Assembly: GCA_951406725.2 (NCBI GenBank) | Contig: OX597836.1 | Coordinates: forward strand, 25,048,001 to 25,112,000 | Origin: Octopus vulgaris | Lineage: Eukaryota | Length of the DNA: 64,000 nt | Direction of reading: 5' to 3' | Part shown: one piece after another, positions 1 to 64,000 of the stretch | Layout: each line of letters starts with the position of its first letter | Numbering within the stretch: position 1 is the stretch's first letter | Program-made: the position numbers and the translations under genes | The notes under the pieces: model-generated | Database searches by the model: none | Told to the model about the DNA's origin: nothing | What the model saw: only the letters and a program-made list of their open reading frames with translations

Positions 1-1362
1 TCATTTAACTGTGGCCATGCTGGAGTACTGCCTTTAGTCGAGAAAATCAACCCCAGGACTTACTCTTTTGTAAGCCTAGTACTTATCCTGTTGGTCTCCC
101 TTGCCGAACTGCTAAGTTATGGGGGGTGTCAACACACTAACACCTGTTGTCAAGTGGTGGTAGAAGACATACTCTGACACAACTTGCGTGTACACACACA
201 CACACACACACAAACATACACACAATAGGTTTCTTTCAGTTTTGTCTACCAAATCCATTGACAAAGCTCAGTTGTGAAAAGAGACAGTCAACTTTTTTGA
301 GTACTTTTAGCGTTCATTAAAGCCTACTTTCGCTTTTGCGAAGATAGACTTTGATGGTTGCCAATAGACAGTTGTGCTGTATAGATTGTGTGGTAGAAGT
401 GGGGAGAGAGAAAGTGTGTGACTTTGGTCATCAAAGTCAACAAGAAATAAAACTTTGAAAGCTAAAATTCTGAAAGGAAATTAACGAAGCATTTCATATA
501 AATCACGACACATGACATGACTGTATACTCCCCCACTCATTCGTTCTCTTTCTCTCTCATATATATATGTGTGTGTGTGTGTGTGGTTTTTTATTGGGTG
601 ATATCACTAACAGCATGGTTGAAAGGAAAGTAAATTTGGTTCAACAGCGTTAGTTTTAAACGTGCTGAGGTAACACAGTTGTCTTATTTTTCAGTTAAAA
701 AATGTGAGATATGTTGGAGTGGATGTCGGTGTTTAATTTCAGGTCAACCAGTCATGAAGGAGACTGACGAACAAACACCTTCTAACTGTGACCATCTCGT
801 CTTATAATTCACACGTTGTGTATCTACGACTTATTATTCAATGTTGTGGTCCCTTTTTTTAAATTAAGACGTAGATTTTTGGCTGGTATTTCAAGCAAGT
901 TGAATGACCATGTAGATCTTTGCTGTAATTTCAGGTCAACCTTGGTTGAATAAACCAGTGATCAAAAGTATTCCAACTATGCCCATCCCGTCTTTTCCTA
1001 TATACAAGGAAACTCTTTTACTGGAATGGTAGGGTATGGTTTGAAGAAACTTTGGCTGTTATTTTTTGCACATCAAGCGATCATATTGACCTCATTGTCT
1101 CAGCAATCTTGTTTAGCTTTTGCAGAACTGTGGTGACCACCCAGCCTTTTTAACATACATAGTATATCAAGAATTACATTATCCAATGTCTTTAAAATTT
1201 TATTCAAAAATATGTCGGGTTGTGATTTGGTTGTTATTTTTAGCTGGTTGAGTGACTTGTTATGGGTTTGCTCGTCGGTTTGGGTTACATAAGGTTTTAT
1301 TGCCGGACGCGTCTTAATCAGAAGACAAGGAACAGTGTAAAGAGATAAGGGTAAAGCCCCGA

Positions 1363-1460
1363 GGTGAGGCCCTGTGATGAAGGTGAGGCCCCGTGGTGAG
1401 GGTGAGGCCCCGTGGTGAGGGTGAGGCCCCGTGGGGAGGGTGAGGTCCCGTGGTGAGGGT
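1363..1460. repeat. 19-bp GC-rich minisatellite x5
   Basis: Unit ggtgaggccccgtggtgag. Confidence 0.9.
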
Positions 1461-3904
1461 AGGTAATTCAACTGTAACTAATTTCACTTTTTGCTTAACA
1501 TTGAATACCACAAAGTCTGCTCGCCAACCTTTTTAAACTCGTAAGGTTGGTAACCCATTGATGGATATTTCTGATCATAACTGCCCGATGTAATGAGACA
1601 CTGTACCCATAAACAACAGGGTGGACTAGACAGGGTGAGTGATGAGGATGGTAGCAGCATGGTGAATAAAAACTAGGTGGGTCCAGTACCAGTGTGGCAT
1701 AAAAGAGTGATGGGCGGGGAGGATCATAACAAGGCCCGTAGCACCCTGCCTGGAAGCACATTGAATAGGAGAGATCCACCCACCATCCTCAGTCATAGTA
1801 GAATGTCGTTTGGGTGTTGGTTGGTTGGTTGGTTGGTCTGTGATTGTGACTGGTTGAGTTGATGAATGAAAATACGTTTCTTTGGGTGCAGGAAGAAGAA
1901 CCTGAATAACACCTGTGAACCCTTAAGTATTCACATTATTCTGCCCCAAATAATGCTTTCTTTATTGTCATTGTTTTGGATTAATCATGTCATTATCTTG
2001 TAGCTTTGAGATTATGATATGATTATTTTCAGAATGACATTGTAGGATAGGTGTGAGAGGCCAGATCTGGCTAGGTTGAACATAAAACTGGCCAATTGTT
2101 TTGGCTGGATATGACCCCATTTAAATGCTAAAGGTGCTGAGAGAAGATTTTATTATCGCACATAGAAGTCCAAACTGCATTGGTCTTCTTCTACAAATAA
2201 CAACAGCAGTAATTACATAATTACAGGTGAGATATACAGTTTGGAGTTCATGGCCAGCTTACTGAGACAGCAACATGTAGATGGCCCAACATAGCTGGAA
2301 ACATGTGGTGATGGAGGGTCTTGTGTATCTGTCCTGTCCCCTTTGTGATTTGATCTGTCCAATTCTTTCCACGCCTTCCTTGGTCATCTTCTGCTACAGT
2401 GTGTGTGTGTTTAACTTTTGTCTTTTCACTTGTTTCAGTCATTGGGCTGTGGCCCAGCTGGGGCAATGCCTTTAAAAATTTTTAATCGAATGGATCGACC
2501 CCAGTACTTTTATTTTTGTAAAGCTTAGTACTACTAACTCTATTGGTCTCTTTGTAAATACTGTTGTTGAACAGTGGTGGGGGACAGACACACACATTCA
2601 CACACACACACATATGCATTCACACATACACATAAAGGGCTTCTTTCAGTTTCCATCTACAAATTCCAATCACAAAGTTTGGGTCAGCCTGAGGCTGTAG
2701 TAGAAGTCACTTGACCAAGGTGCCACACAGTGGGACTGAACCTGAGACCATGTGGTTAGGAAGCCAGCTTAATACCTATTTCTTTACTACCCACAAGGGG
2801 CTAAACACAGAGAGGACAAACAATGACAGACAAACGGATTAAGTCGATTACATCGACCCCAGTGCATGATTGGTACTTAATTTATCGACCCGGAAAGGAT
2901 GAAAGGCAAAGTCGACCTCGGCGGAATTTGAACCCAGAACATAAAGACAGAGGAAATACTGCTAAGCATTTCGCCCAGTGTGCTAACGATTCTGCCAGCT
3001 CGCCACCTTGAATACCACAGCTTAATACCACACAGCCATGCCAGGCCTGTCTGTGTATGCAAGGTGTTCCTCTTCCATTACCACAGTACCTGGGCACTTT
3101 GTCACTTTGCACTCAATACGGCAGTGGGGTGGGTATTCCATGCCTCACCTGTCAAACCCCAACCATCTTAATAACTCCTGTCACTCTACTGCACCTAACA
3201 AACTGATAAATCTCTCTCTCTCTCTTTTCCTATTCTCTCTTCTTCTTCTCTCTTTCTCTCTCTCTCCTCCCCCTTCTACCTCCTCTCTTGTCTTCCTATA
3301 ATTTTCTTGGTTGCATTCTCTCACCTTTCACCTTAATAAACATAATGAATGGATTAATTAGTGATTAGAATTAACAATGGAATTAGTTCAATGGTCAGGC
3401 TGATAGTGTGATTAGGACAAAGTAAGAATAGCAAGGGATTAAGTACCATGCTGATGGTGGCACTGAAAATAATGGTCCGGTGTGGGTGGGGTGGGGTTAA
3501 GTAGGGAAGTTGGTGGTTATTAGGAGTAGTAGTGGGGGTGGCAGTAGTAATAATACTGTGGTAGGAGGAGTAGTGTTGTGTCAGTGGTGACAGTAATGAT
3601 ACTATGACCGCCATGTAAGTGTTATGGTGGTGGTGGTGGTGGTGGTAATGGCTTTGTGACAGGAGTGGCAGTGTTGATATTGTAACAGTGGTGGTGGTCA
3701 TGGTAGTGGTTTTGAGATGGTTCAGCAAAAGAATTTATCCATCTAAAACTACAAAAACAACAACAAAACTATGAAATGGTTAATGCCATATTTTTTTTTT
3801 TTTATATAAAAGTGAATCCAGTTACTTGTTTCTGTTGACTGTAGCCATGCTGGGGCACCACCTTGAAGGTTTTTTTTGTTGTTTTTTTTTAGTTAAATGA
3901 ACTA

Positions 3905-4051
3905 GGTGGTAAGTAGCTTGCTAACCAACCACATGGTTCCAGGTTCAGTCCCACTGCGTGGCATCTTGGGCAAGTGTCTTCTGCTATAGCCCCGGGCTGA
4001 CCAATGCCTTGTGAGTGGATTTGGTAGACGGAAACTGAAAGAAGCCTGTCG

Positions 4052-4092
<41 letters not shown>

Positions 4093-4308
4093 ATGTTTGT
4101 GTGTCTGTGTTTGTCCCCCTAGCATTGCTTGACAACCGATGCTGGTGTGTTTATGTCCCCATCACTTAGCGGTTCAGCAAAAGATACCGATAGAATAAGT
4201 ACTGGGCTTACAAAGAATAAGTCCCGGGGTCGATTTGATCGACTAAAGGCGGTGCTCCAGCATGGCCGCAGTCAAATGACTGAAACAAGTAAAAGAGTAA
4301 AAGAATAA
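3905..4308 (+). mobile_element. tRNA-derived SINE family A (CORE-like, internal TA/TG microsatellite)
   Basis: Pol III B-box-like ggttcagtccc, cttgggcaagtgtcttct core, and aaaagagt tail. Confidence 0.9.
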
Positions 4309-4767
4309 AGAGATCTCTTTCCCCACATTTCAAGCCCCTTGTGCCTTTAGTAGAAAAGATCATAATTACTCTATCTTCTCTGCTAGTCTTACCCCCCCCT
4401 CCACCACCTGTCGTTACTCTACACATCTAAATAGATATATTTATCTAAATTACCACATTCAGTTCATTGAACTTATCTTCTTTGTATAGATTTAGATCTG
4501 TTATAGTACTTGACTCCATTGTTTTTGTTAACTTTTCCTCTCCTAATTTACTGTATTGCATAATTACTAATTAACAAGTGTAATCATACATTATAAATTA
4601 ATGAGAAAGTTTTATGTTTCACTTTTACCTGCTGGGTCATTATAAAATTGGCAGTACTTGTGGTCTTTGTGGATGCTCTTAGACTGGTGAGGTTGGTACT
4701 GTTTTATGATGCATTTAAACTGTTGTAGGTCGGCCACCTGAAGGTAGGACAGGAGCAGGGAAAATAT

Positions 4768-5239
4768 TTCAGAGTTATGATGTACTACAGAGGAAAGACA
4801 AGGCTTAGGGGTTAGTGTGGTGGAGTTGGAAACAATAAGGGTGACGAAAGGGTAGATAGATCAGTTGCAATGTCACAGGTGCCAATTCAGAGTTATGATG
4901 TACTACAGAGGAAAGACAAGGCTTAGGGGTTAGTGTGGTGGAGTTGGAAACAATAAGGGTGACGAAAGGGTAGATAGATCAGTTGCAATGTCACAGGTGC
5001 CAATTCAGAGTTATGATGTTTTACAGAGGAAAGACGAGGCTTAGGGGTTAGTGTGGTGGAGTTGGAAACAATGAGGGTGACGAAAGGGTAGATAGATCAG
5101 TTGCAATGTCACAGGTGCCAATTCAGAGTTATGATGTTCTACAGAGGAAAGATAAGGCTTAGGGGTTAGTGTGGTGGATTTGGAAACAATAAGGGTGACG
5201 AAAGGGTAGATAGATCAGTTGCAATGTCACAGGTGCCAA
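4768..5239. repeat. Tandem repeat, 4 x 118 bp
   Basis: ttcagagttatgatg recurs at 4768, 4886, 5004 and 5122, and the units are nearly identical. Confidence 0.97.
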
Positions 5240-6118
5240 ACTGTATCAGCCCCTTTGCCTTTCCTTCAGGTAACATTACTGGTGTGGAGAGGGATGGTTA
5301 GTATGCATGGGCAACTGTTGGTCTTCGATAAACAACCTTGCTTGGACTTGTACCTCGGAGGGTAACTTTCTAGGTGTAACCGTATGGTCATTCATAATCA
5401 ATGGGGGGGTCTTCACTTTTATATATAATATATAAAATAAATGTACCCTTTTTAAAGCCTAGCCAGGCCCATGGGCCTGGTTTCCGTGGTGTATGTGTTC
5501 CCAGCTGGATGGGACGCCAATCCATCGCAGCGCTACTAATTTTTACCAGCTGAGTGGACTGGAGAAATGTGAAATGAAGTGTTTTGCTCAAGAACACAAC
5601 ACGTCGCCCGGTCCAGGAATCGAAACGACAATCTTCCATCATGGTGCTGACGCCCTAAACACTAAGCCATACACCTCCACCACTTTTATATATATAAAAA
5701 CAAAATTGTCAACCAGATATATTATCAACCCACAGGTCATGAGTTCAAACCCACATTGCATCCTGCTTTCTCATAATGCATTTATGATAAAATATTCAAT
5801 TTACTCGCCTTCAGTCCATTTCTCATCTATCTCTCATTACGTAGGCAACAGCTAAGCTATGATGGAGTGAAGTTAACTGTAATATCCTGTTGTATTATTC
5901 CAGAGAGATTCATTTCTCTAATTTCCTCTGTAATTAGAGACTCACTGGTGGCCAAGTTCTGTTCTGTTTCTAGAATTTTATTGCAATGTCATCAAAGTGA
6001 TTCCACTGGACAAATGTGGAAACATATTTGTTTTTATAATATTTTTTTTACTTTACATTTATTCATACATTAATTATTTATTTAATTATTGAATTAATGT
6101 TTCATCTTTACTTTGTAG

Positions 6119-6179
6119 GTGCTAAAATCTTGGACTCTTTAAGATGAATCAAGTGTTGGAATTTTCAATCTATATTATG
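6119..6179 (+). other. Candidate 61-nt internal exon, probably 5'-UTR
   Basis: ttcatctttactttgtag| acceptor and ATG|GTAAGT donor within unique AT-rich sequence. Confidence 0.55.
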
Positions 6180-6511
6180 GTAAGTCTGCATACAAATTTC
6201 CAGTTCTTTTTCTTCTTTCTGTATTTGTAAGGCAAAATCTAAACAAAGCTCATTGTGTACGTATGTGTGTCTGTGTCTATGTAGATATAGCTATGTATGT
6301 GTGTGTGTGTGTGTGAGTAGATATAGGTATGCATGTGTGGGGGTGTATGTGTGTCACCTTGTACCTGTAGTGTGACATCTTGTACCTGTAGTGTGACATC
6401 ATGGGGTGCCAATTACTAAAACATATGTGCAAGTGGAATAAAGGAGTACCAAGTCAGTGTCCATGTTCTCTTTTAGTATTATTATCATTATTATCATTAT
6501 TATTATTATTA

Positions 6512-6551
<40 letters not shown>

Positions 6552-6915
6552 CATTAATATTAAGGTGGTGATCTGGCAGAGTCGTGAGCACACTGGGCAA
6601 AATGCTTAGTAGCATTTCTCTCATCTTTACGTTCTTAGTTCAAATTCTGCCGAGGTTGACTTTGCCTTTCATTTATTTGAGGTCAATAAATTAAATACAA
6701 GTTGAGTACTGATGTGATCACCTTAATCCCTCCCACCGAATTTCAGGCTTATCATTATTGCTGATTCTCTTTGTATCATGTCATTTCCCACCCTTGGATA
6801 CAGACAATTTGTGTGTACCAGTGACAGTGGAAGTTTAGCATGATTAATATTACAACTGAAACCTGTATGGTTTAATTGTCATGTATTGAGTGCATCTTAT
6901 CTTACATACACACAC

Positions 6916-6960
<45 letters not shown>

Positions 6961-6977
6961 AATATAAATATTTTCTA

Positions 6978-7127
6978 AGTGGTAAGAAGCTTGCTCCCAG
7001 CCACATGGTTCTGGGTTCAACCCCACTGCGTGGGACCTTGGGCAAGTGTCTTCTACTATAACCTTGGGCTGACCAAAGCCTCGTGAGTGGATTTGGTAGA
7101 CAGAAACTGAAAGAAGCCTGTCATATA

Positions 7128-7177
<50 letters not shown>

Positions 7178-7365
7178 GTGTCTGTGTTTGTCCTCCCACC
7201 ATCACTTGACAACCGATTTTGGTGTGTTTATATCCTTGTAACTTAGCGTTTCAGCAAAAGAGACCGATAGAATAAGTACTAAGCTTACAAAGAATAAGTC
7301 TTGGTAGGGTTGATTTGTTCGACTAAAGGTGGTGCTCCAGCATGACCGCAATCAACTAAAAAACA
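6978..7365 (+). mobile_element. SINE family A
   Basis: Similar to 3905-4308. Confidence 0.85.
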
Positions 7366-7654
7366 AAGAGGTGTATCAGTTTAATGTTCGTGAAGAATGG
7401 AAAAGTCTTTTACATTTCAAGCCTATGCTCTTTGACAGGAAAGATTAAGATGGGAAAAAATGGAGAGAGAATGAGAAACAGAGAGAGGAAAATGCACAGA
7501 ATTCCACAGTCCAACATGATGATATATGAAGTACTTACTTTCAAAACCAGATATATGCTTTGGAAGAATTTGTTTAAAACAACTAGAATATATACATTTC
7601 GTTTTGGGATTTGGTTTGCAAGATTCTTTATGTGAGTTCGTGTGTCAAAGCATA

Positions 7655-7797
7655 TTCTGTTGTGTCTGGGGAGAGTCATTTTCTTTTAGTGCCTTATAAT
7701 TTATCACATTCACCGGTAAAATTTCCACTTATTTCTTTTTTATTTTGCTAAAATTTTCATTGCATCTTGTGACCTTTTTATATTAACACAGAGTATT

Positions 7798-7829
<32 letters not shown>

Positions 7830-8053
7830 TTAGACACATACAGGCACATGGCTTAGTGGTTAGGGTCTTTCACTCGAGTTTGTAAAGTCAAGAGTTCAAT
7901 TCCCAACTGTGCATCTTGCGACCTATTGAAAAAGTTGGAAGACGCAACGAAAATTTTAGGAAAATAAAAAAAGAATAAGTGGAAGTTTTACCAGTGAGTG
8001 TGTTAAATTATAAGGCACCAAAAGAGAATGACTCTCCCCAGACACGACAGAAC
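7655..8053. repeat. Inverted repeat with ~125-bp arms, interrupted by an insertion
   Basis: 7655-7778 is the reverse complement of 7929-8053. Confidence 0.9.
7922..7960 (+). ncRNA. Hammerhead-like fold with U3-A8 core
   Basis: CCTA-TTGAAAA-a-GTTG-gaagacg-CAAC-GAAA-AT-T-T-TAGG. Confidence 0.5.
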
Positions 8054-8250
8054 TCGAATATATCTGATTTTGATTGGAAGACTAAGATTCGCCCATTGTC
8101 TATATGGCATCTATCCCAGTTTGACAGAAAAAAATTTCACGTACATGAAGCCAGTGGCTTGCAGATTCCGTTTTAATGGTTATGAAATTGACCAAATATG
8201 CTCTTGTACCGGTTTTGAAGATAAGCTCCTCCTACATACATATATTTATT

Positions 8251-8650
8251 CAGGAGTGGCTGTGTGGTAAGTAGCTTGCTAACCAACCACATGGTTCTGG
8301 GTTCAGTCCTACTGCGTGGCATCTTGGGCAAGTGTCTTCTGCTATAGCTCCGGGTCGACCAATGCCTTGTGAGTGGATTTGGTAGACGGAAACTGAAAGA
8401 AGCCTGTCGTATATATGTATATATATGTGTGTGTGTGTGTTTGTGTGTCTGTGTTTGTCCCCCTAGCATTGCTTGACAACCGATGCTGGTGTGTTTACGT
8501 CCCCGCCACTTAGTGGTTCGGCAAAAGAGACCGATAGAATAAGTACTGGGCTTACAAAGAATAAGTCCCGGGGTCGAGTTGCTCGACTAAAGGCAGTGCT
8601 CCAGCATGGCCGCAGTCAAATGACTGAAACAAGTAAAAGAGAAAGAGAAA
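8251..8650 (+). mobile_element. SINE family A
   Basis: Near full-length young copy. Confidence 0.9.
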
Positions 8651-9201
8651 GTTTATATTATTAATTCCAAGATAGGTTTCACCATTGTGGTTGCTTGGAA
8701 CACTGCATAAGTGGTTCCAAGGGGAATTTGGATACTTAACCAGAAAAGATCATCAGAGGACATTTTATTGCATCAACTTACAGAGAACTAGTTCTTTGGT
8801 ATGTAACACACACACACACGTTTCAGAGGTTTTCCATTGAAAAAACAGAGGTCCTCTACTTCCATAGAAGGACTCAATTTATTTGTCTGTTTGTCTATGC
8901 ATGCATACCTACCTCCCCACTTCAAGCCTACTCACCTGTCCACCCACCTAAAACTATTTATCTACCTACCTGTCTACCTAATCAATTTCATGAATTCCAT
9001 TTGGGAAAGGCACAAATGTAGATAACAGCCCAAGCCATTCCTGGAGTCATTGGCTATCTGCGATCTGATCAAGGAAGGTCATGTATATATGTGTGTGTGT
9101 GTATACGTGTGTATTTGTGTGTGTGTATATGTGTGTATTTGTGCATGTGTGACTTCACTGATAAATGACATTCACTGCTACTCCATAGGAGAGACACTTT
9201 A

Positions 9202-9248
<47 letters not shown>

Positions 9249-10740
9249 TGCTTTTCTCTGCTTGCATGGGTTGAACATACATATGACTTGGCCTGCATAC
9301 TCACACACACACACATACACACACATATGTATATTACGTAGTTGTTAAATATAGCAATGAATAGTTGTACTGTTAATTTACCAAATCAATGCTGTAGTTA
9401 TTTGACTTATTTCATGAATGCTTTGCAGGGAAAGGCATCAATATCACTCAGCCCTTATCTCGATGTGATGTCACCAGCACCGATTACATGCCGATAGATT
9501 ATCTCTGATCTAGTTACAGAGAAGGTTACACATGCATAGCCACGCTGTGGTTTCATGAAAAATGTGACACTATACTTTGCACACAGATACGATATCAAAT
9601 CTCATTGACTTCATTGGTTTTATAGTCACATTGGTGTTGTATGTTAGTCATGACATACCATACAGGTACTGCACCAATCTCATCATTGTCGACATTGATT
9701 CATAGTCACATTGGTATTGTATGGTAAAGGTGACACTATAAGCTTATACACACAAACATATGGCATTGATTTGTCATCATCATCGTCATATTCACATTAG
9801 GGTTGCATGAGAGAGGTGATACGATAAGCTTATACACACAAACACGGCATCAATTTTTACCATTATTGTCATCATCATCATCATCATCATCAACAACAAC
9901 AACATATTTACATCTGTGTTATGTGGAAGACATGACAATATGTCTTACATACAGATACTATATTGAATTTTAACATCAGTGTCAACATTGTTTTAATATT
10001 CACACTGGTGTTGGTGTCTTGCAAAAAAAAAAAAAAAAAAGAAAAGCACCCAGTACACTCTGTAAAGTGGTTGGCATTAAGAAGGGCACCCAGCTGTAGA
10101 AAACATGCCAAAGCAGACAGCAGAGCTTTGCACAGTCTTCTGGCTAGCCATCTTCGGTCAGTCCATTGAACTCATGCCAGCAGGGAAAGCAGACGTTAAA
10201 TGGTGATGATTGTAATGATGATGATGATGTTGTTGAATGGAAGAGGTCATACTATAATTTCTGTTCAAATTTTGGCACAAAGCCAGTAAATTTGGAATAG
10301 GGGTAAGCCGATTACATCTACCCTATTATCCAACTGGTACTTATCAACCCCAAAAGGATGAACGATGAAGTCGACCTCAGCTGAATTTGAACTCAGAACA
10401 TAAAGACAGACCAAATGCCGATAAGCATTTTGCCTGGCATGCTAACGATCCTGTCAGCTCCTTGCCTTAGGCAGTATTATATTTTAGACACACACACATC
10501 ACATCAATCTGATCATTATTATTGTTATTGTTTCAACATCTGCTTCTCAAGACAACTCTTCCTGTCAGGAAACCATTCTTGTTTTTCTAAGTTTGGAATA
10601 TTTATATTCTGTTGCTCTTCACCTGAAACTAATGAAATCACCAGAACATGTTGTTTTACTGGCAGCATAAACAACACATCGTTGTCCAAACAGAATCAAT
10701 GTGGAAATACATGGAAACACACACACACACACGTGCACAC

Positions 10741-10801
<61 letters not shown>

Positions 10802-12869
10802 TGACAAACTTCTGTGTAGTTTTTGTCTACTAAATTTCACTCACAAAGCATTGGTCAGCCTGAATCTATAGCAGAAGGTACCACACATTGGGGTGGAACC
10901 TGAAATCACTTCTCAGCCAAATTTGTACAACACACACACACACATGCACATGCATACAGATACATGCACGTGCACACACATGTGCATATGAAATGCTCTT
11001 ACACAATTGACTACAAATACTTGGACTCCATATTTTTATATTAACACAGAGTATTTAAGCTCTCTCTCTCTTTACATACATACAGGCACATGGCTTAGTG
11101 GTTAGGGTCTTTCACTCGAGTTTGTAAAGTCAGGAGTTCGATTCCCAACTGTGCATTGTATCCTTGAGCAAGACGTTTCATTTTCACATTTCTCCAGTCT
11201 CCTCAACAGACAAAACGATTCATACCTGTAATTCAAAGCGCCAGCCTTGTCACATTCTGTATCATGCAGAATCTCCCTGAGAACTACAAGAAGGGCACAC
11301 GTGTCTGTGGAGTACTCAGCCACTTGCACATGAATTTCATGAGCAGGCTGACCTATTGACCACCACAGTTCCAGGACACACATCTGCATTAAAGAAGCTA
11401 TGCTGAAATTTCGTGACAGTTCTGTAAATGGTATATTCCTTGCCAATAAAAAAAATCTAGACTTCTCTATGACAACATTTTGCCACAATTTGCCAAATTA
11501 CAATATTCCTGACAGCAATAAAACATTACTAAATTCTTTGGTAAAATATTTTCTGGGAACTGAACTGCCAGAATGAAACTTTAGCAGTTCATTTCTTTCA
11601 TTAAATAGTCTTGAAATTTCTCAAAGAATTTCAGAGATTTAACTTTAAAGTTCTGTGTTGTTGCTTTTGTTGTTGTTGCCAATGGTCACATTACAGAACT
11701 TGCCGTAGAAAGTACTTTCTTCTTGGATTACATTACCCGCCACACTAAAAAAAAACCTCCATCAAATGACTGGAACATTTCACCATTTACCCTACTTCTG
11801 TGACAAGAAGAAAAGTTTGTCTAGACTTCTTAATCTGTTTACATGCTTCTGATAAATAGCCACTTACTGTATTTGCACACATTGGAAGATGGCTACCTCA
11901 AGTGGTTTAAGAGGTACTTGCTGTTGTGGTTTTTAAACAAACGTCACCATCATTTAATGTCCATGTTGATGATGATGATGTTTGTTTAAACAAACATGAC
12001 CCCAAATTGTTTTCAAATGAAAGAACGGAATTAAGATGAAACAAAACAGGTGACGAAAGTATTAAATATATTGGCATGGCTGTGTGGTTAAGACGTTCAC
12101 TTTGCAACCATGTGGTTTTGAGTTCAGTCCCACTGTGCAGCATCTTGGTCAAGTGTCTTCTGTTATAATCCTGGGTCAACCAAAACCTTGTGCAAGTGAT
12201 GGCGGACACACACGCACACACTCGACGGGCTACTTTCAGTTTCCATCTGCCAAATCCACTCACAAGGCTTTGGTTGGCCTGAGGCTATAGTAGAAGACAC
12301 CTCCCCAAGGTGCCACGCAGTGGGACTGAACCTGCAACCATGTGGTTAATAAGCAAGCTACTTACCACACAGCCACACCTGCACCTATTATTATCATCAT
12401 TATTATTATTATTAAGGTGGCAAGCTGGCAGAATGGTAAGCATGTCGGGTGTAATGCTTAGCAGTATTTTGTCCTTCGCTACGTTCTGAGTTCAAATTCT
12501 GCCGAGGTCAGCTTTACCATTCATCCTTTCATGGGGATCGATAAAATAAGTACCAGTTGAACACCGGGGTTGATGTAATCAACTCATCCCCTCCACAGAA
12601 TTGCTGCCCTTGTGACAAAATTTGAAACCATTATTATTATTATTAAGGTAGCGAGCTGGCAGAATCGTTAGCATACTGCACAAAATGCTTAGCGATATTT
12701 TGTCCGTCTGTACTTTCTAAGTTCAAATTCCGCCAAGGTTGACTTTCCCTTTCATCCTTTCAGGGTCGATAAATTAAGTACCAGTTACATACTGGGGTTG
12801 GTGTAATTGACTTATCCCCACTCCCAGAATTTCAGGCCTTGTGCCTATAGTAGAAAGGATTATTATTAT

Positions 12870-13268
12870 TGTGGTAAGTAGCTTGTTTACCAACCACATG
12901 GTTCCGGGTTCAGTCCCACTGCCTGGCACCTTGGGCAAGTGTCTTCTGCTATAGCCTCGGGCTGACCAGAGCCTTGTAAGTGGATTTGGTAGACGGAAAC
13001 TGAAAGAAGCACGTTGTATATATGTATATATATGCATGTGTGTGTGTTTGTGTGTTTGTGTGTGTGTGTTTGTCCCCCTAGCATTGCTTGACAACCGATG
13101 CTGGTGTGTTTATGTCCCCCGTTACTTAGCAGTTCGGCAAAAGATACCGATAGAATAAGTACTGGGCTTACAAAAGAGTAAGTCCCGGGGTCGAGTTGCT
13201 CGACTAAAGGCGGTGCTCCAGCATGGCCGCAGTCAGTCAAATGACTGAAACAAGGAAAAGAGTAAAAG

Positions 13269-13271
<3 letters not shown>
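12870..13271 (+). mobile_element. SINE family A
   Basis: Young copy inserted in an (ATT)n tract. Confidence 0.9.
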
Positions 13272-13333
<62 letters not shown>

Positions 13334-13659
13334 CATTATTATTATTATTATTTCTGTTAATGTGTGTGTTGCTGTTATTGTTGAGCTCGCTCTTTTCCTT
13401 AGTACTGTTGTGCTGTCTCCGATGTACTAGTCCCTTGTGGCCAATAACAGAAATCATTATTATACAACTACTACTACTACTACTACTACTACTATTATCA
13501 TTATTAGTCGGGCCATTTCAATATACTTACATTGCTTGAGAAATGCATAAACATCATTTTCCTTTAACTCCAACCTAAATAACCCAGACCTCAGGCCTTG
13601 TCTACACAAATCAATCAATCATTAGAGGAAATTATTGTTTTCTAATGGTATTATTGTTA

Positions 13660-13691
<32 letters not shown>

Positions 13692-13699
13692 TTTTTTTT

Positions 13700-14200
13700 T
13701 TTACAGTATATTGTTCATCCACCTCCTCTCATTTGTTATTCGATGCTGCTTTTCTTTCTTTTCTTAAGAATCTGGTGTTTCTTAATGAGCAGATGTCTAT
13801 ATTTAAATGGTTTTATTTATAGCCAATGGAAAAGCAGTATGGATTTGGTCTTGTTGTGTTGTGATGGTTTATAGATCAGCAGTTTTTATTAATTTCTGTC
13901 TTTCTGGCTTACACACCATCATCTGCTTCTTGGCTGAGTTGCAGTCCTGTGTCAAGCACTCGTTGCACTCTGCCAGCTGCACAATATGGTCGGCAGAGCA
14001 TCGACCCTTGTGCTGTATGTACCGTGGGTTTGGAGAAGTTTTGAATGATGATGTTTTGGGCACAATCTTGGGTGTTAGTGCAGACAGCCTGAGTAGGGTC
14101 TTCTGGAGGACTTTTAGGTTGGAGATTAAGGTCTGCCTCCAGTGTTGTAGGGGAGGGAGCCTTTCAGGTTTAGGATTATCCCTGCAACTAAAGGAAGTGG
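13700..14200 (-). mobile_element. Possible decayed PLE GIY-YIG fragment
   Basis: CSADHIVQLAECNEC resembles C.S.NxIY...CxxC. Downstream, RITNERRWM resembles the R...E..WI helix. Confidence 0.35.
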
Positions 14201-14738
14201 GACCACTTTCGAGATGCATACAGGGTGACAAAAACCTTTCTGCATCTACACGTGCACACACACACACACACATACATATACATACATTCAGTGTCCTTTT
14301 GTTGTTGACTTGTAGGCTTGTATTGAACAGCTGCTACCACATGTGGGAGTAGGGTGGGGGCTAGCTGTTGGCTGCTACAACATGTAGGAAGCATTTAACT
14401 GTTGGTTGCAAACACACATTCATGCAAGCATGTGCAAGTATAGTTTTGCATGCATATTATTGCATATATAGGCAAAGTTATATTCACACATGTATAATTA
14501 AATATATCGCTATGTGCATTACATGTACATTTACATGAGTCTATACACATACACTTAAATGGTACTACATGTATACACATGTAGAACAGCTACATGCACA
14601 TGCATATGTATGTGTAGCTTCAATAGCATATGAGCATATTTCTTCATGTTTTTATGCATGAATGCACATGTGTATATGCCTGGATGCACACACATGCACA
14701 CACACACACACATATATATATATGTGTGTGTGTGCATG

Positions 14739-14769
<31 letters not shown>

Positions 14770-15254
14770 GTGTGTATGAATGTATGTATGTATGTATGTA
14801 TATATGCGTGTCTACACTTGATTGCATCTTTATTCAGAGTGATAGATGTCTATATGCAGAAATATAATTGCACATTCATGCAATTATATGCATACTCATA
14901 TGCATGCATGTGTTCAGATTTATGCAGTTTGTCATGCAGGCATTAACTGCTTATTTACTCACACACATCCATCTATATGCACACACACACACTACCTTGT
15001 TCATGTAGATATTTATGTGCATGCATGCACACACCCACACACATGCACACACACATACTTGTTCATCTGTACGTATGAGTTTGCATGCTTTTACACACTT
15101 GTACAATGACATACACACTATTGCTCAAGTATACAATGGCAAAGACAGCTGTATACATGCTGGTTCATCTATGCACATGCACACGTGCATTCACAGAGAT
15201 GGCCCTGACTTCACACACTCTCTTACACGCATACACTTATATACAAGCATATAT

Positions 15255-15665
15255 AACACACACACACACACACAGTCACACGCACACATAGTCTCACACA
15301 GTCACACACGCACACACAGTCGCACACACGTAGTCACACACACACATACAGTCACACACACATGCAGTCACACACACACACAGTCACGCACACATGCAGT
15401 CACACACACATGCAGTCACACACACATGCAGTCACACACACATGCTGTCACACACACATGCAGTCACACACACATGCAGTCATGCACACATGCAGTCACA
15501 CACACATGCAGTCACACACACATACAGTCACACACACACACGTAGTCACACACACAGTCACATACACACAGTCACACACACACAGTCACACACACGCACA
15601 TACAGCCACATACACACACAATCACATGCACACAGTCACACACACACAGTCACACATACACACAT
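15255..15665. repeat. Compound (CA)n-derived satellite, unit CAGTCACACACACATG
   Basis: Directly visible. Confidence 0.9.
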
Positions 15666-15887
15666 ATGTATGTATATGTAGTTACTTCTTCAGATTTTTT
15701 CCTCCACTTCACTTCTTCCCCACCACTGCCACCTCCCCATACCAAGTGTGAAAACACTTCTATTTCCTTCAAAATATGTGAAGGTACATGACTTTAGTGG
15801 TCAAGGTATCCAGCTCATGGTTGTAAGGTCAGGTGTTTGATGCCCTCTGACACATTGTGTCCTTGAGCAAGACACTTATTTCACATT

Positions 15888-16298
15888 GCGCAGGAGTGGC
15901 TGTGTGGTAAGTAGTTTGCTAACCAACCACACGGTTCCGGGTTCAGTCCCACTGCGTGGCATCTTGGGCAAGTGTCTTCTGCTATAGCTCCGGGCCGACC
16001 AATGCCTTGTGAGTGGATTTGGTAGACAGAAACTGAAAGAAGCGCGTCGTATATATGTATATATATATATATGTATGTATGTGTTTGTGTGTCTGTGTTT
16101 GTCCCCCTAGCATTGCTTGACAACCGATGCTGGTGTGTTTACGTCCCCGTCACTTAGCGGTTCGGCAAAAGAGACCGATAGTACTGGGCTTACAAAGAAT
16201 AAGTCTCGGGGTCGATTTGCTCGACTAAAGGCGGTGCTCCAGCATGGCCGCAATCAAATGACTGAAACAAGTAAAAGAGTAAAAGAGAGTAAAGAGAG
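15888..16298 (+). mobile_element. SINE family A nested in a family C SINE (15782-16500)
   Basis: The host SINE is split between tttcacattgc and ctcagctggcaaaaatgag. Confidence 0.85.
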
Positions 16299-16499
16299 TC
16301 CTCTCAGCTGGCAAAAATGAGTTGTACCTGAAATCCAAAGGGGCCAACCTTGTCACATTCTGTAGCATGCTGAATCTTCCTGAAAACTATGTTAAGGGTA
16401 CACACGTGTCTGTGGAGTACTCGACCACTTACATGTTAATTTCATGAGCAGGCTGTTCCATTGATCAGATCAACTGGGACCCTTCTTGTTGTAACCAAT

Positions 16500-17400
16500 G
16501 GCTTGTTGGTTCCTTCAAACTGTGGAGGCCACCAATCCTGATAATGTCTCTTCTGTTTAACCTAAACTGCTGCACCCATCATTAGGAATGTCTTCCATTT
16601 CTTCTCTCTTTAGTGTTCTGACTCAGTCTTTGGAAATATGCTGCAATGGTGTGGTTCCATCTCAAAGGGTAACCTTTGTGATCCTGCCTATAACTGACCC
16701 ATCATATTTGTTGCCAAACACCCTCTAATCTGATATAAAAAATTAAACCACCTTCTCCAACACCCTGGGTCTCTCTCTCTATTCCCCTCTCCCTCCCTCC
16801 ATTCCCCTCTCCCTCCCTCCACCCACTTCCATAGCCAGATCTCATAAATACTTGTTTTCCTGTGTTCTTCACGTTGGTCCTACACTTTTGAGAAGTCCAG
16901 TAAAATGAACGTCGTGGTACTCAACATCAGCAAAACCTTTGTCCACGTCTGCTATGGGAATCTCCTTGCTAAGCTGCTCTCTTGTGGTCTTCGTCCATTT
17001 CTAATCTCCCAGTTTAGAAATATCTTCTCACATAACACCATCACAATGTGTACTCACGGGGTTAGCAAACCCACACAGTATCAGCTCTGATGTGCCATAA
17101 ACTGGGCCACATCTCCTACATCCGCTTACACCCTATGTTCACCTGCAGGTGATAATTCTCTTCATTCTTCTTTAACCTGCTATACAAAGCTATTGTGATA
17201 TTCTGAGATGTGCTACGGGGTTTTTCTTACAGATAGGGATTTATCTCCTTTACTGGACATTGTTAACAGCGCATGACAGGAACTGGAAAGCAGTCTAGTA
17301 GTTCATTATTCTTTGATGTGACTCTGCTCACACCAGGCATATAAGACCTGCACTGCTCTTAAGAAAAGCCCTTCACTACCATTTATGGAACATCGACCAT
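16500..17400 (+). mobile_element. Decayed LINE reverse-transcriptase remnant
   Basis: VVVLNISKTFVHVCYGNLLAKL resembles the RT motif LDISKAFDRVWH..LL.KL. Boundaries are uncertain. Confidence 0.6.
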
Positions 17401-17918
17401 TAGAAACTTTTCTCCATTTTTCTCATCTCTGGGCTGTCTTTTCTGTTTCACTCAAGTTGGATCCCTGCTTCCTTCTAGGTTTTGCAGCCCTGTTATGTTT
17501 CCCTTATGAAGGCCTTTCTCTCCCAGATTTAGTTTTGAATTGTCATCGATGCTTTTATAACTTTTTCTACATAGGGGCATTGGGCTTTTCCAAATCCATT
17601 TTCACCTCTGAGAAGTGGTTATGTGTATTAGTCTAGCCTCTATTCTTTGACCTGTCAATGAGAGGCCCTACATAGAGCTTGCCCTCTCCTCTGAAGAGAG
17701 ATCTACTCTCAAGCATTTTCCACTGGAGACATAACAGTCTAGTATCTCTCAACAGCACAGACACAACTACTGCTCATATCAAGGATACATCCTGTAACTT
17801 TCATTCTCTCATCGTGGACACCAATACAAATCAGCCTTCAAAATGTTAACACTTAACTCAGTCTAATCTTCCAGAAGAAGTGATGTTGCTGTTTATTGCT
17901 GTCACTTTATAGTGTTAA

Positions 17919-18139
17919 CCCTTTAGTGTTCGCATTATTCTGCCAAAATTAATCCTTTTTTATCCACATTGCCTTGAACTAATCATGCATTATCTTGTAG
18001 CTTTGAGATTTTGATGTGGTAGCTGTTAATTTTTAAAACGATATTGTAGGGCTGGTGTGAGAGACCAGATCTGGCCAGTTTGAACATAAAACAGGCAGAA
18101 TACTTTTGGCCAGATATGGCCGGTTTGAATGCTAAAGGG
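17919..18139. mobile_element. piggyBac-like MITE
   Basis: TTAA|CCCTTTAG...CTAAAGGG|TTAA. Confidence 0.8.
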
Positions 18140-18451
18140 TTAAATAGGGCCAATGTCATTGGAGTCGTCGACACTACCACTGGTATTTGATGTATAATAT
18201 CAGCAGCAATCACATTGGCCTTTACCTGATATTGTAAAGCAGCAGTAATAAACGCCAACATCCCTTCATCCAGAAGATGAGACCATGAAGGGCAAGAAAC
18301 ACTGGTGTGTTATTTGCAGTTTGTCTCGAACAAACTGCAAAGAACACATACAGTCATATTAAAAAAAAAATAATGTTGATTAATAAATAATATTTGAACA
18401 TAATCATATATGTACATATATTTATAAGTACACACACACACACACACACAC

Positions 18452-18485
<34 letters not shown>

Positions 18486-18488
<3 letters not shown>

Positions 18489-18595
18489 AAATAGGGTAAT
18501 AATAAATTATTATTATCAGTGGCCTAGCACAAAAAACGAATTAGTCATTAGACTATATATTATTCATATAGAAATACAATAAGAGGCCTCTTATT

Positions 18596-18599
<4 letters not shown>
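18486..18599. mobile_element. Short repeat in (TA)n ending in a perfect 26-bp palindrome
   Basis: Near-identical to 60005-60090. It ends atacaataagagg|cctcttattgtat (18574-18599). Confidence 0.7.
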
Positions 18600-18631
<32 letters not shown>

Positions 18632-18865
18632 GTATGTGTATTATGTATATATATTTGTGTATAAGAGCAGCTTCTGCACATTTCTGTTTTTCAACTTCCA
18701 CCTACAAAATTTCATCAGGCCCAAAGTTATATTAACAGATGATTGCCTCTTGTTTTCCGTAACGAGATTGAACTTGGAACCACATGACTGAGAAATGGAC
18801 TTCTTAACCACCCAACCATGTCTGACAATGCACTTTTATACATACACCCTCAATCACACAGGTTC

Positions 18866-18916
<51 letters not shown>

Positions 18917-19030
18917 TGTCCTCCTTCTTTCTTTCCTTTCCTGAGTGTCCAATAATACTATACTTGTTCCATGTCCTCGCGTTGTTGTGTTTTCTCTTTG
19001 TGTTTTCATGTTTGGATTAACTATATATAT

Positions 19031-19097
<67 letters not shown>

Positions 19098-19691
19098 AAG
19101 TGCTCCTATACTCTGATAAGTCATTAGCAAACCAGTTTACCTATGTAGTTTCAGTCCTCAGGTGGGTCCAGTTTACCTGTATTGCTAAAACTATTGAGAA
19201 TGGCATGGATGGAGAAGAATATGGATTGTTTAAGCTTGTTCCACTGATTCAGAAAGGTCTTTCTTCTTCGTTTTTCTCCTCTTCCTGCACCTCTATTTCC
19301 CCCTGCCCCCTACCCCTCTTCGGTGCCCATCCCTCCATACAGTAGCAGCCTGTTTTGTAGTACACCACTGCATCACAATGAAAAGGCATCTTTGTCCTGG
19401 TTTCTCATTCCCTCACTTGTAAGAACTTCACCTACCTGTATATAAAGGAGGTGGGGTGGGTGGACGGGGGGCGGGGTGGTATGGGGTGGGGACTATCACA
19501 CACAGGCCTTCCTGCTTCATTGAGAAACTGCTGCTGCTGCTCGTGTTACTACTGCAGCTATTACTACTACTAGTACCATTACTAACTCTACCACCACCAC
19601 CACCACCCTTCCCAGAAGTAACACTACCTCAATTTCCAGCTCTACAGCGGGCAGGTAAGCTATCATTCACATTTGCCTCTTCATTGAGAAG

Positions 19692-19727
19692 CTGCTGCTG
19701 CTACTACTACTACTGCTGCTACTGCTG

Positions 19728-19791
<64 letters not shown>

Positions 19792-19831
19792 CACTACCAC
19801 CACCACCACCACCACCACCACCACCACCACC

Positions 19832-19884
<53 letters not shown>

Positions 19885-19893
19885 CACCACCAC
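19692..19893. repeat. Mosaic (CTG)/(CTA)/(CCA) trinucleotide tract
   Basis: Directly visible. Confidence 0.95.
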
Positions 19894-20281
19894 TTCTATA
19901 TAATTAAATTCCTGACATACTTCTTTCAGCCCTTTCTCATTTCTTTCCTTTCCCTCTATCTGTCACCCTCTCTCCATTGATTTCCTTTTCACCTGTCTCT
20001 CTCTCTCTACTCCCACTTTTGTTTTCTCTCACCTTTCTCCTTCAAACTATCTCTCCCTCACCCCCCCCCCCCCCGTGCACCTCACCACCACCACCACCAC
20101 TAAAACATTCTGAGAATGCTCACAATGTAATAATTCCAACAACAGACCTATCCAAGTCCTTTCATCCATTCATCCATTCATCCATGCCAGCCATCTCTAA
20201 ATGTGCTGTTTCAGCTTAGCTGCATACGCTTACACACAAGTAACCATATGCACATGCATACGTGCATTTGAGTTTGTATAT

Positions 20282-20312
<31 letters not shown>

Positions 20313-20518
20313 CACACACATATACATAAACACACACACACACACATATGTATGTCTTAAATACATACAGAAATACATATGCACACACACACACATAAAT
20401 GACAGAAAATAGAAGGAATGACATTCGTTATTGAAAATCACTAGAATCATTTTTTACAACTGTAACACCTGTAGCAGTATATTGATGAGATATTGTGTAA
20501 TCTCTCTCTGTCTCTCTG

Positions 20519-20661
<143 letters not shown>

Positions 20662-22041
20662 ACACTGCCAGATCAGACTGGGCCTGATGCAGCCTTCTGG
20701 CTTCACAGACCCCAGTTGAACCGTCCAACCCATGCTAGCATGGAAAGCGGATGCTAAATGGTGATGATGATGATGATGATGATATATGGGTGGGTGTGTA
20801 TATACACACATACAAGCTTACATGCATAAACTCACACACACACACACACACACACATATTCTTCTATGTTCAATTTTTACCAAGCCAGGATTACGCAAAT
20901 GTTACTGAGGCATTGCTTCACAACTTGATGGATGCCTTTGCCGTCACTAACCTTTGCCTGTTTTGTCAAAAAAAAGGGATTTGTTATTTGCAGTGTGAAG
21001 TGGTCACATGATTCGTAGACAGGAGAACTGACAATAACAACACCATTGATACAGCACAAATCTTATAGAAGCAAGCAAGATGTAAACAAACACACACACA
21101 TGCTCTCTCACACACACACACGCACACACACACACACACGCTCATACACACACACGCTCACACACACACATGTTCACACACACACCTGGAACACCTTCTT
21201 AGATGGTAATGTTCAGATTATTCTGTAGTTTTAATTTTTTTGTTTTTGTTAACCGTATTCTTTTCAACTGTCTACAAACACAGCCAGGCTGAAATAATTA
21301 ATGCATTCTTCCGGGAGTGAATAAAAAATTCTCAAACTTGAGGAGATGGGCCCCTTAGATACTAACATTGTAAGGTCATGAGCTCACATCCTGTCAATGA
21401 TGCATTGAGTCCTTGAGCAAGACACTTTATTTTCACATTGCTCCAGTCCACTCAGCTGGTAAAATTGAGCTGCACCTGTAATTGAAAAAGGGCCAGCTTA
21501 ATCACATTCTGTGTCACACTGAATCTCCCTGAGAACTATGTTAAGGGTACACGTATCTGTGGAGTACTCAGCCACTTGCGTGTTAATTTCACGAGCCAGC
21601 TGTTCTCTTCATCAGATCAACTGGAACCCTCGTTGCCATAATCAATGGAGTGCCAGAAGGAATGCATCTTTTGTTTCAGTCATTGACTTGTGGCCATGCT
21701 GGAGCACTACCTTCAAGGGTTTTAGTTAAACAAATTGACCCCCCCCCCAGTACCTATTTTTAAGCCTGGTGCTTATTCTGCCAGCCTCTGTTGCTGAACT
21801 GCCAAGTTACAGGGACCATAAACTAACCAACACTGGTTGTCAAGCAGTGACGGGAGTCAAACATGAAGCATCCCCACCTCCTATGCTGTTTCTATCTATC
21901 AAACTCACCCACAAGGCATTGGTCAGTGCCCGGGGCTATAATAGAGGACACTTTCTCTGGGTTTCTTGCTGTGGGACTGAACCTGAAACCATAAAATTGC
22001 AAACAAAATGAGGTTCTTAACCACACAACCATGTCTGCACC

Positions 22042-22102
<61 letters not shown>

Positions 22103-22105
22103 GCG

Positions 22106-22186
<81 letters not shown>

Positions 22187-22266
22187 CATCATCATCATTT
22201 ATTGTCCATGTTTTCAGCTAGTATGGGTTGGACTATATATATATATTATAATAAGAGATATATATA

Positions 22267-22302
<36 letters not shown>

Positions 22303-22311
22303 TGTACATAT

Positions 22312-22515
22312 TCTTTTACTTGTTTCAGTCATTTGACTGTGACCACGCTGGAGCACCACCTTTTAGTCGAACAAATCAACCCCAGGACTTATTATTTGTA
22401 AGCCTAGTACTTATACTATCGGTCTCTTTTTGCCGAGCCGCTAAGTTACGAGGACTTAAACATACCAACATTGGTTGTCAAGTGAAGGTGGGGAGGTGGG
22501 GGACAAACACAGACA

Positions 22516-22553
<38 letters not shown>

Positions 22554-22725
22554 AATATATACAATGGGCTTCTTTCAGTTTCCATCCACCAAATCCACTC
22601 ACAAGGCTTTGGTTGGCCTGAGGATATAGTAGAAGACACTGGCCCAAGATGGCTCACAAGTGGGACTGAACCCAGCGCCATGAGGTTGGGAAGAAAGCTT
22701 CTTACCACACACCCACTCCTGCACC
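22312..22725 (-). mobile_element. SINE family A
   Basis: Reverse-orientation copy. Others lie at ~1-265, 2420-2770, 21670-22040, 56955-57362 and 58425-58676. Confidence 0.85.
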
Positions 22726-23764
22726 TATATATATATACATACATATACCTGCATATAGCATATGAGAGAAAGAGAAAGAAAATGTCTCCATCCCTGCCCA
22801 CCTCATTTGATTGTCTTATTTCTTACTCCTCTTCTTCCTAACCCATCATCATCATCCCTTAAAACCCTTTTTTTTCGCAGTATTTACATTTTCTCCCCTT
22901 TCATCAGCCACCTGTTAGTGATCTGTGTGTGTGTGTGTGTGGTGTGCGCATTCCGGCTTGTGTGTGTGCATGTAAGTGCATTCATGGGTATGTGTATGTA
23001 TAAACTTGTATGTGTGTGTGTGTGTGTAATGGAATGAAGTTGTTTTGGTTAGGTGTTTTTTTTTCTTTGAGGAAAACAGAGAATGGAAGAAGGAAGTGTG
23101 AGGTGGGGGTGAGAGGATGGAAAGAAGGGAAAAGGGAATACAAAGGAAGGAGTGGGAGGGGAGAAGGGGGGAAATGGTGGAATGGGATAGAGTAGGAGGT
23201 ATAAGTGGGAAGGGGGGGAGTAGGCGAGTAAAGGATGGAGGGAGGAAGGAAGGAGGGGAAGATGGGAAAGGAGAAATGGTGGGAGGAAGGAGTTAAATAG
23301 GAAAAAGAATACACAATGAAAGAAAAAAAAAAAAAGCAAACGAAGGAGAATGAAAAGAGGAAGAAGAAAACGAAAATGAAGGAACAGGGGGGAGGGAAAT
23401 GGAATCAAGTGGAAAGAACGACGGTGGGGAAGGAAAACTTGCAAAAGAACGGAAAAGAAAGAAGAGAAAATATATAAAAAAAAAAAAAGAAGAATGTTGA
23501 AAGGAAAAATACAATAAAAGAAAGAGATGAAGGAGATGAAAGAGGCCCTGAATTTTTCTTTCGATGTTTCTGCAATTTAATCTTAGAATTTTTTTCTTCT
23601 TTCTTTCTCCTCCCTTGCTTCTCGACTCAAGATCTTTGGTGATGATGTTGTTGTTGCTGTTGTTGTTGTTGTTGTAGTTGTTGTTGTAGTTCCTTTGGAA
23701 ATATTGCCTCAGTTTCCCTATGGAATGTTGGAGGAGTGCGTTGGGGGGTTTGAACACATGTCAG

Positions 23765-23843
23765 GCGTGTGCATGTGTGTGTGTGTGTATGCATGTGTGT
23801 GTGTGTGTATGCATGTGCATGTGTGTGTGCGTGTGTGCATGTG

Positions 23844-23882
<39 letters not shown>

Positions 23883-24102
23883 GTGTGTGTGTGCGTGTGC
23901 GTGTGTGTGTGTGTGCGTGTGTGTATGTGTGTGTGCATGTGTGTGTACGTGTGTGAATGTATATGTGTGTGTGCGTGTGTGTGTGCATGTGTGTGTGTGT
24001 GCATTGTGTGTGCATGTGTGTGTGCATGTATGTATGTGTGTGTGTGTGTGTCTGTCTGTGTGTGTGTGCATGTGTGTGTGTGCGTGTGTGTGCGTGCGTG
24101 CG

Positions 24103-24133
<31 letters not shown>
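23765..24133. repeat. Long interrupted (TG)n microsatellite
   Basis: Directly visible. Many other (CA)n, (TA)n, (ATT)n and (CT)n tracts occur throughout the window. Confidence 0.95.
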
Positions 24134-24784
24134 TTGTAGGTGTTACAAAGAGGGCTGATAGCAAGGAAACTGCAAGGATAAAAATATTGATTGACATACA
24201 AATGAGTTGGCTTCAGCTGTATGTGCGGAAGGGTGGCGATGGGGTGGAGGGCAAGCGAGATTGTTTAAGGCTTTCAACGATTTCTTACAACAGTTACAAC
24301 AAGGCCTCGGGAATTACAAAGGAGTGGAGAAAAAGGGAGAGAGAGAGGAGCAGTGAGGGAGCAGTTGTGGTTGTTTTTGGTGATCAACTGATTTCTTTCA
24401 TCTCTGCTGCAAGGCGTTGGCTTTTTATGGGGGGGGTAGGGCAATGGGCAATGGAAGGAGAACAATTAGGAATATACTTTATCCGCTTACTTTTTCTTTT
24501 ATATGAGGCTAAAAGATCTTGATTGAATAAACAACTGATTAGGAATGGTTGCCGTTTAACCCCAGGTTAATTCTGGCCAGGCAAATTTACAATCAAAGAC
24601 ATTCCAGTTGAGACCTTCATATCTTACTTATACACAGTATATCAACAGCCACATTGAACAGTGTATCTTTTTTTTTTTTGTTTTTGTTGTTCTTACGACA
24701 ATAGGATATAATTTGAGGGAGATTGGGTTGTTATTTCTAATCAGTTTAGCAACTACATTGACACTCTCACATGTATTGTTGTTA

Positions 24785-25392
24785 GTATTTGTTTCTTTAT
24801 TACCCACAAGGGGCTAAAGACAGAGGGGACAAACAAGGACAGACAAGCGGATTAAGACGATTACATCGACCCCCAGTGCATAACGGGTACTTAATTTATC
24901 GACCCCGAAAGGATGAAAGGCAAGGTCGACCTCGGCAGAATTTGAACTAAGAACGTAATGACATGAAATACCTATTTCTTTACTACCCACAAGGGGCTAA
25001 ACATAGAGAGGACAAACAAGGACAGACAAGCGAATTAAGTCGATTACATCGACCCCAGTGCGTAACGGGTACTTAATTTATCGACCCCGAAAGGATGAAA
25101 GGCAAAGTCGACCTCGGCAGAATTTGAACTCAGAACGTAATGACATGAATTACCTATTTCTTTACTACCCACAGGGGGCTAAACACAGAGGGGACAAACA
25201 AGGACAGACAAGCGAATTAAGTCGATTACATCGACCCCCCAGTGCATAACGAGTACTTAATTTATCGACCCCGAAAGGATGAAAGGCAAAGTCGACCTCG
25301 GCAGAATTTGAACTCAGAACGTAACGGCAGACGAAATACGGTTACGCATTTCGCCCGGCGTGCTAACGGTTCCTGCCAGCTCACCACCTTAA
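24785..25392 (-). mobile_element. SINE (family B) with a triplicated ~180-bp body and tail
   Basis: Three consecutive copies of tttctttactacccacaagggg...cagaacgtaa, and one tRNA-like head at the right end. Confidence 0.9.
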
Positions 25393-26148
25393 TTATAGCT
25401 CCAGACAACCTTGATCCAGCAGATCTTTAACCAAAAGCAGTCCCACCATGACCATCCCATCTTATATGCAGACAGTGTATGCTGAAGACTACAGCATGCA
25501 GTTTGTACGCCTCTTTTGCAAGATGGTAGGTGAAATAATTAGAAGGTTCCAAGTTGTCCAATCATTAAACCAAAACTGCATTTTATCCAAGCTAACCTTG
25601 TCCTCTACTAAGTCTACCAGGTTGTGAGGGGAGAGGGGCCCTGTGATTCCTCCTCCTCTTGTGCATTTTCTTTGTTCTTGTACCACTTGACTGATAATAA
25701 CTACTACCTGCACCAGGCAATTTGGATGTCACCCTCTTTATTCCATTACCTCATTAACTAACTGACTAATTAACATATGACCTACAAACCTTGATGCAAA
25801 CACTCCTATGTCAACATGCAACCTTCCCATGCAAGCCTCTATCCTTCTTTCTTCACCTCTTCTGTCTCTTCTTTTTCATTCCCTCTTTCTGTTTATTTAA
25901 AAAAATTTTTTTTATAAATTTCAATTCTGTTTTCCTTCCCTGGCCTTCCTTACTTTACTAAATTGAAATATCTTGTTCCCAAATGCAATCCTGTAATACA
26001 CTGGGGGCTACAAACTACTTTACTGTAGCAATATATATACCCAAACTGAAATCCAGCAATATACTGACGGATGGTTAAAGCCTGTTTCTCTGTAACAATC
26101 ATGAAATTATACTGAATCACAGAACTCAGGGTTTTATACATACATGCA

Positions 26149-26193
<45 letters not shown>

Positions 26194-26204
26194 GTATATT
26201 TTTT

Positions 26205-26405
26205 TTGTTTCAGTCATTTGACTGCGGCCATGCTAGAGCACCACTTTTAGTTGAGCAAATCGACCCCAGAGCTTATTCTTTGTAAGCCAATTACTTATTC
26301 TATTGGTCCCTCTTGCTGAACCGCTAAGTGACGGGGATGTAAACATACCAGCATTGGTTGTCAAGCGATGCTGGAGGGACAAACGCAGACACATATATAT
26401 ATATG

Positions 26406-26443
<38 letters not shown>

Positions 26444-26602
26444 ACAGGCTTCTTTCGGTTTCTGTCTACCAAATTCACTCACAAGGTTTTGGTTGGCCCG
26501 AGGCTATAGTAGAAGACACTTGCCCAAAGTGCCAAGCAGTGGGACTGAACCTGGAGCAATGTGGTTGGTAAGCAAGTAACTTACCACACAGCCACACTTG
26601 CG
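26205..26602 (-). mobile_element. SINE family A
   Basis: Reverse-orientation copy. Confidence 0.9.
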
Positions 26603-26609
26603 CACGCGT

Positions 26610-26643
<34 letters not shown>

Positions 26644-28784
26644 CAATGGCAAAGGGTGACTAGGAAAGTTGGGCATGCGGTCCCCATCCCCAGTGAGGTT
26701 GGGTGTGGGGGATTCCAAGTGTTCTGTCTTCTTCCATTTTTCATGTGTGTGTGTGTGTGGAATTTATCTTAATTGGGGATTGTTAATCTCAGAGGGGTTT
26801 CTTTCCTGTCCCACCTTGACTGACTTTATCAGTTTGGTGGGGTGGGTGGCATGGGTGGGGATGATAATGGGGGTGATGTTGGTATTTGTGGTGGTGGTGG
26901 TGGTGTCAATGTTGTTGGTGGTGGCATCAGCAGTGATGATGATTATGATATTATGTTGCTGCCAATAAGCACTGATCTTTTTGACTTATGATCAAAAAGA
27001 TGGTCATGCCCCAGCCATGACCATCTCTTCTTATAATCAGGTTCAGTGTATTGGGAGAACTAACTACATTATCTAATCTTCTTCCCTTTATAAGATGATA
27101 GTGTGATGTCAGCAAGGTTTTGGCTGCTATTTCTAGCTGGTCGAATGAGAGCATGTAAGAGACCTCCTCATTGACTTCTATTCTGTTGATTCTGTTGTTG
27201 TTAGTAGTAGTGATGGTCATGGTAGTATTGGCAGGATTTATTCCTCCACTCCTTATTTGCTTCAATTGTGTTTTGATAACTTGTTGGGTTTGAAATGAGG
27301 AGAGTCTTTATCTTTTCATAAGAGTTTTTTGACCGTTTTTCTCCTCTCCACCACACCATCCCCACCCCGTATCTCCGCTCCCACCCCACCCCACTATTTA
27401 TTACTGTGTTTTATTTGTTATTCACAATTTAGCTGAAATGTTTTCCTTTATCCAAACGGCCATCCATCCCATCATCGATCCATCTTACCATCTCTCACCC
27501 TTTCTCTTTCTCCCACTTCTCTTGTGTGTGTGTGCGTGGAGGGGGTATTATCTCTATTATTCTGTATACCTCTCTTGTTTCTACCTCTGTGTGTATGTAT
27601 GTGATATATATATATAAATGAACAGAGAAAATGCTTTGAGAGCCTTATCAGGCCAAATGAAAGGAATTATTTATATTTTTATCAAAAAGATGCTACCGGT
27701 TTCAATAGTTTTTAAGATCATCTAGTCATGTCGTAAGAGAAAAAAATGTTGAATTAGTCTTTCAAATATCAGTTTTGGAAATTCATACGTTTATATTTCA
27801 AAGTTAAAATGAAGCTGTTATTTTGATTCCTTCTCTCCACAATCCAGCGGTCTCTTAGTTTGGAGTTTCTACACAGTGCCACAACCTCTATGGACTCCAT
27901 TGGCCCAGTTTGACATGTCTGAAGAAATGGAAGCTCCAGTGTAAGAGGCCACTGGACATAGGGAGAAAAAGCAACCATTGCACTCTAAATTTGTATTCAG
28001 TGCTTCTCCAGGTTATTTTACAATAATAGAGACATATTCTAGAACTTTATTCTTAACCAATCAGTTTCCTGGCCACTAGGTAAGCCACACCAGCCTTGTA
28101 CACCACCTGACTATATGGGACATGTCATTTATTATGTAACATAATCCTGGAATTTTCTCTGACATTCTAACATGATGCAATATTACAGAGTGTTATGCAG
28201 AAAACTAATCAATATTACATAATTACACAGAAAACTAAACAACTTCACAAACTTACCATAGAAAAACATAGATAACACAAACATAACTTATTCTCTCGTA
28301 ATATATATGTATATATATTAGATAAAGATAGTTATGGCTAGTCATTGGGGTTACCCAGGGTACTCTGCTAAGAATATCCCTATGCCATCTAATGAGCTGA
28401 ATACTAGAATGCAGCTGGAAAAATTGACCTTGGGTAGCACCATAGATTGGCCATAAATAACATTCTCAATATACGCCACTGCTCTATAACTTAGAGGGTG
28501 CTTCTCTTTTGGATTTATGATATACTGAAGATGTATATATGTATGTATGCGTTGCAGGTGCCACTTGAAAGTACCCAGTCCACCCTGTAAAGTGGTTAGT
28601 AAAAGTTCTGCCAAAACAGTCACAGAAGTCTGGTGCAGGCTTCTGCCTGGCTGGCTCTTGTGGAACTGCCCCACCCATGCTAGCATGGAAGATGGACGTT
28701 AAATGATGATGATGATGATGATAATATATATTAATATATATATATATATATATACAACACACACATACATACATACACACACAT

Positions 28785-28815
<31 letters not shown>

Positions 28816-29994
28816 GTCCAGTAGAATGTCTCTAAATTTTTGTTGGTTTGCTGGGTCTTTGAGCTTCCATAATCTTCTTTTCTAGTGGGGTTTATTTCTC
28901 CGAGTCTCTCTAGACCCTAATTCTGAAGTCACAAAAATCATGCCAAAACTAACTTCGCCTGCACTAGTGCCATGTAAAAATCACTGAATCCACTCTGCAG
29001 AATGGTTGGTATTAGGAAGGGCATCCAACTGTAAAAAAAAAACCCTGCCAAAACAGACACAGTAGCCTAGGGTGGTTTTCTACCTTGCTGGCTCCTATCA
29101 ACCATCTTACCCATGCATAGAAGACAGATGTTAAACGATGATGATATATATTTCACTGGGGCATATCAATACTAATAACCAGGTTTAGAACTTAATATAC
29201 ATATTCTTTAGAACAAACCTTCAGTTGAGTCCAGAGCAGTAATAAGAAATTAGAATGACAACGTAACAAGAGTGTATGTCATGCACTTCATTGACTTCAG
29301 TGCAGGTGCCACTTTCTTTATGGTATTATATTATATAGGTGGGGAGCTGGCAGAAATGTTAGCATGCCAGGCGAAATGCTTAGCGACATTTTGTCTGCCG
29401 TTACATTCTGAGTTCAAATTCCGTCGAGGTCGACTTTGCCTTTCATCCTTTCGGGGTCAGTTAAATAAGTACCAGTTACGCACTGGGGTCGATATAATCG
29501 ACTTAATCCCTTTGTCTGTCCTTGTTTGTCCTCTCTGTGTTTAGCCCCTTGTGAGTAGTAAAGAAATAGGTATTATATTGTGCCTAGCTGTTTATATTGA
29601 TTATACACACACACACACACTTGAAAATACCTTATATAGGTTGAAATGCTAATAGTGATAAATCTTAAGAGAAAGGTCATAAAACTATACTCTTATGCCA
29701 TGTATTGAGTGCTAAACTCAAAGGAATCCTACTTCACTTGAACTAAATTGAACAAACATAACACTGCGCACACACACACACACATTCATTGCAGATTAAG
29801 CCACAGGGTCAAGTTTAATAGAGGTTTTAGATTGATTTCAAGATTTAATTATGTTAATCCTAATTTGTTTTTTTTTTCTGTTAAAAGCTTGGAATCAATG
29901 TTGGGTGACCTCCATTGTTAATCTCCATCCACATTATTATTGTTGAGGAGGAGTAAGAGGATGAGTTGAAGTCATATCAACACTTCTACTAAAG

Positions 29995-30028
<34 letters not shown>

Positions 30029-30217
30029 GAATATCAGCTTGTATATACACACAGGCTGGTGTCTACACACATTTCTATTAAACACACACACACACATGCA
30101 CACACCTATGTGCCTGTGCAAGCACACTGATATTTATTTAAACATAAACATTGTGTAAATACGGAGATGTACTTGCATAGCAAGTGATTTGATCTGAGAT
30201 CGTGTGCTGGAACGAAA

Positions 30218-30485
30218 ACAATTGCAGCGTGGAAGGTGTTTATAAGCCATTTAAGAAACACACAAAAGCCGTTTGATTCACTTCAACATTTAAGTTTAAT
30301 TAGTCAAAATATTTTCGTCGCTATAAGACCGTGACCTGTTCACTCACGGATTTTTGTCAGTGAACAAGTCGCGGTCTTAAAGCGACGAAAATATTTTGAC
30401 AAATTAAACTTAAATATTGAAGTGAATCGAACGGCTTTTGTGTGTTTCTTAAATGGCTTACAAACACCTTCCACGCTGCAATTGT
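30218..30485. repeat. Long inverted repeat with ~127-bp arms and a 14-nt loop (probable inverted PLE terminus)
   Basis: 30218-30344 is the reverse complement of 30359-30485 with only scattered mismatches. Confidence 0.95.
30353..30403 (+). ncRNA. Hammerhead-like fold with G3-C8 swapped core
   Basis: TTTGTCA-GTGAACA-a-GTCGC-ggtcttaaa-GCGAC-GAAA-ATAT-T-T-TGACAAA: 7-bp stem I, 5-bp stem II and palindromic stem III. Confidence 0.65.
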
Positions 30486-31169
30486 GTAAATATTCTCTTA
30501 TTTGTGTAAAGGCTCAGTTATACAGTCAACTGATAACTGGCCCTCCGTGGGTTATGATGACGAGGGTTCCGGTTGATCTGATCAAGGGAACAGCCTGCTC
30601 GTGAAATTAATCTGGAAGTGGCTGAGTACTCCACAGATACGTGTACCCTTAATGTAGTTCTCAAGGAGATTCAGCAGTACACAATGTGACAAGGCCGGCC
30701 CTTTTGAAATGCAGGTACAACTCATTTTTGCCTGGTGAGTGGACTGGAGCAACATGGGATAAACGGTCTTGGAAAAGGACACAATGCCCTGCTGAGAATT
30801 GAACTCATGACCTTATGATTGCGAGCTGAATGCTCAAACCATTAGTCCAACAACCTTCACAGTCAGATGGTCATTCACCCCCCCACACACACATGTACAT
30901 ATATTCACATGCGTAAATACACCTTTATTTCCTGTACATTGTTTGTAGTGAAAGTTTTGAGGTTGGGCCTTGGTTCAAATGTATTTTTAAAATGTCTCTC
31001 TGTGTGTATGTATGATTAAAAAATGTGTTTACCTTTTGTCTTCTTTCCCATTCTTTAAATTTTTTTCCAATAAGGGTGGGGAAATGTATAGGTGGGGCTA
31101 ATATTTAAGAAAGGAATTTCTTGCTGTTATTGTGAAACCAGCAAGTGTAAAAAAAACATTTTTGTGCAG

Positions 31170-31201
31170 GACATCGTACAAACAGGTGACATATTTGACA
31201 G
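31170..31201 (+). other. Candidate 32-nt exon, or the 3' end of an alternative first exon
   Basis: ttttgtgcag| acceptor and CAG|GTGAGT donor. GGGTGGGG/GGTGGGGC boxes lie about 100 nt upstream. Confidence 0.3.
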
Positions 31202-33175
31202 GTGAGTTAAGTATAGTTTTAAAATGATCTTCTTTCTAGTATAGCATATGTTTTTTATATTAGACAGAGATTCCCATCCACAGATTTGTCACTGTTCCCA
31301 ATTTTTGTGAGTCCAAAGACGTCTTCATTGAATTCCAAGAATTCTCTTGATTGATTTCTGTCTGCAATAATCTTCTTCTTTGTCAATCCGTCATCGATTC
31401 TTTTATAGTTCTTAGTCTTCTTTGTGTTTCTAACTTGATTTTGCAAGAAATTCTGTCTTTGTCTCTTCATTCTCTTTGTTAAGTCTAGCTTTTCACTTTT
31501 CTGCAGTTTCTTCTTTTATTCTGTGACTGTTTCCATGAAACCAATTGCGTTGTAGTCTTTGGAGCAAGCCATGATTTTCTTTTGCAGTACCAAGTACCCC
31601 TGACATAAGACTGTTCTAATATTCTTCAATTGAGATATTACAAACTGGTTAACTACAAAGACTTTTGTTCAAAGTGATTCAATATTTGTCCTAGTATTAG
31701 GACCCAAATATATTTACGAAAACCGTTAGTGTTAGAACTTTGAAGACATTTAAGATTTAATTCCTGATCACCCACCCACTCCTTTGGGGATTTAAGTGAT
31801 TGTTTTTATTTTAAATTATATATTTTGTTGTGAGAATCATTCTTTGATATCAATCAGCTTTCAGCAGATCATATTGGTATAACGAACCACAGTGGAGGCG
31901 CAATGGCCTAGTGGTTAGGGCAGCAGACTCACAGTCGTAGGATTGCGGTTTCGATTCCCAGACTGGGTGTTGTGAGTGTTTATTGAGTGAAAACATCTAA
32001 AGCTCCTTAAGGCCCCGGCAGGGTGTTGTGGCAAACCCTGCTGTACTCTTTCACCACAACTTTCTCTCATTATTTCTTTCTGTTTCTTCTGTACCTATGT
32101 TTTAAAGTGGCCAGCCTTGTCACACTCTGTGTCACACTAAATCTCCCCAAGGACTATGTTAAGGGTACACATGTCTGTGGAGTGCTCAGCCACTTGCACG
32201 TTAATTTCATGAACAGGCTGTTCCATTGGTTGGATCAACTGGAACCCTCTTCGTCATAACTGACGGAGTGCCACGATGACGACAAAGGAATCACATGTCT
32301 CATATATCTTGTCTCAGTGACATGTCGGGCGAAATATTTAGTGAAATTTTGTCTGTCTTTACGTTCTGAGTTCAAATTCCATCAAGGTCGACTTTGCTTT
32401 TCATCCTTTCAGGACCTTGTGGAGGAGGTGTCTAAAGAATCTACTCCCCACAACACTTCAAGAATAGTGGGCAGAGAAAATGGATGGATGGATGCACTGA
32501 CCAGTCCAAGAATTGAAATCATAACCCTATGAGTGCAAGCTGAATGCCCTGACCACTTCACCATCTATAGAGAATCAGGCAGCTTAATTTCACAATTCAG
32601 ATGTTTTAATTGAGGTAATAAGGGCTTCAAATTTTGGCACAAGGCCACCACTTTTTTTGTTGGGGTGGAGTAAGTCGATTACATTGACTCCAATGTCTAA
32701 CTGGTATTCGCTTTATTGACCCCGAAAAGATGAAAGGCAAAGTCGACCTCGGCAGAATTTGAACTCAGAATGTAAGGACAGACGAAGATACTGCAAAGCA
32801 TTTTGCTCACTGTGTTCATGATTCTGTCTGCTCACCACCTTTATGTAATAATAACAACAGTCAAGCGCTACATGTTGGATCTTGAAAAAGTCTTGTATAA
32901 TTTCACTGTTCCGGTTACAGATTGAATTAACAGGATAGGGGTTGGATGGCCCCTGTTTTTTATTTCAGCTGAAAGCCCCATTTTTTGCAAACTTCTATTG
33001 AAACATTTCGTGGACAAATGCTTATCAGTATGAATATATAGCTTAACCCTCTCGTTGTGAAATTAAATTTCATGGTTATTCTGGTAATGATGTTAAATAT
33101 CTACCAACACCCCCCACCCAAAGAGGGGTAGATATGTGCCGGTGACACATAAAAGGTACCCAGTACATTCTTTAA

Positions 33176-33397
33176 CCCTTTAGCATTTAAACCGGCCATA
33201 TCCGGCCAGAATATTTAACCTGTTGTATATTGAATCTGACCAGAGCTTGCCTCTCACCTCAGCCCTACCATGTCATTCTAAAACTAAAAAAAAACACATC
33301 ACTGCAATCTCTAAACTACAAAATAATACATGATTAATTCAAACCATTTTAAGTAAACAAACATCACATTTGACAGAATAATCTGAACACTAAAGGG
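33176..33397. mobile_element. piggyBac-like MITE nested in a SINE
   Basis: TTAA duplication. It splits the SINE motif cagtacactctgtaaagtggttgg. Decayed copies lie at ~1920-2135, ~42300-42508 and ~55780-56340. Confidence 0.8.
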
Positions 33398-33803
33398 TTA
33401 AAGTGGTTGGCATTAGAAAGGGCATCCAGCCATGGAACCCAAGCCAAAACAAGACAACTTGGGCCTGGTGCAGCTCTCCGGTTCACCAGTGCCATTCAAA
33501 CCATCTAACTCATGCCAGCATGGAATACGGACGTTAGATGATGATGATGATGATGATGATAATGACGATAATGATCTCAATAAAATATAGTTTCAGACAT
33601 GACATTCCTCAACAAAAATTAAAACAGCCTTCCAAATTTTGAGTGGGTATTTCTGATTTTCAAAGTAATGGTGGATAATCTGGATAGAGAACTTGGAGGT
33701 TATGAAAGAATTGGCCACAAAAATATTTTTTTCTCACTGATTTTAAGTGAAATATTCAGTCTGCAGGTTAGTTGTGTTTATGTATGTATGTGTGTGTGTG
33801 TGT

Positions 33804-33870
<67 letters not shown>

Positions 33871-34729
33871 GTGTCGATGGGAGTGGGTTTAAAATAGTAA
33901 AAAGATATATAATGAGTTGGAATATCATTTAATTTGTTACAATTAATTTGTAATTGTAACAGGAATGAAATTACATTTCTACAGAAAATTATTGGATTTA
34001 CATGAAAAGTTTCCAAAGTTTCCATGAAGTGGGTGATTATGGTGGTGCTGTTATTGGTGGTGGTGGTAATGGTGAGGGAGAGGGAAGGAAATATGCTGCT
34101 ACATGTTGCCATCATCACCACCACCACCACCTCTATCATCATCATCACCACCATGACCACCCTACCTCTATCATCCTCATCATCCTCAATAACATCATCA
34201 CTACCACCACCACTAATACCATCATCATCACCATCATCATCACCATCACCATCATGACCATCCCGCCTCTACCATCATTATCATCATCACTACCAACATC
34301 ACCACCACCACCACCATCATCGTCAATAACAGCGTCTCCACAATCACCCACACTGCACAAACTTTGGAAACTTCCCATGTAAATCCAGTAATTTTTGTGT
34401 TGAAATGTAACTCGATTCCTGTTACCATTATTAGTTAACACTAACTCAGTAAAACTATCTTTGAAAGAGCAACAGAGGAGCGGAAGGACAGATAAACAAC
34501 ACCCAGGGGGATCGGGGTAGAGCAGCAGCAGCAGCAGAAGATGCAGAGAAGCCATAAAAATGTTTTGGAATATAGAAATAGAGAAGTCTTTTATTTCTTG
34601 ACTCTAACTTTTTATGGTTCTTCTGTAATTTATCAAAGAAAAGGAATAAACCAAAGTTGTCAGAGGAGTAGAGGTGGTAAGAACATGCACACACTTACAC
34701 ACACACTCTCATACACATACATATTATAT

Positions 34730-34761
<32 letters not shown>

Positions 34762-34764
34762 CAT

Positions 34765-35045
34765 CATCATCATCATTGTTTAACATCCGCTTTCCATGCT
34801 AGCATGGGTTGGACGATTTGACTGAGGTCTGGTGAACCAGATGGTTGCACCAGACTCCATTCTGATCTGGCAGAGTTTCTACAGCTGGATGCCCTTCCTA
34901 ACACCAACCGCTCCAAGAGTGTAGTGGGTACTTTTACGTGCCACCGGCACGGGGGCCAGTCAGGCGGTACTGGCAACGGCCACGCTCAAATGGTGCTTTT
35001 TATGTGCCACCTGCACAGGAGCCAGTCCAGCAGCACTGGCAACGA
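34765..35045 (-). mobile_element. SINE family D (V-domain-like, (GAT)n tail)
   Basis: gttggtgttaggaagggcatccagctgtagaaac...gcatggaaagcggatgttaaac(gat)n. Relatives lie at ~10005-10230, 28555-28720, 28960-29145, 33140-33560, 40700-41275, 44170-44330 and 54760-54990. Confidence 0.8.
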
Positions 35046-35182
35046 CCTAGTGGATGCCAGTCATCAAATTTGACTTCGATTGCGTCAACAAGTCTTCGCA
35101 GGCAGAGTTTAGTGTCTAATGAAGGAAAGGCATGCATAAGTGAACTGGTTACACCACTGGCATAGGCTACAAGGTTATGGTC

Positions 35183-35214
<32 letters not shown>

Positions 35215-35368
35215 GCATACACACACATACATGCAGATGTTTTATATATATCCATGTGCGTATATGTGTATACACATAGATACATACACAGACACTTTAT
35301 ATATGTGTATGTGTGTCTATTATCTATCTTATATTTCTAAATATATATATATGTGTGTGTGTGTGTAA

Positions 35369-35732
35369 TAAAGTTAAGTAAGGCCGGTTTATGGGATTAC
35401 CTTAGGTTTCATGTCCTTAAAGGGCTTATCTTTGTAGCATATTATCAGATCCCAAAACCTCTTGGCTTAAGGTCTCTCTAGCGAGTGGCCTCTCTAGTTT
35501 ATGGAGGAGGGGAGGACTCTGTTAATCAATGTCAACAAAGGGGATTGTCTCTCCTTGGTTATCAATCACTGATGTCAATGAAGGGGATTCATAGCCAAAG
35601 GAATACAATCCCCTTTGTTGACATTGAGTAACAGGGTCCTTCCCGCCTCCATAACTTAGAGAGGCCTTTAGCCAACAGGTTTTGTGATGTGAAACTTAAG
35701 GTAATCCCATAAACCAGCCTTATCTAACTTTA
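35369..35732. repeat. Imperfect fold-back element (probable inverted PLE terminus)
   Basis: Arms ~35369-35562 and ~35591-35732 are reverse complements, with deletions in the right arm. Related fragments lie at ~28345-28525 and ~59170-59350. Confidence 0.85.
35393..35453 (-). ncRNA. Hammerhead-like fold (core CUGAUAA, probably G8 to A decayed)
   Basis: Minus strand: GGGAT-CTGATAA-t-ATG...CAT-GAAA-CCTAAGG-T-A-ATCCC. Confidence 0.55.
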
Positions 35733-36520
35733 ATATATACTGCTCTATAACTTCTTTTTAATTTATCTGTTTACAGACGCTACTATATATATATATATAT
35801 ATATATATACACTCACACAAAGAGAGAGAAAAATACACAATCATGCATACATGCACACATAATATATTCAGGTATATACACTCAAATGAATAGACACCTC
35901 TATGCACAAAAGGTGAACTATAGTCTTAGTGAGGGACTGGAATGGTATTTTAGATGTATAATGGCACTGTGTGGAAGTGTCTGCTAGCAGAGTGATGTAA
36001 AGTGTCTCACAAACTCTACCCAAATGTTTGGGAGTACATTGAACATTGACAGCCTGCCAAGGCTTTTGCTAAAAAAAAAAGGATGCAATATTACAAAAGT
36101 TTGATAACAACAGCTGAGATTACAGTCAGCAGCTGTGAGTGTTTGTATGAGGAGGGCATCACTTGTTTTGAATGGTTTACCCTTTAAGCTTTATGGATAT
36201 ATGCCAAACTTTCCTATCCTTCCCCTGGCAGGCAGCTATTGCAATTGGCAACAGTGGAAACATTCATGGATGTTTTAACTGGGAGTTGGCAATGGATATG
36301 GAACTTGAAGGTTATGAAAGAACTGGAACTTGCAAAAGAATGTTTCTGAGGAAGGGTTCAAACCAAGATACATCAACAGCTTCTGGTTTGTAACTTTGTG
36401 AAACACAAAGTTCACAGTTTTGACCAAGGCTTTCACACTTGTTGGTAGGCTAGTAGTGTAGTGAGGAGTGCACAGAACTATGATTCCCAGCAGATCTGTC
36501 AATAACATCCTCACCTCATA

Positions 36521-36764
36521 AGTTAAGTTAATTTTTTGGCTCAAAAAGCAAAAAGCAAGGCCATGTAGGGGGACATGGAGTTATGTACAGGGAGGGTGTT
36601 CATGCAAAGAGTTCAGGCCATTTCTGGTCAAGAGAGACTTAGAACCGAGCGGTCATCAGCATCTTCACTATTTTGTCCGGCAGCTTATTCCACGGATCCG
36701 CAACCCGGACAGAGAAAGCCCCTCTACTTCAATTGAGATGAAATCGTCGCAGATAGAGCTTTTC
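36521..36764 (-). mobile_element. CR1-clade LINE 3' end (same family, shorter)
   Basis: Highly similar to 55060-55300. Confidence 0.85.
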
Positions 36765-39466
36765 ATGTAACATGTATTGTCAAGAAAGTGAGTAATAAAC
36801 CTGGTTTCAGTGGGGTTCTGTTCCATTTGGTTTGATCCAAAGTGGGAGACAATTATACATTAGAATAGGAAAATAGTATCTCCTTTTTTACATTTGACTT
36901 TTTATTCAAACTGGTACTCTATATTGGTTACAGTGATGAGAGTTCTAATAGAACAGCCTGCTTGTGGAATTAATGTGCAAGTAGCTGAGCACTGTACAAA
37001 CATGTGTAACCTTAATGTAGTCCTTGGGGAGATTCAGCATGACACAGAATGTGACATGGTTGGGCCCCCTTTGAATTACAGGTACAACTCATTTTTGCCA
37101 GCTGAGTGGACTGGAGCAATGTGAAATAAAGTGTCTTGCTCAAGGGCACGACACACTGCCAGGGATCAGACTGATGGTTTTACAACCTTGAGCTGATTGT
37201 CCTAACCACTGAGCTAAGCAACTTTAACCATTTTGTATTTAATAAAAAAAGAGAGCTTGTATTGAATGTATTCTTCATACTGTCCATGTACATACACACA
37301 CACACATGCACCACCTAGATCAGTCATTGAATCTGACCTGTAGTTAAACAATAAAAGCAACAACTTCTGGCTTCTCTCTCTGCTGAGTCATTGTCAGTTA
37401 TCAAAAGCAATAGATTTCAAAGGATAAAATGTCACTCTCTACACATTTCCACCCCATCCGTTCTCTGCTGCTCCCACTTCAACCCTTCACTCAATCCAAA
37501 ATTAAAGGGCTTCACTTTCAATATTAAAAAAAACCTTTTAACATTTTCTGTATTATTTATGGACATAATATAGGGATGTTGATTCAAAATTTATAAACGC
37601 AATAAGGTGTGTGTGTATGTGTGTGCATATATGAGTGTGTGTGTGTGTATGTATATATATTTACAAATTGGTTTCAAATTTTGGCACAAGGCCAGCGATT
37701 TTAAGATGGGTAAATCAATTAAATTGACCCCAGTGCTCAGCCCAGCAGAATCTGAACTCAGAATGGAAAGACAGATGAAATGCTGCTAAGCATTTCACTC
37801 AGCATGATAATGATGCTGCCAGCTTGCCACCTTAACTTTCCATCATTGTTGTCCTCCTCCTCCTCATCATCATCATCATCAATAAAATAAATACCAGTCA
37901 AATATTGGGGTTGATGTAATCGACTTTTCCACAAAAATTTTCGGGCCGTGTTGAAAGGATTATTATTATTATTAGTTGAAAGGATTATTAAGATGGTGGA
38001 TGGAGAACGTAGATTAACCATGGAAATTTGCTGGAGGGCTTTAATTCAAACCATGTTAAAGCAAGGAAGTTGGTATCATAGAAATAGGGGCAACATCAGC
38101 CGATTAGGTACCAGAAACATTAAATAAAGAATGTGTGTGTAATTAGTACTGTACATATTATTGTACAACAAAAACCAACAAAAAAGAAAGGAATCAAAAG
38201 CCTTTTTTTTTTTTGCTTTTGATGTATTTTCTTGTTCTAATTATTAGAAGTTCTTGTTAAGATTCAATTAAGACAACTCGTTATCTCCGTTATCATTAAA
38301 ACTGTGCCTTTTTAATGTTGTGCTGTTGTTATTCTGGGGAGGAGCAGCAATGATAGTAGTTGAGCGATTCTCTGCGTTTCAAAGGTGAAATATCTTCTGT
38401 GGTTCATTTAAAGTTTATAGGTCACTAATGGTATATTGCCGTTTCTAGGTTAATAATGACTAATAATTAATATGAACGAGACTAATTATTTAATATGAAC
38501 AATTACAAGTGTCAGAAATAAGGAGAGCCGTTGCCAGAGTTGTCGTCATTGGCAGATTCTTCTCCTTCCGTCCACCACCATCTCCGCCTCAGATCAAGTG
38601 TGATTGGTCAACAAATTAGATGTTTATGGTTCTGTATGTGACTCTGTGGACCAATGCAGCAGCAAGATCCTCAAATCCAGTACTTCCAAACCATTTTTGC
38701 ATCACAGACTTCATACAAAACAATTTTTCAGTGGACCAGAGAATCACACACACAGTAAAACACAATAAAATGCATAATATATAATTCAATTATTACCATT
38801 ATAATACATGTCTGTGGAGAAATGGCTAAAATTTTCCCTGTTTATAATTATACCATATGTTATGTGTGTATATATACCTTGATACTGTGTGGACTAAGAT
38901 CCCTGTTGAAAGGCCACTGGTATTTATTGAGTGTTAAACACTTTCGGTATGCAAATTAGGGACTCCTTCACAGAGTAAGTGCTGCATTTATTGAGTATAT
39001 AAACAGTTTGGCTTCTTGTTTCTCAGAAAGTTATGAGGAAACAAAGTCAGTAGGAGGGGGGTAAACTTGCGTAAGTATGCCGGGTTATCTTATCAATCAG
39101 TCATAGACATCACTCATTATAGAATCTTCTCTCATATGGTGAATGGGGAAGAATTTTCTGTTTTTGATTGTTTGTTGTAGTCAGCTTCTTTGTCGTTGAG
39201 AATATATTTTGGTGCAGTTCAAAATTATTGTTCATCATCATCATCATCATCTTATCCTCTTTTCCCATGCTGTCATGTTGGATGAGATTCCTCAAGACAT
39301 TATTCTGTGAACTGGACACCACCACCACCTCCATTTCCCACCTGATGCCATCCATTGTTTTATAAGTACGGTAATTCCATATCTTCATAAACCAAACAGC
39401 AGATATTTGATTTATGGCAGATACAAACAATGTCACCAGTGAAGTGGAGCCAATGCAGACACATTG

Positions 39467-39498
<32 letters not shown>

Positions 39499-40787
39499 AC
39501 ACACACACACACTCACTCATACATTCACACACACACATGCTCACAAACATGTAGGCATGCACACTCAAACACATGCTCACACATTTACACACACACACAT
39601 GCACTCAAACACACTCACACACATGCTCACCCATACACACACACAAACAGACATTCACTCTCTCACACACACATACTTGCACAGACCCTGCCACACACGC
39701 ATTCACAAATATGCATACTTGGTCCATTTATTCGGTGGGCTTCCATATAGTTTCCATGTAACAAATGTCACTGACAAAAGCATTGGTCAGCCTGAGTCTT
39801 TAGTAGAGAATACTTGACCAATTTAGTAGCCTGTAGTGGGATTGAACCTGAGATCACATAGTTGCAAAGCAAACTTTTTAACCACACCTCCATGTTGTTT
39901 TTGAATGATTGCACCATTGTTGTTGTTGTTGTCACTGTTGTTTGTTTGAGAAGGGGTGGTGTGTGATCATATCAGATTGCCATCTCAGAAAATACAGAAA
40001 CCAACAACAATGATTCTAAACAACAACCTCGCACCATCTCACCATTTTATGTTCAACAACAACAACAACATAAATGAATAATTCATAATTGCACCCAAAA
40101 AAAGAAAATATCCTTGATAACAAGTTAGTCATAGCACATTGTAAGAACAGCAACAACAATAGCAACAAAAGTCTTTGAGAGTCTCTAAAGTGATATCAGC
40201 TGCTGCTTGACAAAGTGAAAATGGCACGCTTTTCTTAAGCATTGCCAGAATGAGTTTTCTAATTTATTAAATTTTTAGTGGGAGAGAACTAATTATTATT
40301 AAAGATGAAAAAGTAATTTATTGACTAACAACTTTATTTTATACTTTTTCTTTTTTTTTCTTCTTTTAATCTGATGGTAAAATTAATTCTGCAATAAACT
40401 GGATTAATGGTGAATAAATTATCGAAATCTGTAGCAGAGTGAAAGTAAATAATCTTTTTCTTAAGAAGATTAAAATAATTGTATAATGATTATTTTATAA
40501 TGGCCCATATAAACCACATTGTAAATTTAAACACCATGTATCTTCATTTGTCATGGGGGTTTGGTTCCAAAACAACAGTGATAAAGGAATCAGCTCTACA
40601 CACTTTGTAAATGGCACGACAGAATCAGTGGCACTAAACTCATGGTTTACACCTGCAAAGCTTCCACTTTCCTGTATTTTCTTGATCGTCCATCCTCTTG
40701 CCTGGCACATGGCTGTTCCTCTTGGTTCCTCTCCCTTTCTCAGCTGAGAGGTCCTTGTCTTACAGGTTACTTGGTGACCCAGCAGAT

Positions 40788-41122
40788 TCTAGTGCCATGT
40801 AGAAAGCACCTGTTGCTGGTCCCACATAAAAAGCACCCTTGCTGGTGTGCTGTTAAAAACACCTGTGCTGGCGTCATGTGAGAGGCACCTGTGCTGGCTT
40901 CACACAAGAGGCACCTGTGCTGGCACCCTGTAAAAAGTACCTGTGTTGGCACCATGTAAGAGGCACTCGTGCAGGCGTCATGTAAGAGGCACCCATGCTG
41001 GTGCCATGTAAGAGGCGCCTGTACTGGTGTCACACAAAAAGCACCTGTGCTGGTGCCATGTAAAGAACACCTGTGCTCGTATCACATAGAAAGCCCCAGT
41101 ACTGACACCACAGAAATGCACC
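40788..41122. repeat. ~26-bp minisatellite x~13 inside a family D SINE
   Basis: Unit approximately tgtgctggtgccatgtaagaggcacc. Confidence 0.85.
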
Positions 41123-43272
41123 CAGTTCACTCTGTAAAGTGGTTGGTGTCAAGAAGGGGCATCCAGCCATAGAAACTATGTCAAAGCAGACAAATGGAGC
41201 TGGTTGCAGCCCTGGTCAAACTGTCCAACCCATGCCAGCATGGAAGAAGGACTTCAGATGATGATAATGATGATATGAGAGCAAATATATAAATAATGAC
41301 TTTCGAAAATTGCATAATAAATTATATATTGTAATTCTGTAATTAGCGAGTCATTAACCACTGTCAACTTAATTAGGAGTGGTTTTTTGAAAATATTAGT
41401 TTTTAGTTTTTACAAACAATTGAAAAAAGACACTAAAGAGGAATTGGTTGAAACCCAGTGACCTTGCGTAGTGAAAATACTCAAAAGTGGAAGAACAGAC
41501 GTGACTCTGTGGTTTAGAAGCTCATCTTATAACCATGTGGTTTCAAGTTCAGTCCTAATGCATGGTACCTTTGTTGGCCCGGGGCTATTGTACCTTGCAG
41601 TAGGAGCGAACCCAAAACCACGTGGTTGTAAGGCAGGCTTCTTAACCATGTCGCTATGCTTGTAGAAATTAATATTTCATCATCATCATCATCATCATCA
41701 TGTGTTTCCCATGCTGGTGTGCGCTGGATGGGCTGACCAGAGCCAGCAAGGCAGAGGGCTGCACCACATTCCAGTCATCTGTTTCAACTTGGCTTCTTCA
41801 GCTGGATGTCCTTTGTAATGCCAACCCTTTTACAGAGCCGACTGGGTGCTTTTTACATGGCACTGACATTAGATTATTGAATCTGATATACAACACGGCT
41901 GCAGCTGTTTACCATTTCGAAACCCCCTGGGGCAGAAATGTTCCAGTGTTTCTAATCTTTCTTTTCAGTTCAAAATTCAACCAGCCAGATTAAATTAGAT
42001 CTTAAGGTTTTTTTCTTTCTTTTTGGTTACATCTAAACAACAGTGGTTACAGCAGTTATCAAATTCCTTTGTCTTCGCAACAATATTCCATTTTGATTTC
42101 TCTGCTGTTTCTTTGTCCTCATTATTTCTTCTCGTTAAGAATTACTAAATTTTTTCTCTTTTCACTCCCATAGACCACTTCTAAGGTCCATAGTGGCCAA
42201 TCTATTGAAACAGGAAGATCTCAATAACACTTTGCATAAAGGAACCTTTTTCATTTCAGTATAACATTCTTTCTGTTTAGTCACATTTACTTGAATTTTT
42301 AACCCCTTAGCATTTAAACCAGCTAGATCTGGCTCAAATATTCCACCCGGTTTATGTTCAAACTGGCCAGATCACACCTACCCTACAATGTCACTCAAAA
42401 ATAAACAACCACATCATCAAAATCTTGAAGATACAAGATAATGCATAATCAATTCAAACAATGTGAATGTATAAGCATTATATTTGATAAGATAATCTGG
42501 ATGCTACAATTGAGAGCAGTTTTACTCTGCATCATGTACTGAGTAATTTTTTTTACCATTTTGTTGTAAATGTGTGTGTGTGTATGTGTGTGTTGATGTC
42601 TTTGACTTCCCATGGGCCCTCAACTCTTTGATGAAGTGTCTAGAGTGCTATCATAACCTATGAGTGTGTCATGTGTAATTCTAAACCTGATTGAATCCAC
42701 CCCTCTCCAAGTGTCAGCTAATTTCTTCTAGAAGAGAGAAAGATAGAAAGAGTGAAAGAGAGAGTTAAAGAAAGAAAGAAAGGAATTGATTCCTGTATAG
42801 GATGGGTACTTCTTTTATGACCCCTAAAATGATGAAAGGCAAAGTTAACTTTGTCTGGATTTGAACTCGGAGCACAGGGAGCTGGAATGATGACCACAAA
42901 GTAGTCTATCTAATGTGCTACTGCCCCGGCCAATTAGCTACCTGTGTGTCTATTTGAGCATATGTATATGTGTATATATATGTGTATTGATCAGCTTATC
43001 AGATGTTGTTATACCTCACTGGTCCCAGTGCGCTTTGCATCATTTTAACTTTTGAATGATGCCATCCTGCTGGCTAGGGGAATAGGCCAACATTTTTCCA
43101 AATCAGAAGGCTATTCTCTCATAAAGTTACCCATTCACGGTTGAGCAGACTGAAACAGCATGAAATGAAGTGTTTTGCTCAAGAACACAATGCACTGGCC
43201 AGTCTAGGAATTGAACACATGATATAGCAATCGTGAGTACAATGCTCTAACCGCTATGCTATGTGCCTTCAT

Positions 43273-43315
<43 letters not shown>

Positions 43316-45865
43316 CTTCCTATATCTATCTATCCATCCATCCAGACAGACAGACAGAGTGTATTTATGTATAATTACATTGTTATATATTATTCAGTGC
43401 TTTTATATAATATTAAAGTGGGGGGTTTTTTTGTGTGTGTGAGCAGCGCTGGTGGTTGTCCATATAATAAACTATCATTAAGTCACCTAGCAGCAACACT
43501 CATTAATGTGTGATGGAGGCACTTGAAAATTTCTATGAAGTTTCATAGCAACTGTGGTAACGTATAAGGGGAGTGTGCAGCCATACATCAACCATTAACT
43601 GACTTGGAAGTAGATCAACTGTGTGAACATAGCCAGCCCTCCTGACACTTGTTTAGGTCAAAACTTGGGTCTCTTGACATCTGTTAGTGACCTAAATTAG
43701 GATCAACCTTGAGGGCTTTCTCAACTCATTCATGTTTCTCACACAACTGTTTAAACATGGACATGAAATCACGAAGCAAAAACGAATTGTCTGATTCAGC
43801 CACTGCCGCCAGCAGTCATCCTAGTTATTTCTTGGTTAGGTGTTTCAAAACGATGATTTTCAAAGTAAGCAGCTGCTGGTATATAACTACTTTGAAGGCT
43901 CTTCTGTACTTGAAGTTCTGAAGTGCATAGTTGCCAGTAACACTGTGTAATTGTTAATAAGCATTCTAAGAACTGAACGGTTTGTATTATAATAACTAAC
44001 TTCACATCTTATTTTCAATGAGTGATCATCGACATATTTCACTCACATAGTTTCTATCTAACGGCTAAACCCATACATAGCTCTACATCTAATTGTATGT
44101 TTTGTTATCACTAACAGCAGGAGTATTAGCACCTTGTGGAGCTAAGTAAACTCGTGGTCATCCATGCATACAGACTGTGCTGGTGTTAGGAAGGGCATCT
44201 AGCAGTGGAACCCATTCCACAACAGACACCCGGGGTCTGGGCAGCTCTATGGCTGGCCAGCTCCTGTCAAACCATCCAACCCATGCCAGCATGGAAATTG
44301 TATGTTAAACAATGATGATGATGATGATTGACTGTTGTATGAACCAATATTGGAATATGGTCCATTCTCACTTACATAGGGATGGGTGGGTGGGAGCAGG
44401 TGGGGTGTGAGGCTGGGGAGGGCAAAGGGGATGAAGGCGGTGGGGATGGGTTGCTGACAACAAGCATAGCTTCCAATGGTACAAATTCCACAATTTTGGG
44501 CATAGTTTCCCAATTATATAACTGGTACTTATTTTGTTGATCCTGGCTCAGTGGCAGACAAAGACAACCTCAGCAGTGGAGGTTGAACTTAGAGCATAAT
44601 GGATACAGGACCATAACTAAAATATCTGTACGAGCCTGTATATGGCTGTTCAATGTGCTAGAAATAGCAACCAAATTCCTTCAAGAAGCTTACTTTGTAA
44701 CCACATACTTCTGGGTTCAGTTCCACTTCACGGAACCTTGGGCAAGTCTTTTCTTCTACAGTCTCAGGCCAACCAAACATCATGTAAGTGAATTCAGTGG
44801 ACAGAAACTATGTGGAAGCCCATCATACTCTTTTACTCTCTTTTACTCTTTTACTTGTTTCAGTCATTTGACTGCGGCCATGCTGGAGCACTGCCTTTAG
44901 TCGAGCAACTTGACCCCGGGACTTATTCTTTTTGTAAGCCCAGTACTTATTCTATCATATGTGTGTGTGTGTGTGTGTTTGTCTCCCACTATTGCTTGAC
45001 GACCGGTGTTGGTTTGTTTATGTCTCTTGAACTTAGCAGTTCAGCAATGCACAGCAATAGAGTAAGAGTAGGGCTTAAAAAAAAAATATATTTAGTTGGT
45101 GGTGGTGGTGGTGGTGGTGAGATTTGTTGAGCTAAATCATTCAAGGCAGTGCTCCAGCATGGTCATTGTCTAATGACTAAAACAACAACAACAACAACAA
45201 TAATGATATTCTTTATATTGTTATCAAGTGTGTAAATATTTTGACTTCTGTGGAGAATCATTGAAGATAGCGCCAGCCTGGTATGGTGTGTGTGTGTGTG
45301 GGGGGGGTGATGGTGATGGTGGCGTGGGGGATGGTGGTGGTGGCAGGGTGGTAGTGGAGCTGGTAGTGTGGGTAGTGATGGCAGTGGCAGGGTAGTGGTG
45401 GAGATGGTGGTGGTGGTGGGGATGGTGGTGGTGGTGGTGGGTGGGGGAGATGATGGTGTGGGGGGGATAATGGAGATGGTGGTGGTGGTAGTGGAAATGA
45501 TGGTGTGGGGGATGGTAGTGGTGGTGCAAACCACAAAACCCTGCATAGCTATGGCTACATCTGCCTGTCGTCTGTCTGTCTCTCTGTCTGCCTGTCGTCT
45601 GTCTGTCTCTCTGTCTGTCTGTCTGTCTGTTTCCCTCTCATCAGTCTGTCTGTCAAGTAACACAGTCCTGTTAACAAAGGGATGTGGGTTCAACAGCCAC
45701 ACAGCCTTCAACAGCCTTCTTTTTTCTGCAGAGGGCTTATATGCCCCTTTAGTAAACTATTTTCCTTAGCCATTGCCTGGTGATTGCCATAAGCTTTCAG
45801 CTTATATAAAAATACCATTTACAAAACACGGAGCTGTATAATAAACACCATTCACACCAAGAGCA

Positions 45866-45896
<31 letters not shown>

Positions 45897-45951
45897 CTGA
45901 ATAAGGTGGTGCTCCAGCATGGCTGCAGTCAAATGACTGAAACAAGTAAAA

Positions 45952-45986
<35 letters not shown>

Positions 45987-46712
45987 AATCATTTAATGTC
46001 CACCTTCCATGCTGGCACGGATGGGACATATATACACACACACACACACTATATGTATTATATTTTATATAAAAGATACATGGAGTATATTAGACACACC
46101 CCAATTTCATCAATTCATATTCAGGTAAAAACGTTTCCAGTCCATTAAATGAATATTGGCTTATGGGAGGCCAGACTTCACATGTAGGACCTGGTGGTGG
46201 AGGTGGGATGTTTTTTGTGACTTCTTTGGGGGAAAAATGCATCGTAAACTATGATATACACACACACACACACACACATATATGTACATATATACACACA
46301 TATATGTATATACCTTCCACACACATACATACATATACACACACACACACACACATTAGCACAAACATATTTGGGGTGGGCAGGGCTTGAGTATATTATT
46401 TCACTGTATGTTTGTTTATGTGTGTTATATTAATCTATTTTTACATAAATAAAACAAGAAACCAAACAAATGAACCAACCACCAATGGAACTATTTATTC
46501 ATCAATCTGGAAGGCTTGAAGGTCAAACAAGGCAACTAGCTAATAGCAAGTGTCTGTATTTAGTAGTTTAATAAACTAACTTTGTCCTTATTAAAGCTAG
46601 TGTTTGGAAAATAACTTAAAGAGTTGTTACTATATGGGGACAAGTGTAGCTGTCTGGTTAAACCATTTGTTTCACAACCAAATGGTGCTAGGTTTGATCT
46701 GTGTTACATTAT

Positions 46713-46850
46713 GGGCAAACAATTTCTACTTATTGCCTCTGGGACAAATGTCTCCTACCATTGCCTGTGGGACAAATGTCTTCTACCATTGCCTGTGGGA
46801 CAAATGTTTCCTACCATTGCCCCTGGGGCAGTTATCTTCTACCATTGCTT
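46713..46850. repeat. 28-bp tandem repeat derived from a SINE core
   Basis: Unit gggacaaatgtcttctaccattgcctgt, compared with the SINE motif gggcaagtgtcttctactatagc. Confidence 0.8.
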
Positions 46851-47491
46851 ACGGTTGAGCAAAATCTTAAAAGTGAAATTTAGTTAAACTCTGCTTGTTT
46901 CCTTTCCATTCTGTTGTCCAAAAGTTGTCTCTACTTGTTTATTCTTTCACTGTATGGACTTCATATCATAGCCCCAAATAATTCATAATTTGTTGAGCAA
47001 TTTTGTGGAAAAATATTTTGCTAAGACTAATTATGAAGTATCCTGAGAAGCATATATATATATGTGTTCTTTAACTGAACATACATACATACATGTCAGA
47101 CACGTGCTGTCAGTAATTACTCATGGCAGACATTTGGTGACGTTTATGTAGTAAAACACACAAAAGAATAAGCGAAACACAGGCGCTCGACTGAGTTGGA
47201 GGCAGATTTACTTGTGCCTTTATAGCACGTAAAGAAAACGGTGTTGTAGGAATGTATGCAGCATGTGTACTACAGCAGTCCTATGCATTGCTTTAATACT
47301 GAGATTGAAAGGCAGGGGCAAATTATGCCTACCTAATCTACAAAACATAATATATTTTGTATTTTATGCAGAGTAATCAGAGTAACCTTCATAATTTTAT
47401 TGAATTAGGTGCATATTTTGCCAAAAAGGGAAAATGTTATTATCGATCTATTTTATTCAGGGTAGGCACTACCTACCCAGGTGGCACAGCC

Positions 47492-47529
<38 letters not shown>

Positions 47530-47533
<4 letters not shown>

Positions 47534-47979
47534 CCAAATAATATTCTTTAACACATCCTTAAAGATGTGTTAAAGAATTTCTTTGTCTTCTTCTTATTTG
47601 GATTATAATTTACTCTTTGCTGAACCTACATTACAGTGTGATTGTCATAGAACTAGGATTTTCTACACAAAGAATTCTGGCATTGGTCTGGAACCCAACC
47701 GTGTTGATAGCCCAGTATTCAGGTTGAGTGCTTCTCTGGAAGTACCCTACCAGGACCAACCTAAGATATATAACTATATTTCCAACCAGTCACCATGATT
47801 GACTGCTAAGTCCACAAGTTTTTTTTTTCATTTTCTCTCTGTTTATTTCCTTGTGTTCTTTTCTGTTGAATAGTGTAGACTTGAAATGGAAAAGACTTTC
47901 TCACCTTCCAGAGTGTCAAACTAATACACCTGCTTGTTGTTTATACACCTGTCTTCATCTTTTGTTTTTCTGTAAATTT

Positions 47980-47985
<6 letters not shown>
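47530..47985 (+). mobile_element. Probable PLE terminal remnant between (TA)n tracts
   Basis: 47857-47930 matches 7370-7444 in reverse. It has a decayed hammerhead-like motif, and a similar terminus lies at 18918-19022. Confidence 0.45.
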
Positions 47986-48026
<41 letters not shown>

Positions 48027-48036
48027 GCACACACAC

Positions 48037-48244
48037 ATGAGGGGGTGCTGGAAAGTTCTTTTAGGTTAAAGAAAATACTGGAGGATCAATTAATTTATTC
48101 AAGATACTCTCCTCCCAGATTCACACACTTATTGCAGCGGTCCTTCAGTTTTTCTAAGCCCTGTAGAAGAACTTGGAAGGTTTGGCTTCCAACCAGACCT
48201 TTTGCGATGCCCTTATAGTTAGGAACTTTTCAGCAAGCACTCGT
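48037..48244. mobile_element. Mariner-like MITE
   Basis: Imperfect TIRs gagggggtgctggaaagttc / gaacttttcagcaagcactc. Confidence 0.65.
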
Positions 48245-48661
48245 GTGTGTGTGTGTGTGTGCATAAACATACACATAGTCTCACACACACTCTCTCCCTC
48301 CCCACCCCACTGCCTCGCTTGTAATAACATCAGAAGAACTGAGGTGTTCACAGTTGTTTACTTTGAGTTCTACATTGCTCCTGATTCCAAACTACATTCT
48401 CTCTGCATTAAATAAACATACGCACAGAACTTTCAGATACAACTATGAGAATTTGGTCATGGCAAGGCTTATTAAAATTAATTATAATTCTTGTATAAAT
48501 AAATAATGTATTTTGTGTAAGTGAAAGAGAGATAAAGATGGAAGCAGAATGAAAGTATGAAAAAGTTGAGTGAAAAGAAAGAGGAAATAGAAGTACACAT
48601 AATATAAGAGAAAGAAGTGAAAGGGGACATTGTATCTGAGAGTGTGTGTGTGTATATATAT

Positions 48662-49375
48662 ATATCTGTAAATGTAATATGTGACAATTATTTGGTAGCC
48701 ATGATAAAACTCTGAGTTTCGGATGCCAGGGTGGAAATCCACGCCACCATCTCTTCAGTTATCCGGCCATCGGAAAAAATGCTATGAAAATACTAATACT
48801 GTCAAGAGCCATGATAGTACTAGGATGTTAATTGGTTAAGTGCCCTGAAAGTGACTTGTTGTGGATGGTAGTAGTGACTGAATTCTTGAGACATCTCTTT
48901 TGAATGTATTGTTTATAAAATTTGCATAGGTGTTATTCTGAACAGCAATAGTGGTAAAGTTAGGATGGAGGTAGTGGAGAGGATGAAAACGAAGAAGACG
49001 GAGAAAGATAAAGGAGAATAAGAAAGGAATAAAGAGAGTTTCTTTACTAATTCGTTGGCTACAGGTTCTATCATCCTTGAATTGGTAGAGGGGAAGAATT
49101 CTGAAGCTTGGATTTTTGTTATTGGCGCAAATGTCGATGTGTTGGCTGAATGCTATTTTTTTGTTTTGGGGAATTTTGATCTGGGATCTGTGCAGAGCCA
49201 TTCTTTTACGTAGACTGTTTTTTGTTTGGCCTATGTATTGCTCTTGACACCCAGAGCAAGTTAGTGCATATATCAGGTTCTCCAAAGCACATGTGAAACT
49301 GCTTTTCACTGTGAAATTTTGTCCGTTTGAAGGAGAACTCTGATCCCTCAATTAAATAAGGTTTTTTTAATTTGC
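48662..49375 (-). mobile_element. Penelope-like retroelement 3' fragment (Neptune-like GIY-YIG endonuclease plus pLTR with hammerhead)
   Basis: ORF 48836-49351 contains FTCALENLIYALTCSGCQEQYIGQTKNSLRKRMALH...FSQH...RISKETLFI, a GIY-YIG domain with the CCHH pattern of PLEs. TA repeats flank both ends. Confidence 0.85.
48703..48763 (-). ncRNA. Minimal type-I hammerhead ribozyme, canonical core
   Basis: Minus strand: GATAA-CTGAAGA-gatg...catcc-GAAA-CTCAGAG-T-T-TTATC. Stem I is GATAA/TTATC, stem III is near-palindromic, and the triplet is GUU. Confidence 0.75.
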
Positions 49376-49439
49376 TATATATATGATGATGATTGGTTCT
49401 CTTGTTGTGAACAACTGAGAGTTCAGTAAAATAAAGTAT

Positions 49440-49620
49440 TAATCATGTTCTGTGGACACGAACGAGTCTCTTGAGGCTTGCTGGTACCTTGCAAACCTTT
49501 TGGCAAATGGAACAAGTTGAGCACTCAGTTTCTTTGAGTGCTTGTGAATCATTCACTATGTGTTTTCTTGAGTGGACTGCAAGTCCTGATTTGCTTTGTA
49601 CCATAGAACCACTTTGACAG
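49440..49620 (+). other. Candidate non-coding upstream exon (5' boundary unknown)
   Basis: Donor CAG|GTGAGG at 49620/49621 is followed by a 216-nt very AT-rich intron-like segment that ends at the 49836 acceptor. Confidence 0.5.
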
Positions 49621-49836
49621 GTGAGGTATATATAAACGAACATATTTAGTTTAAAAGTATGTTTTCTAAAAATATTTGTCATGCCCTGAAAAGGAGAAAA
49701 TTTTAAAAACCTTTAAAAATGAAAGTATTGAAAAAATTTGTATGAAAATTAAAAAATTCTATTTTATTTAAGTTAAAAACAAATTTTTTGTGATAATTAA
49801 TATTTATGTTTGTTCTCTTTTCTTTCTAATCTGCAG

Positions 49837-50097
49837 GTTGAGGAATAAAGCAAATGACGAGATGATGATATCTTCCAATACAGATATGGGACAAAATGAT
49901 GCTATTTCTTGGTGTTTGCAAGACCCTCTACTTTCATTGATGTATGTCCCTTCTTTAAATAAGGACAAGAATATATGTACATATAATGACAAACCCAATC
50001 CTGCTTTTGCACTGCCACCCTTTTATACACAGGAAGTCATCTTGGGTGTAAAATTGATTTGGAAGTCTTCTACGTTGAGTCTTGGGCATTGTTGAAG
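49837..50097 (+). other. 5'-UTR part of the large neurabin exon, containing uORFs
   Basis: Lies between the strong acceptor (AG at 49835-49836) and the ATG at 50098. It contains several upstream ATGs. Confidence 0.65.
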
Positions 50098-52034
50098 ATG
50101 GCTAATCCTATAAGCAGTGCAAGAGAAGAAGTTGTGGCTGCCAGCCGGTCACGAAGTGGAAGTAATAGCGGTAGTATACATAGAGCTGACTTGCGATCGT
50201 CTTCACCTGAAGACTTTGCTTGCCAGCAGCAGTTTCAAAATTTGAAATCTTCATTTGAAGATTTAGCTTCTGAACGATCGAGGAACAGAAATCGGTGCGG
50301 GACTAACGTAAGTAAATTAAAAAACATATTTAATTCTGCAAAGAGTGAAGAAAAGATACAAACGTCTCATGGTTTTGCTTCGGAGGTATCTCCGGAATAT
50401 ATGCAGAAGAGAAGCGTAGATGGCTCGGGAGTGAAACCGAAAGAATCTTCCCCCACAAAAACCTCTCCATTGCTGAAAGCATCAAATCATGTTCAACGGT
50501 TCAACAGCACGCGTGCTATGTTTGCCAAACTTGAAGAAGAGACTCGTATTGCAAAAGAACGGTCTCGAAAAGTTGGCGGCAGAAGCAGAAACTTGAGTAT
50601 CACTTCTCCAATCTGGTCACCAACTTCTAGTTCTTCCGCAAGTCCAGAAAATCGAAAGCGGTCACCATCCCAAGAATCGCTTGGTTCATCACAGGGGGAT
50701 TCATCGTTGAAATCAAAACTGAATGACACACATTCGAGTTCAGACTCAAAGCTTTCGAAATGTAACGCTAAAGTAGATAATAATTTGAAGTCTTCTGTGA
50801 AGGATCAATTTCTGCGGCCGAGAGGTTGTAGCGACCCAAACTTAATGATTAAAGATTCTGTCTCTCAGCCAAACTACAACATTCCTGATTCAGAATCAAC
50901 AATCGTAAAATCAGTTGCAAGTGCAGAGTCTGCAGCTGCACTGGTTAAAAACTCAATAACTACAGGTAGCCCAACTGTGCACACAAGCTTGAAAAGTCCA
51001 GCTGGGTCCCTGAATGATAAGAATGAACTATGTAACGTTTCCGGAAATCTTCTCTGGAAGAGAAAACAAATGAAGCGAGCAGTGTTGCTTGATTTGGACC
51101 AGTGTAAAGTGACAAGTTTAAATGTAGATAAAAATAGAGATTATTCCTCACAAAAATCTTTAAACGACAATCTTGATAGTCCTGAGAGCTCCGTTGAGGA
51201 AACGCGAACATTTTCAACACCAGATTCATCTGTCAGCTATCCACATAGTGATAACAGTGCAGCATGTTCGACAGAAGATATCCCAGCGGGCATGTTGTCG
51301 AGGGATTTTCAAGATGAAGAGAATGAATTTAGTAGTTATGGACTTTTAGAAGAAATTGAATCAGATTTATCATCAAGGGGTACTCAGCTTCTATTGCATA
51401 GCAGCCATGGAATTAAAAAAGATGCTGATGAAATTCAAATGGAAGAAGAATTTCATCAATTTAATCAGCTTCATCAGGTTCCAAGAGTGTCTGATGGTCT
51501 CAATGATGGCATTAACGACATTGATAAGTTGAGTGAGGTGTCGAGCTCTGATGTTACTTCGTCTTATCGCAATAGTGTCATTGAAATGACCTCTCCCCAA
51601 ATTGAAGACAGCCCAACTGGAGCACACAAGGAATTTTTAACCACAGAAAACAGAGTACAATTTCCAAAAGTAATGCCTTCACCCACAAATACTTGTGTAA
51701 ATGTGCCAGTTGTGTCCCCACCGGTTCCTCCACCGCGAAAATCTATTCCAAAATCCCCTGAAAACAAGGACCTTATGTTTATTTCAAAAACTGTGAGTGG
51801 CTGTCCTGTGTCTGCAGACAATCTGTCCTCAAAATATTCCGACCTTCAAGGAACCAACGGAGAGGTTGCAAAGTCCGCCCACCCTCCGATGGAATACACT
51901 AGTTATGAGGCTGAAGATGAAGAAAGTTCATCGCAGGCTTTATCAGAAAAGGATATTTTATTTCAAATAACAGATGAACATACCCCAGTCGAGGCTATGA
52001 CTCCCGATGAACAAGATAAACTACTCAGTCGAGA
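50098..52034 (+). CDS. PPP1R9A: First large coding exon of a neurabin/spinophilin homolog (PP1 regulatory subunit 9 family), N-terminal F-actin-binding region
   Basis: Long non-repetitive ORF. LRSSSP..QFQNLKSSFE..GTNVSKLKNIF resembles the neurabin N-terminus as recalled (LRSASP..EFQALKSTFD..GSNVNRIKNLF). HVQRFNSTRAMFAKLE and EAMTPDEQDKLLS resemble invertebrate spinophilin motifs. Acceptor tctttctaatctgcag| precedes 49837. Donor GA|GTAAGT follows 52034 (phase 2), so the ORF-track stop at 52036-52038 is intronic. The symbol is family-level only, and A versus B orthology is not resolvable. Confidence 0.85.
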
Positions 52035-52929
52035 GTAAGTAAAATAAGTTTTCTCTTTTTATTGTTTATAAACATATCTTGATGGCAGAACTGATAGTGT
52101 GCCAGACAAAATACCTTGTGGTGTTTAATTACATCTCTTCATAATCTGAGTTCAAATTTTGCCAGTAAAGACTTTGTTTTAATCATTCTTGCAAAATTTG
52201 TATAAAAGATTTTGAGAGATTGTGAGTCTGATATTTGTATCAAGATGGAAGGTTTGGTAGTTGTGTGTTGCTTTTGTATAAGGAAGGAGTCTGTAGTGCA
52301 GGAATATTTGGCTGCTATGTTTAGCAAGTCAATAGCCTACATAAGAAGTTGCTTCATCTGAAGGTAAGTTTATCGATGCTAGAGGTACGATGGCATTTTG
52401 CCATGTAAAGTAATTCCTTTTGATGATCACTTAGTTTACACAATGTCTAAATTTGAATACCCATCCAACCAGTTTATGTTAAGGTGGGGAATATTGAACT
52501 TGTATTGACAATCTTTGCTTGTGATTTACATGTCGGAACAACATCAATTAATGATCTTCTTTTAATTTGTTGGGCAAATGGCCACTTCTAGTCCAGGCAA
52601 TTGGCCATTTATATATGCTTGTCTTTTATTTTGTCTGTTTAATTATCTGTAGCAACTTAATTGCTAAATTCCACGTATAAAAAAGAAATAAATACTTTAT
52701 TTATTCTTTATAAATGGTCAATTATTTGACTTTTTGTACTAACAGAATTTAATAGCAAGAGGATGTGGATGAATGGCTGAGGTATTCAACTGCCAACTTG
52801 TAGTTTGTGAGTTCAAACCAGGAACAGGCATTCTAATTTGTGTTTCTTGACAAAACAGCATTATTATTCACCTTGCTCCACATATAGCTGGTGAGGAATG
52901 GAGATAGGCTCATGATAGCATTATATATA

Positions 52930-53626
52930 GGATGCAGTGAATAAACTGTTGTCTAATTTATACAAAAATGAAAAAAACACTGACATCTCATTTTAACTGA
53001 TATATTTACCAAAATTGCATAAAAATATCTTGAAATACTAAAGAATAAATTTATTCAATAAAATCTCCATTGGATTCAACCACAGTCTCCAGACAACTTC
53101 GGAATCTCCTGCAACTCTTCTGGACAGTCTCCTTGTTTAAGTTGGTGAATGCTGCCATAATCCTTGCCTTCAGTTCATCTTTGGTGTTACAAGGCATTTT
53201 GTTGGTCTCTTGTTCAACTGTGTCCCACACATAATAATCAAAGGGGTTGCAGTTTGGGGAGTCGGGAGTTAGTGGCTAGATGTTAGTGGTTAGGGGTGAT
53301 GTGGTTGCAGAAATTGTCTGACAGCCATGACTAGGTTCTCCTGCTCGTGTAGGATGGTGCAGAGTCCTTTTGCCAGACATAGGGTGTTCCAGCAGCCACC
53401 TTTTGACCCAGAGCAAGACTACCTCTTCTAGGCACTTGATGTGGGCCTCCATGTTGAGTCTGAGGCTGTGTGGGAAGTTGAATGGAGGCATAACATCACC
53501 ATCACTAGTGATCAGTTCTAACACTGTGATGTTGACTTGATGTTTGATTTTTATGACTCTTGGTACATGTTTTGGGGACATCTGATCATGGCAGAAATTT
53601 TTCTTGTCTGAGAAAAACCAAAGCAT
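52930..53626 (-). mobile_element. Tc1/mariner transposase remnant, maT (DD37D)-like
   Basis: Frameshifted motifs WFFSDKK, ITSDGDVMPP, YVWQKDSAP and SPNCNPFDYYVW. It is truncated by the SINE at 53627. The D-D spacing was not counted exactly. Confidence 0.85.
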
Positions 53627-54010
53627 GTTTACTCTTTTACTTGTTTCAGTCATTTAACTGTGGCCATGCTGGAGCACCACCTTTAATCGAGAAAATCGAC
53701 CCCGGGTACTTATTCTATCGGTCTCTTTTACCGAACCGCTAAGTAACGGGGACATAAACACACCAGCATCGGTTGTCAAGCAATGCTAGGGGGACAAACA
53801 CAGACACACAAACACACACACGCATATACACATATATACATATATACGACAGGCTTCTTTCAGTTTCCGTCTACCAAATCCACTCACAAGGCTTTGTTTC
53901 AGCCCGAGGCTATAGTAGAAGACACTTGCCCAAGGTGCCACGCAGTGGGACTGAACCTGGAACCATGTGGTTGGTAAACAAGCTACTTACCACACAGCCA
54001 CTCCTGCGCC
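53627..54010 (-). mobile_element. SINE family A
   Basis: Young full-length reverse copy. Confidence 0.9.
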
Positions 54011-55050
54011 ATATATATATGTATGCACACACATATACATACATCCACACAGACATATAGGCATATGCACACACACACACATCGAGACATAGATGTATAG
54101 ACACCATACATACATCCACACACGCACATAACCTAGCATTGTTTTGGTGTTCACTTCTCCGTGCATGCTTGTGTCACGTGATGACGATGACACGCTTTAT
54201 TGAAGCCAGATTTTCTCCGGCTCAGTGCACTTCTTGTCATCTAATGTCACCTGTTTTCCATCCAAGGGAAAATTTCTGCTTGTTTAACAAACGACAAGGA
54301 TTGCAAATAAACGACTCTTTTGTGTGAACAGTCAGTTTTTGTTTGCGATCAGCAAACACGTGTCAAGGAAAGCAAAATATATGCTTGCATGCACACCCAC
54401 CCACACGCACACACATTTATTTACACAAACATGCACATGCACATGCATTTATTTACACACACACACACACATGCACATACACACACGAACATGCACACAC
54501 ACACACACACATGCACACACACACATGCACACACACACACATGCACACACACACACATGCACACATACACATGCGCACACACACACATGCACACACACAC
54601 ATCCATACACACACATGCACACACACACACATGCACACACACACACACACATGCACACACGTGTGTTTGTGTGTAATAGAAGTAAAATTGTTTTGTTTTC
54701 CACATTTCTTTATTAAAAATTGGTACATGTTGTTGCTGATGCCTTATTCAGTTTTTTCCCTATGTGCTGGACCATGTAAAAGGCACCTGGGCAGGTGACA
54801 CCTATATAGCACTTTTGCTGGTCCCATGTAAAAAAGCACCCAGTACCCTCTGTAAAAGGGTTGGCATTAGAAAGGGCATCTTTATCAGAACAGACAATTG
54901 GAGCTTGGCACAGGTCTGTGGCTTGCCAGTTCTTGTCAATCCATCTAACTCATGCCAACATGGAAAATGGATGTTAAATGCTGCTGCTGCTGCTGATAAT
55001 TGTTGTGGTGGGAGTGGTGGGAACGAAATGTTTTTTTAAAAAATTTTTTC

Positions 55051-55406
55051 TTAGTTAGTTAGTTAATTTTTTGGCTCAAAAAGCAAAAAAGCAAGGCCAT
55101 GTAGGGGGACATGGAGTTATGTACAGGGTGGTGTTCATGTAATGAGTTCAGGCCACTTGTGGTCAAGAGAGACTTTGAACCGAGCGGTCGTCGGCATCTT
55201 CACCATCTCGTCCGGCAGCTTATTCCACGGATCCGCAACCTCGACAGAGAAAGCCCCTCTCCTACGATTGAGATGAAATCGTCGCAGATAGAGCTTTTCG
55301 GAATGACCCCGCAGCCGACACTCTGGAACAGGAGTGAAGAACAGCTCTTTCGAGAGGTTACACTTTCCGCTTATGATGTTGTGAGCAAGAATGAGATCAC
55401 CACGGC
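55051..55406 (-). mobile_element. CR1-clade LINE 3' end
   Basis: Minus-strand translation GDLILAHNII...RGHSEKL...FSVEVADPWNKLP...FKVSLD, with a (TAAC)n tail. Confidence 0.85.
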
Positions 55407-55953
55407 ATTGTCATGCCATGGTGGATCCTATTCTCCGTCTGTGACATTCATGGGAATTATCGATGTCTTGCTCTTATCTAAAGTAAATCCTTTTCTTCAT
55501 GTTAAACAGCATAATCACTGCATCAGTATCGTTGTCATCACCATCATCAGTGTTGTCATCAGTATTGATGTTGTCATCATTGTCCATTTTCTTGTGTCCC
55601 ATAACATGCAGGGCTAAATGCAGACTAATTCTGGAACAGCCACTTAATGTACAATATTTTCTGGGCACAAACACCCCAAATTGTTAAGTACCCAACATGG
55701 GTGGACATAGAGGAAAGCAATACTTTTTTTTATCCAAATTCTCACCACTCAGTAAATTCTGCTTAAAATATCCCCAAAAGCACAACAGGCCCAAGTATTG
55801 TTTTTTGTTCAAACTGTCCATATCCAGCCTCTCACACCTACCTTACAATGTCATTCTGAAAATGAACAATTACATCATTGAAATCTTGAAGCTTCAGTAT
55901 AATGCATGATTAATTCAAAACCCTGTGAATAAATAAGCATTATATTTGACAGA

Positions 55954-56305
55954 GGGGCATGGCTCAGTGGTTAAAGTGTTGGCCTCATGATCATGAAGTA
56001 ATGAGTTCGATTCCCAGAATGGGCTGTGTTGCGTTCTTGTGCAAGATACTTTATCTCATGTTGCTTCAGTTCACTCAGTTATAGAAATGAGTTGCGACAT
56101 CACTGGTGCCAAGCTGTATCGGTCCCTTTGCTTTTCTCTTGGATAACATCGGTGGAGTGGAGAGAAGAGGCTGTTATGCATGGGCGACTGCTGGTCTTCC
56201 ATAAACAATCTTGCCTAGACTTGTACCTTGGAGGGGAACTTTTTGGGTGCAACTCCATGGTCATTCATGACCGAAGGGGGTCTTTACCCACCACCCTTTA
56301 CTCCA
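55954..56305 (+). mobile_element. tRNA-derived SINE family C (Meta/CORE-like) with TSD
   Basis: A box tggctcagtgg, B box gagttcgattc, flanked by an atttgacagag duplication. Relatives lie at ~11085-11365, 21370-21655, 30540-30860(-), 31896-32272, 36930-37220(-) and 60874-61205. Confidence 0.85.
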
Positions 56306-57994
56306 TTTACATTTGACAGAGTAATCCAAATGCTAAAGAGTTAAGATTCCTACATGACCAGAAATATATATTTTCTTATATTTTTCTGTAGCAATGATGA
56401 GGTCTTTTGTGAATATATTTGTGGAAACTTTCAAATATTTGTCCTGGAATGACTTGCTTTAATGCATTTCAAATTACAATTAATTAAACTATTAACGAAG
56501 AACACCAAGTCTCCAGATCATATTCAGGTTATTCTGTTCTACTTCCAGCCAAGACAACAATGCTTCACTTATTTAAGTTTTTCTTAATTGCAAAAGAAAG
56601 CACACCTACTTTATTGTTGCTGGCCAGGAGGGAGGGCTGATCTAGATAGAGATGGTTGGGAAGGAGGTCTGAACCAGTTATAAAAGTACTTCAGCTATAA
56701 ATATTATAATCTTTGTGAGTTCAAGCACAGGAGTTTAACACAGTCGAGTTGACGCTAAAATGTGATGAAGTGGAAAGAGATTTATGGTTAATTGTTTATT
56801 ATTCTGGTTTATTATTTAATCCTGGCCATGAATTCTGTTGAATGTCTTCTCTGTCTGATTGTTATTGGGAGTCTTGTGTTAATAAAAATAAACAAAGTTA
56901 TAGACAAGAGTGAGTCAGTGAGTCATAATGGTGTATTTTAATTTCGTTTTTATCTTTTGCTTTGCATCAGTCTTTAGATTGTGGCCATGCTGGGGCACCA
57001 TCTTGAAGAGTTTTTCATCCGATTCCTTTATTTCTACTTTTTTTCTGAAGCCCGGTACTTATTCTAACGTACTCTTTTGCTGAACCGCTAAATTATGGGA
57101 ATGGAAACAAGCCAACACCGCTTGTCAAACAGTGTTCGGGGAGAGAGAGTCACACACCCACACACGCCCCCCCCCCACACACGCACATACACACACACAC
57201 ACACACGATGGTCTTGTTTCAGTTTTTGTCTTCCAAATCCACTCACATGGCTTTGGTCAGCCCAAGGCTATAGTAGGGAGACATTAGCTCAAGGTGCCAT
57301 GCCAAGGGAACTGAACCCAGAACCATGTGGTTGGGAAGCAAACTTCTTACCACACAGCCATTGTATTGGTGGTGGTGGTGGTGGTGAAGAAGAAGAAGAA
57401 GAAGAAGAAATACTGGAGAATTAATTGTTTATGGCCAAAGTTCTGACACAGGCCAAAATTGAGAGCAGAACATTGAGGGAAATTTTGTGGTTCTTTGAAC
57501 TTAAACAGCAAAAGAAGAAAAAAAAAAAAATGAAATTTTTCAAAGAATAATTCACTACACCGATATTGTGTTGTTGAAGACTGGGTCTTTAGATCCACTT
57601 GTTTTACATTCCTGGCTTTGATTCTCTCTCAAAGCGTTGTGTGGCTAATAGAGGAGATTTTATTGTTCTACCAGAACAGATAAAAGCTATTATATGTGTG
57701 AGAAGTGTGAGACCTAGTAAAAAATTATATTTGTTCTCTCTTTGAATTCCAGACAATTTACAGGCGTGAGTTGGTGTGAATTTTTGTTCATTCTGTAGGT
57801 TATCATTCCCATTTCCAAAACAGACGATGTTTTTATTGATCTCGAGAGGGACAAGGAAAGAAAGTGTCGGATGGGGTTTGAACTCAAATTTAATGATTCA
57901 AACTGGAGCCATGTGTTTAAAAATTGCTTTCTCTGTTTGTCCCACCCCTCCTCTCTCTCTTTCCCTCTTTCTCTCTCTCCCTCTTTCTCTCTCC

Positions 57995-58046
<52 letters not shown>

Positions 58047-58257
58047 CTGTCTCGCACACACACACACACACACTCACTAAATTATTGAATATAAGTAGTC
58101 TCCCTTAGTAGCTTAGCCTACTAAGGGAACAAGAGTTACTTCCCTTAAGTTAATCTCTGTCTTGCCTGAAGGGAAGCTAAAAATGTTTTGCGAATTTAGC
58201 TCTTCACATGATTCCATTATTTTAATTTATTTTATTTTATTTCTTTTCTATTTTCAG

Positions 58258-58296
58258 TCTCCATCAGGATTATCTTTCTCCTCCAAGAACACACGT
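58258..58296 (+). CDS. 39-nt symmetric (phase 2-2) micro-exon of the neurabin gene, encoding (D)LHQDYLSPPRTH(V)
   Basis: Long T-rich tract ending ttttcag|, then 39 nt, then |GTAAGT. It is open in exactly the phase left by the 52034 donor. Confidence 0.7.
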
Positions 58297-58676
58297 GTAA
58301 GTTGAAGGCATCTTGCCATCTTTGTCATATTATATATATACTTATACTATCTCAATGCATCTATTTCCTTTGGCGCAGTGAAACCACCTGCGTAGTACAA
58401 GGGTGTGTGAGGTTTATATCTTTACCTTTTATTCTTTAACTTATTTCAGCCATTGGACTGCAATCATGTCGGGACACTGTCGTCACGAGTTTCAGTTGAA
58501 CAAATCAACCAGAGTACTTTTTTCCCCCTTTAGCTTGGTCCTTATCTTATCGGTCCCATACACCAAACTGCTAAGTTACTGGGATGTAAGTAAACAAGCC
58601 AATATGTGTTGTCAAGCGGTGTGGGTGACAAACACAAAGACACACACTGGTTTATGTGTGTGTATACATATATATA

Positions 58677-59040
58677 TCTATAAATATATAAACGGCAAAA
58701 TGTCTGTGTGTGTATCCTTTATACAAATTCACAATATTTCAGTTAGAGGGCTCGCACTTTCTATGGTCACTCAAAACCGTCCAAGGGTGGTCATGCACAT
58801 CTTTATATTTCTCCAGTCACCCCGTAAAGCCATTAAAAAAATCAATAGAAGTGACTTTTTTGTGAATTTTCTATCCCAAATCCAATCAAAATGCCTGAAA
58901 CTTGATACGCCAATTGTATGCCAGCTAGCTGTACGTGATTGGTCGAAGATTTGGACAGTACTTGCGTGTATGTGTGCACGCACGCAGCTGTATATGCTTG
59001 CACTAGCACTATGACCCGGCAACGCCAGGTCATAGTGCTA

Positions 59041-59041
<1 letters not shown>
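58677..59041 (+). mobile_element. Non-autonomous Helitron
   Basis: A|TCTATAAATATATAAAC 5' end and 3' hairpin plus CTAG|T. There is no TSD, and it is inserted at an AT within the microsatellite of a SINE. Confidence 0.8.
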
Positions 59042-59081
<40 letters not shown>

Positions 59082-59186
59082 CAATATTAAATCTCAGAGC
59101 AAGAAGTAGCGGTACGGAATCGTGAAGTATATATATATATTTATATATATATATGTATATATAATAGATAGAGAGGGCTGGTCTAT

Positions 59187-59248
59187 GGGGTTACTCAGGG
59201 TTTCACGTGCATAAAGCGCTTAACTTTACAGCATTTCTTCAGAAACTC
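59187..59248 (-). ncRNA. Degenerate hammerhead related to the 35393 copy
   Basis: Minus strand: CTGAAGA-aatgctgtaaag ttaagcg ctttatgcacgt-GAAA-ccctgag-TA-acccc. The core is canonical but stem I pairs poorly. Confidence 0.4.
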
Positions 59249-60004
59249 GGCCTATAGCCTCACTCAGTGTGCCCATGGGCCTAGGGTCTATATATTCTAC
59301 TACTCTGTAACTTAGAGTGTGCTTCTTTTTCGGATTTATGATTCAACGAAGGTATCCATTCATCTGTCGGTCGGTCGGTCTTTTTTCAGTTTCTGTATAC
59401 CAAATCCACTCATAGGGCTTACGATCATAGGTCAGATACCCTAAACATTGAGCCAGGCCCCTTCACAGTTTCACATGAATCCACACGAACCACATCGACA
59501 TTATCCAGTGTTTTTTTTTTTGTATGCGTTTATTGTTTTAGGGTGTAAGAAGCAGTTATGAAACAGAAGTGTGTGTGTTATGTGTATGTGCTTGCTTGCA
59601 TAATTCCACTCTATTCTTATTGCATCATTCTACATCCAACTAATTGTGCGTATATGTAGGAGATAAATGTGTTTAAGGGGTTAATGTGAGTGCGTGTACA
59701 TATTTTATTAAACCTCTGATTTTCTTCCTAAAATTGTAAAGCTGACCTTAAAGGTGTAGATTTGAAGGGAGGTAACCCTGTCAAAAACTCTGAATTATTC
59801 CCCTTCCCATATGTGGAAACTAGAACCAGCAGAATTCTAAAGATGGCAGAATATATATATCTTTATGAAAATAAAACCTGTGTTGTGCCCATCCAACCTG
59901 GTTTTTGAAATATTTGATATCTTACTGTTTATTACATAACTAATGGTAAAACTGACAGTTATCTTAATATTTCAGTCTGTTGAATAACACATATACATAC
60001 ACAA

Positions 60005-60289
<285 letters not shown>

Positions 60290-60442
60290 TGGATCCTCAA
60301 TTTAATAAACTATAAATAGGACGGTGTACCCCTTATTACCAAAATGTCTGTTTAATTAAACATATATAATTTAGATTTTATGTTAAAGACAATAAGTTTT
60401 TTGACAATCCATCGGTACCGGTAGATGATGTCATTCACTCAC

Positions 60443-60479
60443 ACAACTTTTCCCTTGTGACATAGATGAAGAGGCTAGG
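60443..60479 (-). other. Candidate 37-nt antisense exon
   Basis: Minus strand reads ctctctttttcag|cctagcc...aagttgt|GTGAGT. Confidence 0.3.
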
Positions 60480-62592
60480 CTGAAAAAGAGAGTGAATGAT
60501 GATGTCTCCTCAATATGAAAGAATCAGCAGGCTCTTTTTTTTTTTTTTTTTGTTACTGTAGAAGAAAACTTTAATAGAATATTCAGTCACGCAAAACATA
60601 ATTTTGTTAGCTTGTAATAAAGAGTAAATTTTTACTTAACTTTCTGACAGAATCATTGAAGAGTTGTTTGTCCTGACCACAGAGATAACGCATCATTGTT
60701 ATCATTTTCTTTTAACGTCCATCTTTTCCATGCTGGCATGGGTTGGAACGCTATAACAGTCTTTGTTGATGATCTGAAGGTAAAATCGTCAGTTTGTGAC
60801 TCTTTTTAAATATGCCCCAAAGAGAGGCCCTTGGGTTGTCTATTTCTTGTGGTTTACTTGTGATGTCTTGTGAAGGCGCATGGCTCAGTGGTTAGAGTGT
60901 TGAGCTTACGATCATGAGGTTGTGAGTTCGAATCCTGGACTCGGCTGCATGTTGTGTTCTTGAACAAGACACTTTATTTCACGTTGCTCCAGTTCACTCA
61001 GCTGTAGAAATGAGTTGCGATGTCACAGGTGCCAAGCTGTATCGGCCTTTGCCTTTCCCTTCGATAACATTGGTGGTGTGGAGAAGGGACAACGCCAGTA
61101 TGCATGGGTGACTGCTCGTCTTCCACAAACAACTTTGCCCGGACTTGTGCCTAGGAGGGTAACTGTCTAGGTGCAGTCCCATGGTCAGTCATGACCGAAG
61201 AGTGTCTTAGCATACTTGTGATGTATACTTAGCATACCTGTGATCTATAAGCCATTGGTTGTGAAAGAGAAGCAGATATCAGTGAAGTTAGTCTGCAGAA
61301 TGCATCCAACTTGTTTGCTTTTCTGACACTTTTTGTTAAGTGATAACTTAACAAAAGAATTTATGTATAAACTTTTGAGAGAATGTGAAATAATTCTTTT
61401 TGGGGACTAGATTTCAAGGCTGTGAATAATAGTGTGTAGATATTGAGTTAACACCCCCCCCTCCTTCGGTTAGGAAAAGTCAAAAGTTGCTTGTGTGTGT
61501 CACAAGCCAACACCAATTGTACACATGACAGGTGTTCTACCATTAGACCAAAGCAATCCTTCAGATCCCTTTGTGTGTTTTAGAAACTTAATTTTTACCA
61601 GTGAGAAATTGTAATTTGCCAATGGCATAAGTATTTATAAACTTTCATGGGAATATGAGATGATTCTTTTTCGGAACAGTGGATCTCCAAGCACATCTCA
61701 TAAAGCTATAAATAATAGTATGTAAATATTGGGTTGTAAAACCCTTTTGGATAACAAAAAATGTGGGACTCAAACACACATTTGCTGTGGAAAATGTTAA
61801 TAAAAACAAACATTGTGTGAGTCTTGAAGTGACATCCACCACAGAGTGGATAGCCTGAAGATCTTCCTATGGAGTGAATCTTTCTGTGGACTCGAAACAG
61901 AAGGACAAGTCTATTCGTTGCTAACTAAAACACAGGCAATACTGAAATCATGTGTGTTCCATCTACATAATTACATGTAACCTTAACACACACACACACA
62001 CACACTCACTGTGGCCTATACAAATTACATATGCACATTTACTTGTGTGTGTACAAATTGTTACATACACACACACGCATGCTCTCTCTTTCTCTCTCTC
62101 TCTCTCTCTAACTTTCTCTCAATCTTTCTTTCTCTCTTTCTTACTCACATAGTCTTTCTCTCTCACACACACACACACACTGTCTCTCATACACACACTT
62201 TGTCTCTCCCTCACACACAATCTTACCCTCTCTCTCTTTTCTCACACTCACACACACACACTCTTTCTCTCTCCCTCCCTCTCTGTCCCCCCCACTTTCT
62301 ACAACTCTCACACAATCAAAACTTTATCAACTGACTCCAACCCAACCTTTACTTTTCATTAAAGTTAACCTTCACAAGTCTCCTCCACCCACCCCTCACA
62401 CACACACACACACCTGTCTATTCATCCTCTCATTGTGAGGCAAAGAGGAGGGGGAGGAGGAGGCGGCGGACACCTATGCGGTCACTCAACATGCTAGATA
62501 TAGCAGTCAAATCACCTTTAAACCACAATATAAATCTTAAAAACAGTGAAGGAAACACTGAATGATTTGTTGTTAGAAAACCTTAAACATAC

Positions 62593-62647
62593 CTGAAGGG
62601 CACAGATGGAATGTCGTTGATCACGGCGCTGCTCACTCTCCAATGAC
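62593..62647 (-). other. Candidate 55-nt antisense exon
   Basis: Minus strand reads gttgttgtttaaccacag|gtcattgg...cccttcag|GTATGT. The sequence is unique and contains CpGs, and two frames are open. Confidence 0.4.
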
Positions 62648-63053
62648 CTGTGGTTAAACAACAACATCAACAACAATCTGAAATTCTCTTTTCTTTCAGC
62701 ACAAAGTACCATAACTCTCTCATACTGTTTTCTGCCACCCCCTTTCGTTCCCCCACCTCCCACCACTCATAAATTGCATACACACACACACACACAGCCT
62801 TCCTTTCATCTATCATTACCCTATTTGCCAGAAACTCCAGTAATATTTCTTTTTTTTAATTTTTGTTTTTGCTCTTTTATTTGTTTGGTGTTTTGTTTTA
62901 AAATCTCGTCTTTTATTTCATGTTGTCTCCTCCACCTCTCCCCCATGTCTCCTTCCCATAATTCCCTACCAAAAAAACCTCTCTCTCCTTCCCCACCAAA
63001 AGGTTTCATCTCTCTCTCGCTTACTCTCTCTCTCTTACTCTCTCTCTCTCTCT

Positions 63054-63092
<39 letters not shown>

Positions 63093-63293
63093 TCTCTCTC
63101 CATTCTGTTGATTATTAATTTCATTAAGTTATTCTTTTATTTATCCATTCTGCTTTTAATTATTAATTATTCATTCTGTTAAAAACCATTATTCATCAAA
63201 TCAGGGCTTCTTTTAAATTAAGAGTTTACTCTGTATGTTCATGAGTGTGCATGCATGCATGTGTGTATATAAGCCTCTATATGTGTGTGTGTG

Positions 63294-63338
<45 letters not shown>

Positions 63339-63580
63339 TTTTTAAAGCTGAAACAGATTCACTAATTGTTACTCAGAATTTCATGTCACTGTTCACCAAA
63401 TAGGAACTGTCATGTGAAACTGAGCAACACTTTCTGATGATTCTTTTCAGCTTCAATAAAATATTTCCCTGCCTTTGCTATACAGCTACTAATTTTTCCT
63501 CTTTGTCTTACACCAAAGTGCTTACTTGTATGTATACACCCCCACACATCCGTCTGTCTGTCTATTTATCTGACTGTCGA

Positions 63581-63812
63581 TAAGGCGGCGAGCTGGCAGA
63601 AACGTTAGCACGCCGGGCGAAATGCGTAGCCATATTTCGTCTGCCGTTACGTTCTGAGTTCAAATTCCGCTGAGGTTGACTTTGCCTTTCATCCTTTCGG
63701 GGTCAATAAATTAAGTACCAGTTACACACTGGGGTCGATGTAAACCACTTAATCCGTTTGTCTGTCCTTGTTTGTCCCCTCTGTGTTTAGCCCCTTGTGG
63801 GCAGTAAAGAAA
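63581..63812 (+). mobile_element. tRNA-derived SINE family B (Deu/Nin-like central domain)
   Basis: gagttcaaattcc B box and gcctttcatcctttcggggtc domain. Flanking tatttatctgactgtc duplication. Other copies lie at ~2775-3010(-), 6561-6750, 10265-10470(-), 12414-12862 (two), 29336-29570 and 32625-32842(-). Confidence 0.88.
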
Positions 63813-64000
63813 TGTATTTATCTGACTGTCTGTCTATCTGTCTGTCTATTTATCTGTCTGTCTATGTGTCTGCCCGTCTATCTGTTTGTCTATCTGTTTG
63901 TCTGTCTGTCTTTGAGTTAAGTAGAAGTATTATATAAGTGAAATTTTGAATAACACAGTTGAAAACCATGTGGTGTATTATTTTTTAGGAGCAAAACTTA

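Follow-up and report, generated by a model that had tools for sequence, protein, structure and literature searches.

The motif at 7922-7960 of the window (the whole 64,000-nucleotide stretch of Octopus vulgaris contig OX597836.1 that was analysed) is a real hammerhead motif of a known kind. It is likely a minimal type-I hammerhead in the pseudo-LTR of a high-copy Penelope-like element (PLE) encoding a reverse transcriptase (RT), a zinc-finger linker and, at the C-terminus, a GIY-YIG domain, with a cut that would depend on a second copy and probably on protein, and with the window copy itself likely inactive. Checked against the sequence, the letters and coordinates of the original prediction were as described. 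The parts of the motif, together with a comparison motif elsewhere in the window, are as follows.

7923..7959, forward strand: minimal type-I hammerhead in family geometry (sequence, family column counts, stem pair counts)
7923-7925 with 7957-7959, forward strand: stem I in family geometry, 3 bp (family column counts, stem pair counts)
7922-7925 with 7957-7960, forward strand: stem I as originally predicted, 4 bp (sequence letters)
7926-7932, forward strand: hammerhead core, with U3 at 7926 and A8 at 7931 (sequence letters)
7933, forward strand: extra base 9b, after A9 (sequence letters)
7934-7937 with 7945-7948, forward strand: stem II of the window copy, 4 bp (sequence letters)
7934-7938 with 7944-7948: stem II in family geometry, 5 bp, the fifth pair broken in the window copy
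7949-7951, forward strand: G12-A13-A14 (sequence letters)
7952-7955, forward strand: palindromic AAUU of stem III (sequence letters)
7956, forward strand: H17, with the predicted cut directly 3' of U7956
30353..30403, forward strand: family B hammerhead with G3-C8, a 7-bp stem I and a 6-nt palindromic stem III (comparison motif)

A descriptor that accepted any Watson-Crick 3-8 pair and an optional 9b, and demanded stems I and II of at least 4 bp and a palindromic stem III, matched the window at two sites, 7926 (U3-A8) and 30360 (G3-C8), and had no match in 300 dinucleotide shuffles of the window. It found no second motif of the U3-A8 family, here termed family A, in the window. Of the 160 Rfam matches of the window at E up to 10, the 150 that were listed include no hammerhead family.

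Genome-wide, a pattern comprising the core plus stem II yielded 3,992 exact matches against 0 for its reversed control, a count in which a palindrome may enter with each of its arms and from which decayed copies, that in the window among them, are absent. Searched against the 2.8-Gb genome, the right arm of the window locus gave at least 1,478 first-look candidates; it is 92-94 % identical to the best 29 other loci. The U3-A8 minimal hammerhead was borne out by 58 aligned arms, whose loci had been located by queries lying upstream or downstream of the motif and not by the motif itself: U3 was present in 58/58, A8 in 57/58 and G at 9b in 54/58, and in the motif-blind family A copies U4, G5, A6, A9, G12-A14, A15.1, U16.1 and a non-G H17 were the majority bases. 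Stem I differed from the original prediction. The base preceding its 3-bp strand, equivalent to 7922, was A in all 56 of 56 arms chosen without the motif, and among the 22 copies at the 58 loci that passed the motif filter pairs 1, 2 and 3 formed in 18, 16 and 18, respectively, whilst pair 4 formed in one. Since A rather than C comes first in the family and the fourth pair is found in 1/22, the family stem I is 3 bp long; family members do not carry CCTA 5' of the core, an outcome that the original prediction had named as counting against it, and the suggested extension of stem I in a family consensus (for example TTCCTA/TAGGAA) was rejected. This helix is changed on both sides relative to its kin, and its pair probability in an intact copy is 0.18-0.26. 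The 5-bp stem II was upheld by the family copies, but the left arm that had been cited in its support is itself degraded in stem II. In the window copy, position 7938 is G against C in the family, which shortens the stem to 4 bp. The G10.1-C11.1 pair occurred in 21/21 rows, a pair fixed by the search pattern. The palindromic AAUU was present in 20/22 family A copies and, as predicted, is too short for intramolecular closure, since alone it cannot make a hairpin. The predicted cut after 7956 agrees in position with the site predicted from the family geometry.

Examination of other copies supported the proposed Penelope-like carrier, with an RT/GIY-YIG ORF found upstream of the motif and a pair of same-sense repeats in one copy. 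Walking upstream from the motif led through a CA-rich 3' region and then into the ORF, which in copy L070 runs for 665 aa without a stop and contains YVDD, a linker of the form C-X4-C-X2-C, the YIGET strand, and C-C-H-H. Pfam returned RVT_1 (E 0.008) and GIY_YIG_2 (E 0.013) for the ORF, both below the Pfam cut-offs, and its homologues are named RT-domain proteins, the closest of 184 being one from Octopus vulgaris that is 62 % identical. The L070 motifs were read by eye and carry the names used in the accessible text of PMC8557442. Copy L123 has same-sense repeats at 2740-2993 and 7165-7359 with the ORF between them, and the frame from the ATG equivalent to 8028 continues into the N-terminus of the ORF, in what is a decayed copy whose frame has stops. 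A putative AUG lies about 70 nt after the predicted cut, which would place the hammerhead in the 5' leader of the pseudo-LTR. The 3' ends of 70 arms fell mainly into two classes, at +129 to +135 (25/70) and at +187 to +189 (30/70); the alignment reference stops at the latter position, where other end data show a sharp end. Tail ends adjoined TA in 19/29, and inverted 5'-truncated partners, partial tandems, one-sided tails and TA targets were all found among the copies. Judged by these sequence features, the carrier is a C-terminal EN+ PLE of the Neptune or Nematis type.

Other assignments were considered and set aside. The endonuclease is C-terminal rather than N-terminal, which speaks against a Naiad-type PLE; the presence of CCHH and a linker of C-X4-C-X2-C rather than CxCX5C speak against a Hydra-type PLE; and a non-LTR retrozyme, built of non-coding head-to-tail tandem units with a hammerhead in each, does not fit the fetched copies, which derive from an element with an ORF and lie scattered as 5'-truncated ends. 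A search of the 64-kb window gave no PLE ORF remnant, metagenome contigs gave no relatives, a PDB search gave nothing useful, a check for expression listed no RNA holder, and a donor-like site 3' of the motif, considered as an intron start, had no GT-AG joint in the contigs. Two further repeats were observed in the window. A 118-nt tandem repeat at 4650-5357, with units 97-98 % alike, contains a GTGACGA word followed by AAG and gave no descriptor match. A second, common SINE-like repeat has copies at 3893-4305, 8251-8649, 12858-13065, 15891-16287 and 26187-26604, and also interrupts L123.

Inserted copies keep the motif whole. In a set of 29 loci selected on the 3' end, the 5' end lies at -10 to -4, just upstream of the motif, in 11, and within 3 nt of the cut in none (0/29). 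Twenty-four fold-back joints lie at one 7-nt complement of this common 5' end, and all six that were fetched were confirmed (6/6). As no 5' ends lie at the cut and the joints lie at the -10 end, we infer that uncut RNA ending near -10 is the template, as for PAc, the Poseidon element of Anolis carolinensis. Reverse transcription would have two internal starts, both within the ORF's first ~85 nt, uncut RNA would be copied back to an end ~10 nt upstream of stem I, and the cDNA end would then fold back at microhomology to give a palindrome. Since AAUU cannot close on itself, a second same-sense copy or a helper must be supposed. The predicted hammerhead dimer of family copies has an energy of -5.4 to -8.6 kcal/mol against -15.6 to -21.3 kcal/mol for the lowest-energy fold, tertiary contacts left out; the modelled dimer thus lies 10-13 kcal/mol above the best alternative, making a chaperone likely. 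Stem III would be supplied by the second same-sense copy and the weak 3-bp stem I probably held by the element's protein, with the cut after U7956 expected only in such an assembly. Cutting, if any, would come after copying or apart from it, and may serve to process or shut off tandem transcripts. That intact family RNA cuts under some such assisted condition seems to us somewhat more probable than that it does not.

The common 5' end has a further property. Positions -10 to -4 of the family A leader are complementary to +108 to +114, the start-codon region (L043, L054, L229-L234), and family B has a 6-nt equivalent in different letters. It is this complement in family A at which the 24 fold-back joints lie. 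An open search admitting G-U pairs gave P ~0.4 for this outer helix, and a narrower test chosen afterwards gave P 0.011 for family A and 0.10 for family B. With statistics this weak, pairing of the 5' end with the start-codon region is offered as a lead only.

Family B, represented by the comparison motif, had been described as a different family, with the palindrome around the family A motif otherwise dissimilar. Downstream of the motif, however, an alignment of the two repeats scores 92 against 48 +/- 6 for shuffles (0/500), and family B is a divergent relative of family A rather than unrelated to it. For two older copies this alignment test failed (340/500 and 407/500 shuffles), and their kinship rests on the motif, short shared blocks and the tree. 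At the inner pairs of stem I, family A reads A-U/U-A/C-G; family B reads A-U/C-G/U-A, as do the old relatives, and one pair has changed again in the L208 subfamily; stem I is 3 bp long in family A against 5-7 bp in relatives. Stem III is self-complementary with different letters, namely AAUU in family A, a 6-nt palindrome in 20/24 family B copies and variable letters in old copies. Across 21 distinct rows, pair 3 of stem II was never broken, with C-G in 12 of them and U-A in the other 9, a partly circular result in that the 22 rows were hand-picked from those fetched, are related, and were found with a pattern that fixed four of the five pairs. Taken together, these comparisons indicate that stems I-III covary across related subfamilies.

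Several observations concern family B itself. The family B repeat (window 30345-30485) has G3-C8 in 6,293 exact matches genome-wide, and its best copies are 97-99 % alike; family B would be the better one to assay for cleavage. No paper reporting natural G3-C8 cores in PLEs was found in the literature on 3-8 variants, for which PMC4209133, PMC3088659, PMC7151607, PMC3884650 and PMC6003772 were listed. At L064 3490-4290, a 5'-truncated, tailed family B copy occupies the axis where the arms of a family A palindrome meet, an arrangement that is either a nested insertion or a template switch between the two families; L064 and L065 are one segmental duplication. A further G3-C8 hammerhead-like motif at L219 has other stems and flanks and apparently belongs to another family.

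The catalytic 3-8 pair takes several forms across the genome. Alongside the G3-C8 matches and the 3,992 U3-A8 matches, the two commonest classes and both Watson-Crick, there were 169 U3·G8 and 21 C3-G8 sites, 217 with G3 or A3 opposite G8 (by subtraction) and 284 with C3 opposite a base other than G. The original prediction had called U3-A8 a known natural core covariation, and the accessible text of both PMC3088659 and PMC4209133 agrees. U3·G8 characterizes a sister subfamily (10/10 fetched) and older copies (11/11 fetched), these having been drawn from the G8 list minus sites already listed as C3-G8. Family A forms a supported young clade inside a U·G/C-G group (97/100) in a tree that is rough, with a midpoint root, unsettled bootstrap, long branches and a family B set biased to young copies. 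U3-A8 also occurs in other backgrounds (L208, L220, L221, L224 and L226). Because the C3 class stands at ~7 % of the U3-A8 count against a background T>C of 1.25 %, and because copy L227 carries a C3·A8 mismatch in both arms, mismatched cores were evidently copied. The covarying stems and the mismatched forms of 3-8 together suggest that the fold is selected and that a Watson-Crick 3-8 pair is not needed for insertion. As to A-to-I editing as a possible source of the core variants, A>G was 1.75 % and T>C 1.25 % (p = 0.065), with 1.65 against 1.41 in the ORF.

Two simpler histories of these states were set aside. C3-G8 is not supported as a clean compensatory sister family, as the same backgrounds are mostly U3·G8 (10/10 and 11/11), and if C3 occurs at family A's 7 %, mutation alone could produce ~8 C3-G8 per 100 sites that are U3·G8 or C3-G8. 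Descent of family B from a G3·G8 ancestor is not supported, as G3-C8 copies have the same background and the family B set is biased to young copies. Separately, the two arms of copy L138 differ, one carrying C3-G8 and one U3-A8. A fuller account, which we put forward tentatively as a minority possibility, is that the lineage has rebuilt its catalytic pair stepwise, from older C-G and U·G to U-A and G-C in the two youngest families, whilst stem I shrank to 3 bp, giving a protein-fired switch that would cut a leader whose 5' end pairs over the start codon.

The family could instead be a relic, a once-working hammerhead of which nothing but the stem II hairpin is retained, to bind protein or to act as a promoter element, whilst the core drifts. 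A stem I shorter than in relatives, the amplification of mismatched cores, the lack of 5' ends at the cut in 29 copies and PAc insertion in vitro unhindered by hammerhead mutants (accessible text of PMC11167929) would all fit such a history. It is nevertheless unlikely, as two stem I pairs have changed on both sides and the L208 subfamily has changed one again, the conserved core bases are still the majority in motif-blind family A copies, and the two most numerous classes both have a Watson-Crick 3-8 pair.

The preferred reading, of an assisted hammerhead in a PLE leader, separates the family from the copy in the window, which lies in a fold-back palindrome (7597-8052) with the following parts.

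7923..8052, forward strand: right arm, a piece of the pseudo-LTR in sense orientation that ends at the proximal 3' end class, with no tail (identity to 29 loci; end classes)
8028..8052, forward strand: likely start codon and first ORF codons (frame in L123; start position inferred)
7910..7924, reverse strand: 15-nt duplicate of the end of the inverted arm, also at 7761-7775 (sequence; folding)
7775..7914, forward strand: spacer at the palindrome axis, a templated copy of window 11033-11156 (sequence match)
7655..7779, reverse strand: left arm, an inverted 5'-truncated copy of the same repeat with a degraded hammerhead (89.5 % over 114 nt to the right arm)
7597..7654, reverse strand: 58-nt tail on the left arm only, a Penelope-like insertion signature (two 3' end classes)

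The locus would have arisen when an insertion folded back at 2 nt of microhomology (7923-7924), and the palindrome would later have been broken at its axis and patched with DNA from 3.2 kb away. Local DNA was templated into the axis (7775-7914 from 11033-11156), with short microhomologies and the 15-nt duplication. The spacer consists of unique flank, a CT repeat and the head of a tRNA-like SINE; window 11033-11156 was the only match covering query bases 1-140 among the 40 listed, and differs from it by 4 substitutions and a CT-length change. Such an insertion presumably resembles end-joining repair of a broken cruciform. The C at 7922 was supplied by the inverted piece (the 15-nt duplicate) at the fold-back joint, and the fourth stem I pair of the window copy is an artefact of that junction.

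These features bear on the obligate dimer of the original prediction, taken here as an efficient, protein-free one with an active window copy. The palindromic AAUU agrees with that view, as does the fold of 7922-7960 in isolation, which has stems I and II (stem II pair probability 0.996), and dimers of the minimal S. mansoni motif cleave weakly in vitro according to the accessible text of PMC4209133. Against it, the fourth pair is the junction artefact described above, the stem II pair probability falls to 0.009 in context, the 15-nt duplicate is predicted to pair with stem II and out-compete it, and a read-through transcript is predicted to form a -193 kcal/mol hairpin. The descriptor found no second family A motif in the window to act as partner, and the inverted arms, which run in opposite senses and would anneal to one another, cannot serve as one. 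We regard this view as very unlikely. The broken stem II pair and the trapping inverted sequence suggest that the window copy is probably damaged and inactive, and that it cuts is highly improbable. Chance reading of A-rich junction sequence is the least credible explanation, for despite the base composition, the short stem I and the lack of a hammerhead among the Rfam matches listed, it is contradicted by the empty shuffles, the thousands of genomic copies, homologous motifs that occupy the same place and have the canonical C3-G8 core, a pseudo-LTR position as published (accessible text of PMC4209133), and the motif-blind family columns and stem pair counts.

U3-A8 minimal hammerheads (min-HHRs) in PLEs were published in 2014 for the Schistosoma mansoni element Cercyon, with ~1,300 hits (Cervera and de la Pena, PMC4209133). 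As far as the accessible text of that paper goes, the octopus family shares with min-HHRs of S. mansoni and other metazoan PLEs the type-I order, pseudo-LTR position, extra base 9/10.1, G10.1-C11.1, palindromic 15.2-16.2, U3-A8 core, mostly single truncated copies, and opposite-strand pairs, given there as 100-700 bp apart. Its helix II has 5 bp against 7-8 in S. mansoni, and its helix I 3 bp against 4-5 in S. mansoni and 2 in D. virilis; the octopus host and the four 3-8 pairing states within one related lineage set it apart from the min-HHRs described in that text. By sequence comparison, the testable PLE min-HHR features all appear to be present except a firm helix I.

For PAc, the accessible text of Frangieh et al. 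2024 (PMC11167929) describes protein-assisted cleavage, uncut RNA as substrate and two internal RT starts. The octopus family resembles PAc in a hammerhead at the pLTR-ORF junction, a tail from two internal RT starts and AT-rich targets. Unlike PAc, whose core is C3-G8 and whose ORF starts inside stem II in the same text, it has U3-A8 and a likely AUG beyond the predicted cut; its 58-nt tail and an ORF with the zinc-finger linker described for Neptune and Nematis also differ. It resembles these EN+ PLEs, as described in the accessible text of Craig et al. 2021 (PMC8557442), in its RT, CX2-5CxxC linker and C-terminal GIY-YIG with CCHH, and in its partial tandems, inverted 5'-truncated copy, one-sided tail and (TA)n bias. 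The natural U3-A8 covariation was reported active in vitro (Perreault et al. 2011, PMC3088659) and a natural core with U3 and G8 is cited in PMC7151607; in the accessible text of these two papers such variants are rare and occur in other contexts, whereas those in octopus are whole retrotransposon subfamilies. The openly accessible literature on octopus or cephalopod hammerheads and Penelope/retrotransposons yielded only PMC8557442, and no paper on this family, which the supplements of PMC8557442 or PMC4209133 may list.

The motif itself confirms the 2014 description in another animal group. Standard descriptors demanding C3-G8 would miss almost all of the at least 10,000 motifs. Their value is as a test set of related subfamilies in one genome, with U-A, U·G, G-C and C-G at 3-8, a stem I of 3 to 7 bp and anything from tens to thousands of copies. 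A side-by-side assay of these subfamilies would address whether PLE hammerheads cut in vivo and what role cutting has in the spread of the elements.
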